A DNA stretch of 64,000 bases from Botryllus schlosseri. Lineage: Eukaryota. Below are positions 1 to 64,000 of this stretch, piece by piece. The notes beneath the pieces were generated by a model. The model saw nothing but the letters and a program-made list of their open reading frames with translations, made no database searches and was not told where the DNA came from. Positions within the stretch are counted from its first letter, which is position 1; every line of letters begins with the position of its first letter. Made by a program: the position numbers and the translations under genes. Location of the stretch: assembly GCA_051294905.1 (NCBI GenBank), contig CM119385.1, positions 22,258,001-22,322,000 on the forward strand, in the 5' to 3' direction.

Positions 1-1109
1 CAAACAGGAGGTTGAGTATGGAGTATTGAGTACCATAAAAAGAATCGTATAAAAACTATATAAATTAAATGCGTAACTGGTCGCGATATGAGCCTGGTGG
101 ATTGAAAAGATGAGCAACCTCACCGCTATTTCACTATGAGAGAAGTACTGTATTTGGGATGTGATCTATTACTGTGGCACTTATCTGGAGACTATTGTAC
201 GATCCCCCATTCATCCGCTGTCAATTATTAACCCTATTAATCCGCTGTCAATTATTACTGACTATTAACTTGTACAATGTCCAATATCCTAAGCGGCTCG
301 TGTATTCTGCGACACCACTGTAGTGTAGGGTATTTATAGTTTCAGTCTCGACAGTGATGACCAATACAGTATTTCGTGAAATTCATTCAGTCAATGATAT
401 GTTATTTCGCGAGTGTCATTGGAATTCTCATGATTACAGAAAGTCAACATATGAACAATAATGGTTATCCTTCTGAATATGAAATCATTAGGGCTGGGCA
501 CAATGATGCGAGCACTCGAATTGAATCTAGCATTAATTGTAATGATTCTTGTCGGATAGTAAAAATGATATTTTCTAGCTTTGAAATTAGCTGCTCCATG
601 CCGCGAAGAGTTAATTTTTCAACGAAAATTGCAGTTTAGATATTATTTTCACTGTGGAAGCCTTGGAACCTGGATTGGTCATATCACAGCATACGAAACA
701 TGCAGTACAGGGTGATGAACGTTAGTGGAGATGACATATCTGTGAATCCGTGATCAACCCGCAGCATTGTAGCAAAGTACAATGAAAAACGCTGAATTAT
801 CTGCAATGTGATGTAGGACTCGCATTACACTCTTTGCGATAGCAAAGCATAAGTTTGAGAGCTCCATATCTTCTATACTGTTACGAAGTCACAATGAGTG
901 AAGGATGATTACTCGATTCAAAACCGAATCAATTAGATACTCGAGTTTGTGATTTCGCCCAGCCCCAAAAATAATTGGTCGCACAATATAGTTAAGCATA
1001 ATAACGATGACTGTCAACGCCACACTGATGTGAATATACGGAAATCAGTTGATTCAATCAAATGAGTGCAATCACCACTCCTGCTCGCGGTCACTCGTTC
1101 TGGTGCGAT

Positions 1110-4100
1110 CTAGAAATCTTTCCCACACGAAGCACACTTTCTGTCTTTCATGCAGAACAAGCACAGTAACCCGATCGGAAAAAAGAGTATGCAACAAAAG
1201 ATCCCACAGCACGTGAAATGTTCACCGATGTAGCCCCTGAAATGCAGATATTAGAATATTTAGGCATCGCGGTTTTGACAATGCGTCTAATTATAGTGCA
1301 GCGGTTCTCAAACTTTTCTCGACACGCCCCCTCGACGATAGTGAAAAATTTCGCGCCCCCCTTATCGCCATATCAAAAAATATTAAAAAGATCTACCAGA
1401 ATCCTTGCCATCTCAATGCATTGTTTGATGGCGTGGAAGTAGGACTAGTGTTAACGTGAGGTTCACGTGCACAAACGAACCTTGGTATGTTGTGCACTGG
1501 TGTGTCATTATATAACATCTTTGGTTGAAACTGTTTGCATTTCAACTTCGGGAGCCTCTATGGCGCTGGCCGCATAAAAAATCAACACTATGCATGCATG
1601 CACCTTGCCATTCTCAAAAATTTTACTTGCTTTGTTACAAAAGTTTGCTCGAAATATTCAGCTTTCCGTTTGTGAAAATTTAGTGACTCTTTGCTGTGAG
1701 CTTGGCCCGCAATCACACAACATCAAGAACGAAATAGACTATGTGGGCGATTAGCGGAGATGCTAATTCAACCAGTCAATGAAACTGACATAAAGAACAC
1801 ATCGTTATCTAATGTAAAAAATCTAGCAGGCCTACGCATCTTCATTTGATATGGTTACTGTAACATAAAAACCAAACCCGTACGATTGGGGTGTTGGCTA
1901 TACTGTATAACTTGTTTATGGGTAATATCGGCAGTAAGTACAGAAACCCGTTTTACACTCTGCTCAATATCAATTTAGCAGTAGTTAAACGCCGAATACT
2001 TCGGCCGGTCTGGCCTAGACTGTTAAGGCGTAGGCTTATGTTCCCTAGCAAGTCCACGTCGAATTTGTTTGACAAAGCGACGGAGGATATTGATTTTATG
2101 GAATTATTTTAGCATTTGATTGGTCAGGTTGATACATTTGGTGACGTTTAAAAAGTCAGCATGCATTGTGGGATATTGTGGCCTGAGTTGTCGATAGGTA
2201 TCATTTACACCGTACATTTATATGTCACTTCACTGAAATGTAGGGTTGAAATTAGCAATATGACGTCACGTGACGTCATAGGTTCACGTTCGCGTTCACA
2301 CAGAACCTTTCAGGTGTTCGCACCATCCTGACATGGAAGGTGTTATGACTGTCAAGACACTTCTCAAATATGAATATTCGGATTATGAACAGAGCAAAAT
2401 GATATGAGCTGGAGGTAAATCGCTCGGAGTTTGATATTTTGTAAAACATAATCATGTGAAATGCTAGAACGCGGTGCATAAACATTTTAGCCACCCAGTT
2501 TCAGAACCACTGAATTAGAACCATAATTTGGCGCATCTGGAAACCCGGGACCAGAGTTGAACATCTAGCAAATTTTCCGAGTTATATTTAGAATTTTAGC
2601 AACGCATTTTTCCAAATTAAATAAAATGAAAACTCCTGAATTCACAAAAACTCGAATTAGAAAGAAATACAACAAAAATCAAGTACATTTCATATCAAAT
2701 AAGAGAATAGGAAATGTTTGTACACCAACCGTGGCTAGTTTCGTACTAGAGGGTTCTCCTGTAGCATTTTCAGCGAAACCAGAAATTAGAGATTATAAGA
2801 TGACAGCATAGAAACAGTCTACAAATTAGATTCGAACTAGATTTCCGGCATTTCGTTATAATTACCTAGAATTATCTAGTTCTCTAAGTCTGTCGATACC
2901 TCTCGCTTCCAAACTATCAGATAAAGCTACGCGCGTGGGATTCGAACCATGGACCTATCTCCATTTAATACTTTGAACTCACCCGCATCTAGGACAGCTC
3001 CCGGCTCTGAATTGAGCCGCTGCTGGAGCGGGGGCGTGCGTCATTATCACGGTCGTGTTGTGCTGTGGCTGAGGTGGCGCATTTTGAACGATAGTCTGAT
3101 TGAAATTGCTCGTCATCGGTGGATTGAACTGAACTGAGAGAGTATGTTTGATCGCATAATAATTCTTACCAATAATACTAAATGCTAGGGATGTGCGAAC
3201 ACCCGAAAGCTTTTGGTTCGTGTGAACGCGAACTTATGACGTCACGTGACTTCATAATCCCAATTTCAGCCCTACATTCCAGTAAAGTAATATATTAATG
3301 TACATGATAGCTAGCGATGACTCGGGCCACATTATGTCACAATGCTGAAGTATATATGCTGTTTTTTTTAAACGTCACCCAATGTATCCACTGGAACAAT
3401 GAAATGCTATAATTCCGCAAAATCAACATTTTCCGTCGCTTTGCCAGCAATATACAGTAGCCAACACCCTTGTTGGGTAGCCAATAAGGATATCAAATAA
3501 AGATAGATCCCGCACGCCTGCTTGATTTTTTACATTAGACATCGATGCATTTTCATATCAATTTCGTTGATGTAAATATAATTGATTGGTTGACTAAGCA
3601 CAACGCGCTGACTACCCGCATGTAGTGTGTCTCGTTCTTGCTATTTTGTGATTGCTGGTCAAGCTCACATCAGAGTCACTAAAGATTCACAAACGGAAAG
3701 CTGAATATTGTGAGCAAACTTTCGAGCAAATAATTTTTTATATTGGCAAGGTGCTGAGTTTCTTTTCGAGCTGCCAGCGGCTTGTGGAGAGTGGTCCGAA
3801 GTTGAAAAGCAAATAATTTCAACCAAAGACACGTTATAATGATGTGAAAATTGTTATACATGAAAAAGGTTCACATTGCAGAACCAAGGTTCGTTTGTGA
3901 ACGCGAACCTTCCAACTTCTGAGGTTCAATCAGACACAGAACGCGAACGTGAACCTCACGTTCACACTATCCCTTCTAGATGCTACTAACTGTGTCCTGT
4001 AAAGGCACCGTCAATGTTTTGTTGTTCTCCATGCACTTCGTGGAGCCGTGACGTAATATGCAGATGTGATAGTCGTTAACGTAGCATACCACTACTTTTT

Positions 4101-5690
4101 CAGGGTCCTCAAGTTGGTTCCGCCTACTTTCAGACCACTACCACATCTGCTTAACAGTTTTGGACGCAATTCTACTTTTTACATTCGGGATTCGGTAAAG
4201 TACATAGTAGTTGTGCGCTGGTATGCATCACTTTCAGGCGCGTAGCCAACCGAAAAATAATGGGGAGGGGGCTGAAATAAAGGAGGGGGTTGGATTTTTT
4301 CGAAGTTACTAATATAGCATCAATTCATTAGGGTTAAGTGCACGCGTAAATGACGATGATACAATGTCCTCGTGTTGACAAACTTACTTGTATGATAAAC
4401 TTGCCAACGGTGTTCACCAAATTTGGCTCAATTCCAACCAGTGGAAACGGAGTTATTGGTGTTGAAAAATTTGGATTTGAATAAAATAGTATCTACGGTT
4501 GGCACAACTATAATAAATAATTAAAGAATTGGTCACAGTAAATACTATTTTATTCAAATCCAAAATTTTTCCACGGCAATAACTCCGCTTCCAGTGGCTG
4601 GAATTGAGCCAAATTTGTCGAGCATCTTTTCCGTAGACAACCAAACAATTTCATGGGGTGAACAGAAAATTTTGATTTTTTTTTCATTCATTTTTATATA
4701 ATAAAAAAAAACTTTCTTCTCCTGTAGCAATGCGGCTACTGGATGGAATTGAACCAAATTTGGTGTGCGTGCTTTAATTAGGTAACCTAACAATTTTATC
4801 AAGTAGCCAGAAGAATTTAAACAAAAGTCATTTTTGAACACCCCTACTGTATACATCCGGACAATAATAATATTTTAACCAATTCCATTGTTCGCGAATA
4901 AAGGTGTTGCGACTTGCTAGAATATAACCCCCAAATGAGCCGTGTATTATCGATATATACTCGATAATAAAGTATTTAGGTTTAAAGCAAGGGCATGACG
5001 TAACAATTTGGAATCAGTTGATTGGTCCGGTCCGCGGATGATTTGAAGCCTTGAATCCGGCACGCGACGTAATTTGAGTTTGACACCCCTTCGTTACATT
5101 GTGCAATGTGCAGTGCACAGACGAATCTAGCTAATTGGCTACACGCTTCTCGCTAATTGGCCGCGCGCAACACTGATAGTACGACTTATTGAATTCCGAC
5201 TGAGCATGAGCATTATTGTCAGAATGGTCATTCCAAGAGGAAGGGGTTTCGCGTTTCAAAAGGGGGGTTTCGATCACGAAACTCCCCCCTGGCTACGCGC
5301 CTGATCAATTTTGTAAGTGGAATTATCGTAACAACCCAGCGAAATAGCCCCTTTACCATGGTAACATGATACGTTGTTCAATTCATAATATCATCAAGAG
5401 GGCGACAATTTTGACATAAAAAATGATCAATGTTATTTTAATTAGGCATTCCTGCACATAATGTTTGAATTGTAGTAATTTATACATTTCTGGTTGGGGC
5501 TGTCTGTCCTCACGAAGTAGCTTGGCAAGAATAGAGAAAAATGTTCAACAGCAGCAGTTGTTTGTTGGCAGCATTGAATTTCAGTGTATACTGCTGGGGT
5601 GCTAGTAACACACCTGTTGCTTCATACCGACATCGCCCTTTTAGACCACAACTCAAATGTAATTTCTGTTAACATCTCGCGATCCGCCCA

Positions 5691-5729
<39 letters not shown>

Positions 5730-6731
5730 CTTTATTCGTATACATTACATATCAACATAACACTACAAAAATGGAACGATGAGAACCACTGAGCTATAAG
5801 AACCAATGTCCATCACGCAGTCAAGTTTCAGATTCAGATTTGAGATATCGGGTTGCAAAAACTTCGGACCTATTCAAAATTTCACTCGTTTTAAGTGTGT
5901 TGAACATCTCGCCTTTTGTTTCAATCGGTGATTTATGATTACCAATGAGCAGACAATGGATCATCTAGAACAGCTGGCCAATAAAGTAGGCTACAGAACA
6001 ACGTGTAAAATGTCAAATGATACGTTACCCGACAAATCTATAGTGCCAGACCGACCCTAATGTGACATCAAACAGACTTGTATGATGCAGGGGTTGGCAC
6101 CATTTTCATCATCAGTCCATATCCTCGTAACAACATAGATGTGCCTGTCATTTATTGGCTATGGTACCGAATACATCGGATTTGAAAACGACCAAAGCAG
6201 CCACAGAATATCGATCATAGCGTGACTAAGAATAAATGATCCAAATATTACGTATATTAAGCGTCTAGTGCGGGAGCGACTAAAATTTATACCCTTCGCG
6301 ACCAATACTTTATTCACTGGCGTTACCGATGCCAGCTGCAATTAAGCGGTTGGTGGGATTCCTTGCTTTATACGCTTAATATGACAAAATCCAAAATGTT
6401 TGGCGCGCGAGTTAGTAATATTTTGACATTCGTTGACATTTGGCACGCTGCATGCGAAAGGTTGCCGACCCCTGGTATAGATTGTGGAATATATTGTACA
6501 TTACGCGTTATTCTGTTCGCTTATGTTATGTATATGCCTGTCGGCTGTTTGCTAATCTACTTCGAATACGTACCACGAAGATGTATACCTTATTCGTATG
6601 TGCATCCTACTCACATTGGAAGTCCCAGTGATGATCTTATATAGAATACTTTCCTTGCTTGGGAAATATACTCTGATCTTACCTTGAGCAGGAGCGTATG
6701 GGGGTGGTTGATGTTGCGGGTGGGCCGACAT
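1110..6731 (-). CDS. BRI3: BRI3/DUF2367-like small membrane protein, paralog 1 (3 exons, 108 aa)
   Basis: Exons 6731-6683 (MSAHPQHQPPPYAPAQ), 3133-2983 (VQFNPPMTSNFNQTIVQNAPPQPQHNTTVIMTHAPAPAAAQFRAGSCPRCG) and 1236-1110 (GYIGEHFTCCGIFCCILFFPIGLLCLFCMKDRKCASCGKDF*). GT-AG introns in phase 1 and 2, open frame. The CPxC..FT..GI..I.FFP.G..C....R.C..CG..F pattern matches BRI3 as I recall it. Confidence 0.92.
1299..2430. mobile_element. CAGCGGTTCTCAAAC-type MITE interrupted by a TAGGGATG-family element (about 1441-2331)
   Basis: Segments 1299-1440 and 2332-2425 align colinearly with 53641-53830. The insert matches 59952-60953. Boundaries are approximate. Confidence 0.65.
3186..3975 (-). mobile_element. 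Non-autonomous hAT element, TAGGGATG family (inverted copy)
   Basis: Reverse complement of the 59952-60953 family; ends TAGGGATG... and ...CACTATCCCT. Confidence 0.8.
4235..5303. mobile_element. Non-autonomous hAT element
   Basis: TIR CAGGCGCGTAGCCA / TGGCTACGCGCCTG; TSD ATCACTTT / ATCAATTT. Confidence 0.8.
5490..5600 (-). pseudogene. hAT dimerisation-domain relic
   Basis: Frameshifted CCQQTTAAVE.FS..; homologous to 40920-41020. Confidence 0.55.
5694..5727 (+). repeat. (GA)17 microsatellite
   Basis: Direct count. Confidence 0.95.
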
Positions 6732-7599
6732 TTCAAGTGTAGCGTATTTGCTCGAAATTTAATCCTGTAAATAACATAAAGATATGCATAGATATCGAAT
6801 CAGGTTAGAAAGTCTGCTGATCAAATATAAACACATATCACAAGGGCACTGCGTTCTAAATATGATGTAGCCCAGTGGTTCTCAACCTTTGTGGATGTCG
6901 GAGCCGCATTTTAAACTTCAGAGTACGTATGGAGCCGCATGAAAACACTTGAGTAGGCTACTTATAACGAAAATTTAAAGGTATAGCTAGCCTACTTCTG
7001 GATCTCACCGTCCAGCTAATTCAAAAGCATGCTCATGCTCATAGACTTCTATAGATTCTATATCATCGGGTATTTCAGCATTGATATGATTGGCTACTGC
7101 TATACATTGATTCAACTGAAAATGCATGTCATTACTGCAGCATACTATTATGTCGTTATGTGATAACACTCTAGGACACCTAAGGGCACTTAATGCACAC
7201 GTTTACGGAGGATTATACACGCTGAGTAATATTGGACTTATTGCAATTTATACTTGACTATAAGCCGTTATATTGATGTTAGTAAAATTCTGTCGAAATT
7301 TACTCTTCACTGAGACTATATATAAAGGTCTACGACCAGCAGAACTGAAAATAAATCCTTGTCTGTCAGGTCCATCCACCCATGCGTTTAACGCAAGTCT
7401 GCAAGACTTCTCTTTCCGGGTTTTCAAAAGCGGACTTGGACGGCTTTATACATTGCTAATATCCCTCATTTTAGAATTCATATACCGAAATTGGCTATAG
7501 ATATTCACAGAAACAAACAACAACTGTCGTATATTATATGGCGTGGCATATTTAGTGGTCAATCAGAGCCGTAAGAAGGCTACCTTGGAGCCCCATGAG

Positions 7600-7714
7600 C
7601 AGGCCGTGTTATTTTTGGCATTTCAGGAGCCAGATGCCAAAACTGCCAAAAATAAAAATTTGAAAATGCCAAAAATAAGCAATTTTTGGCATATGCCAAA
7701 AATAACACGGCCTG
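7600..7714. mobile_element. Small palindromic MITE (CAGGCCGTGTTATTTTTGGCA TIR)
   Basis: Inverted ends; further copies at 58880-58992 and, partially, 57796-57885. Confidence 0.75.
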
Positions 7715-8385
7715 CCAAATTGTGTATATCGTTCATGGTGTTGTGTTAACAGGACCGCGTTACAAGCGAGAAGAGCGTTTGTGAAAGGCAGGTTTCTTAA
7801 TCTGGGTCCAGCCCACCCATTAGGGGCGAAAGCATGGTGTCCTAAATGGTGTGGGCAGTGGACACAGCGAGATTGAACTGCTGACTGCATTTTGTTTACG
7901 TCATACTTTCCATTTGTCCAAAGGCAATTTTACGACCATTTTTGTCCGGCTTATCGAGCACTAAATTTGATAAAACGGGTATCAATGAGAAGCTGCCGCA
8001 GTACTGATTATTAAAATATAAATTATATTCTACTCATAGAACTGGAACCCCCAAAATCAACCACGATTTTTGCATTGTGATCGAGTTGAAAATTGTGACG
8101 CAACAAACTGTATGGCTATTTCTGAGCTGCATAGTCTCGTTTTGCCAGACAGTCTTGTTGCGTCAATGTTCTTAAACAAGCTAACCTTCTAAGGACTCTT
8201 TCATGCGAGTTGGTATTATTAAAGTCACCTGAAGTGACAAAAGTCCTCCGAAAATATATTGGTAGACTGAAGGAGAAATGATAGTCGGGTTACTAAATAG
8301 AATGTGTTGAGAGACAACACAGGAAACTCCTGGAAAAGGATCGGAAAGAAAATTCTTTCCGCGATGAGATCGATGGCACTGGCGA

Positions 8386-8813
8386 CAGAGATGAGCATGG
8401 TTTAGGATTAGGATTTTAAAAAACAGGATTTGTGAAATTTTGGCGGATTTGGACTGGATTGGGATTAAAGATTTTTTTCTGAACGGATTAGAATTTGGAT
8501 TGGACTTAACCTATTTTCTGGGAGATCGATATGTCGTGTGGCGAATGGCGACAAACTTTGTTCAGATCAGTTGATAATGTACTTATGGTTGCTAAGTTAT
8601 CTTGAATCAAGGGTATCATTGGTTGTGAAAGAAAAATTTCTAATCCCTCCGTTGCATTTATTAGCATTTTTTCTGAATTTCCAGTTGGAATCGGATTAGG
8701 ATTGGATATGGACTAGAATATGAAAAAGTTATGGATTAGGATTTGGATTTGGATTTGTAGGTTCGGATTTGGATTGGATTAGGACATAGAAATTCCAAAT
8801 CCGCTCATCTCTG
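8386..8813. mobile_element. MITE with CAGAGATGAGC TIR and (GGATT)-rich arms
   Basis: TIR cagagatgagc / gctcatctctg; related to 16541-17588. Confidence 0.75.
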
Positions 8814-9568
8814 ATAGTCGCGTTTCCATTGTGTCAATAACCGATTTAACTGACAGTACCGGCATGATATGACATCGCTATCACCTAAATCTGCCTGTTA
8901 TGTAGCGTGGACCCCATCGCTATGTAGGGAACAGTCGAAGGACAGTGTCAATTTGATATACGGCGTACAGAAAAATATCAATAGTTTCCACCAGAACAAA
9001 AATTCTTGTTGACGTATCCTCGATGCCCCCACCTGACTAAAGACCGTGGATATAAGTCCGGACGTGATATGGTCGGGGCAACTGCTAGTGTTTCCGAGAA
9101 GTGACATTTCACATTGAATGACGATTTCCGTACCAACAGAACTCTGTATAAATACTGTGGATACTGTTGTTAGTAATTTCACGCCAACTTTGACGCCCAC
9201 TTTTGAGACCAGTGTCACTGATTTGATTCACGAGCTCTCAAAGCTCCATTTATCCGTCGCCGATTAATAAAGCAAAGCTTTTTGTGATTGCGTGTAAAGA
9301 GTGTTATATTAACAATTTCTCGATAAAACTTTGAAAATATCAGCATATTCAAGTATATATGTATATTGGGAATTAATTTCATGAGATCTCGAAGGGTAAC
9401 CTACTGATGCTACAAAAATGCCTTTAGGACCTACGATGGTGATCCAAATCTCTCAGGTACTCAACTATGGTGAGACGCTATTTGCATTTGGTACACTTCC
9501 GAAATAATATCGCCATCGAGTGATGCGTATCACGAACGGATTTATATAGTATGTCGTACAGCGTAGAG

Positions 9569-12041
9569 CAGTGATTCCCAACCGCGGCCCCGAGGGCCGC
9601 ATGCGGCCCCCAGCTAGCCTTTCTGCCGCCCCCACAAAAATATTGAGAAATCGATTTATGAAAAAAAATTTTTTATAAAATACCATTGCTTGGCTTGGAG
9701 TCTGGAGTTTTCAATTAGGATTACATGAAAGTTGTGAGTAGACCGCTAAGATTACGTCACTGCTGTTCCAATGATATGTGCCCTAACTTTCCAGTTGATA
9801 TAGGTATTGACAGGACCGTAACTGCCGCGCCCCAAGTCCCCCAATTGGGGGAACGAGCTAGAAGGCGGCCCAAAATTATTTAGTGAATAAGCATAAATTA
9901 TAGAATATTTTATGAAATTTTATGCAACTTTTTCGAAAATTTTTCGCGCTGGCCGCGATTTCAAGTTTCCAAGTACCTTCATTTTTGGATACTCTTCCAC
10001 CAAGATAAAATACGCAAGATTTATAGAAGTGGGCATATCGGCGTTGGCCATTACCACGCCACGACGCACGAAGACATGTAAAGTTTTAGGCCATATAACA
10101 TGCGACTCCAAGAAATGTGCCAGAACGATCGACAGCGAGAAAACCTTGGCCGAAAAGGACTTCTCTTACGCTGACCGGAAACTTCGTTATGTATATACAA
10201 AATACTTATAGGTATAATTGACCATAGGCGCCTAAATGACTGGCGCCGAATATTCCTGTCTTGGCAATCTGAACCTCACGAGACAAATAGGCTACCATCC
10301 CGCAGGGAAGAATTACATGCCAGTGAAAAATACCAATTTGAAATCCTGTGCATCTTTTAGTTTAGTACGTTTGGGCGATTCTATATTTTCTGATATAGCA
10401 GACTGGAGGTCACGAAATAACATCATGTAACGAAGTCGTACCAACGGGTCCGCCCGTCCGAATATGTTTAATTATTATTTACGGGCCCTACAGTTTCCAA
10501 GACACCTCACTCAGCTCTACCGGTAAATTTAATTACGTGAGCAGAGAAGACAAGTAATTGATAGCAATATATATGCAATTCCCGATCTTATTGACCTATT
10601 TTATTTTGAATTATCGAAAATTTTCGCGCTCCACGCTGGCTCACTAAACGGTGATCCTGATTTCGTGGCAGAAGCGAACAACGAGACGGGGGGTCGGTTT
10701 ATCACCCTATGGGAGCTCAAGACCTAAGTGTTTGAGGGGCCTGACGAAGTGCTGTTTCGTTCCTGTCAACGGGTATACGCTCGAAGATGTTTAATTATTA
10801 TTGAGTGGTCCTACCTTTTCAAACACAACTCACTCGGCTCAACCGATCAATCTGATTACGTGAGGAGAGAGAGAGAGGATAAAAATTGATACCAATATAT
10901 TTTTAATTCCCGATTATATTGACCGATTCAATCGTGAATTATAGAAATTTTTCGCGCTCGGCGCGATTAGTCGAGAGAAGCTGCCTAAAACGGACACCCG
11001 ATTTAGATGATAAATAGCGGTAAACAGCCATCTAGCCTGAGGGGCCAGGAGCAACGTTTTGGCGATGGGCTGACGAAGTGCTGTTACGTTCCTGGGTATT
11101 GATAACTAATTTACGGATAGATGTGCAACAAGTGACCCACGATTGAATACGCCGAGATGCGTACTGCTTAGCCGGCAAAAAACAGCATAATTGGTAGTCC
11201 TATAGCTCGCGACTAGGGCTGGGCACAATGATTCGAGTACTCGAATCTGAATCGAGTATTTATTCCAATGATTCGAGTCGAGTAGCAAGAGGCGATTTTT
11301 TCGAGTACTGAAATTATACGTTCCTCGCCATTGAAAGTTATTTTAACGACGAGAATTAGGGTTTTGATACCATTTTCCACTTTGGAAGCCATGAAACCTT
11401 GATTGGCTGTGTCGCAGCATACGACACATGGTACAAAGCTACGAACGTTACTGGAAATAACACATTTCCGAAGTCCTGATCCTCCCACAACATTGTCAGA
11501 AAGTGAAATGAAATCGGTAGGGTCAAAATAATATCAAAGTATCATTAATGTGATGGATAACAGGCATTATATTCTTTGTGGTGGCATAAAGCTACATATT
11601 TGAACCTTGGCATTTGATATTACGTCACAATGAGTGATACTCGAATACTCGACTCGACTCGAAGCAAAATACGTGATTCAGAATCGAATCACTAAAGTAC
11701 TCGATTTTGCCCAGCCCTACTCGCGACCCAAGCGTCCGAATAATTTGATATGACGGTGTTTATCGAAATGAGGTGTCGCATTGATTCCAAAAATACGAAT
11801 TGAAATCTCGTCAGGGCAATAAAACTACTCCGAAATAGCCAGCAAAGGTTGATTGTTCTGAACAACGGGCGCGCGGCAACACAATGGTCAATGGCGTCAA
11901 GCGAATGATCGGAGCAATGCGAATTTTCATATTTTGGTGACTATTTTGGGTTCCTTTCATTGCCCTGGTATTCCTGCGCTCCCGACCGTACTCTGAAATT
12001 CTAAATTTGGCCCTGCCACCGAAAAAGGTTGGGAACCACTG
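9569..12041. mobile_element. Composite non-autonomous hAT (Buster-type) element with nested repeats
   Basis: TIR CAGTGATTCCCAAC / GTTGGGAACCACTG; perfect 8-bp TSD GCGTAGAG. The interior carries a repeat shared with 52400-53250 and a nested MITE. Confidence 0.85.
11214..11719. mobile_element. Nested hAT MITE
   Basis: TIR TAGGGCTGGGCA / TGCCCAGCCCTA; perfect TSD CTCGCGAC. Confidence 0.9.
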
Positions 12042-13541
12042 GCGTAGAGCCTATAATTATATTTGAAAACGTACATTATCGCTATTTAGGTTTAGGCCAA
12101 TACTTCTAACTCGTAGGTTTTAGAGTGCATTTCTGTAACAATCGGTTCCATATCCTCCGACATGTCATCAAATTAATTCACCATACACCAAAGTATGATT
12201 GCATACGTAGATTGTACATAATTACAATGCTTTATGGAGCCAAAAGGAAGCTATTTATATAATATTCTTTTGACACTGAAGCACAAAGCTTCGCTCTATT
12301 ATTGGGCACTGATTAGCTGGCGCTTCGAGAGTAGGTGAATGAAATCAGTGACTCCGATTTCAAAATTGGACTTCAAAGTAAGCGCGATATTGCCAACAAC
12401 AATATTTATTTATGCCGATTTCTGATGATACCGACTTCGCTATTTGCTTTGAATTCACTTTCCGTAGAACCCAAGCGGTCGCCATGGCTGTACCACGTCC
12501 AGACTTATCCTCGAGCCTTTGTCGGGAGGTGGCAAATCAAGGATGTATCAATATCGATTTGTGATTTGATTCAAACTGTTTATATTTCTTGGCCCCGCAT
12601 ACATCGAATAAGAATTCTCTGGCATCGTCAGCTTCATTATATCTATGGGGTTCACGCTGCATGGCAGACCAGAAATATTTGACGATTACCATGCCAGTGA
12701 TTTTTGTTCAGTCGCATTACTGATGCAATTGAAAAGTGAATATAAAAGATTAAGGAGTCATCATTCAGATATACATTTCACGCAGCAGAAATTTAAATTG
12801 AATCAGGCCAAGATCAAATAGTAGCGTTGTCGACCATTTGAAGAGAATACGCTCGTTTTAAAGTGATAGCGATGGTCGACCTATATTTCAAAATGATATG
12901 GTGTGTTCGTGATCATGGTGTTCACTCAGTGTTCAAATTCGGGTATGCTGACTAAATTGGGAATGAAAGCCGTATTGCATAATCTGCTGGTTCTGAACAG
13001 TGGGTCAATTCTCCACTGATGGGATGTCATGACTTCAGAGAGAATTTCATGACAATTTTACATTTAAAAAAATTCCGATCGCAAGTATACTTTTGTCAAC
13101 TTTGAATTACAATTTAATAGTTCATTTATCTTCAATGAAAATTAGGGCCAAAACTGGATCTTCATCTCCCAGCAAATTTTTCGTGATTTATTTCGCACAG
13201 CTGGAGAATTAATGCACCTCAAGATTGCGATACGATGATAAGATGGCAAGGTTTCGAAACGACTTGGAGTAGTCCTTGAAATCAGACACCCTCCTGGGCC
13301 TAGGCGATGCAAAGAAGGGGCATGCACACTGAATAAAAAGCAATTGAAGATATCATAAAATGACAAACGACAAAATGAGGGGGATGTGACGGAAGCCGGA
13401 AGTCAATGTATCAGATCGTGGTCCAGAATAATCTCGAGCGCTGACTAGAATATATCCAGCAGAGTCTGTTTGTATATCGTTATATATTTAATCCTTGTTG
13501 CAACTGCAGCTAGATAAGGTTCAATCAGCAGCGGTCTCAAG

Positions 13542-15815
13542 ATGAACACAGTATACCCTCAGCCAGGCTACGGTCAACCTCCGCCAGTTTACAACCCGTA
13601 TCCGCCGCCAGCGCCTGCACCAAGTAAGAATTTACAGCACCGTCGAATGCCTTTCTCTGAGAGTTCCTGTAATGAAGGAAATCTCAACTATGCCTGCTGG
13701 ATGGATAGAGCAAATGTAGCTTAGTCATCTCCACGCCATGTCCAGGTGCGATGCCGGGGTTATGAGCCATAAATTGGAAGTGTATAATAACGATCTTCCC
13801 TATAGTTACAATATTATTTTCAACGGAAAATCTAAATTAATTGTGTTGCCTATGATCTTCAATGGCGATAGAAGCGAGTTCATGCTCATAGCTAAATGAA
13901 TTCTTGATTTAGCATCGTCACATAAGCACATATAGTAGATTACAAACACCGAGAGGTTCAGGCTATAGGCAACGTTGAATACCAATTTCTGAAAATGAGG
14001 CTCAAATAGGATATCATTCATCTATTCTTGTGTGCTTGGAAAACAATGCAGCGGTCAATCAATTGGACACTGCTATATCCGTTATTTGAGATCGTTAACC
14101 ATAAATTTCATATTGAAAATAATATATACAGTATACACCCATCAGTCTACTGCGAGGAACAGTAGTATCACTGAAGCATTTTACAGTTCTGCAAGCGCCT
14201 GTTTCGACGTCAAACAACCAAACCATAGTCCAAGCACCTGCACCGGCAGCTCCCACAGTCATTATGGCTGGGACGGGGTCAGGGGGTAACTCAGGCACAG
14301 AAGCTCGATTCAGTGCTGGAAGCTGTACCAGATGCGGGTGGGTATAATCTGAGGTGGTCGCTAATGAAGAATACTTCTAGGTCTACTTGTAGTATATTTT
14401 GCCTAGTTGTACTACTTCCTTAAGTGGTTTTGTTTTAGATTATTTCTACTTGACAATTTTCTTTTTCCTAGGTGAAGCAAGGCCTGGAGTACTTATTGTT
14501 TCACTTACACTACTTTTTCTTGTTCTCCAGTAGAAATTGAGGACGGTACTTCTACTTCTACTTGAGTTCCAAGGATACTACGTTTACCCCTTATACGTAT
14601 AATATTATATATAAATCAATTTCAATCAAATAATTTGTGTATACTGAGATAAACCCAAGTATTTTCGGCTGCCACTCGTCAGGGTCCAGTCAGCCACTAG
14701 ACTATAGTAGAGAACTGAAAAGAAGATTGCTTATCATATTTCGTGATACGATTGTTGATATGCAATGTTCTTTTCGATTCTCTACCAGTCGCTGACGATT
14801 ATCCTCGACGAGTGTCAGCCGAAAATATTCTGGTCTATTTCAATACCAAGATAATGTTCAATTGTACATTGAAGTTCTGTACCTCCAAGAAGCTCTTTAG
14901 ATTAATTCCATAACATGTATCGTATGCCAGAGGTTTGAAATCTTGTCAAATCTTGTCAAATGCAGAGTTGGACAATTGGAATATTTTAACCTTTTCCAAA
15001 TTTGAATGGAATAGGATTATAGCTACGCTGTTTTTTTAAATTGGATTAGAATTAGAATAATTAAATTCGAAAAAATTTGGCGATTGAATAAATTTTCTAC
15101 TTAGAAAGAAATACTACAAAAATCAAGTTTAGTTCAAATCAAATCAGAGCTCATTCTCAGAAGCATGAGAATGGCAAATGCCTGAACACCAATCTTGGCC
15201 CGTTTCGTATTATACTAATCTGCTGTCGGATTATCTGTAAAACCTGAAATTAGATTCGAATTAAATTAGGAGCATATAGACTAGGGTTACCATACATCCT
15301 CTTTTAAGAGGATTTGTCCTCTTTTTTGACTTTGTTGAAAGTGTCCTCGGAGGACGCCCTTTTGTCCTCTTTTTTGAGATTTTGTCCTCATTTTTGAAAA
15401 TTTAGGCCATATTTAGAGCAAAATGCGATTGCTATGCCGTACATTAGCACAGAAGTGACGCTCCGGCTGGGCGAAAAGTAGTTGACCTTTTTTTTTGTCA
15501 ACCACCTGGCAATGTGGAGAGACAAATTTATTCAGAAGTGTATTACAGGCATTTCGCTCCAATGAGTCTACTCATACAACTAGAATTATCTGGTCGTCCA
15601 AGTGCGCTACACGGCTTGCTTTCCGGATAAACCTCCAATAGGTGCGATCTACCCAGGCTTATTTCTTTGCTTATTGCAGAGGCGAGATCGGGCCGGGGCC
15701 TTTCACGACAAACGGCATTCTGTGCGCTATCTGTTGCTTCCCGTGCGGCATTATATGCTGTCTCAAATGGAAGAACAAAAAGTGCAAATCGTGCGGGAGG
15801 GTATTCAAAAGCTGA
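13542..15815 (+). CDS. BRI3: BRI3/DUF2367-like protein, divergent paralog 2 (3 exons, 122 aa)
   Basis: Exons 13542-13623 (MNTVYPQPGYGQPPPVYNPYPPPAPAP), 14187-14337 (ILQAPVSTSNNQTIVQ...ARFSAGSCTRCG) and 15680-15815 (GEIGPGPFTTNGILCAICCFPCGIICCLKWKNKKCKSCGRVFKS*). Same intron phases as the other copies. Confidence 0.92.
14625..14900. repeat. Inverted pair of PLE terminal repeats with degenerate hammerhead cores (paralog 2, intron 2)
   Basis: Minus copy near 14653-14685 (CTGACGA gtggcagcc GAAA atac TT gggt) and plus copy near 14801-14834 (TCGACGA gtgtcagcc GAAA atat TC tggt). Confidence 0.75.
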
Positions 15816-16540
15816 AGCTGAAGATCCGCTCACCTGACCTTAGCGATTATGAACAACCGTTATGGTAATCGCGGATATTTGTCAGTCGCGTTTGAAAAAA
15901 TAAATGCAAATAAAATGCATGCTTCGGATGTTTTAGATGTCGCTAGGTAGAGCCAAAGATATCGAGATTTTAGCAGCGACCCAGTTCAATATGAGGTAGG
16001 ACAAAATGGATTACCTGAGTGATTCTCTTCTGAACCGATGTTAGGCGCCTAGTCGACTATTCGAGCATCACTAACTACGACGCCATAGGAGTATCGCGGA
16101 TGTGGAAAGTTCAAGCATGTACAATGTACATTGTCCATATCCGACTGCAAAGAACTAACGTCAGTTTTACGCCAATAAAGATGCTTGGTATATTTTCGAC
16201 CATGCCATATTGCATTGCACTTTATGACAACGCTGTGAATTGATCACCACTTCGCAGAAATGTCATTTCCACAAACGTGCGTAGCTTTGCACATTGTATT
16301 ACATGTGTGGAAGACCTCCTGATATTGTAGATGTAAAGAGATACATACAGCAGTCGTTTTCAGAGTGCTTTATCATAGCCTACGTCCTCCCGACACCAGC
16401 CAGCATAGAAAATAACGAAGCATGCTCTGTCATGTGTCCACCAAGTGTCCATGCTACCTAGTCGTAATCAGACACTTGGTGGCCTCAGCAATAATAACAC
16501 TACCACAATAAACAATGATAACAAATACACCCCTATTGGG

Positions 16541-17588
16541 CAGATATGAGCGGATTTGGAATTTCTATGTCCTAATCCAATCTAAATCCGACCAGGGATT
16601 AGGATTAGCAGAGATTAGCATGGATTAGGATTTGAAAAAATGAACTTATGAAATTTTGTCGGATATGGATTGGATATTTTTTTTTCTGAACGGATTAGGA
16701 TTTGGAGTGGATTTACCGATTTTCATATGTCGTGTGGTGAAAGGCGACAAACTTTATTCAGATCAGTTAATAATGTACTTATGGTACACTACACTATGGT
16801 ACACTCGGTGCCAATGAATTTGAGAGGTGCAGACCTATGCCAAGTTATCTTTAATCAAGAGAATTGTTGGTTATGAAAGAAAAATGTCCACTTCCTCCCT
16901 TGCATAAATTAGCATTTTTACTGAATTTCAAGTTATGATCGGATTAGGATTGGACCAGTGATGAGCATCGGAGTGGAGTCGGAGTGGATTCGGAGCGGAG
17001 TTTTGTCGAGTTTGTGACAGTTGGAGCGGAGTCGGAGTTTACTACAGATATTTTTTCGGAGAATTTCGGAGTATTGTAACTTTTGTCTCTGATATCTCTG
17101 GATAGCTCTGACCAGAATACACTCTTGATTATGATTACAAACCAAAACACAGACAGTTGACACCTTGTAAAGTTGTAATATGACTGGTAACAGGCAAAAA
17201 TGATTGCCAAGTGCCTAAAAATCAGCCATCTGCACTACAATTGGGGACTGAAGAGTAAAAAATACTATAAGGCCAACCATATGATCACATTAATTTAGTA
17301 AAACACATTACCAAGTGTACCATGCTTGCCACTGTTTCGAAAACTTGACGAGATTCATCGGAGTATCTCGGAGTCTGGGATTGAGCTCTTCGGAGTCGAA
17401 GGGAGTTTTCCTCAGACACTAAAGTTGTCGGAGGGATTGGGAGTCTCGAAAAGAACTATCCGCTCATCACTGGATTGGACACGGATTTGAATATGTGCTA
17501 AAGTTCTGGATTAGAATTTGGATTATGATTTTAAGTTTCGGATTCGGACTGGATTAGGACATAGAAATTCCAAACCCGCTCATATCTG
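16541..17588. mobile_element. hAT MITE with nested MITE at 16956-17472
   Basis: Outer TIR CAGATATGAGCGG, TSD CTATTGGG / CTAATGGG. Inner TIR CAGTGATGAGC, perfect TSD GATTGGAC. Confidence 0.88.
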
Positions 17589-18011
17589 CTAATGGGTGGG
17601 TTGCCACACATGTTTCGCATGCTTTGGTGCAGCCATTCGATGTTCCAACGCTTTCAAGGCGGGAAAAAAGTATCGAAACTATAATTGTCGTTAATATCTC
17701 TTACTGGAATTGGCGTATATGTATCCAGTTGTCGAAAAAAAAACGACATCTCACTGCTCGACGTGAAGTATCGCCATTATTACTCCCTAAGGCTTTTTTG
17801 TCTTTATTGTCCTTAAGCTTAATACATTTTTAAATCGAAGCTACTATCGCGCTTTCAGCTGTTCTAAATAAAAATATTTCCCTAGCAAAACCTTAGTTGA
17901 ATCAGTCCAGACTAGGTTACTTTCAGTCGCAATAACAGCTGGCATATAGCTCGTAAAATTTATTTCCGTTTCGCGAGTATCATTGGGAATCTATTATCAC
18001 TACACAAAGTC

Positions 18012-18165
18012 TGTAGTGATATGAGCCATACTGAGAGACTACTCGCTACAGCGATGGCACATGCTGGAGGCGGATGCTTATTATTGTTATTGTGAATTCA
18101 TTGAATAAAGCTGAGCTTGTGCTTTGGTTAATAAACGCCGCTGTAGATAAGCAGATATCTTGACA
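18012..18165 (+). repeat. 5' LTR (154 bp)
   Basis: Starts TGTAGT and ends TGACA; contains AATAAA twice; identical to the 3' LTR by eye. Confidence 0.97.
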
Positions 18166-18178
18166 TGGTGGCAGCGGT
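18166..18178 (+). promoter_or_regulatory. Primer-binding site, complementary to the tRNA-Leu (AAG/TAG type) 3' end
   Basis: TGGTGGCAGCGGT immediately after the 5' LTR; complementary to ...ACCGCTGCCACCA, the 3' end of metazoan tRNA-Leu as recalled. Confidence 0.85.
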
Positions 18179-18270
18179 AAACGTGTAAAGACAAGTCAGC
18201 GTGAAGATTGATTCCGAGAGACTCCAGTGTGCCTGCGGGTAGACAGAGAAGCGAGTTCCGGTAAGAAACA

Positions 18271-21200
18271 ATGGCGAATCCGATTCCGAAGATGGACTGG
18301 GGATATGACCCCCTCTCCGAGGCTCTGGAAACGTTCCAGGATATGATAAATGTATACTTCGAGCTGAATGCCACTACGAATAACGCCAAGAAAGCCGCGA
18401 CCATAATGATGGGATTAGGCGATGAAGGCGCCAGAAGAGTACGACAATCGGGACTGTCCGCCGATGACAGGAAAGTGCCCGAACGAATATGGGAACTACT
18501 CAAACTGGAGATCGATACAAGTGACAGAGTGAGCTACAGAGTTCACAGATTAGAATTTGCGAAGCTATGTCAGTTGAAGGATGAGTCACTGACCGACTTT
18601 GTCCACAGAATCAGGAAAAAAGCTAAGAAATGTGATTTTGAAGACAATGAAGTAGAAGAGAGATTGGTGGAAAGAATCGTTGCATCCACCCCAATCGAGA
18701 AACTAAGAGTGAAGATCTTGAAGAAACAGAAAGGCTTCACGACTAAGGAAGCCCTGCAGTTGGGTTTGGAATTGGAAGCGCTACACACATACAACAGTAG
18801 CCATGATGCTCCCGAAGGAGCGACTTCAAGTATTGACGTAATACGCAAAGGAGATAGAGACAAGGCCTGCAACAAATGCGGACTATCACACGGTTGGAAA
18901 TGCCCAGCATTTAGATCTCGCTGTAACTATTGCGAAAACTATGGCCACTGGGAGGATTTCTGCGCAACGAAGAAGCGTGATAATGACGGCAATGCGAGAA
19001 ACAAGCAACACGAGAGCAACCAACGTAAGGCTCCGAGAAAGTCAAAGAAACATCAAAAGAGTCGACATACTCGACAATCAGAAGTAAAAGTGTATGACAC
19101 AGATAGCAGCAGTACCGACTGTCAAAACCCCGATAGTGATGATGACCAAACGAACACAATTTCATCGATCACCATTGGAGCTGTAAACGACTGCAAGAAC
19201 AAACAGGGTAAGGAAGCATACACCAGGATTAAATTCAAGCATATGAACCCAAAGTTGACTGGGAGCTGGAAGATCAAGGTCGACACTGGCGCTGGAGCAA
19301 ACACTCTTCCAAGACGACTTTTCAAGGAAATATTCGGGGAATTCAATCCGACCCCGTTACAACCAGAACCCAATGTTTTGCTAAAGAACTACTCCGGTTC
19401 GCGTATTGAGTGCTTTGGATCGATAAGTCTCCGCATCAAACGGCCACATGGCAAGAAGTATCGTAAGGATAAATTCTATGTGGTCGACACTGACGGTCCC
19501 GGCATCCTGGGCCTGCCCACCTGCGAGGCACTCAATCTTGTAACACTGAATCTGGACACATGCAGTGTCATGGACAAAGCTCCTCATACAGAGCAGACGC
19601 CGCCTAGAGTGGATACCATTGAGGACCTGAAAAAATGTTTTCCAGACTGCTTTGATGGCATTGGCAACTTTAAGGGTGAAGAAACTCTGCACATACACAC
19701 AAACGCAGAACCGTTCCAAGATGCTCCGCGGAAATGCCCAATCCATATTAAGGATCAAATCAAGCAAGAACTCGATAAGATGGAGACCCTGGGGATTATA
19801 CGGAAAGTCACCAAACATACTGACTGGTGCTCTTCGCTCACTGTGGCAATGAAGGCAGATAAGACACTGCGAGTCTGCCTTGATCCAAGACGCCTTAACG
19901 AAGCGCTGAAGAGAAATCCACACAAGATCCCTACAGTCGAAGAACTCCTACCAGAATTCAGCAAGTCAAAAGTATTTTCTAAGCTTGATGCTAAATCTGG
20001 ATACTGGAGTGTGAAGTTATCACCAGCCTCACAAGAACTGACGACATTTCGAAGCCCCCTTGGCGACAAATACTGTTTCTTGCGCCTACCATTCGGGCTC
20101 AATGTATCACAGGATATATTCCAAGCCAAAATGGATGCTATCATTGCCCAATGCGAAGGTTGTGTTGGCATATCTGATGATATTGTGATACACGGAAAAG
20201 ACAATGACGAACATGACAGGCGACTGAGACACTTCTTGTACACTGCGAAAAAAGAGGGTCTCATGCTCAATTCCAAGAAATGTTGCATCAAGACCAACTG
20301 CATCTCGTTCTTCGGAAGACTCCTGACTGATCATGGTGTAAAACCTGACCCGACAAAAGTCAGTGACATAACCGGCATGCCGACACCACGAAACAAGCAG
20401 GACCTACAAACATTCCTAGGCATGGCACAATTCCTAGCCTGTCACATTCCAAACTTTTCGAAAACAAGTGCGTCATTGAGAGACCTCTGCAAAAAGGATA
20501 TAACATTTCTCTGGAATGAAGATCACCAGCACGCCTTTGAGCAGATCAAGAAAGCAATCACTGACAGCCACATCCTGCAATACTACGATCCTACTTCACC
20601 GGTCACTCTGGAAGTGGATGCATCGCTAAAAGGATTGGGAAGCTCGCTGGTTCAAGGTGAGCGAGTGGTCGCTTTCGCAAGCAAAGCTCTGACGCCAAGT
20701 GAGTCAAATTACAGTAATATTGAGCGAGAGTGCCTAGCAATTCTGTATGGCATAAAAAGATTTCACCATTATCTGTTTGGCCGCCACTTCAAGGTCATTA
20801 CCGACCACAAACCGCTTGAAATGATATTCAAAAAACCGATATACTGTGCACCCCCTCGCTTACAGAGAATAATATCGCAAACACTAGGCTACGACTTTGT
20901 GGTATCCTATAGACCTGGACCCGGCATGGTGCTCGCTGATGCACTCTCGCGTCTACCAAACCAAAAAGACGAGACTGCAACTCTCGACCACAGTGCAAAC
21001 ACAGTACCTATCAGCTGCATAAGTGATATGCCCATTGACTTCTTGTGTTTTTCAAGTGTGAAGCAATCGCAGATACAACAGCAAACTGCCACAGATCCGA
21101 TCTTGAAAACCGTTGCCGAAACCATACACATTGGTTGGCCCGACACGATTCAAGAGGTACCTTCGGACATACGAGAGTACTGGAACTACAGGGATGAGCT

Positions 21201-22338
21201 AGCCCTTGAAAACGGCATAATATTCAAAGGAAATCAGACAGTCGTTCCAACATGTCTGCGATCAGATATATTACAACAACTGCATGAGAGTCACCAGGGC
21301 ATCGAGAAGACAAGAAGACTTGCCAGGGAATATGTATATTGGCCTGGAATCAACAACGACATTTCAACACTCTGCAAGTCATGCGAATCATGCCAGGAGC
21401 TCCTACCAGAACAAACAAAACAACCGATGAAGATGCATGAACGCCCACCAAGACCTTGGGTGAAACTCGGAACTGACATTTTCGAGATCAAAGGTAGGAA
21501 CTTTCTGATCATTTCAGACTACTTTTCCAGATACCCCATCGTGCAAGAATTACGATCGATCACATCGAAATCCGTCGTCAACAAAACGAAAAGGATCCTG
21601 AGCTTATTTGGAAGCGTCAAAGAAATAGTCAGTGACGGTGGACCTTGTTACCTCAGCCAATACGACAAATTCTGTGATGAATGGGGCATCACGCACACAA
21701 CCAGCTCACCCCGACACAGCAGATCCAATGGCTTCATCGAAAGACAGATAGGATATCTCAAACCTATCATCAAGAAATGTATCAAGACTGGAGGAGATAT
21801 CCAGGCAGCGTTACTCAATGTCCGGGCAACACCTCTCGACAATGTGCTGCCCAGCCCTGCTGAACTGCTATTTGGCCGCCGCATCACAACGAAGCTGCCT
21901 ACTCATGATATCATCTCAACACCTCAGGTATACAGAGACAAGGTTGACCGGATAGTGGAAAACCAGAAGAAATACGCCGATCAGCACACTAAAGAACTTC
22001 CACTACTGCACCATGGACAAAATGTACGGGTGCTGGACAAACAAGATAAAGTTTGGAAGCCCGCGACCATATTATCGCGTGAAAGTGACCGAAGATACAC
22101 GGTACAAATGGCAACAGGACGACAGCTTGTCAGAAATCGGGCCTACTTGAGAAATGTGGAAACATGTGCCACGGAGCAAACCTTGACAAACGTTGTGGAC
22201 ACGTCAAGCACATCCATACCGATAGAACAAGAAGACAGCACACCATCCTCAAGCGCCTTGAACACAAGCATACAGACTACCAGATCCGGCCGAGCTGTAC
22301 GCAAACCGAAACGCTACATCGACGATGACGAAAACTGA
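18271..22338 (+). CDS. Gag-Pol polyprotein (zinc knuckles, protease, RT, RNase H, integrase), 1355 aa
   Basis: Cys/His knuckles CNKCGLSH..CNYCENYGHWEDFC; protease VDTGA; RT KLDAKSGYW, RLPFGL, ISDD; RNase H EVDAS, IEREC, TDHKPL; integrase H..H..C..C and GTD/SDG/IER. Domain order is Gypsy-type. Confidence 0.97.
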   Translation: MANPIPKMDWGYDPLSEALETFQDMINVYFELNATTNNAKKAATIMMGLGDEGARRVRQSGLSADDRKVPERIWELLKLEIDTSDRVSYRVHRLEFAKLCQLKDESLTDFVHRIRKKAKKCDFEDNEVEERLVERIVASTPIEKLRVKILKKQKGFTTKEALQLGLELEALHTYNSSHDAPEGATSSIDVIRKGDRDKACNKCGLSHGWKCPAFRSRCNYCENYGHWEDFCATKKRDNDGNARNKQHESNQRKAPRKSKKHQKSRHTRQSEVKVYDTDSSSTDCQNPDSDDDQTNTISSITIGAVNDCKNKQGKEAYTRIKFKHMNPKLTGSWKIKVDTGAGANTLPRRLFKEIFGEFNPTPLQPEPNVLLKNYSGSRIECFGSISLRIKRPHGKKYRKDKFYVVDTDGPGILGLPTCEALNLVTLNLDTCSVMDKAPHTEQTPPRVDTIEDLKKCFPDCFDGIGNFKGEETLHIHTNAEPFQDAPRKCPIHIKDQIKQELDKMETLGIIRKVTKHTDWCSSLTVAMKADKTLRVCLDPRRLNEALKRNPHKIPTVEELLPEFSKSKVFSKLDAKSGYWSVKLSPASQELTTFRSPLGDKYCFLRLPFGLNVSQDIFQAKMDAIIAQCEGCVGISDDIVIHGKDNDEHDRRLRHFLYTAKKEGLMLNSKKCCIKTNCISFFGRLLTDHGVKPDPTKVSDITGMPTPRNKQDLQTFLGMAQFLACHIPNFSKTSASLRDLCKKDITFLWNEDHQHAFEQIKKAITDSHILQYYDPTSPVTLEVDASLKGLGSSLVQGERVVAFASKALTPSESNYSNIERECLAILYGIKRFHHYLFGRHFKVITDHKPLEMIFKKPIYCAPPRLQRIISQTLGYDFVVSYRPGPGMVLADALSRLPNQKDETATLDHSANTVPISCISDMPIDFLCFSSVKQSQIQQQTATDPILKTVAETIHIGWPDTIQEVPSDIREYWNYRDELALENGIIFKGNQTVVPTCLRSDILQQLHESHQGIEKTRRLAREYVYWPGINNDISTLCKSCESCQELLPEQTKQPMKMHERPPRPWVKLGTDIFEIKGRNFLIISDYFSRYPIVQELRSITSKSVVNKTKRILSLFGSVKEIVSDGGPCYLSQYDKFCDEWGITHTTSSPRHSRSNGFIERQIGYLKPIIKKCIKTGGDIQAALLNVRATPLDNVLPSPAELLFGRRITTKLPTHDIISTPQVYRDKVDRIVENQKKYADQHTKELPLLHHGQNVRVLDKQDKVWKPATILSRESDRRYTVQMATGRQLVRNRAYLRNVETCATEQTLTNVVDTSSTSIPIEQEDSTPSSSALNTSIQTTRSGRAVRKPKRYIDDDEN

Positions 22339-22348
22339 AAGAGGAGGA
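22337..22348 (+). promoter_or_regulatory. Polypurine tract
   Basis: GAAAGAGGAGGA directly before the 3' LTR. Confidence 0.9.
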
Positions 22349-22502
22349 TGTAGTGATATGAGCCATACTGAGAGACTACTCGCTACAGCGATGGCACATG
22401 CTGGAGGCGGATGCTTATTATTGTTATTGTGAATTCATTGAATAAAGCTGAGCTTGTGCTTTGGTTAATAAACGCCGCTGTAGATAAGCAGATATCTTGA
22501 CA
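22349..22502 (+). repeat. 3' LTR (154 bp)
   Basis: Copy of the 5' LTR, preceded by the PPT and followed by the TSD. Confidence 0.97.
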
Positions 22503-22716
22503 AAGTCAATATATCAACAGCAGATGTCCTTGTCAATATAACATATTATATAGTGAAGCATGTCAATATTCACTACCAACGTCACACTATACGTATCCAT
22601 GTGAACTAGAAAAATCAGTCGGCTGACCCATCCATACCAATAAATGCACGTGGTTAAATTGTGATATCGAGTGGGTTCATATCATGCCTGGTCGCCGAGT
22701 CGCCTTTTGATGTGAT

Positions 22717-25527
22717 CTAAAATTGTTGCCCACACGAAGAACATTTTTTGTTTTTGATGCAAAACAAGCATATTAGGCCGATAGGAAAGAAGATTATGCA
22801 GAGAAAGATCCCACAGCACGAGAAATGTTCACCGATGAAGCCCCTGAAATGCACATATTAAAATCTTATTAAATCTAATTAAAATCGCGGTTTAGACAGT
22901 AAAAATGCGCCTAATTAGATCAATGTTTTCTAGGTTGAGTTCCCTAAGCCGGTCAAGGTGGGTGTCTGATTTCGAAGACTACTCCAAGTCGTTTCGACAC
23001 CTTCCAATTTTTTATTGTATCGCAGTCTTGTGGTGTATTGTAATGATGATTTTGATTGTTGTTAGCAACAAATTGAGTTGAATCGAACCTCACGCAAATT
23101 ATTCTTGCTCACTCACCCGCATCTCGGACAGCTCCCAGGTCTGAATTGAGTCGTTGCTGCTCCTTGCGCCATAATCACCGTCGTGTTGTTCTGTGGAGGT
23201 GGAGGCGGGGCGCTCTGTATGATGGTCTGCTGGAAATTGTTGGTCGGTGGCGGAGGTGGCGCATTTTGAACGATGGTCTGGTTGTAATTGCTGTTCATCG
23301 GTACATTTTGCTGAACTGCGAAACTATGCTTAATCACACAGGAATTCTCAAAAGTATTGCTAAATGCTAGTAAGTGTAGGGTTACCATATTTTGAGATAC
23401 GGAAAGGAGGACACTTTTCACGGACTGCAAAAGTTACTAATGCGGACGAGAAATGGGCGATTTTCACATTTATAGAGCTAATTTGGTTGGGTTGATTAGA
23501 TTTTTTACAAAAGGTCATTTTTCCTACTTAACTTCTAAAATACCCGCTTTTACCCTATATTAGAGGTATTGACTAAAAAAAGAAATATACCATAGGTCAT
23601 TTTTTCAGCTCGACTCCAGAAATACTCGGCGTCCGAGGATTCGGCCCTTCATTTCCCCTAATTTGTGTGTCTTTCTGGGCATTTTGCGCTAACAAGGAGG
23701 ACAAATTACTAGGAATGGTGTGAACGCGAGGTTCACGTTCGCGTTCTGTGTGTGAACCTCGGAAATTTAGAGGTTCGCGTTCACAACAGAACCTCGGTAA
23801 GTTCTGCACTGTGAACCTTTTTCATAGATTACAATTTTCACTTCATTGTAACATGTTTGGTTCAAATATACTACATTTCATCTGCGGGCCACTCTATGTA
23901 TGGCGCTGGCAGCATTAAAAATCAACACTAAACGAGCATGCACCTCGACCATCTCAAAAGTTTTACTTGCTTTGTTACAAAAGTTTGCTCGAAACATCCA
24001 GTCTTCCGTTTGTGGATATTTAGTGACACTCTGCTGTGAGCTTGAGCTGCAATCACACAGCATCACGAGCCGAATACGAAGTCAGCGAATGATGCTTATT
24101 CAACCAATCAATGAGATTGATGTCGTTTACTGATGCAAAAAATCTAGCAGGCGTACGGGGTCAATCTTGAATTCATATCTTTACTGCATCATTAAAACCA
24201 AATCCGTGCGATTGAGGTGTTGGCTATACTGCTGTAGAACTTGTTAATGTGGTAATATCTGTAGCAAGTATAGAAACCCGTTTTACACTCTGCACGATAT
24301 CAATATAGCAATACCCAGACGCCGAATACATTTTCCGGTCTAGCCTAGACCTTTAAGGCGTAAGCTTATATTTCTTCGTAAGTCAGTTGATACATTTAGC
24401 AGCGTTTAAAACGCCAATATGTAGCCTACTTCAGCATTGTGGTCTTATGTGGCCCGAGCCGTCGCTAGGTATATCGTGTACATTAATATAGGTTATCGAT
24501 TCATTGAAAGATAGAGATGAAATTAGCAATATGACGCCACGTGACGTCACGAGGTTCACGTTCGTGTTCACACTGAACCTTTCAAAAAGGTTCGCGTTCA
24601 CACGAACCTGAACCTTTCAGAGGTTCACACCATCCCTACAAATTACCAAAAAATAGGACATTTCTTGAAAAAGGAGGACGTATCGTAACCCTACTTAACT
24701 GTAACGCTACAATACACATCTGACAACTCACATGATGCTAATGGCAATTCATGAGCACGCGCTAGGCAAAGCCTTGTTGCCTAGATCTCAAATCAATCAA
24801 GTTAGATTGCATACATCCAATGTAAAGTAGATATGATTTTCAAGTTACTTCCCGTACGGTAACCCTAAGTAACTTCTCCTGTAAGGGCACCGCCAGTGAT
24901 ATATTGTTCTCCGTGCATGTTGTGGAGTCTATCGATAAATACGTGGTGTGCGTTGATCATAACAAAAGCGTTCTCACGTTAGATGGAAAGGCGAGGTAGC
25001 CAACGCCATACTTGATGTGCATATATCGTCGATGTGGAACAAAAGTAACTTATGTAGATTTTGCATATTTTGAGAGAATTAAGTTGGTGTAGCGTTTTCA
25101 TTTTTTCGGCGGCATCTTGGCCTAAAACTACTACGCTCGTGCACATACGCTTTTGTAAAGTATAGATCAGTGTTTTTGTTGGTTTGCGTCACCTTTGTAA
25201 TCACTTGAGGAGCGATCATGACTACTTTGACCACCTCAGCCCATATGTAACTTTGTATCGAACATATATATTATATAAACATATATTTGGAGATGGATGT
25301 ATAGTAGCCTAGCCTATATTTTGCACATTACTCATTATTCCGTTCGCTGTCAGTCAAGACCGAATACACGGCCACGAAGATGTATAATTCGTTTGTACAT
25401 CTTACCTACTGAAAGATCTAGCGATGATCTTACATAAAGTAATGTCTTTGCTTAGCAAATATGTTGTTTTGATCTTACCTGGAGGAGGAGCGTACGGTGG
25501 TGGTTGGTATTGCGGGTTGACTGACAT
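22717..25527 (-). CDS. BRI3: BRI3/DUF2367-like protein, paralog 3 (3 exons, 124 aa)
   Basis: Exons 25527-25479 (MSVNPQYQPPPYAPPP), 23315-23117 (VQQNVPMNSNYNQTIVQNAPPPPPTNNFQQTIIQSAPPPPPQNNTTVIMAQGAATTQFRPGSCPRCG) and 22843-22717 (GFIGEHFSCCGIFLCIIFFPIGLICLFCIKNKKCSSCGQQF*). Confidence 0.92.
23377..24693. mobile_element. TAGGGTTACC-family MITE containing a TAGGGATG-family element (23710-24638)
   Basis: Outer ends TAGGGTTAC / GTAACCCTA. The inner element has perfect TSD CAAATTAC. Confidence 0.85.
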
Positions 25528-25650
25528 TATAGCGTATTTGCTCGAAGTTTAATCCTGAAAATAACGTAATTATGCGTAGATATCGATTCAGATTGGAAAT
25601 TCTGCTGATAACATAATAATAATAATAGTATGTTATCTATATGCTATAGA

Positions 25651-27045
25651 CAGGGTTGCCATACCGTCCTTATTTCTAAGATTTGTCCTTATTTTGAAGG
25701 TCCACGTCTTAGAAAACTCAACTGTCCTTATTTATAAGAAATGTCCTTATTTTTGACTTACGTCCTTATTTTGTCTTATTTTCAACCACTACTGAACTTC
25801 GATCGTTTTCCTCTGGTATCTGTGTTGCATAATATTCTAAAATTATGCTTTTGCGTTGAGATTTTATGACACCATAAATGAAAGGAACTCTCGTGACGTA
25901 CACACCACAAGATTTGCCTTCTAAGTGGTGAGATAGCTAGGGCAGTGAGTGGTGGTATAAAAGTTTCGTCTGTACCAAGCTATCGCAGCGGACGTCATTT
26001 TAGCAGTAAACAGCAATACCAGGTTCCTGCTGTTTGGTCCACAGCAGAATAAGCTCAAGCTGTTTGGAAGGCAGCATTCATGGCGTAGTGAAAAAAGGCG
26101 CAGTGCAGTCGACACACTGGTTAAAAAGCAATAAAGCTATAAATCATTGATAAATTTATCTAACTTATATTGTACTTGCGCATATAGTTTTATCTACTAC
26201 TAAGGCTAAATCTGATTAGTTAAAATGAGCAGGCGTTAAAACGTTTTTCGTGACGATTATGAGAGAGAATTCAAAGGAACCTAACGAAGCTTGAACGGCG
26301 AGTGTTTCGCACATTGCAATATCTGCAATTGAGACATTAACCTGGAGGACATAGGAAAGACCGCTATTTTAATTCACATTGATACCCCAAAACACAGGAA
26401 GTGTGTCACAATGATTAATTTTAGCCAGTCGATGAATAATTTTTCCACAAGTCGATCAGCACCAACGACCACAGAAGACAAGGCAGCTGCTGCAGAGGAT
26501 ACCAGAGCATTCCATACTGTCAAACACCAGCAATCATTCCTCACCAATGATTGCACAATTGCAATTGTTCAAAGCAATATTCCCCAATTCCAACATCGCC
26601 AATAAGTTTTCTTCGGCCAGGACAAAGACTACAAGCATTGTTACTGGAGTTCTTGCTCCATACGCTCAAAAAAAGATTTTGTCTAAACTTGGTGTACGGC
26701 CTTTTCTCATCTAGGTTGACGCCTCTAATCACAATGAGGTGAAGAAGTTTGGTTTTTCACCGTATGGGGGTGGGGGTAGGGAAAGACCAACGTTTTTATT
26801 GGGGGGGGATGACGAAGTGCTGTTTCGGCCCTGAGTAAAGGTAAACCTAGACTTGAGCTGTCGTGAGATCCATGAAGCCCTTTCTAATAACAAGGCGTTG
26901 CTGGAGCTTATTGTTTCTGACGAAAAGTATGGACTGTGATAGGCCACGGCTCGTATAAATACAAAGTATGTACAAAAACGCTTTTTCATGCTAATCTAAT
27001 TTTTCGACTGTCCTTATTTTTAGGTCAATGTCGATGGCAACCCTG
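25651..27045 (+). mobile_element. Internally deleted hAT element with transposase relic
   Basis: TIR CAGGGTTGCCAT / ATGGCAACCCTG; perfect TSD GCTATAGA. 26411-26745 encodes frameshifted AAAAEDTRAFHTVKHQQSF..DC / IFPNSNIANKFSSARTKTTSIVTGVLAP..DASN. Confidence 0.85.
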
Positions 27046-28607
27046 GCTATAGATCAGGGGTGTTCAACATTTTTGATCAACAGAGCCTCATCGGGTTTAC
27101 GAATAATTACACAGATGACTTGAGCGCGAATTCGTAACGATTGCTGTATTACAATTTCTGATTATAACCTCACCTTCCGATAAAGAACCTATATAAGAGC
27201 AATGAACATACCAAGATATAGTAACAAAGTTTTTTCTAAACATCGACACTTCAGTACCAACATTGGCAGTGTGTTTTTCGTATTTAAATATCTAACGACC
27301 TTCAAAAATTTGCAACCAACTAAAATAGAATCAACTAGATTAAAATGTGAAGCAATTCGTTAATTTATAATTTTAGCGGAATCGGATTGGCTTTTCAGAT
27401 GAACTGAACATGAACATGAAATGGGAAGGGTTTCGACCCCCAAAACCCACCCCTGAAACTAGAACTGCTAAAAAACACGTCAACTAACTCGACTGGTAGT
27501 TTCTAGTTTCTACAAGTCTGCCCTTAATAGTTTAATCGCCTTTTATCGAGCAGCAATTATTCAAGTCCGATAATGCGAAACAACCCTTATTAAATCACTA
27601 GACCAAAGATCATTATTCACATCGCCGACAAGTTTCGATTAATAGTTATAATCATGTAGCAACAAATACTATTTTCGCAGATCTCCTTTCCTTCGCCATG
27701 GTTGAGCGCCATTGAACAGTACCAGCGGTAACGAATCACGTCAGTTTCACACAACCCGTCGGTACTGCCACGGGTATCCATTCTCCCAATCGACAAAGGT
27801 GTGAACTTGAAGTCTGCACAGATCCACACTGTCAGTGTGAACCTGAAACTAATATAGAGCTCATTCAGCCTCCCAGCTGGTTTTCCGTCGCCGAAATCAA
27901 GCACTCAAAATGCACTTCTTGCCCAGTCGGTTGGAGCTGTCTGTATGTGGTCGGTTACAACCTTTACATACTACTAGTAAGCACATCTGTAATAAGTCTG
28001 TGAATATGGCTATTGTCATTTATATAGTTGTTGATGTGCCACAGTGCCTATTTAAAGGTATTCTCATACGTGACGATTCTCATGGATTTCCTCTCTCTGA
28101 ATATTTTCGTAATCACACCCTACCATACCGGTAAAGGATATAGGCTATATTTCCGATATCTTTTCACAGTCATATTGTCGTGAATGCATGTATGCCTTGT
28201 GAGGATTACTAGAGATTTAACTTCAAACACGGACTATGGAAATTCGCTCATTATTATTAATCATAATTACCATTTGTGTTGTAACTTGCATACAGCGGAT
28301 TCGCATTGGCGTTTTTGCATCCGTGAAAAACTATTTTCGGTCGATTTTTACATAAAACGCTGTGCACTTTTTTGCCTTTTCGGAATTCGGTGTCAATGTC
28401 GCCGACTCATTCCTAACGATGACTATAGTGAAAACGAAAACCATTGTTGCGTGGTTATAGTAGCCTATGCTATGAATATCTTCGACATATGCTGTCTTGG
28501 AGGAATATTCACGTGACAGTGTTCCTTACTAAAATCTTTTATCATAAACATGCTGGATAGTGTAAGCATTTTCACATTTGCTCAGACTTGCTTCGCGGGT
28601 CGGATGA

Positions 28608-28680
28608 AATCGCTCAGCGGGGATAAAATCGCGCAGCGGGGATGGAATCGCGCAGCGGGGATGGAATCGCGCAGCGGGCA
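28608..28680 (+). repeat. 19-bp minisatellite (AATCGCGCAGCGGGGATGG) x about 3.8
   Basis: Units start at 28608, 28627, 28646 and 28665. Confidence 0.9.
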
Positions 28681-29401
28681 TAGATGATTAGCATAGATGG
28701 TTACGGCCTTGGCAAATGCGCAATTGTAGCATAATTATAATCAGCTCCGAAATATAATTCAGTAAAAACGACGGAACCAGCATGCCTGGAAGATTATAAA
28801 CACAATAGTATGATAACTATATATAGCGTTTTCTGCTCGAGATATGAACCTGGTGGATTGAAAAGATGAATAACAGGCTATTCCACTGAGATGCGATGTA
28901 TTATGTTTGGGATGCTGGATCTCCCAATCCGTCGAACATCCGTAGCTGCTCGCGCATTCTGCGGCTGCGAAATTCGTTTTGTAATATCTTCACATCGACC
29001 TCATCATTTCCTACGAAAAACCATTCTAAATTCAACAAAACTATCATTTCATAGCAAGGCGTTATAGTTGAATAAGTCCAACACTGGTTATTTTCCGTCG
29101 CGATATCGGCGACACATTGCTCGTAAAATAATTTCCGACGATACTATCTTATTTTGCGAGCATCATTGGTATTCTTATGTCTACATGAACTCAATATATG
29201 AACACTGGACACTGGACAGTGGCTCTCCTTATCAATATACAGTAATGCGTGTCACTAAACAGTTCAGCATATTAACGTTCACTGCCAAAGCCACACTGAT
29301 GTGAAAAACAGTTTATTTTATTCATACTAATAGATGCACCCGATTAAATTGTGATATTGAGAGAAATCAACACGCCTGGTCGCCGCGTCTCGCGCTAGAG
29401 T

Positions 29402-32400
29402 CTAGAATGACCGCCCACAGGAAACACATTTTTTGTTTTTCATGCAAAACAGGCATATCAATCCGATCGGGAAGAAAAGTATGCAGCAACAGATCCCGCA
29501 GCACGAAAAACTTTCACCGATGAAGCCCCTGAAATACAAATAACAGAATATTTTGGAATCGCGATTTTGACGGTAATTTGACGTGCCCGGAATTAAAATC
29601 TTGGCCCGGAATTGATCAACTAGAAATTTTTCTGGGTCAAATTGAATTTTCGAAGTATTGGTGATGATTCAAAGTCATTACATTTCGCTAGCTGTGTGAA
29701 AGACAGATTGATTGGCCATTTATCAAATATACATGCAAAATGCCGTTGTATCGCTCACGCACAGGTAGAACTGCTAATAAAATACGTGAGCCGAAATAGA
29801 AGATCGAACACGAAGCCTTTAGAAGTTGAAACAAATTGATATGGTACAGTTCACTACCAATCTACACATCCGTGAGAATATAAACGCATAAAAACATTCA
29901 TCCAATTCAACTCATACAAAAGGGTTGGTTGAGGTGAACACTGCGTAATGTATGTACTGAGTCGTCTAAGAAAGGGAGATACATTGCTATTCGATAAATT
30001 TACTGCTAGTACATGAACGCAAGCTGTGATCATTTCGTTTGTGGTCAATTTATTTGTGATGTGACAATGGAGGATCAGTGAAACGTACAATCCGTGAATG
30101 ACTGGTTGCTCTCACAAGTCACACTGGCGTGTCGCGAACAATACAAACTTAAACAAGATACAGTAATTTAACCGACAACACATATTTCATGACTTGAAAT
30201 TGACTCCTAAATTTTGCTTCGAGTCACGAGTCAATCCACATTTCTAAAGCGCCGAGTCAAGTCAAGTCAAGTCATTTTTGCACAGCGACTCGATTCAAGT
30301 CATGTCAAGCAAAAAGTTTACTCGAGTCATCCCAACAATGATTGAATTATGTTCCTAAATCAAGCTCAGTTCATATCAAATCAGAACTCATTCCGACAAG
30401 CGCGAGAATGGCAAATGTCTGTGTAGCATGCTGGGCTCGTCTCGCGCTATACCGTTCTCCTGTAGCATTTTCAGAAAAAAACAGAACTTAGGTTATAATT
30501 ATAATAACAGTATAGAAATATTTCACACATTAGATAACCTGCATTACCTGCATGCCGTGCTACAAGTCGACAGCTATTACGGAATAATAATGAAGAATAT
30601 CGGCCTAGTGGAAATGACCAGTGTCGCCGAAAAACACAATGAATAAGACTAAACAACAAAAACCTGCATTTCACTTCAATCAGACAACTGCCCGGGATTT
30701 CTCGTCTACCAACTATCAGAAAAAGCGACGCGCGCCGGATTCGAACCCGGGACTTCTCTCAATTCAATGCATCGAACTCACCCACATCTCGGGCAACTCC
30801 CGGGACTGAATTGAGTCGTTGCCGCCCCTTGCGCCACTACCACTGTCGTGTTGTTGTGAACCGGTGCCGGCGGGGCACTTTGTATGATGGTCTGGTGGAA
30901 ATTGTTGGTCGCTGGCGGAGGTGGAGCATTTTGTATGATAGGCTGGCCGACCGTGCTGTACACCGGTGCACTGGGTTGAACTGTGTTTAATCAGACAAGA
31001 GAATTCTTCACAATATTACTGAATGCTAATAACTGGGGTAGTGGTTCTCCACGGTGTGACGCGGCACAGTAGTGTGACATTTACGCCTCGTACGGGTGCC
31101 GCGACAGATTTCGTCGAAATTCTGGAATTATGCGCACAATAATTCTAGTTTATAGCAAACGATCAACAATCTAAATAGGACTGGATGTGAAGTTTGTACA
31201 TTTGACAAATCAAAATTGCCGTCATGCCCGCAATCAATAGCTAAAAATTCTGAACCTCACACTGAAGCATGGAAATTTTTTCTCCCGCCTTGCACTATAG
31301 AATTGTAAAAAAGAGTGTTTGAGACCAAAGCTGCGACTTCGATGTCAAATGATACCATTCGTAGACGTATTTGTGACAAGTCAGCAGATAAAGAAAATGC
31401 AGTAATTTCTTCTTTGAAGCCGACCAAAGCCTACTTGAGTGCTCCGAAAGTGCACGACTGTGGGTGCTGCCAAGTATTCTGGCAGTTGCAGGAGCCGTAA
31501 GCCAAAACATTTCAGAACCACCGTGCTGCCGCTAACTATTTTTCATTTTCAAAGGGTGCCGTGAGGTCAAAAAGCTCGAGAACCACTGAACCAGGGTGAT
31601 TATTGATATTTCAAATAAGTAAAAATTTTGTCAAAATTGTAGCGCTAGGTCAAAAAATTGTCAAAATTCTTTACATGAAGTCAGATTTTTTTGCTAACTT
31701 CATTTCGTTGGTGTTGTAGAGGTCGCACAGTCGGACTCGCTAGTAATCTATGTTAACGGGAGATGTCGAGCATGTACAATTGTACATCGTACGTGTGAGT
31801 TCGCTAACACGAGGAAGCTGATCCCATTAATGTATTATCGGCATCGGTGCATGTACCTAATAAATTGATGCTACCTCGGTAAATTCGAAATCAATCAGGC
31901 GGGCGGCTGGCTGGCTGCGCGCCTGCTTAATAGTATCGTAATTTTGTCACCATATACAAGCGACTATTGATCGCTTGCGAGTCGGCTCATTTTTCAATTC
32001 TGAGGTATTTTGACGTCATCACTTTGTGACGTCATCGATCCCGCATACCTACGCAAAATTAGAGTTCAGCTCTTATGATTCTTATATATATATTGTTGTT
32101 GCTCAAAACTTGGTGGTCGTGTCATCGGATTGTTCGGAGGAAATGCAAACGTGATACGAATTGCGTGATTATAAATGAGCTTTTAAATCAGGGGTGTCCA
32201 ACTCAACTTGGGTCGCGGGCCGGATTCAAACATTTTGATCGCTCGCGGGCCGCACCAGTCAAATGATTCCAAAATGTTACCTTAAATTTAAACTGTCGTT
32301 TTTCACTGGAATGCTATATTATCAAAGCAGTGCATAATAGTAATATATACATTATATTGCATAGGCCTATCCTAAATAAGGCCAATGCTTACGATGATGT

Positions 32401-33670
32401 TACTCACAAACAGCTGAATAGACAAAACCACCATGATCGGCCGATTGAATACAGCTATAAACCACAATAACAGGATAGCTCTATAACGACGATACAAGTT
32501 GGCATGTTTCTATGCTCCTCCCTTTGTTTTAGTCGTGACACGAAGTTGACCCCGCATTTTCGTTGTGAGGTAGGCCTATCCAAGAGATTTTACTGTAAAC
32601 GTGGGCGTCAGAATTTATTTCAGGGTTTTAAAATCACGATTCGGGTTTCTCTGGAGAGCAAGGCTTGGGCCCTTTGGATCATAATACGGTATTCAGCGTT
32701 GCGACCAAATATATTTGAATTGTATTCTTCGTGTAACTATTATCTGATTCATGTACCTTACATATAACGTTTTCGTATTGGTGTTTTCGCCTCTTGATCA
32801 TTATCATCGAATTCTCCCTAATGGTACCTAGAGTGAAACCGCAACAATGCTGTCGGATGGCTTTGATGTGGCTATGTGGTTATCAACAGTGAACAAGTTC
32901 GACATTTGCTGTCTTGGGGGGTTATTTATACTGGAAGTATTTCTTACATAAAATCTCAACATTTTATTAGAAATGTGCTGGATAATACAAGGTTTTTTGC
33001 ATTTGCTCAAAATTGCTTTGCGGGTCGGACTAAATCGTCTGGCGGGCCGGACGCGGCCCGCGGGCCGTGTGTTTGACACTCTTGTTTTAAATATTGAAAA
33101 TAGAATTGGGATTTCTGTAATCGCAGTTTATTTCTCGTCAGAGATCAGAAAGACAATGAATATTAGAAAACTACATTGTGATACAGGCGCTGCCATGTCT
33201 CCTAGTCTCTTTGATCAATGACTGCATCGTGCAATTCAAGATTTCGCACCGGCCTAATCGAATTTGAGAGTGATATTGGTGGCTGGCGAGACATCAACTT
33301 AAATTTGAGAATTTTGAAAAGGGATGCGAGCCCCTAACCCTCAATACGTCACTGTATTAACCTATCAAAAACATGTTTATAATCCACAAGAATAATCATA
33401 CTTCTCGTGCTGAATATTTAATAACACGTTGCTGCAATATTGATAAATAAGGCACAAAAATAAAAAATTTCGCAAAGAGTCATATCTTATGTCCAAAAGA
33501 GCCATATATGGCTCGCGAGCCATAGGTTCCCGACCACTGTCCTATACGAACGTAAAGCGCAAGAGACTATCTTACACAGACCACCTTACTTGCTTGTTAA
33601 ATACGGTATTGATCTTACCTGGAGCAGGAGCGTATGGTGGAGGTTCATATTTCGGCGGGTAGTCTGACAT
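29402..33670 (-). CDS. BRI3: BRI3/DUF2367-like protein, paralog 4 (3 exons, 125 aa)
   Basis: Exons 33670-33619 (MSDYPPKYEPPPYAPAP), 30980-30782 (VQPSAPVYSTVGQPIIQNAPPPPATNNFHQTIIQSAPPAPVHNNTTVVVAQGAATTQFSPGSCPRCG) and 29528-29402 (GFIGESFSCCGICCCILFFPIGLICLFCMKNKKCVSCGRSF*). Confidence 0.92.
31039..31588. mobile_element. Older hAT MITE
   Basis: TIR (T)AGTGGTTCTC / GAGAACCACTG; degenerate flanks AACTGGGG / AACCAGGG. Confidence 0.65.
32189..33084. mobile_element. Non-autonomous hAT (Buster-type)
   Basis: TIR CAGGGGTGTCCAAC / GTTTGACACTCTTG; perfect TSD TTTTAAAT. Confidence 0.88.
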
Positions 33671-36516
33671 TCTAAGTATAGCTCGAATTAAATCCTGTAA
33701 ATAACATCAATATGTGGACTGTGCAGATGTTGAATCAGGTTACAAAAATCTGCTGATCAAATACTAGCATGTAGTTCACTCCGTTCTAAACATAAAGTGG
33801 TCTCAAATTAGAAACAAGCTTGAAAAGAATTTGGCTGCAGCCATCATCTTCATGAAACCACAATTTAAAACTTTACGTGAAATCTGGAAGTGGATTCTAC
33901 AAAATAATCTAAAATGAAAGTAAACTGGTGAGGTTTATGTAGTGTACTGACCTTTCGAGGAAAGATTGGGTAAGCTATACAAAGACTAAAGTGCTTCAAA
34001 GCTTTCTAGGTTTTTGTCAATTAAAATTCGGTTACAATCAACTAAGGAATCAAGACATGCACTTCCGAGCACAGACATAAGCAACTGGGGTACGCACAGA
34101 ATGAACAGAGTAATCAGCGCTCAAGTGCCTCGAGAAATCACCACAGATTATCCTGACGACTCCAATGACACGAATTTCCCCGCCCAGAAGCCACGCATTG
34201 CTACTATCCAAGCGGCATTCACTAACTACCAATCTGTGTATTCGCTGATGTTTTCCTCCGTTTCAAATTCTAGCTATGGCAAGTCTCCAAACTTCCCCTA
34301 GATCGGGCCCTCAGTAAATATCAATGCTCTCCTTCTGTAGATTATCATGTTACTAAGGCCTGTACCAAATCGAGGCTGGCAAACAGTCACATTAATTTGG
34401 CGAAGCAGATGCCGTTGTTTGTTATATTTTTCACAAGCGACTCACTATTCATAAGGTTTCATCGCCGTTCATCCTACAACCAATATTCATGTCCGCATCA
34501 TTTTTACGTTGTTTCCTTGTCATATATATTCTAAATGGTTACTATATGTGTATGTGTGTGATTTAATATATATGTTCACGTAATAAACCATAACCTGCAT
34601 CAAATACTCTGACGACCGACGAATGACTCTGGCCTCTGGCGCAGCATCGACAAAGGTGCGCAAAGCGCACTACAAAGATAAGAGGATTTACTATTTTCCA
34701 ATCCAAGTCCAAATGCAAATCCAGCGTAGTTCCATATATTCGATCCAAATCCGACCATACTCATCAACTTCGTTTCATTTCCAATCCACATCCAAATCCA
34801 TGCTCATCCCTGATGCACTGGCAATAATTCTGTAAATTCCCAGATACACAGCTGTCGATGTTCCGCCCCGCATACATTTGTGGGTTCTCAGACATCGTTG
34901 TTCGTATGGAATCATTTTTCTATGTGTTTCGCCAATACGCCCAAGACAAAGAGTATACCGTCAAAATATTTCAAATTCATATTGACGCCCGTCTGTCTAT
35001 TCATATCCTATATTATCCGGGAATACGGGTGTTAGGAGCAGGTATCCAAAGTCCAAACCGTACCGGTTGCTGTCAGACGCAACATACAAGGCGGATATAG
35101 CACGCGAATACCTTTTGTGAGCTTGTCACCTTTTAATATGTGGCCGCTAATATAATATAGCTGGATTCTAAACATCTGAACCAGGTTTTCTGACGTCTAT
35201 CGTAGCTTAGTCAATTCGCGAGAGGCTTTCTTGAATATCCGGCTTCAAGTAACCGTGATCGTTAACAATTATGATGACCACGACGGCAATAAGCAATAAA
35301 CTGCTGACAAGTTTTGCATTTGTCCAAAACTTGACGTATCATCACATCAGAATTTGCATTGATAGCGGAACCGAATCTCGCTTGATCGAAAAACTTTAAT
35401 CTGTCATTGCTATTGTAGATTTTCCAGGATTTGTTGAATTTGTTTACCATATTCATTAATACTGAACTGTTTGGATCATTAACATTGATTAATGCGGATT
35501 TTCAGCCATTGAAGGGATGTCTCCATTGACTTTTTTAATGACTTATCTCGAGTTAGTATCGCATAATGACATGACTTTACTCGGATTTGACGTACAAGAA
35601 ATGGTGGACTCTGGACTCGGACACATATGTTGATTGTTCATGTCAATAAATTTGCTACTCCTGAGTCTACCAGCCGCACTAGAATCGGCCACGTCATCAA
35701 TTGCAATCTTTTGTTTTTTGGATTCAGTCTACGTTTTCGATATGGTTAATCCCGTTAGCAGTAACATCGCAGGCAAAACAGCTTCGGCATGACTGGCCAT
35801 CCCATGACTGCCGTCAGAATGGCTTCGTCTTGCATTACACTATAACTACAGCCGGCTTGCATAAATCTGTTCAATAAGTATCGTATGTGCGGAACTACGC
35901 GCTGTTGAATATCTGTGTGTCATGCATGCATGCACTTTCGGCAATACGCCATAAATGAGGACCCATAATTGGCGATTGTTTTAGAATAAGGATGTAGCCT
36001 ACTTTACGCGCTGTTTCGGTAGCCGGTCATTGAATTCAAATCTATTCCACCGAAATCCTACATGGATTTGGATGACAGATGACAGGGCTAAAATGTAGCC
36101 AGAACACACAACCTTTAAGACACAAATATTCAACAGTCATAGTTGAAATTTTGCCTATCTAAAGGTTTTGTTTGTACAGTTAGAACCATTTCTGGGAATT
36201 ACGTTCACTTTTTCTGGAGTCAGCAACTACTGAATAGCGCGTGGCACGAAGAACGATTTCAAATTGAATAAAACTGCCATAAATACTCTACTCATTTCGA
36301 TTTACGAAATAATTTTAAGTCCTCCTTGGAGCTTCGAATCTGGTTTGGAAAATTTTTTCCACCCAACAAAATTCTTCGCAGTCATGTTAATTTTTTGGAA
36401 TGTGCTTCGCGGTCCCAGAGAATCGTCTTGTTGACCCTAAAATGACACAGGACCCCGCAGTTGGAGAACCGTTGATGTATAATGTCTCGTCTCGAGTGCA
36501 ATGACTCGGGTACAAG

Positions 36517-36941
36517 TAGGGTTGCATTTGAATAAAACGGTGTTTTTAAAACATTTTGTTTAAAACATGTTTTAAACAGTGTTTTTTTTTAAGTTGTAAA
36601 ATTATGCCATAATTGTGTGAATACTTTACAAAAAACATGTTGTATCAGCCTACGGACAATTACCACCCGATATAGCCGACGTATATCGATATGGGATGGT
36701 TGGAATCCTCCAAATAGTCGGCTCAACAGCAATATATATATTTCGTCAAAGGAGCTATATTTACCCGATTTTTTTTTTATTGTCAATGCATATCCACTAT
36801 GACGTTACAATTGAATATTTGTGACGTCATGATTTGAAAAAAAAAACATAAAAAACAATAAAAAACATGTTTTAAATTAGGGCCTTGTTTTAAGTAGCCT
36901 ATGTTTGTTTTAAATTGATTTTTGTTTCAAATGCAACCCTA
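36517..36941. mobile_element. hAT MITE
   Basis: TIR TAGGGTTGCATTTG / CAAATGCAACCCTA; perfect TSD GGTACAAG. Confidence 0.9.
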
Positions 36942-37194
36942 GGTACAAGCCGAATCAATCCAAAATGCGACTCAAGCCGCGTTCATGTTCATTATTCAAA
37001 CAAATGGTGATTCCCGCGTCTCTATCTAATTACAATTCCAGGTGTTAGATTGCTTATCTGGAATTCAATGCATATCAACCTTTATTCCGAAAATCCATTT
37101 GCTCAATGATTAAATGTCATTAAATCGTTTCACAACGAGTCGATTGCTGTTACTCCTATAGTCGCAATGGCTCACATAACGCACTTCACGCGAT

Positions 37195-40100
37195 CTAGAA
37201 TTTTTTTCCACACGAATCACACTGTCTGTCTTTCATCAGGAACAAGCACAGTAATCCGAATGGAAAAAAGAGAATGCAAAGAGTGATCCCACAGCACGAG
37301 AATTTTTCATTGATGTAGCCCCTGAAATTCAGAAATTGGAATAGGTTGGATTCACGTATATGTGATGGTCAAAGTAGTCACAGTTGGTTCTCAAGTAGCT
37401 TCTCGGGCAGGAGGTCACCAATCTTTTTGCAACCAAGAGGTACTTCTTGGGTACTCCCGCCGTTTACCCATACCAGACGGAATTTCCGCTTTGATATTCA
37501 TAGCACTGGGCAGGAATCACACTGCGGTAAAACTTCTAAAAGAGTCTTTTAAATCAAAACATCCCATTTCAAGTAGCTAGCCACTAAGAATTTTTTGAGA
37601 AATTATGAATTACTTTGCACCATGTTAACATAAATAAATTATTCAACAACAGTCAACTCAAATTTTAAAATAAATCATGTCACACTTTAGACCGGACATC
37701 ATGTTATCTGTTCTTCCTATATTAGTCCGTTGGAAGCCTGGCATTGCATGCTATTAACCAATGCGATGTACTCTGGTATGTAACTTGACGCTGCAACTCT
37801 GAGTGAGTGTTACAGATGTGCATTATTGGTGAGGCGTGTCATCATTTTGAGTATTTATATATATGTATTGTCATTTGTAAGTTACATGTTAGTGTGAATT
37901 ACACAAGAATAGCTAAATAAATAAATCTATATATTTAAAAGCTCACTGTTAGTAATCTGTCGAATATTGGTAAATGCTGCTATTCGATCTATTTTTAGAA
38001 CAGGCTGGCGGGCTACTCATCTGGTCCTCCCGGGCTACCTGGGGCTCGAGGGCACCGCGTTGGTGACTCCTGCTCTAGGACTATAAGTAGAATTGTAAAT
38101 TATACTCGAAGTAATTCGTTAACGGCCAGCTCTGAGTAAAAGTGCAGCTCTGATTCATTCAAGTAATTTTGTCGTGTGACCATGTTATTTGAAGAGGCTG
38201 TTGGAGGTACAGAACTTCAACAATTTACAATAATATATAGAACTATAGTATTGAAACAATTCGAACATTTTCGTCATATAACAGAGCATTCATCATATTA
38301 TTATTTTCGACTTACCCGCATCTTGGACAGCTGCCTGCTCTGAATTGAACCGTTGCCGTAGCGGCCGGTTGCGCCATCACTACTGTCGTATTGTTCTGTG
38401 GCGGTGGAGGCGGGGCGCTTTGTATGATGGTCTGATGGAAGTTGTTGGTCGGTGGCGGAGGTGCCGCATTTTGTACGAAGGTCTGGTTGAAATTGCTGGG
38501 CTGAACTGTGAAACTATGCTTAATCGGACAATAGTTTTCAACAATATTACTTAATGCTGATAACGTATTACTCGCGCGATTTTTTGACATGTCAAAAAAA
38601 AGTCAAAATTTTGTCAAAATTGTGACGTTCGGTCAAACAATTGTCAAAATTGCTTACAAAGTCAGAGTTTTGTTGCATCCTGCATTTCGTCTTAATCGTA
38701 GATGTATGGCAAGGATCGGCAACCTACGGCCCGCCACGCGAAATCGTCCGGCCCGCGGCATCATAATTAGTTGTTGAGTTTCAAACTTCAGTGCCAGCAC
38801 TGTTTAGAAAAATTGTGGCATTGCTAAGATATAAGTAGGCCTACGTTGTACTACTCTGTTGGTACGACATAAAACCGATGCGTAGGCGGAATACTGATAT
38901 TATACCATACCAAGTGCAGTGCAATATTGTCTGCAGAGTTAACGATAGTTGCCAAGAACAGTGCTCTTCAACCGAGTGCGTACACCCAATCGTGTACCAT
39001 ATATTTTAACGGGTGTATCATGTGCCACTCTGATGGGTTGTAGGCCTACCAGATATCGCATTTCATTCGGGTGATGACTAGCTATCACAACAATGAATTT
39101 GCTACTGACTGATATTTCAGAAGGGGTCGACTGGATGTAGAATACGGTATAATGCTCCAAGTGTACGCACTACGCAGCTTGTAAATTACATACTATTAGA
39201 CATGTCATTAATGGCTCCACTTGTTTGTAGTATTTGTGTTGTTTTCCGACTGCAATGTCATTTACACCAGGCCGATATTCCTTATTTTGATTCTGTAGAT
39301 ATGCCGACTTGTAGCACGGCCTACTAATTTAATTACTGAATTTTCCGAAATTCGTTCTCTACGAAATAAATTCAGGCTATTCAGTACTTCGTTTGCTGTA
39401 AAAGTTATTACCATACCCACAGAATTTCAAAATGATCTTATTGAAATGCAATTCAGTGACGAATTGAAGGAAAAATTCCGTACAAAGAGCATATCGCTAC
39501 TTGACCTTTACAAAAAGTACATCCTTGAAAGTGGTCTTTATCCCAGCTTGACCACTGACCAGCCATGCAAAAGAAACGAAGAGCAAACTAAGATCGCGCA
39601 TTTCCGACGCCCATTTAGAAAATGTTCTGGTTCTTGCATCATCTGACTTGGTACCAGATGTAAAAAAAAACTTTCAAAAAGCAACCAGCATCAAGTTTCA
39701 CAATAATGCTGTGTTGTTGTGTGAATATGCATTTGCTCTTTTTGTGATTGGTATGGTTGAGATTGAGCAATGTAGCGTAATATACTGAAGTGAGTATGAA
39801 TTGTAGTATGAGAAGTCCGGCCCGCCTATGAGTTGTGCCTTTGATATTTGGCCCGCGACCACCAAAAGGTTGCCGACCCCTGATGTATGCACTGTCGGTG
39901 AACTTATAATTTTATATTTTACATATTGCAGCCTACTTTAGAGGCCTACCGTTGTAGACGGCCCATTGTCTGCTCATTGTCGATCATACACGGTCACATC
40001 AAGCTGATACATGATTAAATCGTATACATTATATTGCGGATCATTGGCGCTCTATTCCACCAATACATTAATTCGCAAACAAGTAAATTGGCAAAAATAT

Positions 40101-41884
40101 GATGATTGCCAGATTGAACACAGGTATAAACTGCTATAACGGTGGCGTTAGCGACGATATAAGTTGACGTATTTCCATGCTCCTTTTACGTTAGGCGCGG
40201 TCATGCGTATGCATTGTGAGGAATACTAGAGATTTAACTGAAAAGGCGGACCTTGGTATTTCGCTCATAATTAGTAATCACTAGGGCGATTTTTTTTTAC
40301 CTAAAAAACGGAAGATTTTGACCTAAAAAATCTAAATTCTGACCTCACGTTGACCTCTAAATTTTGACCAAATTTTGACCTCACGTATGCAAATCAGGTG
40401 TTTTCGCACATAATGTTAAAATTGTACTACTTATCTTCATTTCTGGTTGGAACTGTCTGTCCTTACAAAGTAGATTGGCCTGAAAGAACGTTTTGGCTCA
40501 AAAACTGATAAATTTTTACATGAAAAAACTAGTATTTTAACGAAATCTGGCCCTATGAAGAATTGCAGTAGTTACATTACGTATTATGGTGGAATAATTA
40601 AAATTTGCTGTAGTACAACGAAAGATACTTTCCTACATTCTCTGGTAGAAAGTGTTTGTTTTGTTTGTTTGTTTTGTGGTATTCATGGTGTTTGTCAACT
40701 ACTATGGTCATTTACACCAGGCCGATATACTTCATTATTTTCCATAACTGCCAACATATAGCACGGCCCACCTCTAGGCTTTTTTGTAAGACACCGCTTA
40801 CGCGGATGAGGTGGCGAGGAGGAGCCTAGGTAAACCTCCAACACTTAGCTATCGGAATTATGAAGTCGACCTCGGTCGGAATCGAACCCACACCCATTGG
40901 TGTTGCAGCCCCGCTGCGCTATCTCGGGTAGAAAGTGTCTGTCCTTACTAAGTAGCTTGTCAAGAATGGAGAAAGAACGTTCAACAGCAGCAGTTGTTAG
41001 CTGACAACACTGAAGTTGTGTGCACACTGCTTGCTGGCGATGCACCGTGTTGCTTCATTCTGACAATGTTTTCTATATCACAATTTTTCAGCTTGCGCTT
41101 CTTGATGTAAGAACCATGCAATGCCCAAGCAGTCTTGCTTCAGTTAGGATATTGCGGTACGTTGACCATAAAACCATGTCACTATTTGTTTTATTTGACC
41201 GTTTATGATTTACAGTGAGCAGACGATGGGCCGTTTACAACGGTAGGCCTATAAAGTAGGCTACAGGCTGTAAATTATCAAGTGATAAGTTCACAGACAG
41301 CGCAAAATCTACGATACAAACTAAATGTAGAGGTCGAAAAATGTTTGATTTTGTAAACAATTTTGACAAATTTTGACCTAACGCTACAATTTTTACCTAA
41401 TTTTGACTTTTTTTGACATGTCAAAAAAAAAATCGCCCTAGTAATCATCATTCCGGTTGCAATTTGCATGCAATGGTTTCACATTGGCGTTTTCGCAGCT
41501 ATGAATAACTATTTTTCAGTCTGTTTTCCAAAACATTCTGAACTCAATGTGCTTTCTTGGAATCTGGTAGCGATGGCCTATTGACATGTTCGACATTTGC
41601 TGCATTGTGATATTATTTACAGGAGAGTATTTAATAAAGGTCAGCGTTTCTTAGAAATGTGTTGGATAATAATATATAAGCATTTTCCATTCACTCAAAA
41701 CTGGTACGGGGGCCAGATGAGATCAATTGGGGGTCATATGTTTGAAACGCCTGATTTCGAGGTGTGCACCATTCATCCGTCATATGCTACTTTCCTTTCT
41801 AGCGAAGTATGGCTATGTTTTGATCTTACCTGGAGGTGGAGGGGGTGCATATGCAGGTTGCTGATATTGTGGGTAGACTGACAT
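37195..41884 (-). CDS. BRI3: BRI3/DUF2367-like protein, paralog 5 (3 exons, 123 aa)
   Basis: Exons 41884-41830 (MSVYPQYQQPAYAPPPPP), 38505-38316 (VQPSNFNQTFVQNAAPPPPTNNFHQTIIQSAPPPPPQNNTTVVMAQPAATATVQFRAGSCPRCG) and 37321-37195 (GYINEKFSCCGITLCILFFPFGLLCLFLMKDRQCDSCGKKF*). Confidence 0.92.
38710..39882 (+). mobile_element. Deleted Buster/SPIN-like hAT with transposase C-terminal relic
   Basis: TIR CAAGGATCGGCAAC / GTTGCCGACCCCTG; TSD ATGTATGG / ATGTATGC. 39420-39705 encodes EFQNDLIEMQFSDELKEKF.. and KSKLRSRISDAHLENVLVLASSDLVPD...QHQVS. Confidence 0.8.
40282..41440 (-). mobile_element. Deleted hAT (Ac-type TSD) with dimerisation-domain relic
   Basis: TIR TAGGGCGATTTTTTTT / AAAAAAAATCGCCCTA; TSD GTAATCAC / GTAATCAT. 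The minus strand encodes CQLTTAAVERSFSILDKLLSKDRHFLPE. Confidence 0.82.
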
Positions 41885-42538
41885 CTTAAGACTATCTACC
41901 GTACTCAAATGTTATTCCTGTAAATATCAGAACGTATTTTCTTAATATCTGATCTCCTCCTCGAATGTCATCAGGTATAATATATAATACGATGAACTAT
42001 ACCAAGAGTGACCACTGCACAGTACTCCACCCTTGTGCTTAAAAGGCGACATCCGGTCTGGCTGGATTATAATATAGTCTACCAATATAGCCGTCAAATC
42101 AAACACCAAACTCACACATTTACAAATTGTGCATTGTACTCTTTAGCCATTATAAGAATAGTAAGCACGCCAATATATAGCATCAAAGTTATAGGCTACT
42201 TAGAAGTAGGCCTGCTGTACTCTTTTTCCAAGACACGCGGACTGCTGGGTGACCGGGCTTTTCGAACAACAGCCAAACATTCGCTAGTTAACATGCCGTC
42301 GTTCAGCATAATCTGACGACATGTTTGCTGACCAGTGACCATGACGTCGACAGCTAGATCATTCTAGCTGTCTAATTATGGAGCTTAGAGCTTGATGCCG
42401 GTAGTTCTAATCTAATTTGTGATATGTTTCTATGCTGTCATTTTAATTGTAATCTATTTTCTGGTTTTTCCGAAAATGCTACTGGAGAGCTGTATTGTGC
42501 GAAATGAGCCAAGCCTGCTGTACAGACATTTGCTATTC

Positions 42539-42928
42539 TAGGGTTACCATGACTCCTCTTTTAAGAGGATTTGTCCTCTTTTTTGACTTTTTTGAAAGTG
42601 TCCTCGGAGGACTTTTTTGAGATTTTGTCCCACTTTTGAGAATGTAGGTCATATTTATAGCAAAATGCGACTGGAATGCCGTAAATCAGCTACGAAGTGA
42701 CGCTCCGGCGCCGGGTATTTAGGTATTTTTTTGTTTAGTCAACCACCTGACAATGTGGAGGCAAAAACGGTATTTTGGGCGCTGAGAGGGAAAGCTGAAC
42801 TGTTTTTATTCTACGACCACAAAGTGGGAAAAATTTACCCTTTTTTTGAGAATTTTTCTCAAGTTTTGCAAGTCTGAAAATTCTGAAAAAGTGTCTTCTT
42901 TTCAGATTTCCAAAATATGGTAACCTTA
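42539..42928. mobile_element. TAGGGTTACC-family MITE
   Basis: TIR TAGGGTTACCAT / ATGGTAACCTTA; TSD TGCTATTC / TGCTATTA. A partial copy lies at 15283-15540. Confidence 0.8.
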
Positions 42929-45900
42929 TGCTATTATCATGCTTATGATAATGAGAGGAAGAGAGAGAGGGAGAGAGAGAGAGAGAGTTCTTCTATTACA
43001 GCCACCATGATATACAGTTGTAAATAACCACAACCATAAGTACTAAAATGAGAATTTTGCCAAACATATATTACATGTATAGACAGGGAGACTCGATATC
43101 ACCAAAGTCTCCAAGGCCGGAGTCACCCGAGCATATTTGGAAGTAATAATAATCCATTTCCTCCCTCAGTCAAGTATATACGAACAACGAGTAAGGAAAC
43201 GAAAACAAAAGTAAGCAAAAGAGAACTCTGATTTCATATGAAGGATCCGTGGACCCCTTGGGAGGCACGAAGCACAAAATCAGGGGGTACGAGATGCATT
43301 GAGGAGTTAGGCCTATGTGCTATATCTAGAGCACAAAATTATTTATGAATCAACTAACAGTGGAATATTTCTAGGCTGATTTATCCAACTCAAAAATTTT
43401 CTTCGCGCTGTGCGTGATTTCATGTCAATAGTCCTTTCGATTTTACCATAGGTACCATCAGAAGTTGGGTTGTTCATGGACAGGATTGCGGGAAATTTCG
43501 TTTAAGGTTAAGGGGGTATAATATTTTGAAATTTTTCCTGAATACTTTTCAAGAGTTGCCGGAAAATGCGAATTTTATGAGTGCGCCTCTGCACCTGTCT
43601 GCGGTCTCTCTCGTTCACCGAAGCGATGTTATTGTGATTATCCAAGACCTATATTTTATTTATGTAGTATTATATCTTTCTTTGAGATGATATATTTGAA
43701 ATATTTTAGTCGCATGAATAAGAGGTTATAAATAGATTTAGTCGATATGACAATCCATTTTTAGATGCATTGACATCGCCGTGAAGTGTTCTAGGCCCAT
43801 TAGTTACGTCAAATGCCTGTTATGCGTCGTTTCATTGTTGAGATCCTCATCCTCAATTCTCACTTTGGCTAAAACACTGGATGCAAAATATGCAGGCTGC
43901 GCTGTTGCTCAAAGACCTCCCACGTCGGGATATCCGCTGATTCCGTGGTGAAACATCGCCCAAGCGTCCGAATCTTTGGCGTCGTTGTAGTAAGTAACTT
44001 TGTGATATAACAAATGCTTTGAATTGGGAGGTGAAGTCAAGAAGAAGCTCAAGAAGATATCAAAATTAATCATTGACACGATCAACACGGATGGATTTAC
44101 CAGTAAATACTTCGATCCGTTTGAGTTGTTAAATAAATCTTTCCCGACATACGTGACGCAATCAGAGCGATAGGGCTGATTCTGTTTGGTTGTTTAGGAT
44201 CCGCGCGGCTCAAACATGTCGCTTGTCGCCAGGCAACGTTCGAAAACTAATCTAGATCGTGTCGAGATAATCGTGAGGTTTGTTCAAATAATTGGTTCAA
44301 ATATTTGTTGTTCGTGGTTCCTGCGGTAGAAGGAGTATTGTTATGGGGACTATATTTCCACATCTGTTTTATCGACTCTGGCTTGAACTTGTTTGACAGC
44401 GAATCAGTCTTGGACTTGGACAACGAGATAATCCAATCAGTCTAATCTAATTAGAGCGAATTGCCGGTAGTGTAATGTGAAACGTTTCTATACTCATCAT
44501 TTTGATTATAATCTTATTTCTGGTTATCCTGAAAATGACACAGAAGAACTATATAGCGCAAAACGCACCAAGCTCTCTGTGCAGATATTCGATATTCTCG
44601 TGATTACGAAAATGAACTAAAACTTGACACGAACTGAAATTTCATTCTTATTCGGAATTTGATTCAATTCCCAAGTTTTGCGAATTCAGTAATTCTAATT
44701 CTAATCCAATCTGGAAAAAGTCGTGTAGCTATAATTCTAATTCTAATCTTTTTTGGTAAAGGTAAAAAAATTGTAGCTTTTCAATTTTGATGCCGCGTGT
44801 CTTCTATGTTCCACGACGTCATCACGAAGACGAAAAGCCAATGCAGTCCAGGCATTGAAAAATCTGACGCAGTCGTATGCTGTATAGACCGTATGCTGTA
44901 TAGGCCGAATCCTTCTTTTGGGATTTAACGAAAAACGAACAGCACTACCATACAATACAGCTGTCTGGTTTGACAGTGAAACCACAAATATATGACGCCA
45001 GAGCATCAGAGCGATCGGAGAAAAACAACGTGAACAGGATTCGGATCACCCATATCACTATACGAAATATACCTAATTTAATTAAGCTACTTATACGCAG
45101 TAAGCATAATGATATTTTCGTTATATGCCTATACGTACAGGTCTACAATTTGCCTTTTCGTTATATAGTGAACTCGCGATTACAAGTATCGCGTGTGCTC
45201 ACAATCGCAATACGATTAAAATGCTGTTTCTAGTATTCTAACGTCCAACTATCTATATATAAATGTTTATGTTTGGTGTTAAGCATAATATTTATAATAC
45301 GAAGATAGTTTGACTGTCTAAAAGTTAATGAATCAAACATCTTTTAAGGTTAAACAAAAGAGGTTAGCAAAAAGGCATGAAAAGTGGTCATGTGGGTACA
45401 TTCAAGAATCATATCAATAGTCCAGCCTATATATTTGCAATTATGGCTCTTAGCGAAACGCGCAGATATCAGGGGCGAATATCGAGCAGCCAAGTGGAGT
45501 ACAATTTCGATATAGAGTTGCCAGAATATGCAGTGCAGATATGTTTTACTGATATGTAGCTGCATATCATCTTGATAAACCGTCTTTAAGCAAGTCACCG
45601 TATAGGCGTGGCCGCTATTATCAGGCATTAGTAGGAATAAGGCCTTGACTTCTGTATCTACATTTCGGCAATTTCGAATGGTTAAAGCAATCGTATGTCG
45701 ATAGCATGGCAATATTTCACTTCTAATCTTCCACTGAATAAATAGGTGGTAATGATAGATGATGACTTTGGTTGCTCAACATATTGAAAAACAACAGCCA
45801 AACATGTACCTTTGTGATCCTAAAACTATAACACCAACTCTCACCCAAATCAACCTTCATCTTAACTCACATGGTGAAGAGTCGCATGGTCAAATTCTCA

Positions 45901-46354
45901 TATACCCAGTCCACGTCTGGTATCTCAGCTACGTAGGACCATGCTCTAAATTTCAGACTTGGATTGGGTCTATTTCGTCGCTGTGGAATCAAAGTACCTT
46001 ATGTCTATTCTTCAAATTTTGAGATCCATTTTCAAATTTATATGATATCAAGTTTTTGCGAAATTTTCACTTCCTTCCGGTATTATTTGGGTCATTTTTA
46101 TGTTTATCACATTTTTTTCAAAGGTAAACACAGCTTAGGTGTGGCCGAATAAAAATGAATATTTTTCGTGAAGTTGATTTTCTCGAAATATGTAAAATGG
46201 ACATAATTATGATAACAATGCAATTGATTTCACAGCGACGATAAATAGGCTACTTTTGCAAGTCATATATTTAGTAAAATTATCGTATGACAATGTTTTC
46301 TGCTTTCAATTGTGCAGGTTTGGACTGCTTAGAATAGAATTATACTCGAATAAT

Positions 46355-46500
46355 ATGCAATGTTCTTTTCAATTCTCTACTATAGTTGCTTAGTATTACC
46401 CCTGGCGAGTGTCAGCCGAAAATATTTGGGTTCATTTCAATATGAATATACAATTGAATTGTGTATTAAAGTTCTGTACCTCCAAGAAGCTCTTAAGAAT
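46355..46500 (+). repeat. PLE terminal repeat copy, core CTGGCGA
   Basis: accc CTGGCGA gtgtcagcc GAAA atat TT gggt at about 46398-46431, followed by aaagttctgtacctccaagaa. Confidence 0.75.
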
Positions 46501-46623
46501 TATTCTTGTTTCGAATTTCCCTGGGATAGGATATTTCTGCATGCACGTCTTAGCCATCAGTTTTGTTGCATTTATTATTGCATTATCAATATTAGCATTG
46601 CAAATATGTATCACAGGGACTCG

Positions 46624-49600
46624 ATGGCACTGATATTTTTCGCTACGTGTTTTCTGAGCATGTCGTATGCACAGATTATGACAGAGATCATACCAGTTGA
46701 ATTACCACGGTATGGAAGCAGGAGTCGAAACGCAGGAGTCGAATATTCAATGGCGATGTGGCTATTTCTCATTCAGGAAAATCAAATTTTAAGCGGTAAG
46801 GCAATAGACACTGATTTCTGATATTAGGATATTAGTCAGTGTTTAGCTCAGCAATCCGCAAGTATAAAAGTCAATCGGTATTCGCCGGTAAATTCTTTCT
46901 ATTGTATGACATGCGAATAGGACAGAACAATATTTATATTGGAATAAAATAAATATTTTAGGCTGACACTCGTCAGGGGTAATCGTCGCAACTTGTAGGA
47001 AATTGAGGAGTACATTGTATATCAACAATCGCATCTCCAATGTTCTTTTCAATTCTCACCTACAGTTGCTGATGAATATCTATGACCCTTGACGAGTGTC
47101 AGCCGAAAAGACTCGGGTCTATTTCATGCAATTGTATATTAAAGTTCTGTACCTCCAAGAGTTTCTAGGGATAGGACTGCATGTGACTGGTTTAGAAGCA
47201 CTGCTATCGAATCCCCTGAAACTGATGCATTATACCTATCATATGTTATTGTATATTCAGAGGAGGTGAAGCAGTTGAAAGAATCTCAGCAAAGCTCGTT
47301 GGACGCAATGAATAAAGAGGTGTCCGGACTTGCGTTGAGTGTCATTGATACCATATTTTCGTCGCCAAGTATAGGTATATTATTCTATATTGGTTTTTGA
47401 TACCTGGAAGCAAATCCGGGATAGAGTAAGGTCTAAACTTTTGTCACACTTTCTCTAATGTATTTAATTTTCAACAACAGAACAAATAACTCATAGGAGA
47501 GCTCGATTTTTGTTAGTTCGCCGATTTTCGCTATACTTCTTCCTATACTAGTTATGTAGTTAATTTTTGAGTCACGGTATTTATTGAGGTTTTTAGTTTT
47601 GATTGTAGTCAAGATATTCCTGGTCTATATGACTCGAATTTGATGAAACGGCGTGTCTGTGTTTATCTTATTAGATTTCACTCAATTGCGTGTAGATGAA
47701 CAAATAAAGATTNNNNNNNNNNNNNNNNNNNNNNNNNNNNNNNNNNNNNNNNNNNNNNNNNNNNNNNNNNNNNNNNNNNNNNNNNNNNNNNNNNNNNNNN
47801 NNNNNNNNNNNNNNNNNNNNNNNNNNNNNNNNNNNNNNNNNNNNNNNNNNNNNNNNNNNNNNNNNNNNNNNNNNNNNNNNNNNNNNNNNNNNNNNNNNNN
47901 NNNNNNNNNNNNNNNNNNNNNNNNNNNNNNNNNNNNNNNNNNNNNNNNNNNNNNNNNNNNNNNNNNNNNNNNNNNNNNNNNNNNNNNNNNNNNNNNNNNN
48001 NNNNNNNNNNNNNNNNNNNNNNNNNNNNNNNNNNNNNNNNNNNNNNNNNNNNNNNNNNNNNNNNNNNNNNNNNNNNNNNNNNNNNNNNNNNNNNNNNNNN
48101 NNNNNNNNNNNNNNNNNNNNNNNNNNNNNNNNNNNNNNNNNNNNNNNNNNNNNNNNNNNNNNNNNNNNNNNNNNNNNNNNNNNNNNNNNNNNNNNNNNNN
48201 NNNNNNNNNNNNNNNNNNNNNNNNNNNNNNNNNNNNNNNNNNCTACCAACCCGAATGCACGCGAACATAACAGATAGCCTACATTTCAATTAGAATGCTG
48301 TTATCGTAGGGCGGTTTGTGCTAAAATACAACAGCCTCTATTTCTAATCCTATAGTTCCGATGACACACCTGTCATGAAAGATTAAAGTTTAAAGCAATG
48401 GTTTTTAACCTTTTATGACCCGGGAAACCCTTGCGTTAATCTGCAAGCCGTCAGGGGTTTGTATTTCGAACCCCAACTTCCCCTGCGTACGCTGCTATCA
48501 CACCATTATTACAGTCACAATTCGACTACCGATCGGGCCTAATTGCCTGCAACGAATGTGGGCCAAAACATGCGTGTTCTCCTTAATCATATGTAGGCCT
48601 ATTAGTAGCCTATAGTTTGTGTGTTGACATCCGGTAAAACCACTGATACTGGCTTACGAATAGTTTTAAGTTATCATGGCAAATAACTTTACACACAAGT
48701 GTTTACGAGGCACAGTAATGTCCCGATTACGTGCAGGTGGCCTCGACGGAAAGATACAGGAGAACATCGAACGGATTTTTGAACTGTCTCAGACCGATCA
48801 GGCTTTCCAAACAGCTCTCGACTCGCTTCAGCAGACCGTCAGTGCGATTCAACAAAGCTTCAACGCCCAATCAAAATGTATGTTGCGAATTCACAGCAAT
48901 TATATTCTGTATAGTATGTATCTTGTGCGTGTAATTGTGCTCTTAGAACTCACTGCTGCTATTTTGAAATGTTTTTGTGAATAATGAGATACAAAATTAT
49001 ATTTAAAGAGTTTCTTGGAGGTACAGAACTTTAATAAACAATTAAATAACATATTCATATTGAAATAAACCTAAATATTTTCGGCTGACACAAGGGTAAT
49101 CTTCACTAATTAAAATACTATTGGAAAGAGCATTGTATAAGGTATGTATACGATTATTGATATACAATGTTCCTTCAAATTCTCTACTAGTTGCTGACGT
49201 AGGCTATATACCCCAGACGAGTTTATTTCAATATGAAAATGTTATATATATACAAAATGATATCATATTCTGATCTTAACCCATCAATCTAATGCTTGTG
49301 CGAAGTGAAAGCCGTCTTAAAGCATAACCACATCAGTAAATATAGTGCGAGTAGGCGGAACCTACTTGAGTACTGCAAAAAAACCTGCGTTAGTGACCAC
49401 CTCGGTGGATTCCAGAGTCATTTATTGAACATATCGCGACTATTTACGTCAGCACAAATTCGTCATGATCCCGACCGATATCGGACAAAAACTATTACTA
49501 ATTCCCTCGATGATATTATATTTATCCGATATTCAAAAGATATGGCAGCTAGCTTAAAGCGCATTACCAAAACTCAAGAGTATTTGTTCAAACTGCTTTA

Positions 49601-51510
49601 CAGCCATTGCTATACCTGGACAATAAATAAACTAGACAAGCTGCAGCTGGAAACATGTAAAATATAATAGATCGATATTCCCAGTCACGCAGTCGCTGTT
49701 CATAGCTCTCTGACTACCCGCTGCCGGACTGAGACTTCGCGAAAATTACCGATATTCCTCAATGGCCGATACCAATATTTATTTCGAAGTGTGATGCCGA
49801 CTTGATATTACCGAGCCTTTAATAATAATAATCGACCGGGCTCTAGTCATGATCTATTATATGTCTGATTCTTTTCATTATTTGTAGCGACGCGTTGTTA
49901 CTTGGGGATGAAATTCGGTGACATAGCGGACAGTGAAATCAGTGCTTCGTCTTCATTGAACGCATTACATGCGCCGTGGCGAGCTCGGCTCGACACCGAG
50001 AAAAATGTACTGAACGAGAGGGGTGGCTGGGCGGCAGTGGTTCCAGGTATAGACTTACGAAATTAGACTTGAGCGTTTGAATCTGGCTTCGTCGCACGAA
50101 TTATACTCGAGACAGAGCTGGACAATTGTGGAAAATTTTCAGATTTTCAGATTACATTCGGAATTAGAAACAAGTTCATTTCCTATCACGTCAGAGTTCC
50201 TTCTCATAAGTTCGAGAACGGCAAATGTCTGTGCACGTCACTCAGCTCTACCGGCAAATCTGATTACATGAGTAGAGAGAAGAGCAAAATTGATAGCAAT
50301 ATATATGCAATTCCCGAGCATACTGACCGATTCAATCATGAATTCTAGAAAATTTTCGCGCTTCGCGCGCTTATAGGCGACAAAAGCTGATACACCAAGC
50401 CCCCCCCCCCCAATGCAGATGATAAGTAACCATAAAAAGGGTAAAGCCTCAGGGGGGTCTGGGTGGCGAAGCCCCCCAGAAGTTAGGTTTATCACCCTAT
50501 GGGGGGGGGCAAGACCAACGTTTTGGGGGGGGCTGACGAAGTGCTGTTACGGCCCTGAGTGGAGGTAGAAGTAAAACAATATTTTCAAAAGAGCAAAAAG
50601 GAGTATTCCAGGAAAGATTTTCAAATGAGCAAAATGGAGTATGTTACTGACCACATCTATGATTCTACGTCCAATATCCTTTTTATGACTTCCGTTTACA
50701 TGTTCGATGAGTTACATGCGGTCTAAAATCGAAATTGCGTTGAATTTTAGCCGGTACAGACGAATGGATCGAAGTCGACCTCGGAACCAAAACGTCGCTA
50801 ACGGGCGTTATCCTACAAGGCAGATCTGACAGAGATGAATGGGTCGAGACGTATCAGGTACAATGCGATCAAGTGACTGTCCAGGAAAGCGGAGCAGATA
50901 AGGTAAGGGCGAGGATGTATGGGGACAGTGATGCTCTGTTGTTTCGGACTTGGAAAAATACATAATTCTAATTGTCTAGCTTCACTTAAGAGCGAGATGT
51001 GGGTAAACTAATTTTTGAAACGTTTTGAAACTTAAATTCTAATCTAATTTCTGGTTTTCTTGGAAACACTACTGGAAAATTGTATAGTGCGATACGATCC
51101 AAACTTGGTGCACAGACATTCGCAATTCTCATGTTTACGAAAATGAACGCTGATTTGATTTGACAGAAACTTGATTTCTGCTGTATTTCTTTCCGATACG
51201 GAAATTAATTCAATTCCAATTCCAATTTCTAAGAATTCAGTAATACTAATTCTAATCAAAAGAAACTGTGCAGCTATACATCTAATTTTAATGTAGCTTG
51301 GAAAAATTGAACACTTTCTGGTTGTCCAAAATTGACCAATGGCTTTGGTTGCAGACCTTCACTGGAAACACCGACAGAAATACTAAAGTTGTCGGAAAAT
51401 TTCCTTCGCCTTTGGACTGTCGTTACGTCCGGATAGTTCCCATTACCGTGAACGTTCATTACACTCTTCGATTTGAGCTGATCAGAGGAAGTTGCTTCGA
51501 CGAGTACTGA
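46624..51510 (+). CDS. Secreted coiled-coil + F5/8 type C (discoidin) domain protein A (about 285-295 aa)
   Basis: Exons 46624-46795 (signal peptide MALIFFATCFLSMSYA), 47261-47338 or -47368 (donor uncertain, both in phase), 48737-48877 (heptad-like), 49888-50046 (TRCYLGMKFGDIADSEISASS..RARL..GGWAA), 50751-50902 (EWIEVDLG..GVILQGR..EWV) and 51355-51510 (FTGNTD..VRIVP..LRFELIRGSCFDEY*). The N gap in intron 2 could hide an exon. Confidence 0.85.
46935..47165. repeat. Inverted pair of PLE terminal repeats (discoidin A, intron 1)
   Basis: The minus copy has GAAA changed to TAAA. The plus copy reads gaccc TTGACGA gtgtcagcc GAAA agac TC gggtc. Confidence 0.75.
47713..48242. other. Assembly gap (530 N)
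   Basis: Run of N. Confidence 1.
49005..49240. repeat. Inverted pair of PLE terminal repeats with internally deleted cores (discoidin A, intron 3)
   Basis: ttcttggaggtacagaacttt...ttttcggctgacac on the left arm and ttctctactagttgctgacg...tttcaatatgaa on the right arm. Confidence 0.7.
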
Positions 51511-51715
51511 ATCGATATTCCTGTTCTGAAATATACTGTAGTGGACAACGCCTTTAATATAAAAGCTGGTATTGGACTGTGTTGATTTTAGCGATGGTTC
51601 GAATGTTCGATACCGAAAAGGTTGACAAGATGCCATCTAACTCTGTGCCAAGTTTCAAGTTTGTCACTCAATGATTAGCGTAAGTAATTAGGTTAAACAA
51701 ATCGACTATGTACAT

Positions 51716-53547
51716 CAGGCCTGGGCAAAGTGCGGCCCGCGGAGCTATTCTGTGCGGCCCGCGTAAGGTTGCTTGAAATTGAAATATAAAACCAACTTTT
51801 TAATGTTGTTGCGTGGACTAATACCATAGGTTGTATGAACTGGACCGTAAATTCGGTTACCATCAAGCCTGTTCATTAACGTGCTGCGATTACGCAGCCT
51901 ATACGTACGTCACATGCCTAATCCAGATTCAAAGTAGAGTCAGTGTCAAAATTCTGCCGTTACAATTAAAGTCACAAGAAGTCACCAAACCTTCTTTGCG
52001 ATTGTCACATTACGCATTACAACGGTCTGTGTTTCAAATTGTTACGTGATGCGTTCCAAATCCCTAATTCGTAAAACAAATCAATCAGTGCCTGTGATTT
52101 CTATGAGTATATATCTCCACCCATAAAGGATGTAAAAAAAATAAAGCCGAAAGTCGAAATTCAAAGAAGGTTCGGGGGACTAACTAATTGTTTACTAACT
52201 GTCTTGTCTTTTTAGTAGTTAGTGCTGCGCACGTCGCCGTGATTAGGGAGTATAATTTAAGTCGGTTCTATGACAAAAACACGATGACATAGGCTATACA
52301 CTCGATCAAGAGACGACGAATTTCGGAATAGCGGCAAGCTTGGGTCAACAAGAAAGCCATTTCGGTAAGCTGCACACTTCTCGGAAACCAGCTACCAAGA
52401 CAATAAGTTTTATAGTATCCCCAGAACCGTAACTTCCTCACCCCAAACCCCTTCAATTGGGGGGCGAGCTCGACGGGCACCCAAAATTATTTCGTGAATA
52501 AACATAAATCTTTCTCGCGCTATGCGTGATTTAGAGATCAGGAGTTTATAGAATTGGGCATTTCGGCGTCAGCCATTACCCCGCCACGGCGCACCAAGAT
52601 ATATATACGAAGTTTAGGCCAACACGGGATTTCGAGAAGGCACTGCAATTGCACGTGCTGATCAAGCACGTAAAGGGGGAAAAAGCTCGACTGCGAGAAT
52701 ACCTTGGCCGAAAAGGACTGCCCTTATTAAATGCCCTTATTAAAACCATGTTGTCCCATTGTCCATAGGCAATATTTGCCAGTGAAGAAATACCAATTAG
52801 GAATCGTGTGCCTCTTTTAGTTCAGTACGCATTGGCGATTTCAATATCTTTTCACATAGCAGACGGGAGGTCACGAAATAACAACATATAACATTAAGGT
52901 AATTATACAAACGGGCCCGCCCGAATATTTCCAATACAGCATCTCACTCAGCTCTAGCGGTATAATTGACTACGCGGGCTGAAAGAGGTTAAAAGATATA
53001 GCAATATGTAAGCAATTACCAATATTATTACCCGATTGAATCATGAATCGTGGAAAAATTCCGCGCTTCGCGCGATAACGGCGCAAAACATTGCCAATTA
53101 GTGTATACAAGAAATCTCTCTCAGAAGCAGTGTTAACAACGTGTATCCCAATGGGGCCTGGTCAGGGGGCGAAGCCCCCAGGAGTTTGGTTTATAACTTC
53201 ATGAGGTGCCCAAGACCAACATTCCGGGGGGGGGGGGCTAACGACGGTTTGTTTTTGCCATCGCAAATACATTTTAATATATTGACAGAAAAACGCGGAT
53301 AGGGTGTTTAAAGAGAGTTCAAAATGTATCATGTTTAACATTGTTTCGAAATATGGCGGCAAATAAATATTTTTTTTGGTAATTAACCGTCACTTTCTCA
53401 TTCCCCAATATCAACACATCCACGGCTTTCAATTTAGAAATAAAATCAATACGCTGGAGAATATATAGCTAAAATTTCTGACTGGGCCTGAAAACGTATT
53501 TTCTGTTTCTCATTTGGCCCGCGGAGAAAAATAATTGCCCACCGCTG
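51716..53547. mobile_element. Composite non-autonomous hAT (Buster-type)
   Basis: TIR CAGGCCTGGGCAA / TTGCCCACCGCTG; perfect TSD ATGTACAT. The interior repeat is shared with 9760-10760. Confidence 0.85.
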
Positions 53548-53640
53548 ATGTACATTGTACACGTACAGGCGTGCGGTTTAGGCTAAACTCACACAACAGA
53601 TTTTACGCAAAAATCGCCATTGATATGTTTTGATGTAGAC

Positions 53641-54238
53641 CAGCGGCTCTCAAACTTTTTTAGACACGCCCCCCTTTATGATAGTGAAAATTTCCGCGCC
53701 CCCTTATCGTCATATCACAAAGCAATCCCAACGGATAGTTTGATGGCATGGAATTATGACTGTTGAGAGAATTCTCAAATATGAAATTCGGACTACACAC
53801 AGAGCAATAACTACGAATTGGAGGTAAATCGCACCTTCGCCCCCCTTCAGATGCTTTCACGCCCCCAGTTTGAGAACCAATGATTTAGACCAGTGGTTCC
53901 CAACCTTTTTCGACCCATCGCCCCCTTTTCAAGGTCGACGCCTATCGTCGCCCCCCAAATTTTGTGTACCGAAAATTGGGCATACAAATTGTAATCACCG
54001 GTGGGTTGACTGAAAAAAAAAGGTCAAATTTTCGGCTCGATGTCCAATTTGACACCCTTTTGTAACTAAATTTCCGTGGGTTGACTAAAAAAAAAAAGTC
54101 AGCCGTTTTGACGCGTCATCGCCCCCCTATCGCCCCCTTCGCTATTTTCGCCCCCTGTCGCCCCCTTCGTCATTTTCGCCCCCCTAGACCGCCAAATCGC
54201 CCCCTGGGGGGCGATATCGCCCACGTTGGGAACCACTG
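53641..54238. mobile_element. Two adjacent hAT MITEs (53641-53882 and 53891-54238)
   Basis: Separated and flanked by ATGTAGAC / ATTTAGAC / ATTTAGAC. Confidence 0.85.
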
Positions 54239-55277
54239 ATTTAGACGGTATTCTATACGTAGTTCGGAGACAAGATTTCGCATGGTTATGTACGCTAAAG
54301 CTGTGCCAAATATCAAGGCTGTCATTTAATGATTAGGATAATAATTTCGTTTCCAAAGTCTCGTATTTATACTAGGTGCGCGCTATACTGAAACTAGCCA
54401 TGATAGATTTGGGGGGGGATCGCTGATGGCTTGCGGATTACCGTAAGGATTCGCCAGTTTAGTAAAGTTTAAGAACGACGGCGTCAGACAAAATTCACTT
54501 GCGAAATTTTACAAATTCAGGCATTGCTGCTCTAAACAAAGTAATGCAACTTTGTCGTCGATAACATTTTTCTTGTCTTTTTCCTCCATTCAAATTTGAA
54601 AAACATGAATTGACAGAGAGCAATCAAGTTGAGTAACCGCCAACCGATCACCGATTAATATTTATCGCCATATTCGGAATGAGGATTATAATATGACGAT
54701 TATGATCTGCATCAATATATTCTACTCGCGTAACAGCAGCAACTTCTAAGAGGGTATCGGGTTTAGAAAGTCGCCCTGCATTGTGACACGCCATGCGATT
54801 TTCATTGGTTTTGCTGTCGCAATAGCGTATGTCGTTATTTGATGACGAATTGGCAGTTAAATTTCGAGCTAAATCGGTGGCTTTGATCGCCCGAATAACT
54901 CTGTGACCTCTTTTTGCTGTCGTCCAGGATATATAAATGTCAACCGGCGGATTGGGTCGACTTATATATTTGATGTTATAGGCTATGCATGAAGGCAAGT
55001 AATCTGCCTTGAAATCATTCAAATATATACACTTACGGCACGGAAGGTGTTAATGAAAGGTATACAGTTCAGTTCAGCATGCGTGCAGTTTGTGCGAACA
55101 GTGAGATATTTATATTATGGCTTTGCAGTTGCGTTGGAATCTCCTAGTTTGACTACAATCTACAAATATTTTTACTACAAGTTACATCGCTGGTCCTGAG
55201 ATTAAACGTACTCTTACTGGAACATATGACTACAACAGTATATAATATATACAGATAAGCTAACTATCGCCGGACCA

Positions 55278-58200
55278 ATGTTGTTCGTAATTCATCTTTG
55301 CTCTCTCATGGCTGCGGTGGTGATGGCAGAAGGTGACGTGATGTTGCCGTATCATCCGCAAAACACGGCATTTCATCCCCAAAGGCGCGTAACATCAGCG
55401 AAAAGTTTGGTAACAATGCTTCTTCTCAAAGAAAACAAGAAACTTGCAGGTATAGAGTGTATTTTGATTGATTTCTGTAAAACAACACAATATAGGGGAG
55501 ATGTGGTACCGATGGATCACTGGGACCGAAAATACTTTGAAAATTCTCAATGATAATTCCATGATTACACTCCGTTAACTTGTCTTCAGTTGCATGCTGC
55601 CAAAATCTTTCCTCACATACAAAAAAATTCGACGTGCGCGAGCTATGGGGTCTCTCACAGATGTTTTTTGTTTTGGGGGGTGTAAACTAAATTTAAATCG
55701 ACATATACATTTTTCTTTGTAACCTTCAACAGGAACAAACCAGCAATCATTTTTATTGTGAAGTGTAGGGCTTGTATCAGGCTATATAATGGCACCTATA
55801 ATTTTTTTCGGTGCCTTCCTTTAGTGGAATTTTTTCGATTCATGTATAAAATTCGCAGGGTGGGGACCGATGATACAATAGCCAAATCAAGCAAAATAAT
55901 CAAGCATACTAATCATGAAACAAGTGAAACATGCCTACGTACAGAAAATCTTTATGTAATAATTGCATATGACGTTTTATCGCTATAACGAGGTATTTGG
56001 ATGTCACACTGTCGATTTTCGGGCAATATGTATGTACCCTCAAATTTATAAGCTCGAGCCTAAATCGAAACGTGATTTTATGACAACATTTGAGTAAATA
56101 TTCATTCTATTTTTTGACGGTTGCGACCGAACATTCTTCTTTGGCTTGCTGTAGCTTAGATTATAATATTGAGCAAGAAAAGTTGTCATGTTTTAGTTTT
56201 TTAGGGTATATGTGTCATAGGTCCCCGGGTCGTGTGCCACTGGACCCACCGGGTGGGGACCGATGATACGCTCGAGCATCAAATTTTAAACGTCCTTAAA
56301 TATTTTTTGAAAAGACGGATATTCATGTATATGTGCGCGATAGGTAGAGCTTGTATCAAAGTGCTGAGCCAGCAAAAGATCTGATGTTTTCGGCTGAACA
56401 TTTTGGGGCCAGCGATCATTTTCCAATTTTTGATCCATCGGTACCACATCTCCCCTACTATCGTTTAGCGGATGACATCGGACCTAAAATATGTCGGATG
56501 TAAAGCTGTAGACCTCAGACTCGTACAAACTGTACGCTGGATATTCCAAATGCGCAACTAGATCTAGAACTATAATCACTTTTTAAACCGCGCAACTAGA
56601 ACTAGAACAAACGTTCTTTAAAAAAAACCAATTAACTAACTAAAATACAACTATCAATTCCGAAGCAATTCATTAATTTTTAGTTAATCGGAATCGACTC
56701 CCAAAACCAAACCCGTGGATATGTCAATGCCAGTAGTAAATTTATGACTCGGAGCTATAGCAATTGCTACTACAACATCACAAAACAGAACACCGGTATC
56801 ATGACTCACGACGACGACGACACCTGTTTTCTATAGTTGATCGGCAACTAAATGTTTTCCAAAATGCGCAACTAGAACTAGAACTGCTCACTCTGCAACA
56901 AAATAGATTGGTAATTTGTACAAGTCTGTAGACCTATACCCTTTACGCTTCCGTAACATTTGTACACATTCTCACCACGTATTCGTCTACAGATAAACTG
57001 GAACAAGTGAAACTTGATAGCGAACTATCCAACCTCGCCCTGCAAACCAAATTAGAAGCCCTCGAGATGAAGATAGAAACTCGGCCCAGATGTAAGCCGA
57101 TTTCAGATGAAACAGCATATGTACGGTAAAGTGAGTCTGTTTATCACAGCCACCCGATGCTATATGGGAATGAAGTTCGGGGATATTCCGGACTCCGCGA
57201 TAACCGCTTCGTCTCAGGTAGACGTGAAGCATTCGCCGGCAAGAGCGAGGCTTGATACTGAAATGACTGGAGATAACTTCAGAGGCGGTTGGGCAGCTTC
57301 TACACCTGGTGGGTATTTGATGTGCTGTACAGAATTCATCGTAAGGCATACATTAATAGGAGAGTTTTCGATTCCTTATACGTAACGATGGAATAGTAGG
57401 CTATATCACATTGAAATGAAACCCGAATATTTTCGGCTGACACTCGTCAGGGGTAATCGTCAGCAACTAGTATAGAATAAGAAAGAAGATTGTATATCAA
57501 CAATTGTATCACAAAATATGACGTCACCAGCATGAAACTTCGAATGAGAGAGCGTTCTGTGCGCTATTCCCAGGTGGTACACGAACTCTTTCTGTTGACA
57601 GAGTTTCGGTTGGTGTATTTTGCTAAAAGTCGTCTCCAAGGCACACAAGTGGAAGTGTGAACGGCCCCTCCCAATAACGCGAAATTTGTCGTCTCTATAA
57701 TTATTCGCACAAATCGGATTATCCAACAGATGTTTGCCGATTGCAGAATTAATTATACGTAACGCTGCAGTGAATCTAACATTGTAATTAGGGCCAGGCC
57801 GTAATATTTTTGGCATATGCCAAAACTGCCAAAAATAACTTATTTTTGGCATTTTTCGATTTTTATTTTTGGAAGTTTTGGCATCGTCCTCTAAATAGAT
57901 AGTTTCAGCCTCGAATTAGTCACAAAAACGCTTTATTTGGGCTAGTTTGTCAAAAGACACCACAAAATGTGCAGCATCCACGTATAATCAGTGCCAACAA
58001 ACAATAAGAAGAAAAAACCTCACGATTTCATGGGTTAATAATATCAAACGAAACCACAAAATGTGCAGTATATCCATCGGAATCGGTGCCAATATAAGCA
58101 AAAAGAAAAAGAAAAGCCTAACAAACACGCTCAACAGCTGATTGTTACAGCTGTTGAAATGACTTAACTCGTTTGCACTGTAACAATGCTTCCAAACTCA

Positions 58201-61200
58201 AATCAGCTAAGTTTCTCCTAAATTCATTTCTCGCGCAGCGAATCTGGGAAATATCGGCTTCAACAGTAGCCGTTGAGGGAAAGAATGTTGCCAGTCATCC
58301 ACAAAAGGTTTTCAGAGCTTCAAAATCTTTGGAGGGCCGAACCGGCTCCCATGCATCATGAAAAGAGATCACTTCGCCAGTGCCATCGATATCATCGCGG
58401 AAAGAATTTTCTTCCCGATCCTTTTCCAGGAGTTTCCTGTGTTGTCTCTCAACACATTCTATTTAGTAGCCCGACTATCATTTCTCCTTCAGTCTACCGA
58501 TATATTTTCGGAGGACTTTTGTCACTTCAGGTGGCTTTAATATTACCAACTCGCATGGAAGAGTCCTGGGAAAGTTAGCTTGTTTAAAAACATTGACGCA
58601 ACAAGACTGTCTGGTAAAACAAGACTATGCAGCTCAGAAATAGCCAGACAGTTTGTTGCGTCACAATGTTCAACTCGATCACAATGCAAAAATCGTGGTT
58701 GTTTTTGGGGGTTCCAGTTCCATGAGCAGAATATAATTTGTATTTTAATAATCAGTACTGCGGCAGCTTCTCATTGATACCCGTTTTATCATATTATGAA
58801 ACCTGCCTTTCACAAACGCTCATCTTGCTTGTAACGCGGTCCTGTTAACACAACACCATAAACGAAATACACTCTTTGGCAGGCCGTGTCATTTTTGGCA
58901 TACGCCAAAATTTGCTTATTTTTGGCATCTTCAAATTTTTATTTTTGGCAGTTTTGGCATGGCTCCTGAAATGCCAAAAATAACACGGCCTGGGCATGGG
59001 ACAATGAGAACGGGAATTCGAATTGATAGTGATGATTCGCGTCGCGTATAGGGAGACATGGTTTTTTCGGGTACGGAAAGTATATAAGCCCCTTTCCACC
59101 ACAAGAGTTAATTTATCAACGAGAGTGATAGTTTCATTTCTTTTTCCCACCTAGGAAGCCTTGAAACCTCGATTGGTCGTATCACAGCATACAAAACATG
59201 TAATACAAAGCTACTCGCGTCAGTGAAAATGACATATCTGTCTGATCAACCCACAGCATTGCCACAAGTAAAATAGGCATGGCCGAAAATATATCAAGTG
59301 TTCTGTGATGTAGTGCACAATTAGCAATATTTTCTTTGATCTGCGCGTCGTAAAAATGCATCTTTGAACTTTCCACATACATCATACTCATATGACGACG
59401 TCTTAACGTGTGATATTCAACCTAACTCGAAGCCTAAAACTAGATTCGGAATCGAAACACTCACGTTCTCGATTTTGCCATGACCCAATATTCATACGCT
59501 GTACTTTGGTTTCGGACGAATGGATCCAGGTTGACTTGGGAAGCAGTCTGCCGATAGCCGGCGTCATCCTACAAGGGCGGTCAGACATGAATGAGTGGGT
59601 GAAAACGTACAAGGTCCAGTGCGACTCGGTGACGATTCAAGAATACGGAGTTGACAAGGTATATTGATACACCACGTTCTTTCCAATTCTCTACCAGTTG
59701 CTAACGATGACCCCTGTCGAGTGTCAATCGGAAATATTCCGATTTACTTCAATACCAATATATTATTTAATTGTATATCATATATATAAGTTATGTACTT
59801 TCCAAGAGTCTCTTCGTATTGGCAATGTTTGTGGAAATCTAGCGACCCTCCGATGTGATTTGTTTTGCCCTGCCACGTACTTCGAAATAGGCCTAACAAA
59901 TGCGGCTATAAAGTCAACATTGAATCACGCAGGTATTCATTTAGTAATTACTAGGGATGGTGTGAACGCGAGGTTCACGTTCGCGTTCTGTGTGTGAACC
60001 TCAGAAATTTAGAGGTTCACGTTCACAAACGAACCTTGGTAGGTTCTGCACTGTGAACCTTTTTCATATATTGTAATTTTCCACGTTATTTGTTAAAATT
60101 TTTGGTTAAAATTCATTGCATTTCAACTGCGGGCCCCTGTATGCATGGCACTGACAGCATAAAAATCAACACTAAACGAGCATGCAACATTGACAATCTC
60201 AAAAATTTTAGTTGATTTGTTACAAAAGTTTGCTCGAAACATCCAGTTTTCCGTTTTTAAATATTTAGTGACTCTCTGCTTTGATCTTGACCCGTAATCA
60301 CACAATATCAAGAGCGAAATACGCTACATGTAGGTATAGTCATGTCAGCGAATGATGCTTATTCAACCAATCAATGAAATTCATATCGGAATACATCGTT
60401 GTCAAATATAAAAAAATCTAGCAGGCGTATGTGGAAACCATCTTGATTTGATATGTGTTTTGTATCATAAAAAACAAATCGGTGTGATTGGGGTGTTGGA
60501 CACTCCTATATAACTTCTTAATGGGATGATATAGGCAGCAAGTATCGAAACCCTTTTTACTTTCTATTCAATATCAATGTAGCAGTACTAAGACGCCGAG
60601 TACATATTCCGGTCTGGCCTATAGACCGTTTAAGGCGTAAGCTTATATTCCCTTGCAACTCTTCGTCGGAAGATATTGATTGGGTTAATTATGTCATTTG
60701 ATTGCTCCAGTTGATATATTTGGCGACCTTTAAAAAGTCAGTATGTACTTCACTATTGTGGCATAATGAGGCCCCAGTCGTTACTAGATATCGTATTGTA
60801 CATTAATATATCACTTCACTGAAATGTAGGCTCGGAATTACCAATATGACGTCATGTGACGTCATGAGGTTCACGTTCGTGTTCACACAGAACCTTTCCA
60901 AAAGGTTCGCGTTCACACGAACCAGAACCTTTCAGAGGTTCACACCATCCCTAGTAATTACTGCCGACGTGTTGTGCAAGTTGCTCGACTGACCTATAGT
61001 AGGGCGGAGCATGGACCGGAGCCGTATTGGATATCTGGCCGGACTTTTTCATTTTGGCAGGAGCCAGATCGGATACAGATCAGTACAATTTCTGATACGG
61101 CCGGAGCTGAATCAGTACTTTTTGGATACGGCCAGAATCTTAATTGATAAGCATGACTTTTGTAACAAAATAACTACCAACCAACCACACGCAAGTAACC

Positions 61201-61775
61201 GCCAAGCCAGTGCGAAAATAAACGACCCATATCTATAAATTTACCCAAACACCGTATACCGTCACGGCGGAGCATGGACCGGAGCCGGATTGGATATCCG
61301 ACAGGACTTTTCCATTTTTGACCGGAGCCGAATCAGTACTTTTCCTGATGAGTCGGAGCGGAACCGGACCAGAGAATTTGTCGATCCGCTCCGCTCTATA
61401 GGCCTACAGCCAAGTTTTTGCGAATTCAGTAATTCTAATTCTAATCTAATACGGATAAGCACCGTTCAGCTATAATTTCAGTTCTAATCTAATTCGGAAA
61501 AGCTGAAAATATTCCAGTTATCCAATTACGTAAATTAACACCGCCAATTTACATGCTATTTCCAATCATACCTCTGCCAAGCGTTATTAGACCAATGTCA
61601 AAAAAACGTAACTTTTCAGATATTCATCGGGAACACGGACCGAGACACCAAAGTAGTTGGAAAATTCCATCATCCGCTGAAATGTCAAATCGTCCGCATC
61701 GTACCGGTATCGTTCCAGGTCCACGTCACTCTGCGATTTGAGTTGATCAGCGGGAAGTGTTTCGACGAATATTAG
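55278..61775 (+). CDS. Secreted coiled-coil + F5/8 type C (discoidin) domain protein B (about 244-266 aa; exon 4 acceptor anomalous)
   Basis: Exons 55278-55449 (MLFVIHLCSLMAAVVMA..), 56993-57091, 57150-57308 (TRCYMGMKFGDIPDSAITASS..), 59444 or 59510-59658 (DEWIQVDLG..QGRSD..EWV) and 61620-61775 (FIGNTD..LRFELISGKCFDEY*). Confidence 0.82.
55495..56455. mobile_element. MITE with TA target duplication (Tc1/mariner-like by TSD only)
   Basis: 25-bp TIR GGGGAGATGTGGTACCGATGGATCA, flanked by TA on both sides; internal direct repeat GGGTGGGGACCGATGATAC. Confidence 0.8.
57410..57790 (-). mobile_element. Penelope-like retroelement 3' remnant (GIY-YIG endonuclease C-terminus + terminal repeat)
   Basis: SAIGKHLLDNPICANNYRDDKFRVIGRGRSHFHLCALETTFSKIHQPKLCQQKEFVY (about 57750-57575) resembles the C-terminus of PLE GIY-YIG domains. 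It is followed on the same strand by the hammerhead-containing repeat. Confidence 0.75.
57421..57464 (-). ncRNA. Minimal type I hammerhead ribozyme with loop-II pseudoknot arm
   Basis: Minus strand reads GCUGAC-gauu-ACCC-CUGACGA-G(UGUCAGC)C-GAAA-AUAU-UC-GGGU. It has both conserved core boxes, a 4-bp stem I, a G-C stem II closure, a palindromic AAUAUU stem III and a UC cleavage site. Confidence 0.8.
59675..59810 (+). repeat. PLE terminal repeat copy with mutated core (discoidin B, intron 4)
   Basis: gaccc CTGTCGA gtgtcaatc GGAA atat TC. Confidence 0.65.
59952..60953 (+). mobile_element. Non-autonomous hAT, TAGGGATGGTGTGAAC family
   Basis: TIR TAGGGATGGTGTGAAC / GTTCACACCATCCCTA; perfect TSD GTAATTAC. 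Confidence 0.92.
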
Positions 61776-62593
61776 CTTCACCTTCACTTCGCGGCAGACA
61801 TGGACAACTACATAATTCTAGTTGTCTAGATTAGACTAATGAGATCGCAATGCCGGTAATCAGATTCCAATCTAATTTGTGAAATTTTTCTCAATGCTAT
61901 CATTTTTTATGCATGAAAATCAGCAGAGCACTTGATTTGGAATCAACGACAAGATTTTACAGTCATATATTCTCAACTCCAATCACAATTATATTCAAAA
62001 CATTGCAAAGTACGCATGTTTGGAAAGTAGGATAGTCGTTTTCTTTCCAAGATAACCCGGAGACATGCTTTCCCGTCGAAGTATATTTTCTTCTGATGCA
62101 ATCAATATCGCATAAATAGTCTCCATTATTGCTTTTATTATTTCAACGCTCTCCATTCTTCGTTATATTTTCCGACTCCCGTACAATATGGAGGGCTTAT
62201 AGTTCCAGACCACCGGCTTTAATGCTATTCCGACGAGGCTAACTTGCAATTAATTCAATATCACGATCTGAAGAACGTGTGGTGATCATTCCAGAAACAT
62301 TGCAACCTTCCAGCAAGTGTAATCCCCATTTGCATACGACGTATTACGTGTCAGCGACAGATCATGTTTAATTTGCCATTCATTATTTTCATTCGTTCCT
62401 CGTTGCGTGTTACAGCCCGTATTCCGTAATAATCGAAAGTCTACTTACATTAATACTCCGATGAATCGTTGAGTGCGGTGATATTGTCACAAAACGACTA
62501 TTTGGTTACCCAAACCGCCGGTTATTCACTGAATTCTTGGAATGTCTTATCGTCCCCTCGCTATACGCGTTTTAAAAATCTTATTCTCGTACG

Positions 62594-63136
62594 CTATCGC
62601 AGCTCATATAGCTCGTTCACGACTTCGATTTTCTCGGAATGTTCCGGCCGATCAATAGGTAGTATGCCATCCGAAGCCTTTGGTGAACGAACGGTCGTTT
62701 TCACAATTTGGTTTTTGAGCGTCGAGTTTGCTTTTGTTAACTGCCACGTCCTGAAATAGGTAACTTTCTATTTACATTTAACATTTGACATTTTTTGACA
62801 TCGCTCATCATTTTACACATCGCCTCATTTCAATCATCTCTAGTACCAATGAAAATATATCCTATACTTGAGCACACCACAACCCCAGTGAAGAAAATTT
62901 TCTTTATCATCAATTCGTAGACACTATTTTCCAAAAAGTGGTTCATTTTGCAAAATGAGTACGTTGCAAACTATTGACTACAATTCGTAGACGCTGCGTT
63001 ACCAACCTGATTGCCAACAGGATTGCAATCAAGAGCGTGATTGCGAAGAGTAAACCGAACGTCATTCCCAGAATTTGGTTATGCGTCACGTCGCTATCGG
63101 TGTGAGATGTCGTAATTTTTCCGTTATTCGAGACGC
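62594..63136 (-). CDS. Probable 3' exons of a single-pass membrane protein (partial; gene would extend beyond the window)
   Basis: Exon 63136-63007 (tttcag acceptor; VSNNGKITTSHTDSDVTHNQ-ILGMTFGLLFAITLLIAILLAI; donor AG|GTTGGT) joins in phase to exon 62750-62594 (tttcag; RTWQLTKANSTLKNQIV...IEVVNELYELR*). Confidence 0.55.
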
Positions 63137-64000
63137 CTGAAATAGGAGCAAACCACAGTTGAGATCTTGGAGATCAGTCCAGGATCTTGATTACTAAAGT
63201 ATCTGCTTGGTTCTCCTGGCGCTGTAAATATTGAATATCATAGGCCCCGAGTTCGCGCATTAGGTAGCCAGCTGGTTCAATTCTGTGTGGTCGAATAACT
63301 AGCTATTCCCAGGTATGAAATTGCGCAAAAGGTAGAAAAGAGCAAAGGTTGAGTAAGTATAGGGAATCGTCAGCTGATACGGACTATGATTTGCAAGCAT
63401 TAGTGCCATGCGAGTAACGTATAAGGAAATCAATTGGTCGCATAATAACTATGCATTTTGGCCTAAGCCAGTTATACTTCTCTGTGTTGTTATATAGGAC
63501 GTCAAATCTTGTCTATATAGATGTCTAGTTGTCGCCGGTAGCGGGATAAAATCAGTGGATTAATTTTTTTTTTGTCAGCCGGCTCCATCACAAATGTCGT
63601 ATTATAAAACCGGTTCTGTTACAAGTCATTGATAGTAACCAGTAATGTTTACCGGCTCGCTGATCTCATAAAATTTCGTGAGACAGGCCTAGAGAATCGG
63701 TTGAACCTGGCCATTGATTACAGTCAGCGGGTTCATGTTATCATGACCCTTATTAAACGACAGTGGATCGTATTCTAGTTACATAACATGGTTGGATATA
63801 TTTTTGATCTGAACAAGTCACACACAGTGTACAATGCGATAAGACACAATGCGATGTCATGAACAGATAGGAGGATGTCGAACGACACGCATCAGTAGCG
63901 ATCCTTTACTCTAACATCCACCTCGGCCTAGAGTGCCCGCTGTCACAGTCCTTTTTCAATGTTGATCTCTTTGAAGCCGCGGCCCTTTCTACTAGTTCTT

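Follow-up and report, generated by a model that had tools for sequence, protein, structure and literature searches.

Here we describe a hammerhead motif on the minus strand of a 64,000-nucleotide stretch of the Botryllus schlosseri genome (hereafter the window; contig CM119385.1, positions 22,258,001 to 22,322,000), which very probably represents a ribozyme derived from a Penelope-like element (PLE) in which a pseudoknot replaces stem II. The association of hammerheads with PLE tails is already known; the less ordinary part is helix II, whose 5′ strand would be a box located upstream of stem I. As to whether the motif at 57454-57421 cleaves as a dimer, we consider the chances to be about even.

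The sequence at 57454-57421 reads ACCC-CUGACGA-G-UGUCAGC-C-GAAA-AUAUU-C-GGGU, exactly as described in the original prediction, with every conserved core position in place. A type I core extends over 57450-57425 (C3 U4 G5 A6 N7 G8 A9, G12 A13 A14, A15.1-U16.1 and H17), and the 4-bp stem I and the AAUAUU palindrome of stem III are likewise present. The palindrome (6-8 nt across lineages) has no loop and could pair only between two molecules. With regard to stem II, the single G-C pair proposed earlier stands, but the loop cannot be seen as seven passive bases, given that six of them (57441-57436, X′) are complementary to GCUGAC at 57464-57459 (the X box). There is no hairpin helix II between A9 and G12, where the 9 nt permit the G10.1-C11.1 pair only, and, because no lineage has an alternative stem II, X:X′ is the sole candidate for this helix. 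Two other arrangements, the first CUGACGA (57463-57457) as the core and X:X′ as a directly connected stem II, were rejected since their connectivity does not fit. The coordinates of all features are collected in Table 1.

Table 1. Features of the PLE insertion, its hammerhead motif and the other copies in the window
Feature	Positions	Strand	Basis or remark
5′-truncated Penelope-like element insertion	57388..57752	-	last ~64 GIY-YIG endonuclease codons and 3′ UTR
Target-site duplication, 5′ copy CGTTACGTATAA	57753..57764	-	perfect 12-bp direct repeat
Target-site duplication, 3′ copy CGTTACGTATAA	57376..57387	-	perfect 12-bp direct repeat
PLE GIY-YIG endonuclease remnant, C-terminal half	57559..57752	-	phmmer homology
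TATA-like box	57491..57496	-	32 nt upstream of X box; putative pLTR promoter element
X box GCUGAC, predicted 5′ strand of pseudoknot helix with "loop II"	57459..57464	-	covariation, RNAalifold
Spacer GAUU, X box to stem I	57455..57458	-	alignment A4, columns 9-11
Stem I, 5′ strand ACCC	57451..57454	-	4/4 pairs covary across lineages
Catalytic box C3-A9, CUGACGA	57444..57450	-	U4, G5, A6, A9 invariant in 13 representatives
G10.1 (57443), unpaired U (57442), X′ GUCAGC (57441-57436), C11.1 (57435)	57435..57443	-	
G12 A13 A14 (57434-57432) and loopless palindrome AAUAUU (57431-57426), stem III	57426..57434	-	
C17 (57425), predicted cut 57425/57424, stem I 3′ strand GGGU (57424-57421)	57421..57425	-	
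Decayed copy	46386..46433	+	A6 to G, X box mutated; long tail to about 46505-46512; 44.7 bits
Head-to-head decayed pair	46945..47120		46945-46992 (-) G12 to U; 47072-47120 (+) C3 to U, X lost
Head-to-head decayed pair	14650..14837		14650-14688 (-); 14789-14837 (+)
Head-to-head decayed pair	49067..49199		49067-49109 (-) 5-nt core deletion; about 49145-49199 (+) motif deleted
Decayed single copy	59698..59745	+	A6 to U, A13 to G

Around ten related lineages of PLEs in other organisms have the same motif behind the same ORF. It was located ~115-305 nt downstream in eighty metagenome loci and in eight additional loci with GIY-YIG tails of 41-62% identity. Covariation was analyzed in 13 lineage representatives, leaving out a 76-match alignment (A5) because most of its rows are decayed copies of one family. 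Paired cells amount to 96.2% in the representatives vs. 71.6% in shuffles, none of 500 shuffles reaching the observed value, and compensatory changes occur in 11 of 14 pairs, including every stem I and every pseudoknot pair; adding family 4 leaves the result unchanged. In stem I, for which the original prediction had proposed this very check, all four pairs show compensatory changes and 92% of the cells are paired. For the X:X′ helix the changes extend to 6/6 pairs, with 96% of cells paired, compared with 71-72% after shuffling and 21-42% for slid controls, and RNAalifold predicts the helix independently. No representative has lost the G10.1-C11.1 pair, which is G-C in 12 and G-U in one. Stem III palindromes differ between lineages (AAUAUU, AAGCUU, AACGUU, AAAGCUUU), the central pair alone covarying (GC/CG/UA), and the G and U of the GAUU spacer are near-invariant. 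At position 17 every representative has C, U or A and none has G. Two lineages (L003 and L085) have a U3-A8 core, in compensatory exchange for C3-G8, a variant already published for PLE hammerheads (PMC4209133). Three observations count against the interpretation: U3 is combined with G8 in the largest subfamily of one metagenome, family 4 has one additional A separating A14 from stem III, and one locus (L084) has no recognisable X partner.

Judged by these alignments, the X:X′ pseudoknot appears to take the place of the usual stem II hairpin. It would stack on G10.1-C11.1 to give a 7-bp helix II, the 5′ strand of which would be supplied by the upstream flank, while the one base left unpaired would span the deep groove, like loop 1 of an H-type pseudoknot. 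The predicted energies include points that count against folding: the nested hammerhead is thermodynamically neutral (+0.1 kcal/mol) and faces competing local hairpins (-12.2 kcal/mol), and the AAUAUU duplex, being all A-U, reaches about -0.2 kcal/mol as an isolated duplex.

A covariance model (R2) built from other organisms' copies only, with the window's own family left out, gives the site 50.3 bits (E about 1e-10), the top match in the window. The Rfam hammerhead models found no match, either at gathering score or with E relaxed to 10, in the 64 kb, in 1 kb or in 86 nt; since these models expect a stem II hairpin, we read the miss as a limit of the models and not as contrary evidence. The 2014 search descriptor also needs a helix II stem and probably misses the pseudoknot variant too, so that genome surveys may undercount PLE ribozymes of this type. 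A loose pattern (CUGANGA...GAAA...UH) is uninformative, with 49 matches in the window vs. about 19 expected.

By homology, and as had been suspected, the peptide upstream of the motif comes from a PLE GIY-YIG endonuclease; it represents the C-terminal half. A phmmer search against 1.8 billion proteins returned 897 matches, the best of which (P0001, 85% identity) carries the GIY-YIG motif; in another, of 841 aa (P0108), RVT_1 lies at 365-546 and the peptide matches residues 772-833, at the C-terminus. A Pfam search with the same peptide gave no match, and its identity was settled by phmmer instead. Between them, these two relatives show the canonical EN+ PLE layout, RT followed by a C-terminal GIY-YIG, of which the window copy retains only the last ~64 codons. 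In its relative L001, 89.3% identical over 354 nt, the GIY-YIG ORF is complete and the UTR after it nearly the same; the 46-nt ribozyme span, from the X box to the 3′ strand of stem I, is identical in both. The original stop (57558-57556) is TGA in L001 and AGA in the window copy; because of this mutation, the 130-aa ORF in the list results from read-through and is an artefact. The hammerhead motif starts 101 nt past that stop.

The insertion, on the minus strand, measures 365 bp and is of the short form, without tail extension. The 12-bp repeat CGTTACGTATAA is found on both of its flanks and nowhere else in the window, and the depth of RNA and contig coverage ends at about 57757, near its 5′ edge. 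As it has no ORF and no partner copy, the window copy is a dead relic, the ribozyme sequence of which equals the family consensus. The remaining copies in the window are solitary or inverted, with no tandem direct arrays of the motif, and their 3′ ends lie about 36 nt (short form) or about 80 nt (long form) beyond the cut. Altogether, 5′ truncation, a 12-bp target-site duplication, three head-to-head pairs and an optional tail make up a PLE insertion signature, in which inverted 5′-truncated neighbours and an optional tail are published traits (PMC8557442, PMC11167929). The dispersed repeat, which otherwise looked like a foldback MITE, is firmly identified as PLE 3′ UTRs and tails carrying the motif, and this repeat of the genome can now be annotated as such. 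Nearby, a hAT-like tail at 58148-58420 (minus strand) was an impression by eye, without Pfam support.

RNA-seq reads cross the predicted cut and no pile-up of ends is reported there, in an insensitive assay whose reads probably derive, for the most part, from dead embedded copies. The expressed copies show no majority difference from the window copy over 57419-57466. A drop in depth at 57419-57421 was rejected as a cleavage signal: the copy departs from the family consensus there, and the drop marks a point of divergence only, because loose read ends continue with the consensus tail. Upstream of X, a TATA-like box occurs at 30-33 nt in 10 of 13 sequences (nine lineages) and at 30-42 nt in 12 of 13. 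It is a candidate pLTR promoter element, and its near-constant distance of 30-33 nt suggests that transcripts start at the ribozyme.

From these elements a possible mode of action can be outlined. Transcripts driven by the pLTR would start at the ribozyme and lose a short capped leader on cleavage. The active form would be a dimer, joined through the stem III palindromes of two RNAs or of two copies in tandem, and would cut after C57425. The constant spacing between the TATA-like box and the ribozyme makes 5′-end trimming of the element's own transcript directly testable.

Cervera and de la Pena reported hammerheads from PLE terminal repeats in 2014 (PMC4209133), for which reason the high novelty implied by the original prediction is not justified. 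The link between PLEs and minimal dimer-type hammerheads has been textbook matter since then, and the finding as first written was ordinary; what is added is a strongly covarying helix between an upstream box and "loop II", which appears to replace stem II in about ten PLE lineages. The present motif shares with those described in 2014 its pLTR/3′ UTR site after the RT-GIY-YIG ORF, a 4-5 bp open helix I, the G10.1-C11.1 pair, a loopless palindromic helix III implying dimers, U3-A8 core variants, and the occurrence of many decayed solo copies and of opposite-strand pairs 100-700 bp apart. The published consensus, however, has a 6-8 bp hairpin helix II and an unpaired base between A9 and G10.1, whereas the window motif has 9 nt from A9 to G12, no hairpin, the unpaired base after G10.1, and a ~6-bp partner strand of helix II upstream of helix I. 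Its 1+6 pairs would equal the published helix length only if the pseudoknot stacks on G10.1-C11.1.

In stem I-II pseudoknot hammerheads, such as the human C10orf118 type I (Perreault et al., 2011; PMC3088659), loop II also forms Watson-Crick pairs beside stem I, and a 4-6 bp pseudoknot helix was needed for fast cleavage in the examples tested. Those ribozymes, unlike the present one, retain a normal stem II hairpin, to which the pseudoknot adds a tertiary clamp; in our motif the hairpin stem is down to one pair and the pseudoknot is the only sizeable helix on that side. The non-circularly permuted SGC, CSG and GCS hammerheads (Eckert et al., 2023; PMC10085705) similarly have pseudoknotted core helices with unchanged catalytic positions, but they permute three intact blocks, while the window motif has the classic type I order (C-G-S), with only the 5′ strand of helix II relocated upstream of helix I. 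Finally, animal non-LTR retrozymes (PMC7229834; 10.64898/2026.07.22.740005) resemble our copies as short, non-coding, transcribed and PLE-linked type I hammerhead repeats. They differ in forming tandem arrays, with canonical loop-loop contacts and circRNAs, whereas the window copies are dispersed or inverted, with no 150-400 bp tandem direct repeats and no evidence of circles.

A broader proposal, which we put forward tentatively and with more doubt than conviction, is that a widespread PLE branch uses an undescribed hammerhead topology, with a hairpinless helix II whose 5′ strand lies upstream of helix I and with the ribozyme at the start of the pLTR transcript, where cleavage would decap the element RNA. 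Minimal type I hammerheads of Penelope-like elements were reportedly treated by Lunse, Weinberg and Breaker in 2017. The topology is called undescribed relative to PMC4209133, PMC3088659 and PMC10085705, and Lunse et al. may describe the variant. If the proposal is true, the hammerhead would have been rearranged in nature in yet another way besides circular and block permutations, and this would explain why descriptors and Rfam miss pseudoknot-type copies.

Several other explanations have to be weighed. The short copies (about 150-175 bp) could belong to a non-autonomous family that is derived from the pLTR, resembles retrozymes or SINEs and is mobilised in trans, the 57388-57752 insertion being then its rarer ORF-bearing parent. 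This is rather unlikely, even if the depth of the 3′ UTR part is 20-80 times that of the ORF remnant in RNA and contigs, the 5′ ends of copies in the window are concentrated 45-70 nt ahead of the core, and a 2026 preprint argues that animal retrozymes come from PLE pLTRs (10.64898/2026.07.22.740005). The window lacks the tandem direct arrays that characterise non-LTR retrozymes; PLEs are ordinarily found with extensive 5′ truncation and with truncated neighbours in inverted orientation (PMC8557442), and the short copies hold no sequence that is missing from the PLE UTR and tail. Unlikely, to a somewhat greater degree, is that a hammerhead-like RNA has been conserved for a role other than cleavage, either as a recognition or initiation element for PLE RT/EN or the pLTR, or as a dispensable hitch-hiker ribozyme. 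Every genomic copy has sequence on both sides of the cut, which implies that the RNAs copied were uncleaved there, and to this and the reads running across the cut site are added published observations: PLE hammerheads are nearly inactive in vitro (PMC4209133), insertion of catalytic mutants of an Anolis PLE is unaffected and no RNA-seq ends fall at the cut (PMC11167929), and Naiad PLEs thrive without hammerheads (PMC8557442). Against it stands the fact that invariance coincides exactly with the catalytic positions (U4, G5, A6, A9, G12-A15.1, U16.1), a pattern that protein binding would not obviously require, together with the exclusion of G at position 17 and the compensatory change of C3-G8 to U3-A8.

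Less probable still is that the pairing of the upstream box with the loop is an OFF switch, in which GCUGAC, outside the active structure, competes with a hairpin between core and loop (CUGAC:GUCAG). Both pairings can form in the window's family (-7.4 kcal/mol for X:X′ vs. -5.4 for core:X′), but the core:X′ hairpin is not conserved (73.8% paired vs. 75.3% in shuffles, with no compensatory change), it is impossible in lineages where X′ is CUAGCC, GCUAGA or GACCAG, and, as noted, X:X′ is the one candidate for helix II, no lineage having an alternative stem II. As for a chance match to the hammerhead consensus within an ordinary repeat, the excess of loose matches and the absence of Rfam hits would be in its favour; nevertheless, some ten lineages have the motif at the same position behind homologous ORFs, its stems covary, and the independent model recovers it at the E-value given above, so that covariation and model together refute this explanation, to which we assign a negligible probability.

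The minus strand carries, letter for letter, the hammerhead string of the original prediction, with a complete conserved core, all positions being present, a 4-bp stem I and a predicted cut 3′ of C57425 (57425|57424). A loose consensus hammerhead pattern is frequent in the window (49 matches vs. about 19 expected) and the Rfam hammerhead models gave no match to this site at any threshold, so that the case for a hammerhead rests on context and comparison.

Features of the window and their coordinates
Feature	Position	Strand	Remarks
Hammerhead motif ACCC-CUGACGA-G-UGUCAGC-C-GAAA-AUAUU-C-GGGU	57454-57421	minus	read from sequence
Stem III, loopless palindrome AAUAUU	57431-57426	minus	sequence
X box, GCUGAC	57464-57459	minus
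X′, GUCAGC	57441-57436	minus
TATA-like box / promoter-like region	57491-57496 and 57519-57526	minus	also upstream in L003, L016, L085, L004 and others
Target-site duplication (TSD), perfect 12-bp direct repeat CGTTACGTATAA	57764-57753 and 57387-57376		flanks PLE copy
Tail motif AA(A/G)TTCTGTACC(A/T)CCAA	46457-46512, 14859-14908, 48988-49040
GCCAAAA hairpin repeat	57795-57890, 7631-7714, 58880-58993
Ty3/gypsy gag-pol ORF	18271-22338	plus	1355 aa
Broken frame	58148-58420	minus	ends ...LEALLQCKRVKSFQQL

A Pfam search of the 130-aa ORF upstream of the motif found no domain. Searched by phmmer against 1.8 billion proteins, the peptide (57463-57795, minus) gave 897 matches, 179 of them below 1e-10. 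The top match (P0001, 236 aa, 85% identity) has a GIY-YIG motif immediately upstream of the aligned part; another (P0108, 841 aa), aligned at 772-833, bears RVT_1 at 365-546, a layout, RT then GIY-YIG, which is that of canonical Penelope-like elements (PLEs). The adjacent peptide had been called a GIY-YIG PLE product, and both proteins bear this out. In L001, the contig encoding P0001, the 3′ UTR after the TGA stop is 89% identical to the window across 354 nt, and the ribozyme, taken from the X box through the stem I 3′ strand (46 nt), is identical. This stop reads AGA in the window (57558-57556), so that the listed ORF extends artificially; homology to the PLE begins at about 57754. Taken together with the flanking repeat, these data establish that the locus is no gene, it is a 365-bp 5′-truncated insertion with a TSD, and the copy is a dead relic. 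Some 30 bp from the 5′ TSD is an AT-rich, MITE-like palindromic hairpin repeat with GCCAAAA motifs, which supplies the false ATG of the ORF; its RNA-family matches are only weak chance ones to miRNA precursors.

For comparison, JGI metagenome contigs were scanned with a GIY-YIG tail alignment, which yielded 80 loci, and 8 were added from divergent protein matches. The same architecture occurs downstream of the ORF in about ten lineages, the ribozyme usually lying 130-200 nt after the matched GIY-YIG part (between about 115 and 305 nt overall), which, together with the ORF relatives, upholds the interpretation as a PLE family hammerhead. Stem I varies by lineage yet stays complementary (ACCC/GGGU, UCCC/GGGA, GCUA/UAGU, GGUUU/AAACC, GCCA/UGGC, CAUACU/AGUAUG), the covariation by which the original prediction was to be checked. 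Stem III palindromes also differ (AAUAUU, AAGCUU, AACGUU, AAAGCUUU), and G is never seen at position 17, which holds C, U or A. U3 accompanies A8 in two loci (L003 and L085), a core covariation previously reported in PLE hammerheads (PMC4209133). Among 13 lineage representatives, 96.2% of cells are paired vs. 71.6% after shuffling, where none of 500 shuffles attains the observed value, and 25-42% with partners slid; compensatory changes are found in 11 of 14 pairs. A covariance model built without the window's family scores the window site at 50.3 bits (E about 1e-10).

In metagenome Ga0210059, the most numerous subfamily (L013, L029-L031, L044 and some 20 more loci) has U3 with G8 (UUGAAGA) instead of C3-G8, related lineages having U3-A8; it looks like either a core-covariation intermediate or a crippled yet prolific subfamily. 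In family 4 (L004, L063, L037) A14 is followed by an extra A ahead of the stem III palindrome, here 8-10 nt long; an insertion at this core position is unusual among hammerheads.

The new content is a covariation-supported pseudoknot in place of stem II. In the literature consulted, PLE hammerheads are described with a hairpin helix II of 6-8 bp (PMC4209133), whereas in these lineages A9 and G12 are always separated by exactly 9 nt (G, one base, six bases, C), within which no hairpin is possible beyond G10.1-C11.1. This single G-C pair, as originally proposed, stands; the supposed loop UGUCAGC does not, since its last six bases (X′) pair with a box starting 14-17 nt upstream of C3 (13-14 nt except in one lineage). 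The pairs are GCUGAC/GUCAGC in the window and, elsewhere, UCUGAC/GUCAGA, UCCGAC/GUCGGA, GGCUAG/CUAGCC, CUGGUC/GACCAG, UCUAGC/GCUAGA and UCCAGC/GCUGGA. Compensatory changes affect all six pairs, 96% of cells are paired vs. 21-37% in slid controls, and RNAalifold predicts the helix unprompted as the consensus structure. A switch hairpin joining the catalytic CUGAC to GUCAG was rejected, not being conserved across lineages. By established pseudoknot rules we infer that the box helix would stack on G10.1-C11.1 as a 7-bp helix II, whose 5′ strand would derive from the upstream flank, while the single unpaired base would cross the deep groove like loop 1 of an H-type pseudoknot. About 40% of hammerheads are known to have a pseudoknot that clamps stem I to stem II (PMC3088659); non-circular permutations have also been described (PMC10085705), and PLEs with hammerheads have been known since 2014. 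The variant is no new class, and deserves a bench test.

Whether the predicted ribozyme cleaves has to be weighed against a non-catalytic reading. The nested hammerhead fold is energetically neutral (+0.1 kcal/mol) against -12.2 kcal/mol for competing hairpins, and AAUAUU makes a very weak duplex. One bulk RNA-seq run from this species covers the ribozyme at a depth of 400-500 and the ORF remnant at about 6. Its reads cross 57425|57424 and run on into the consensus tail of the family, with no accumulation of read ends reported at the predicted cut, a negative also published for an Anolis PLE (PMC11167929). Sequence on both sides of the cut persists in every genomic copy, so the RNAs that served as templates were intact at this point. 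The invariant positions, as judged from the alignments, are the catalytic ones, which counts against a non-catalytic role.

In 10 of 13 sequences (nine lineages) the X box is preceded, at 30-33 nt, by a TATA-like box. This near-constant spacing suggests that transcripts driven by the pseudo-LTR (pLTR) start at the ribozyme, in what looks like a promoter firing straight into it; cleavage would then remove the cap together with some 40 nt of leader. Such a start is consistent with published pLTR promoters (PMC6765202). Other lineages have CCAAT boxes upstream, and the window's family has a TGACGTCA palindrome.

About 120 bp around the motif is repeated at 14.6-14.8, 46.35-46.45, 46.95-47.13, 49.05-49.2 and 59.66-59.75 kb. 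At three of these sites two copies face each other head to head as an inverted pair, hence the foldback-MITE appearance, which the ribozyme family accounts for as anticipated. Eight copies in the window are recovered with a covariance model; the one at 57419-57466 (minus) alone is intact, the other seven having core substitutions or deletions. Both 3′ forms occur in the window: the short one stops about 36 nt beyond the cut (57388-57752 copy; L001 is similar), and the long one stops about 80 nt beyond it and includes AAGTTCTGTACC, conserved between lineages. Inverted 5′-truncated neighbours and an optional extension ("tail") of tens of bp are published PLE signatures (PMC8557442, PMC11167929), likewise present here. 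The tail motif, 40-85 nt past the cut, is conserved as DNA across otherwise divergent lineages (downstream of the ribozyme in L003, L063, L084, L085, L087 and L090), and published work links the tail holding it to endonuclease recognition and RT initiation. Five loci (L008, L077, L087, L009, L079) have a second ribozyme copy on the opposite strand, 0.5-1.2 kb upstream of the copy linked to the ORF; this is the inverted truncated neighbour characteristic of PLE insertions, seen in other organisms too.

Elsewhere in the window, the broken frame resembles by eye a hAT-type transposase C-terminal region, and Pfam matched neither of its two pieces. The Ty3/gypsy-type LTR retrotransposon has an uninterrupted ORF with RVT_1, RNase H, integrase zinc-binding and rve domains, and may be young.
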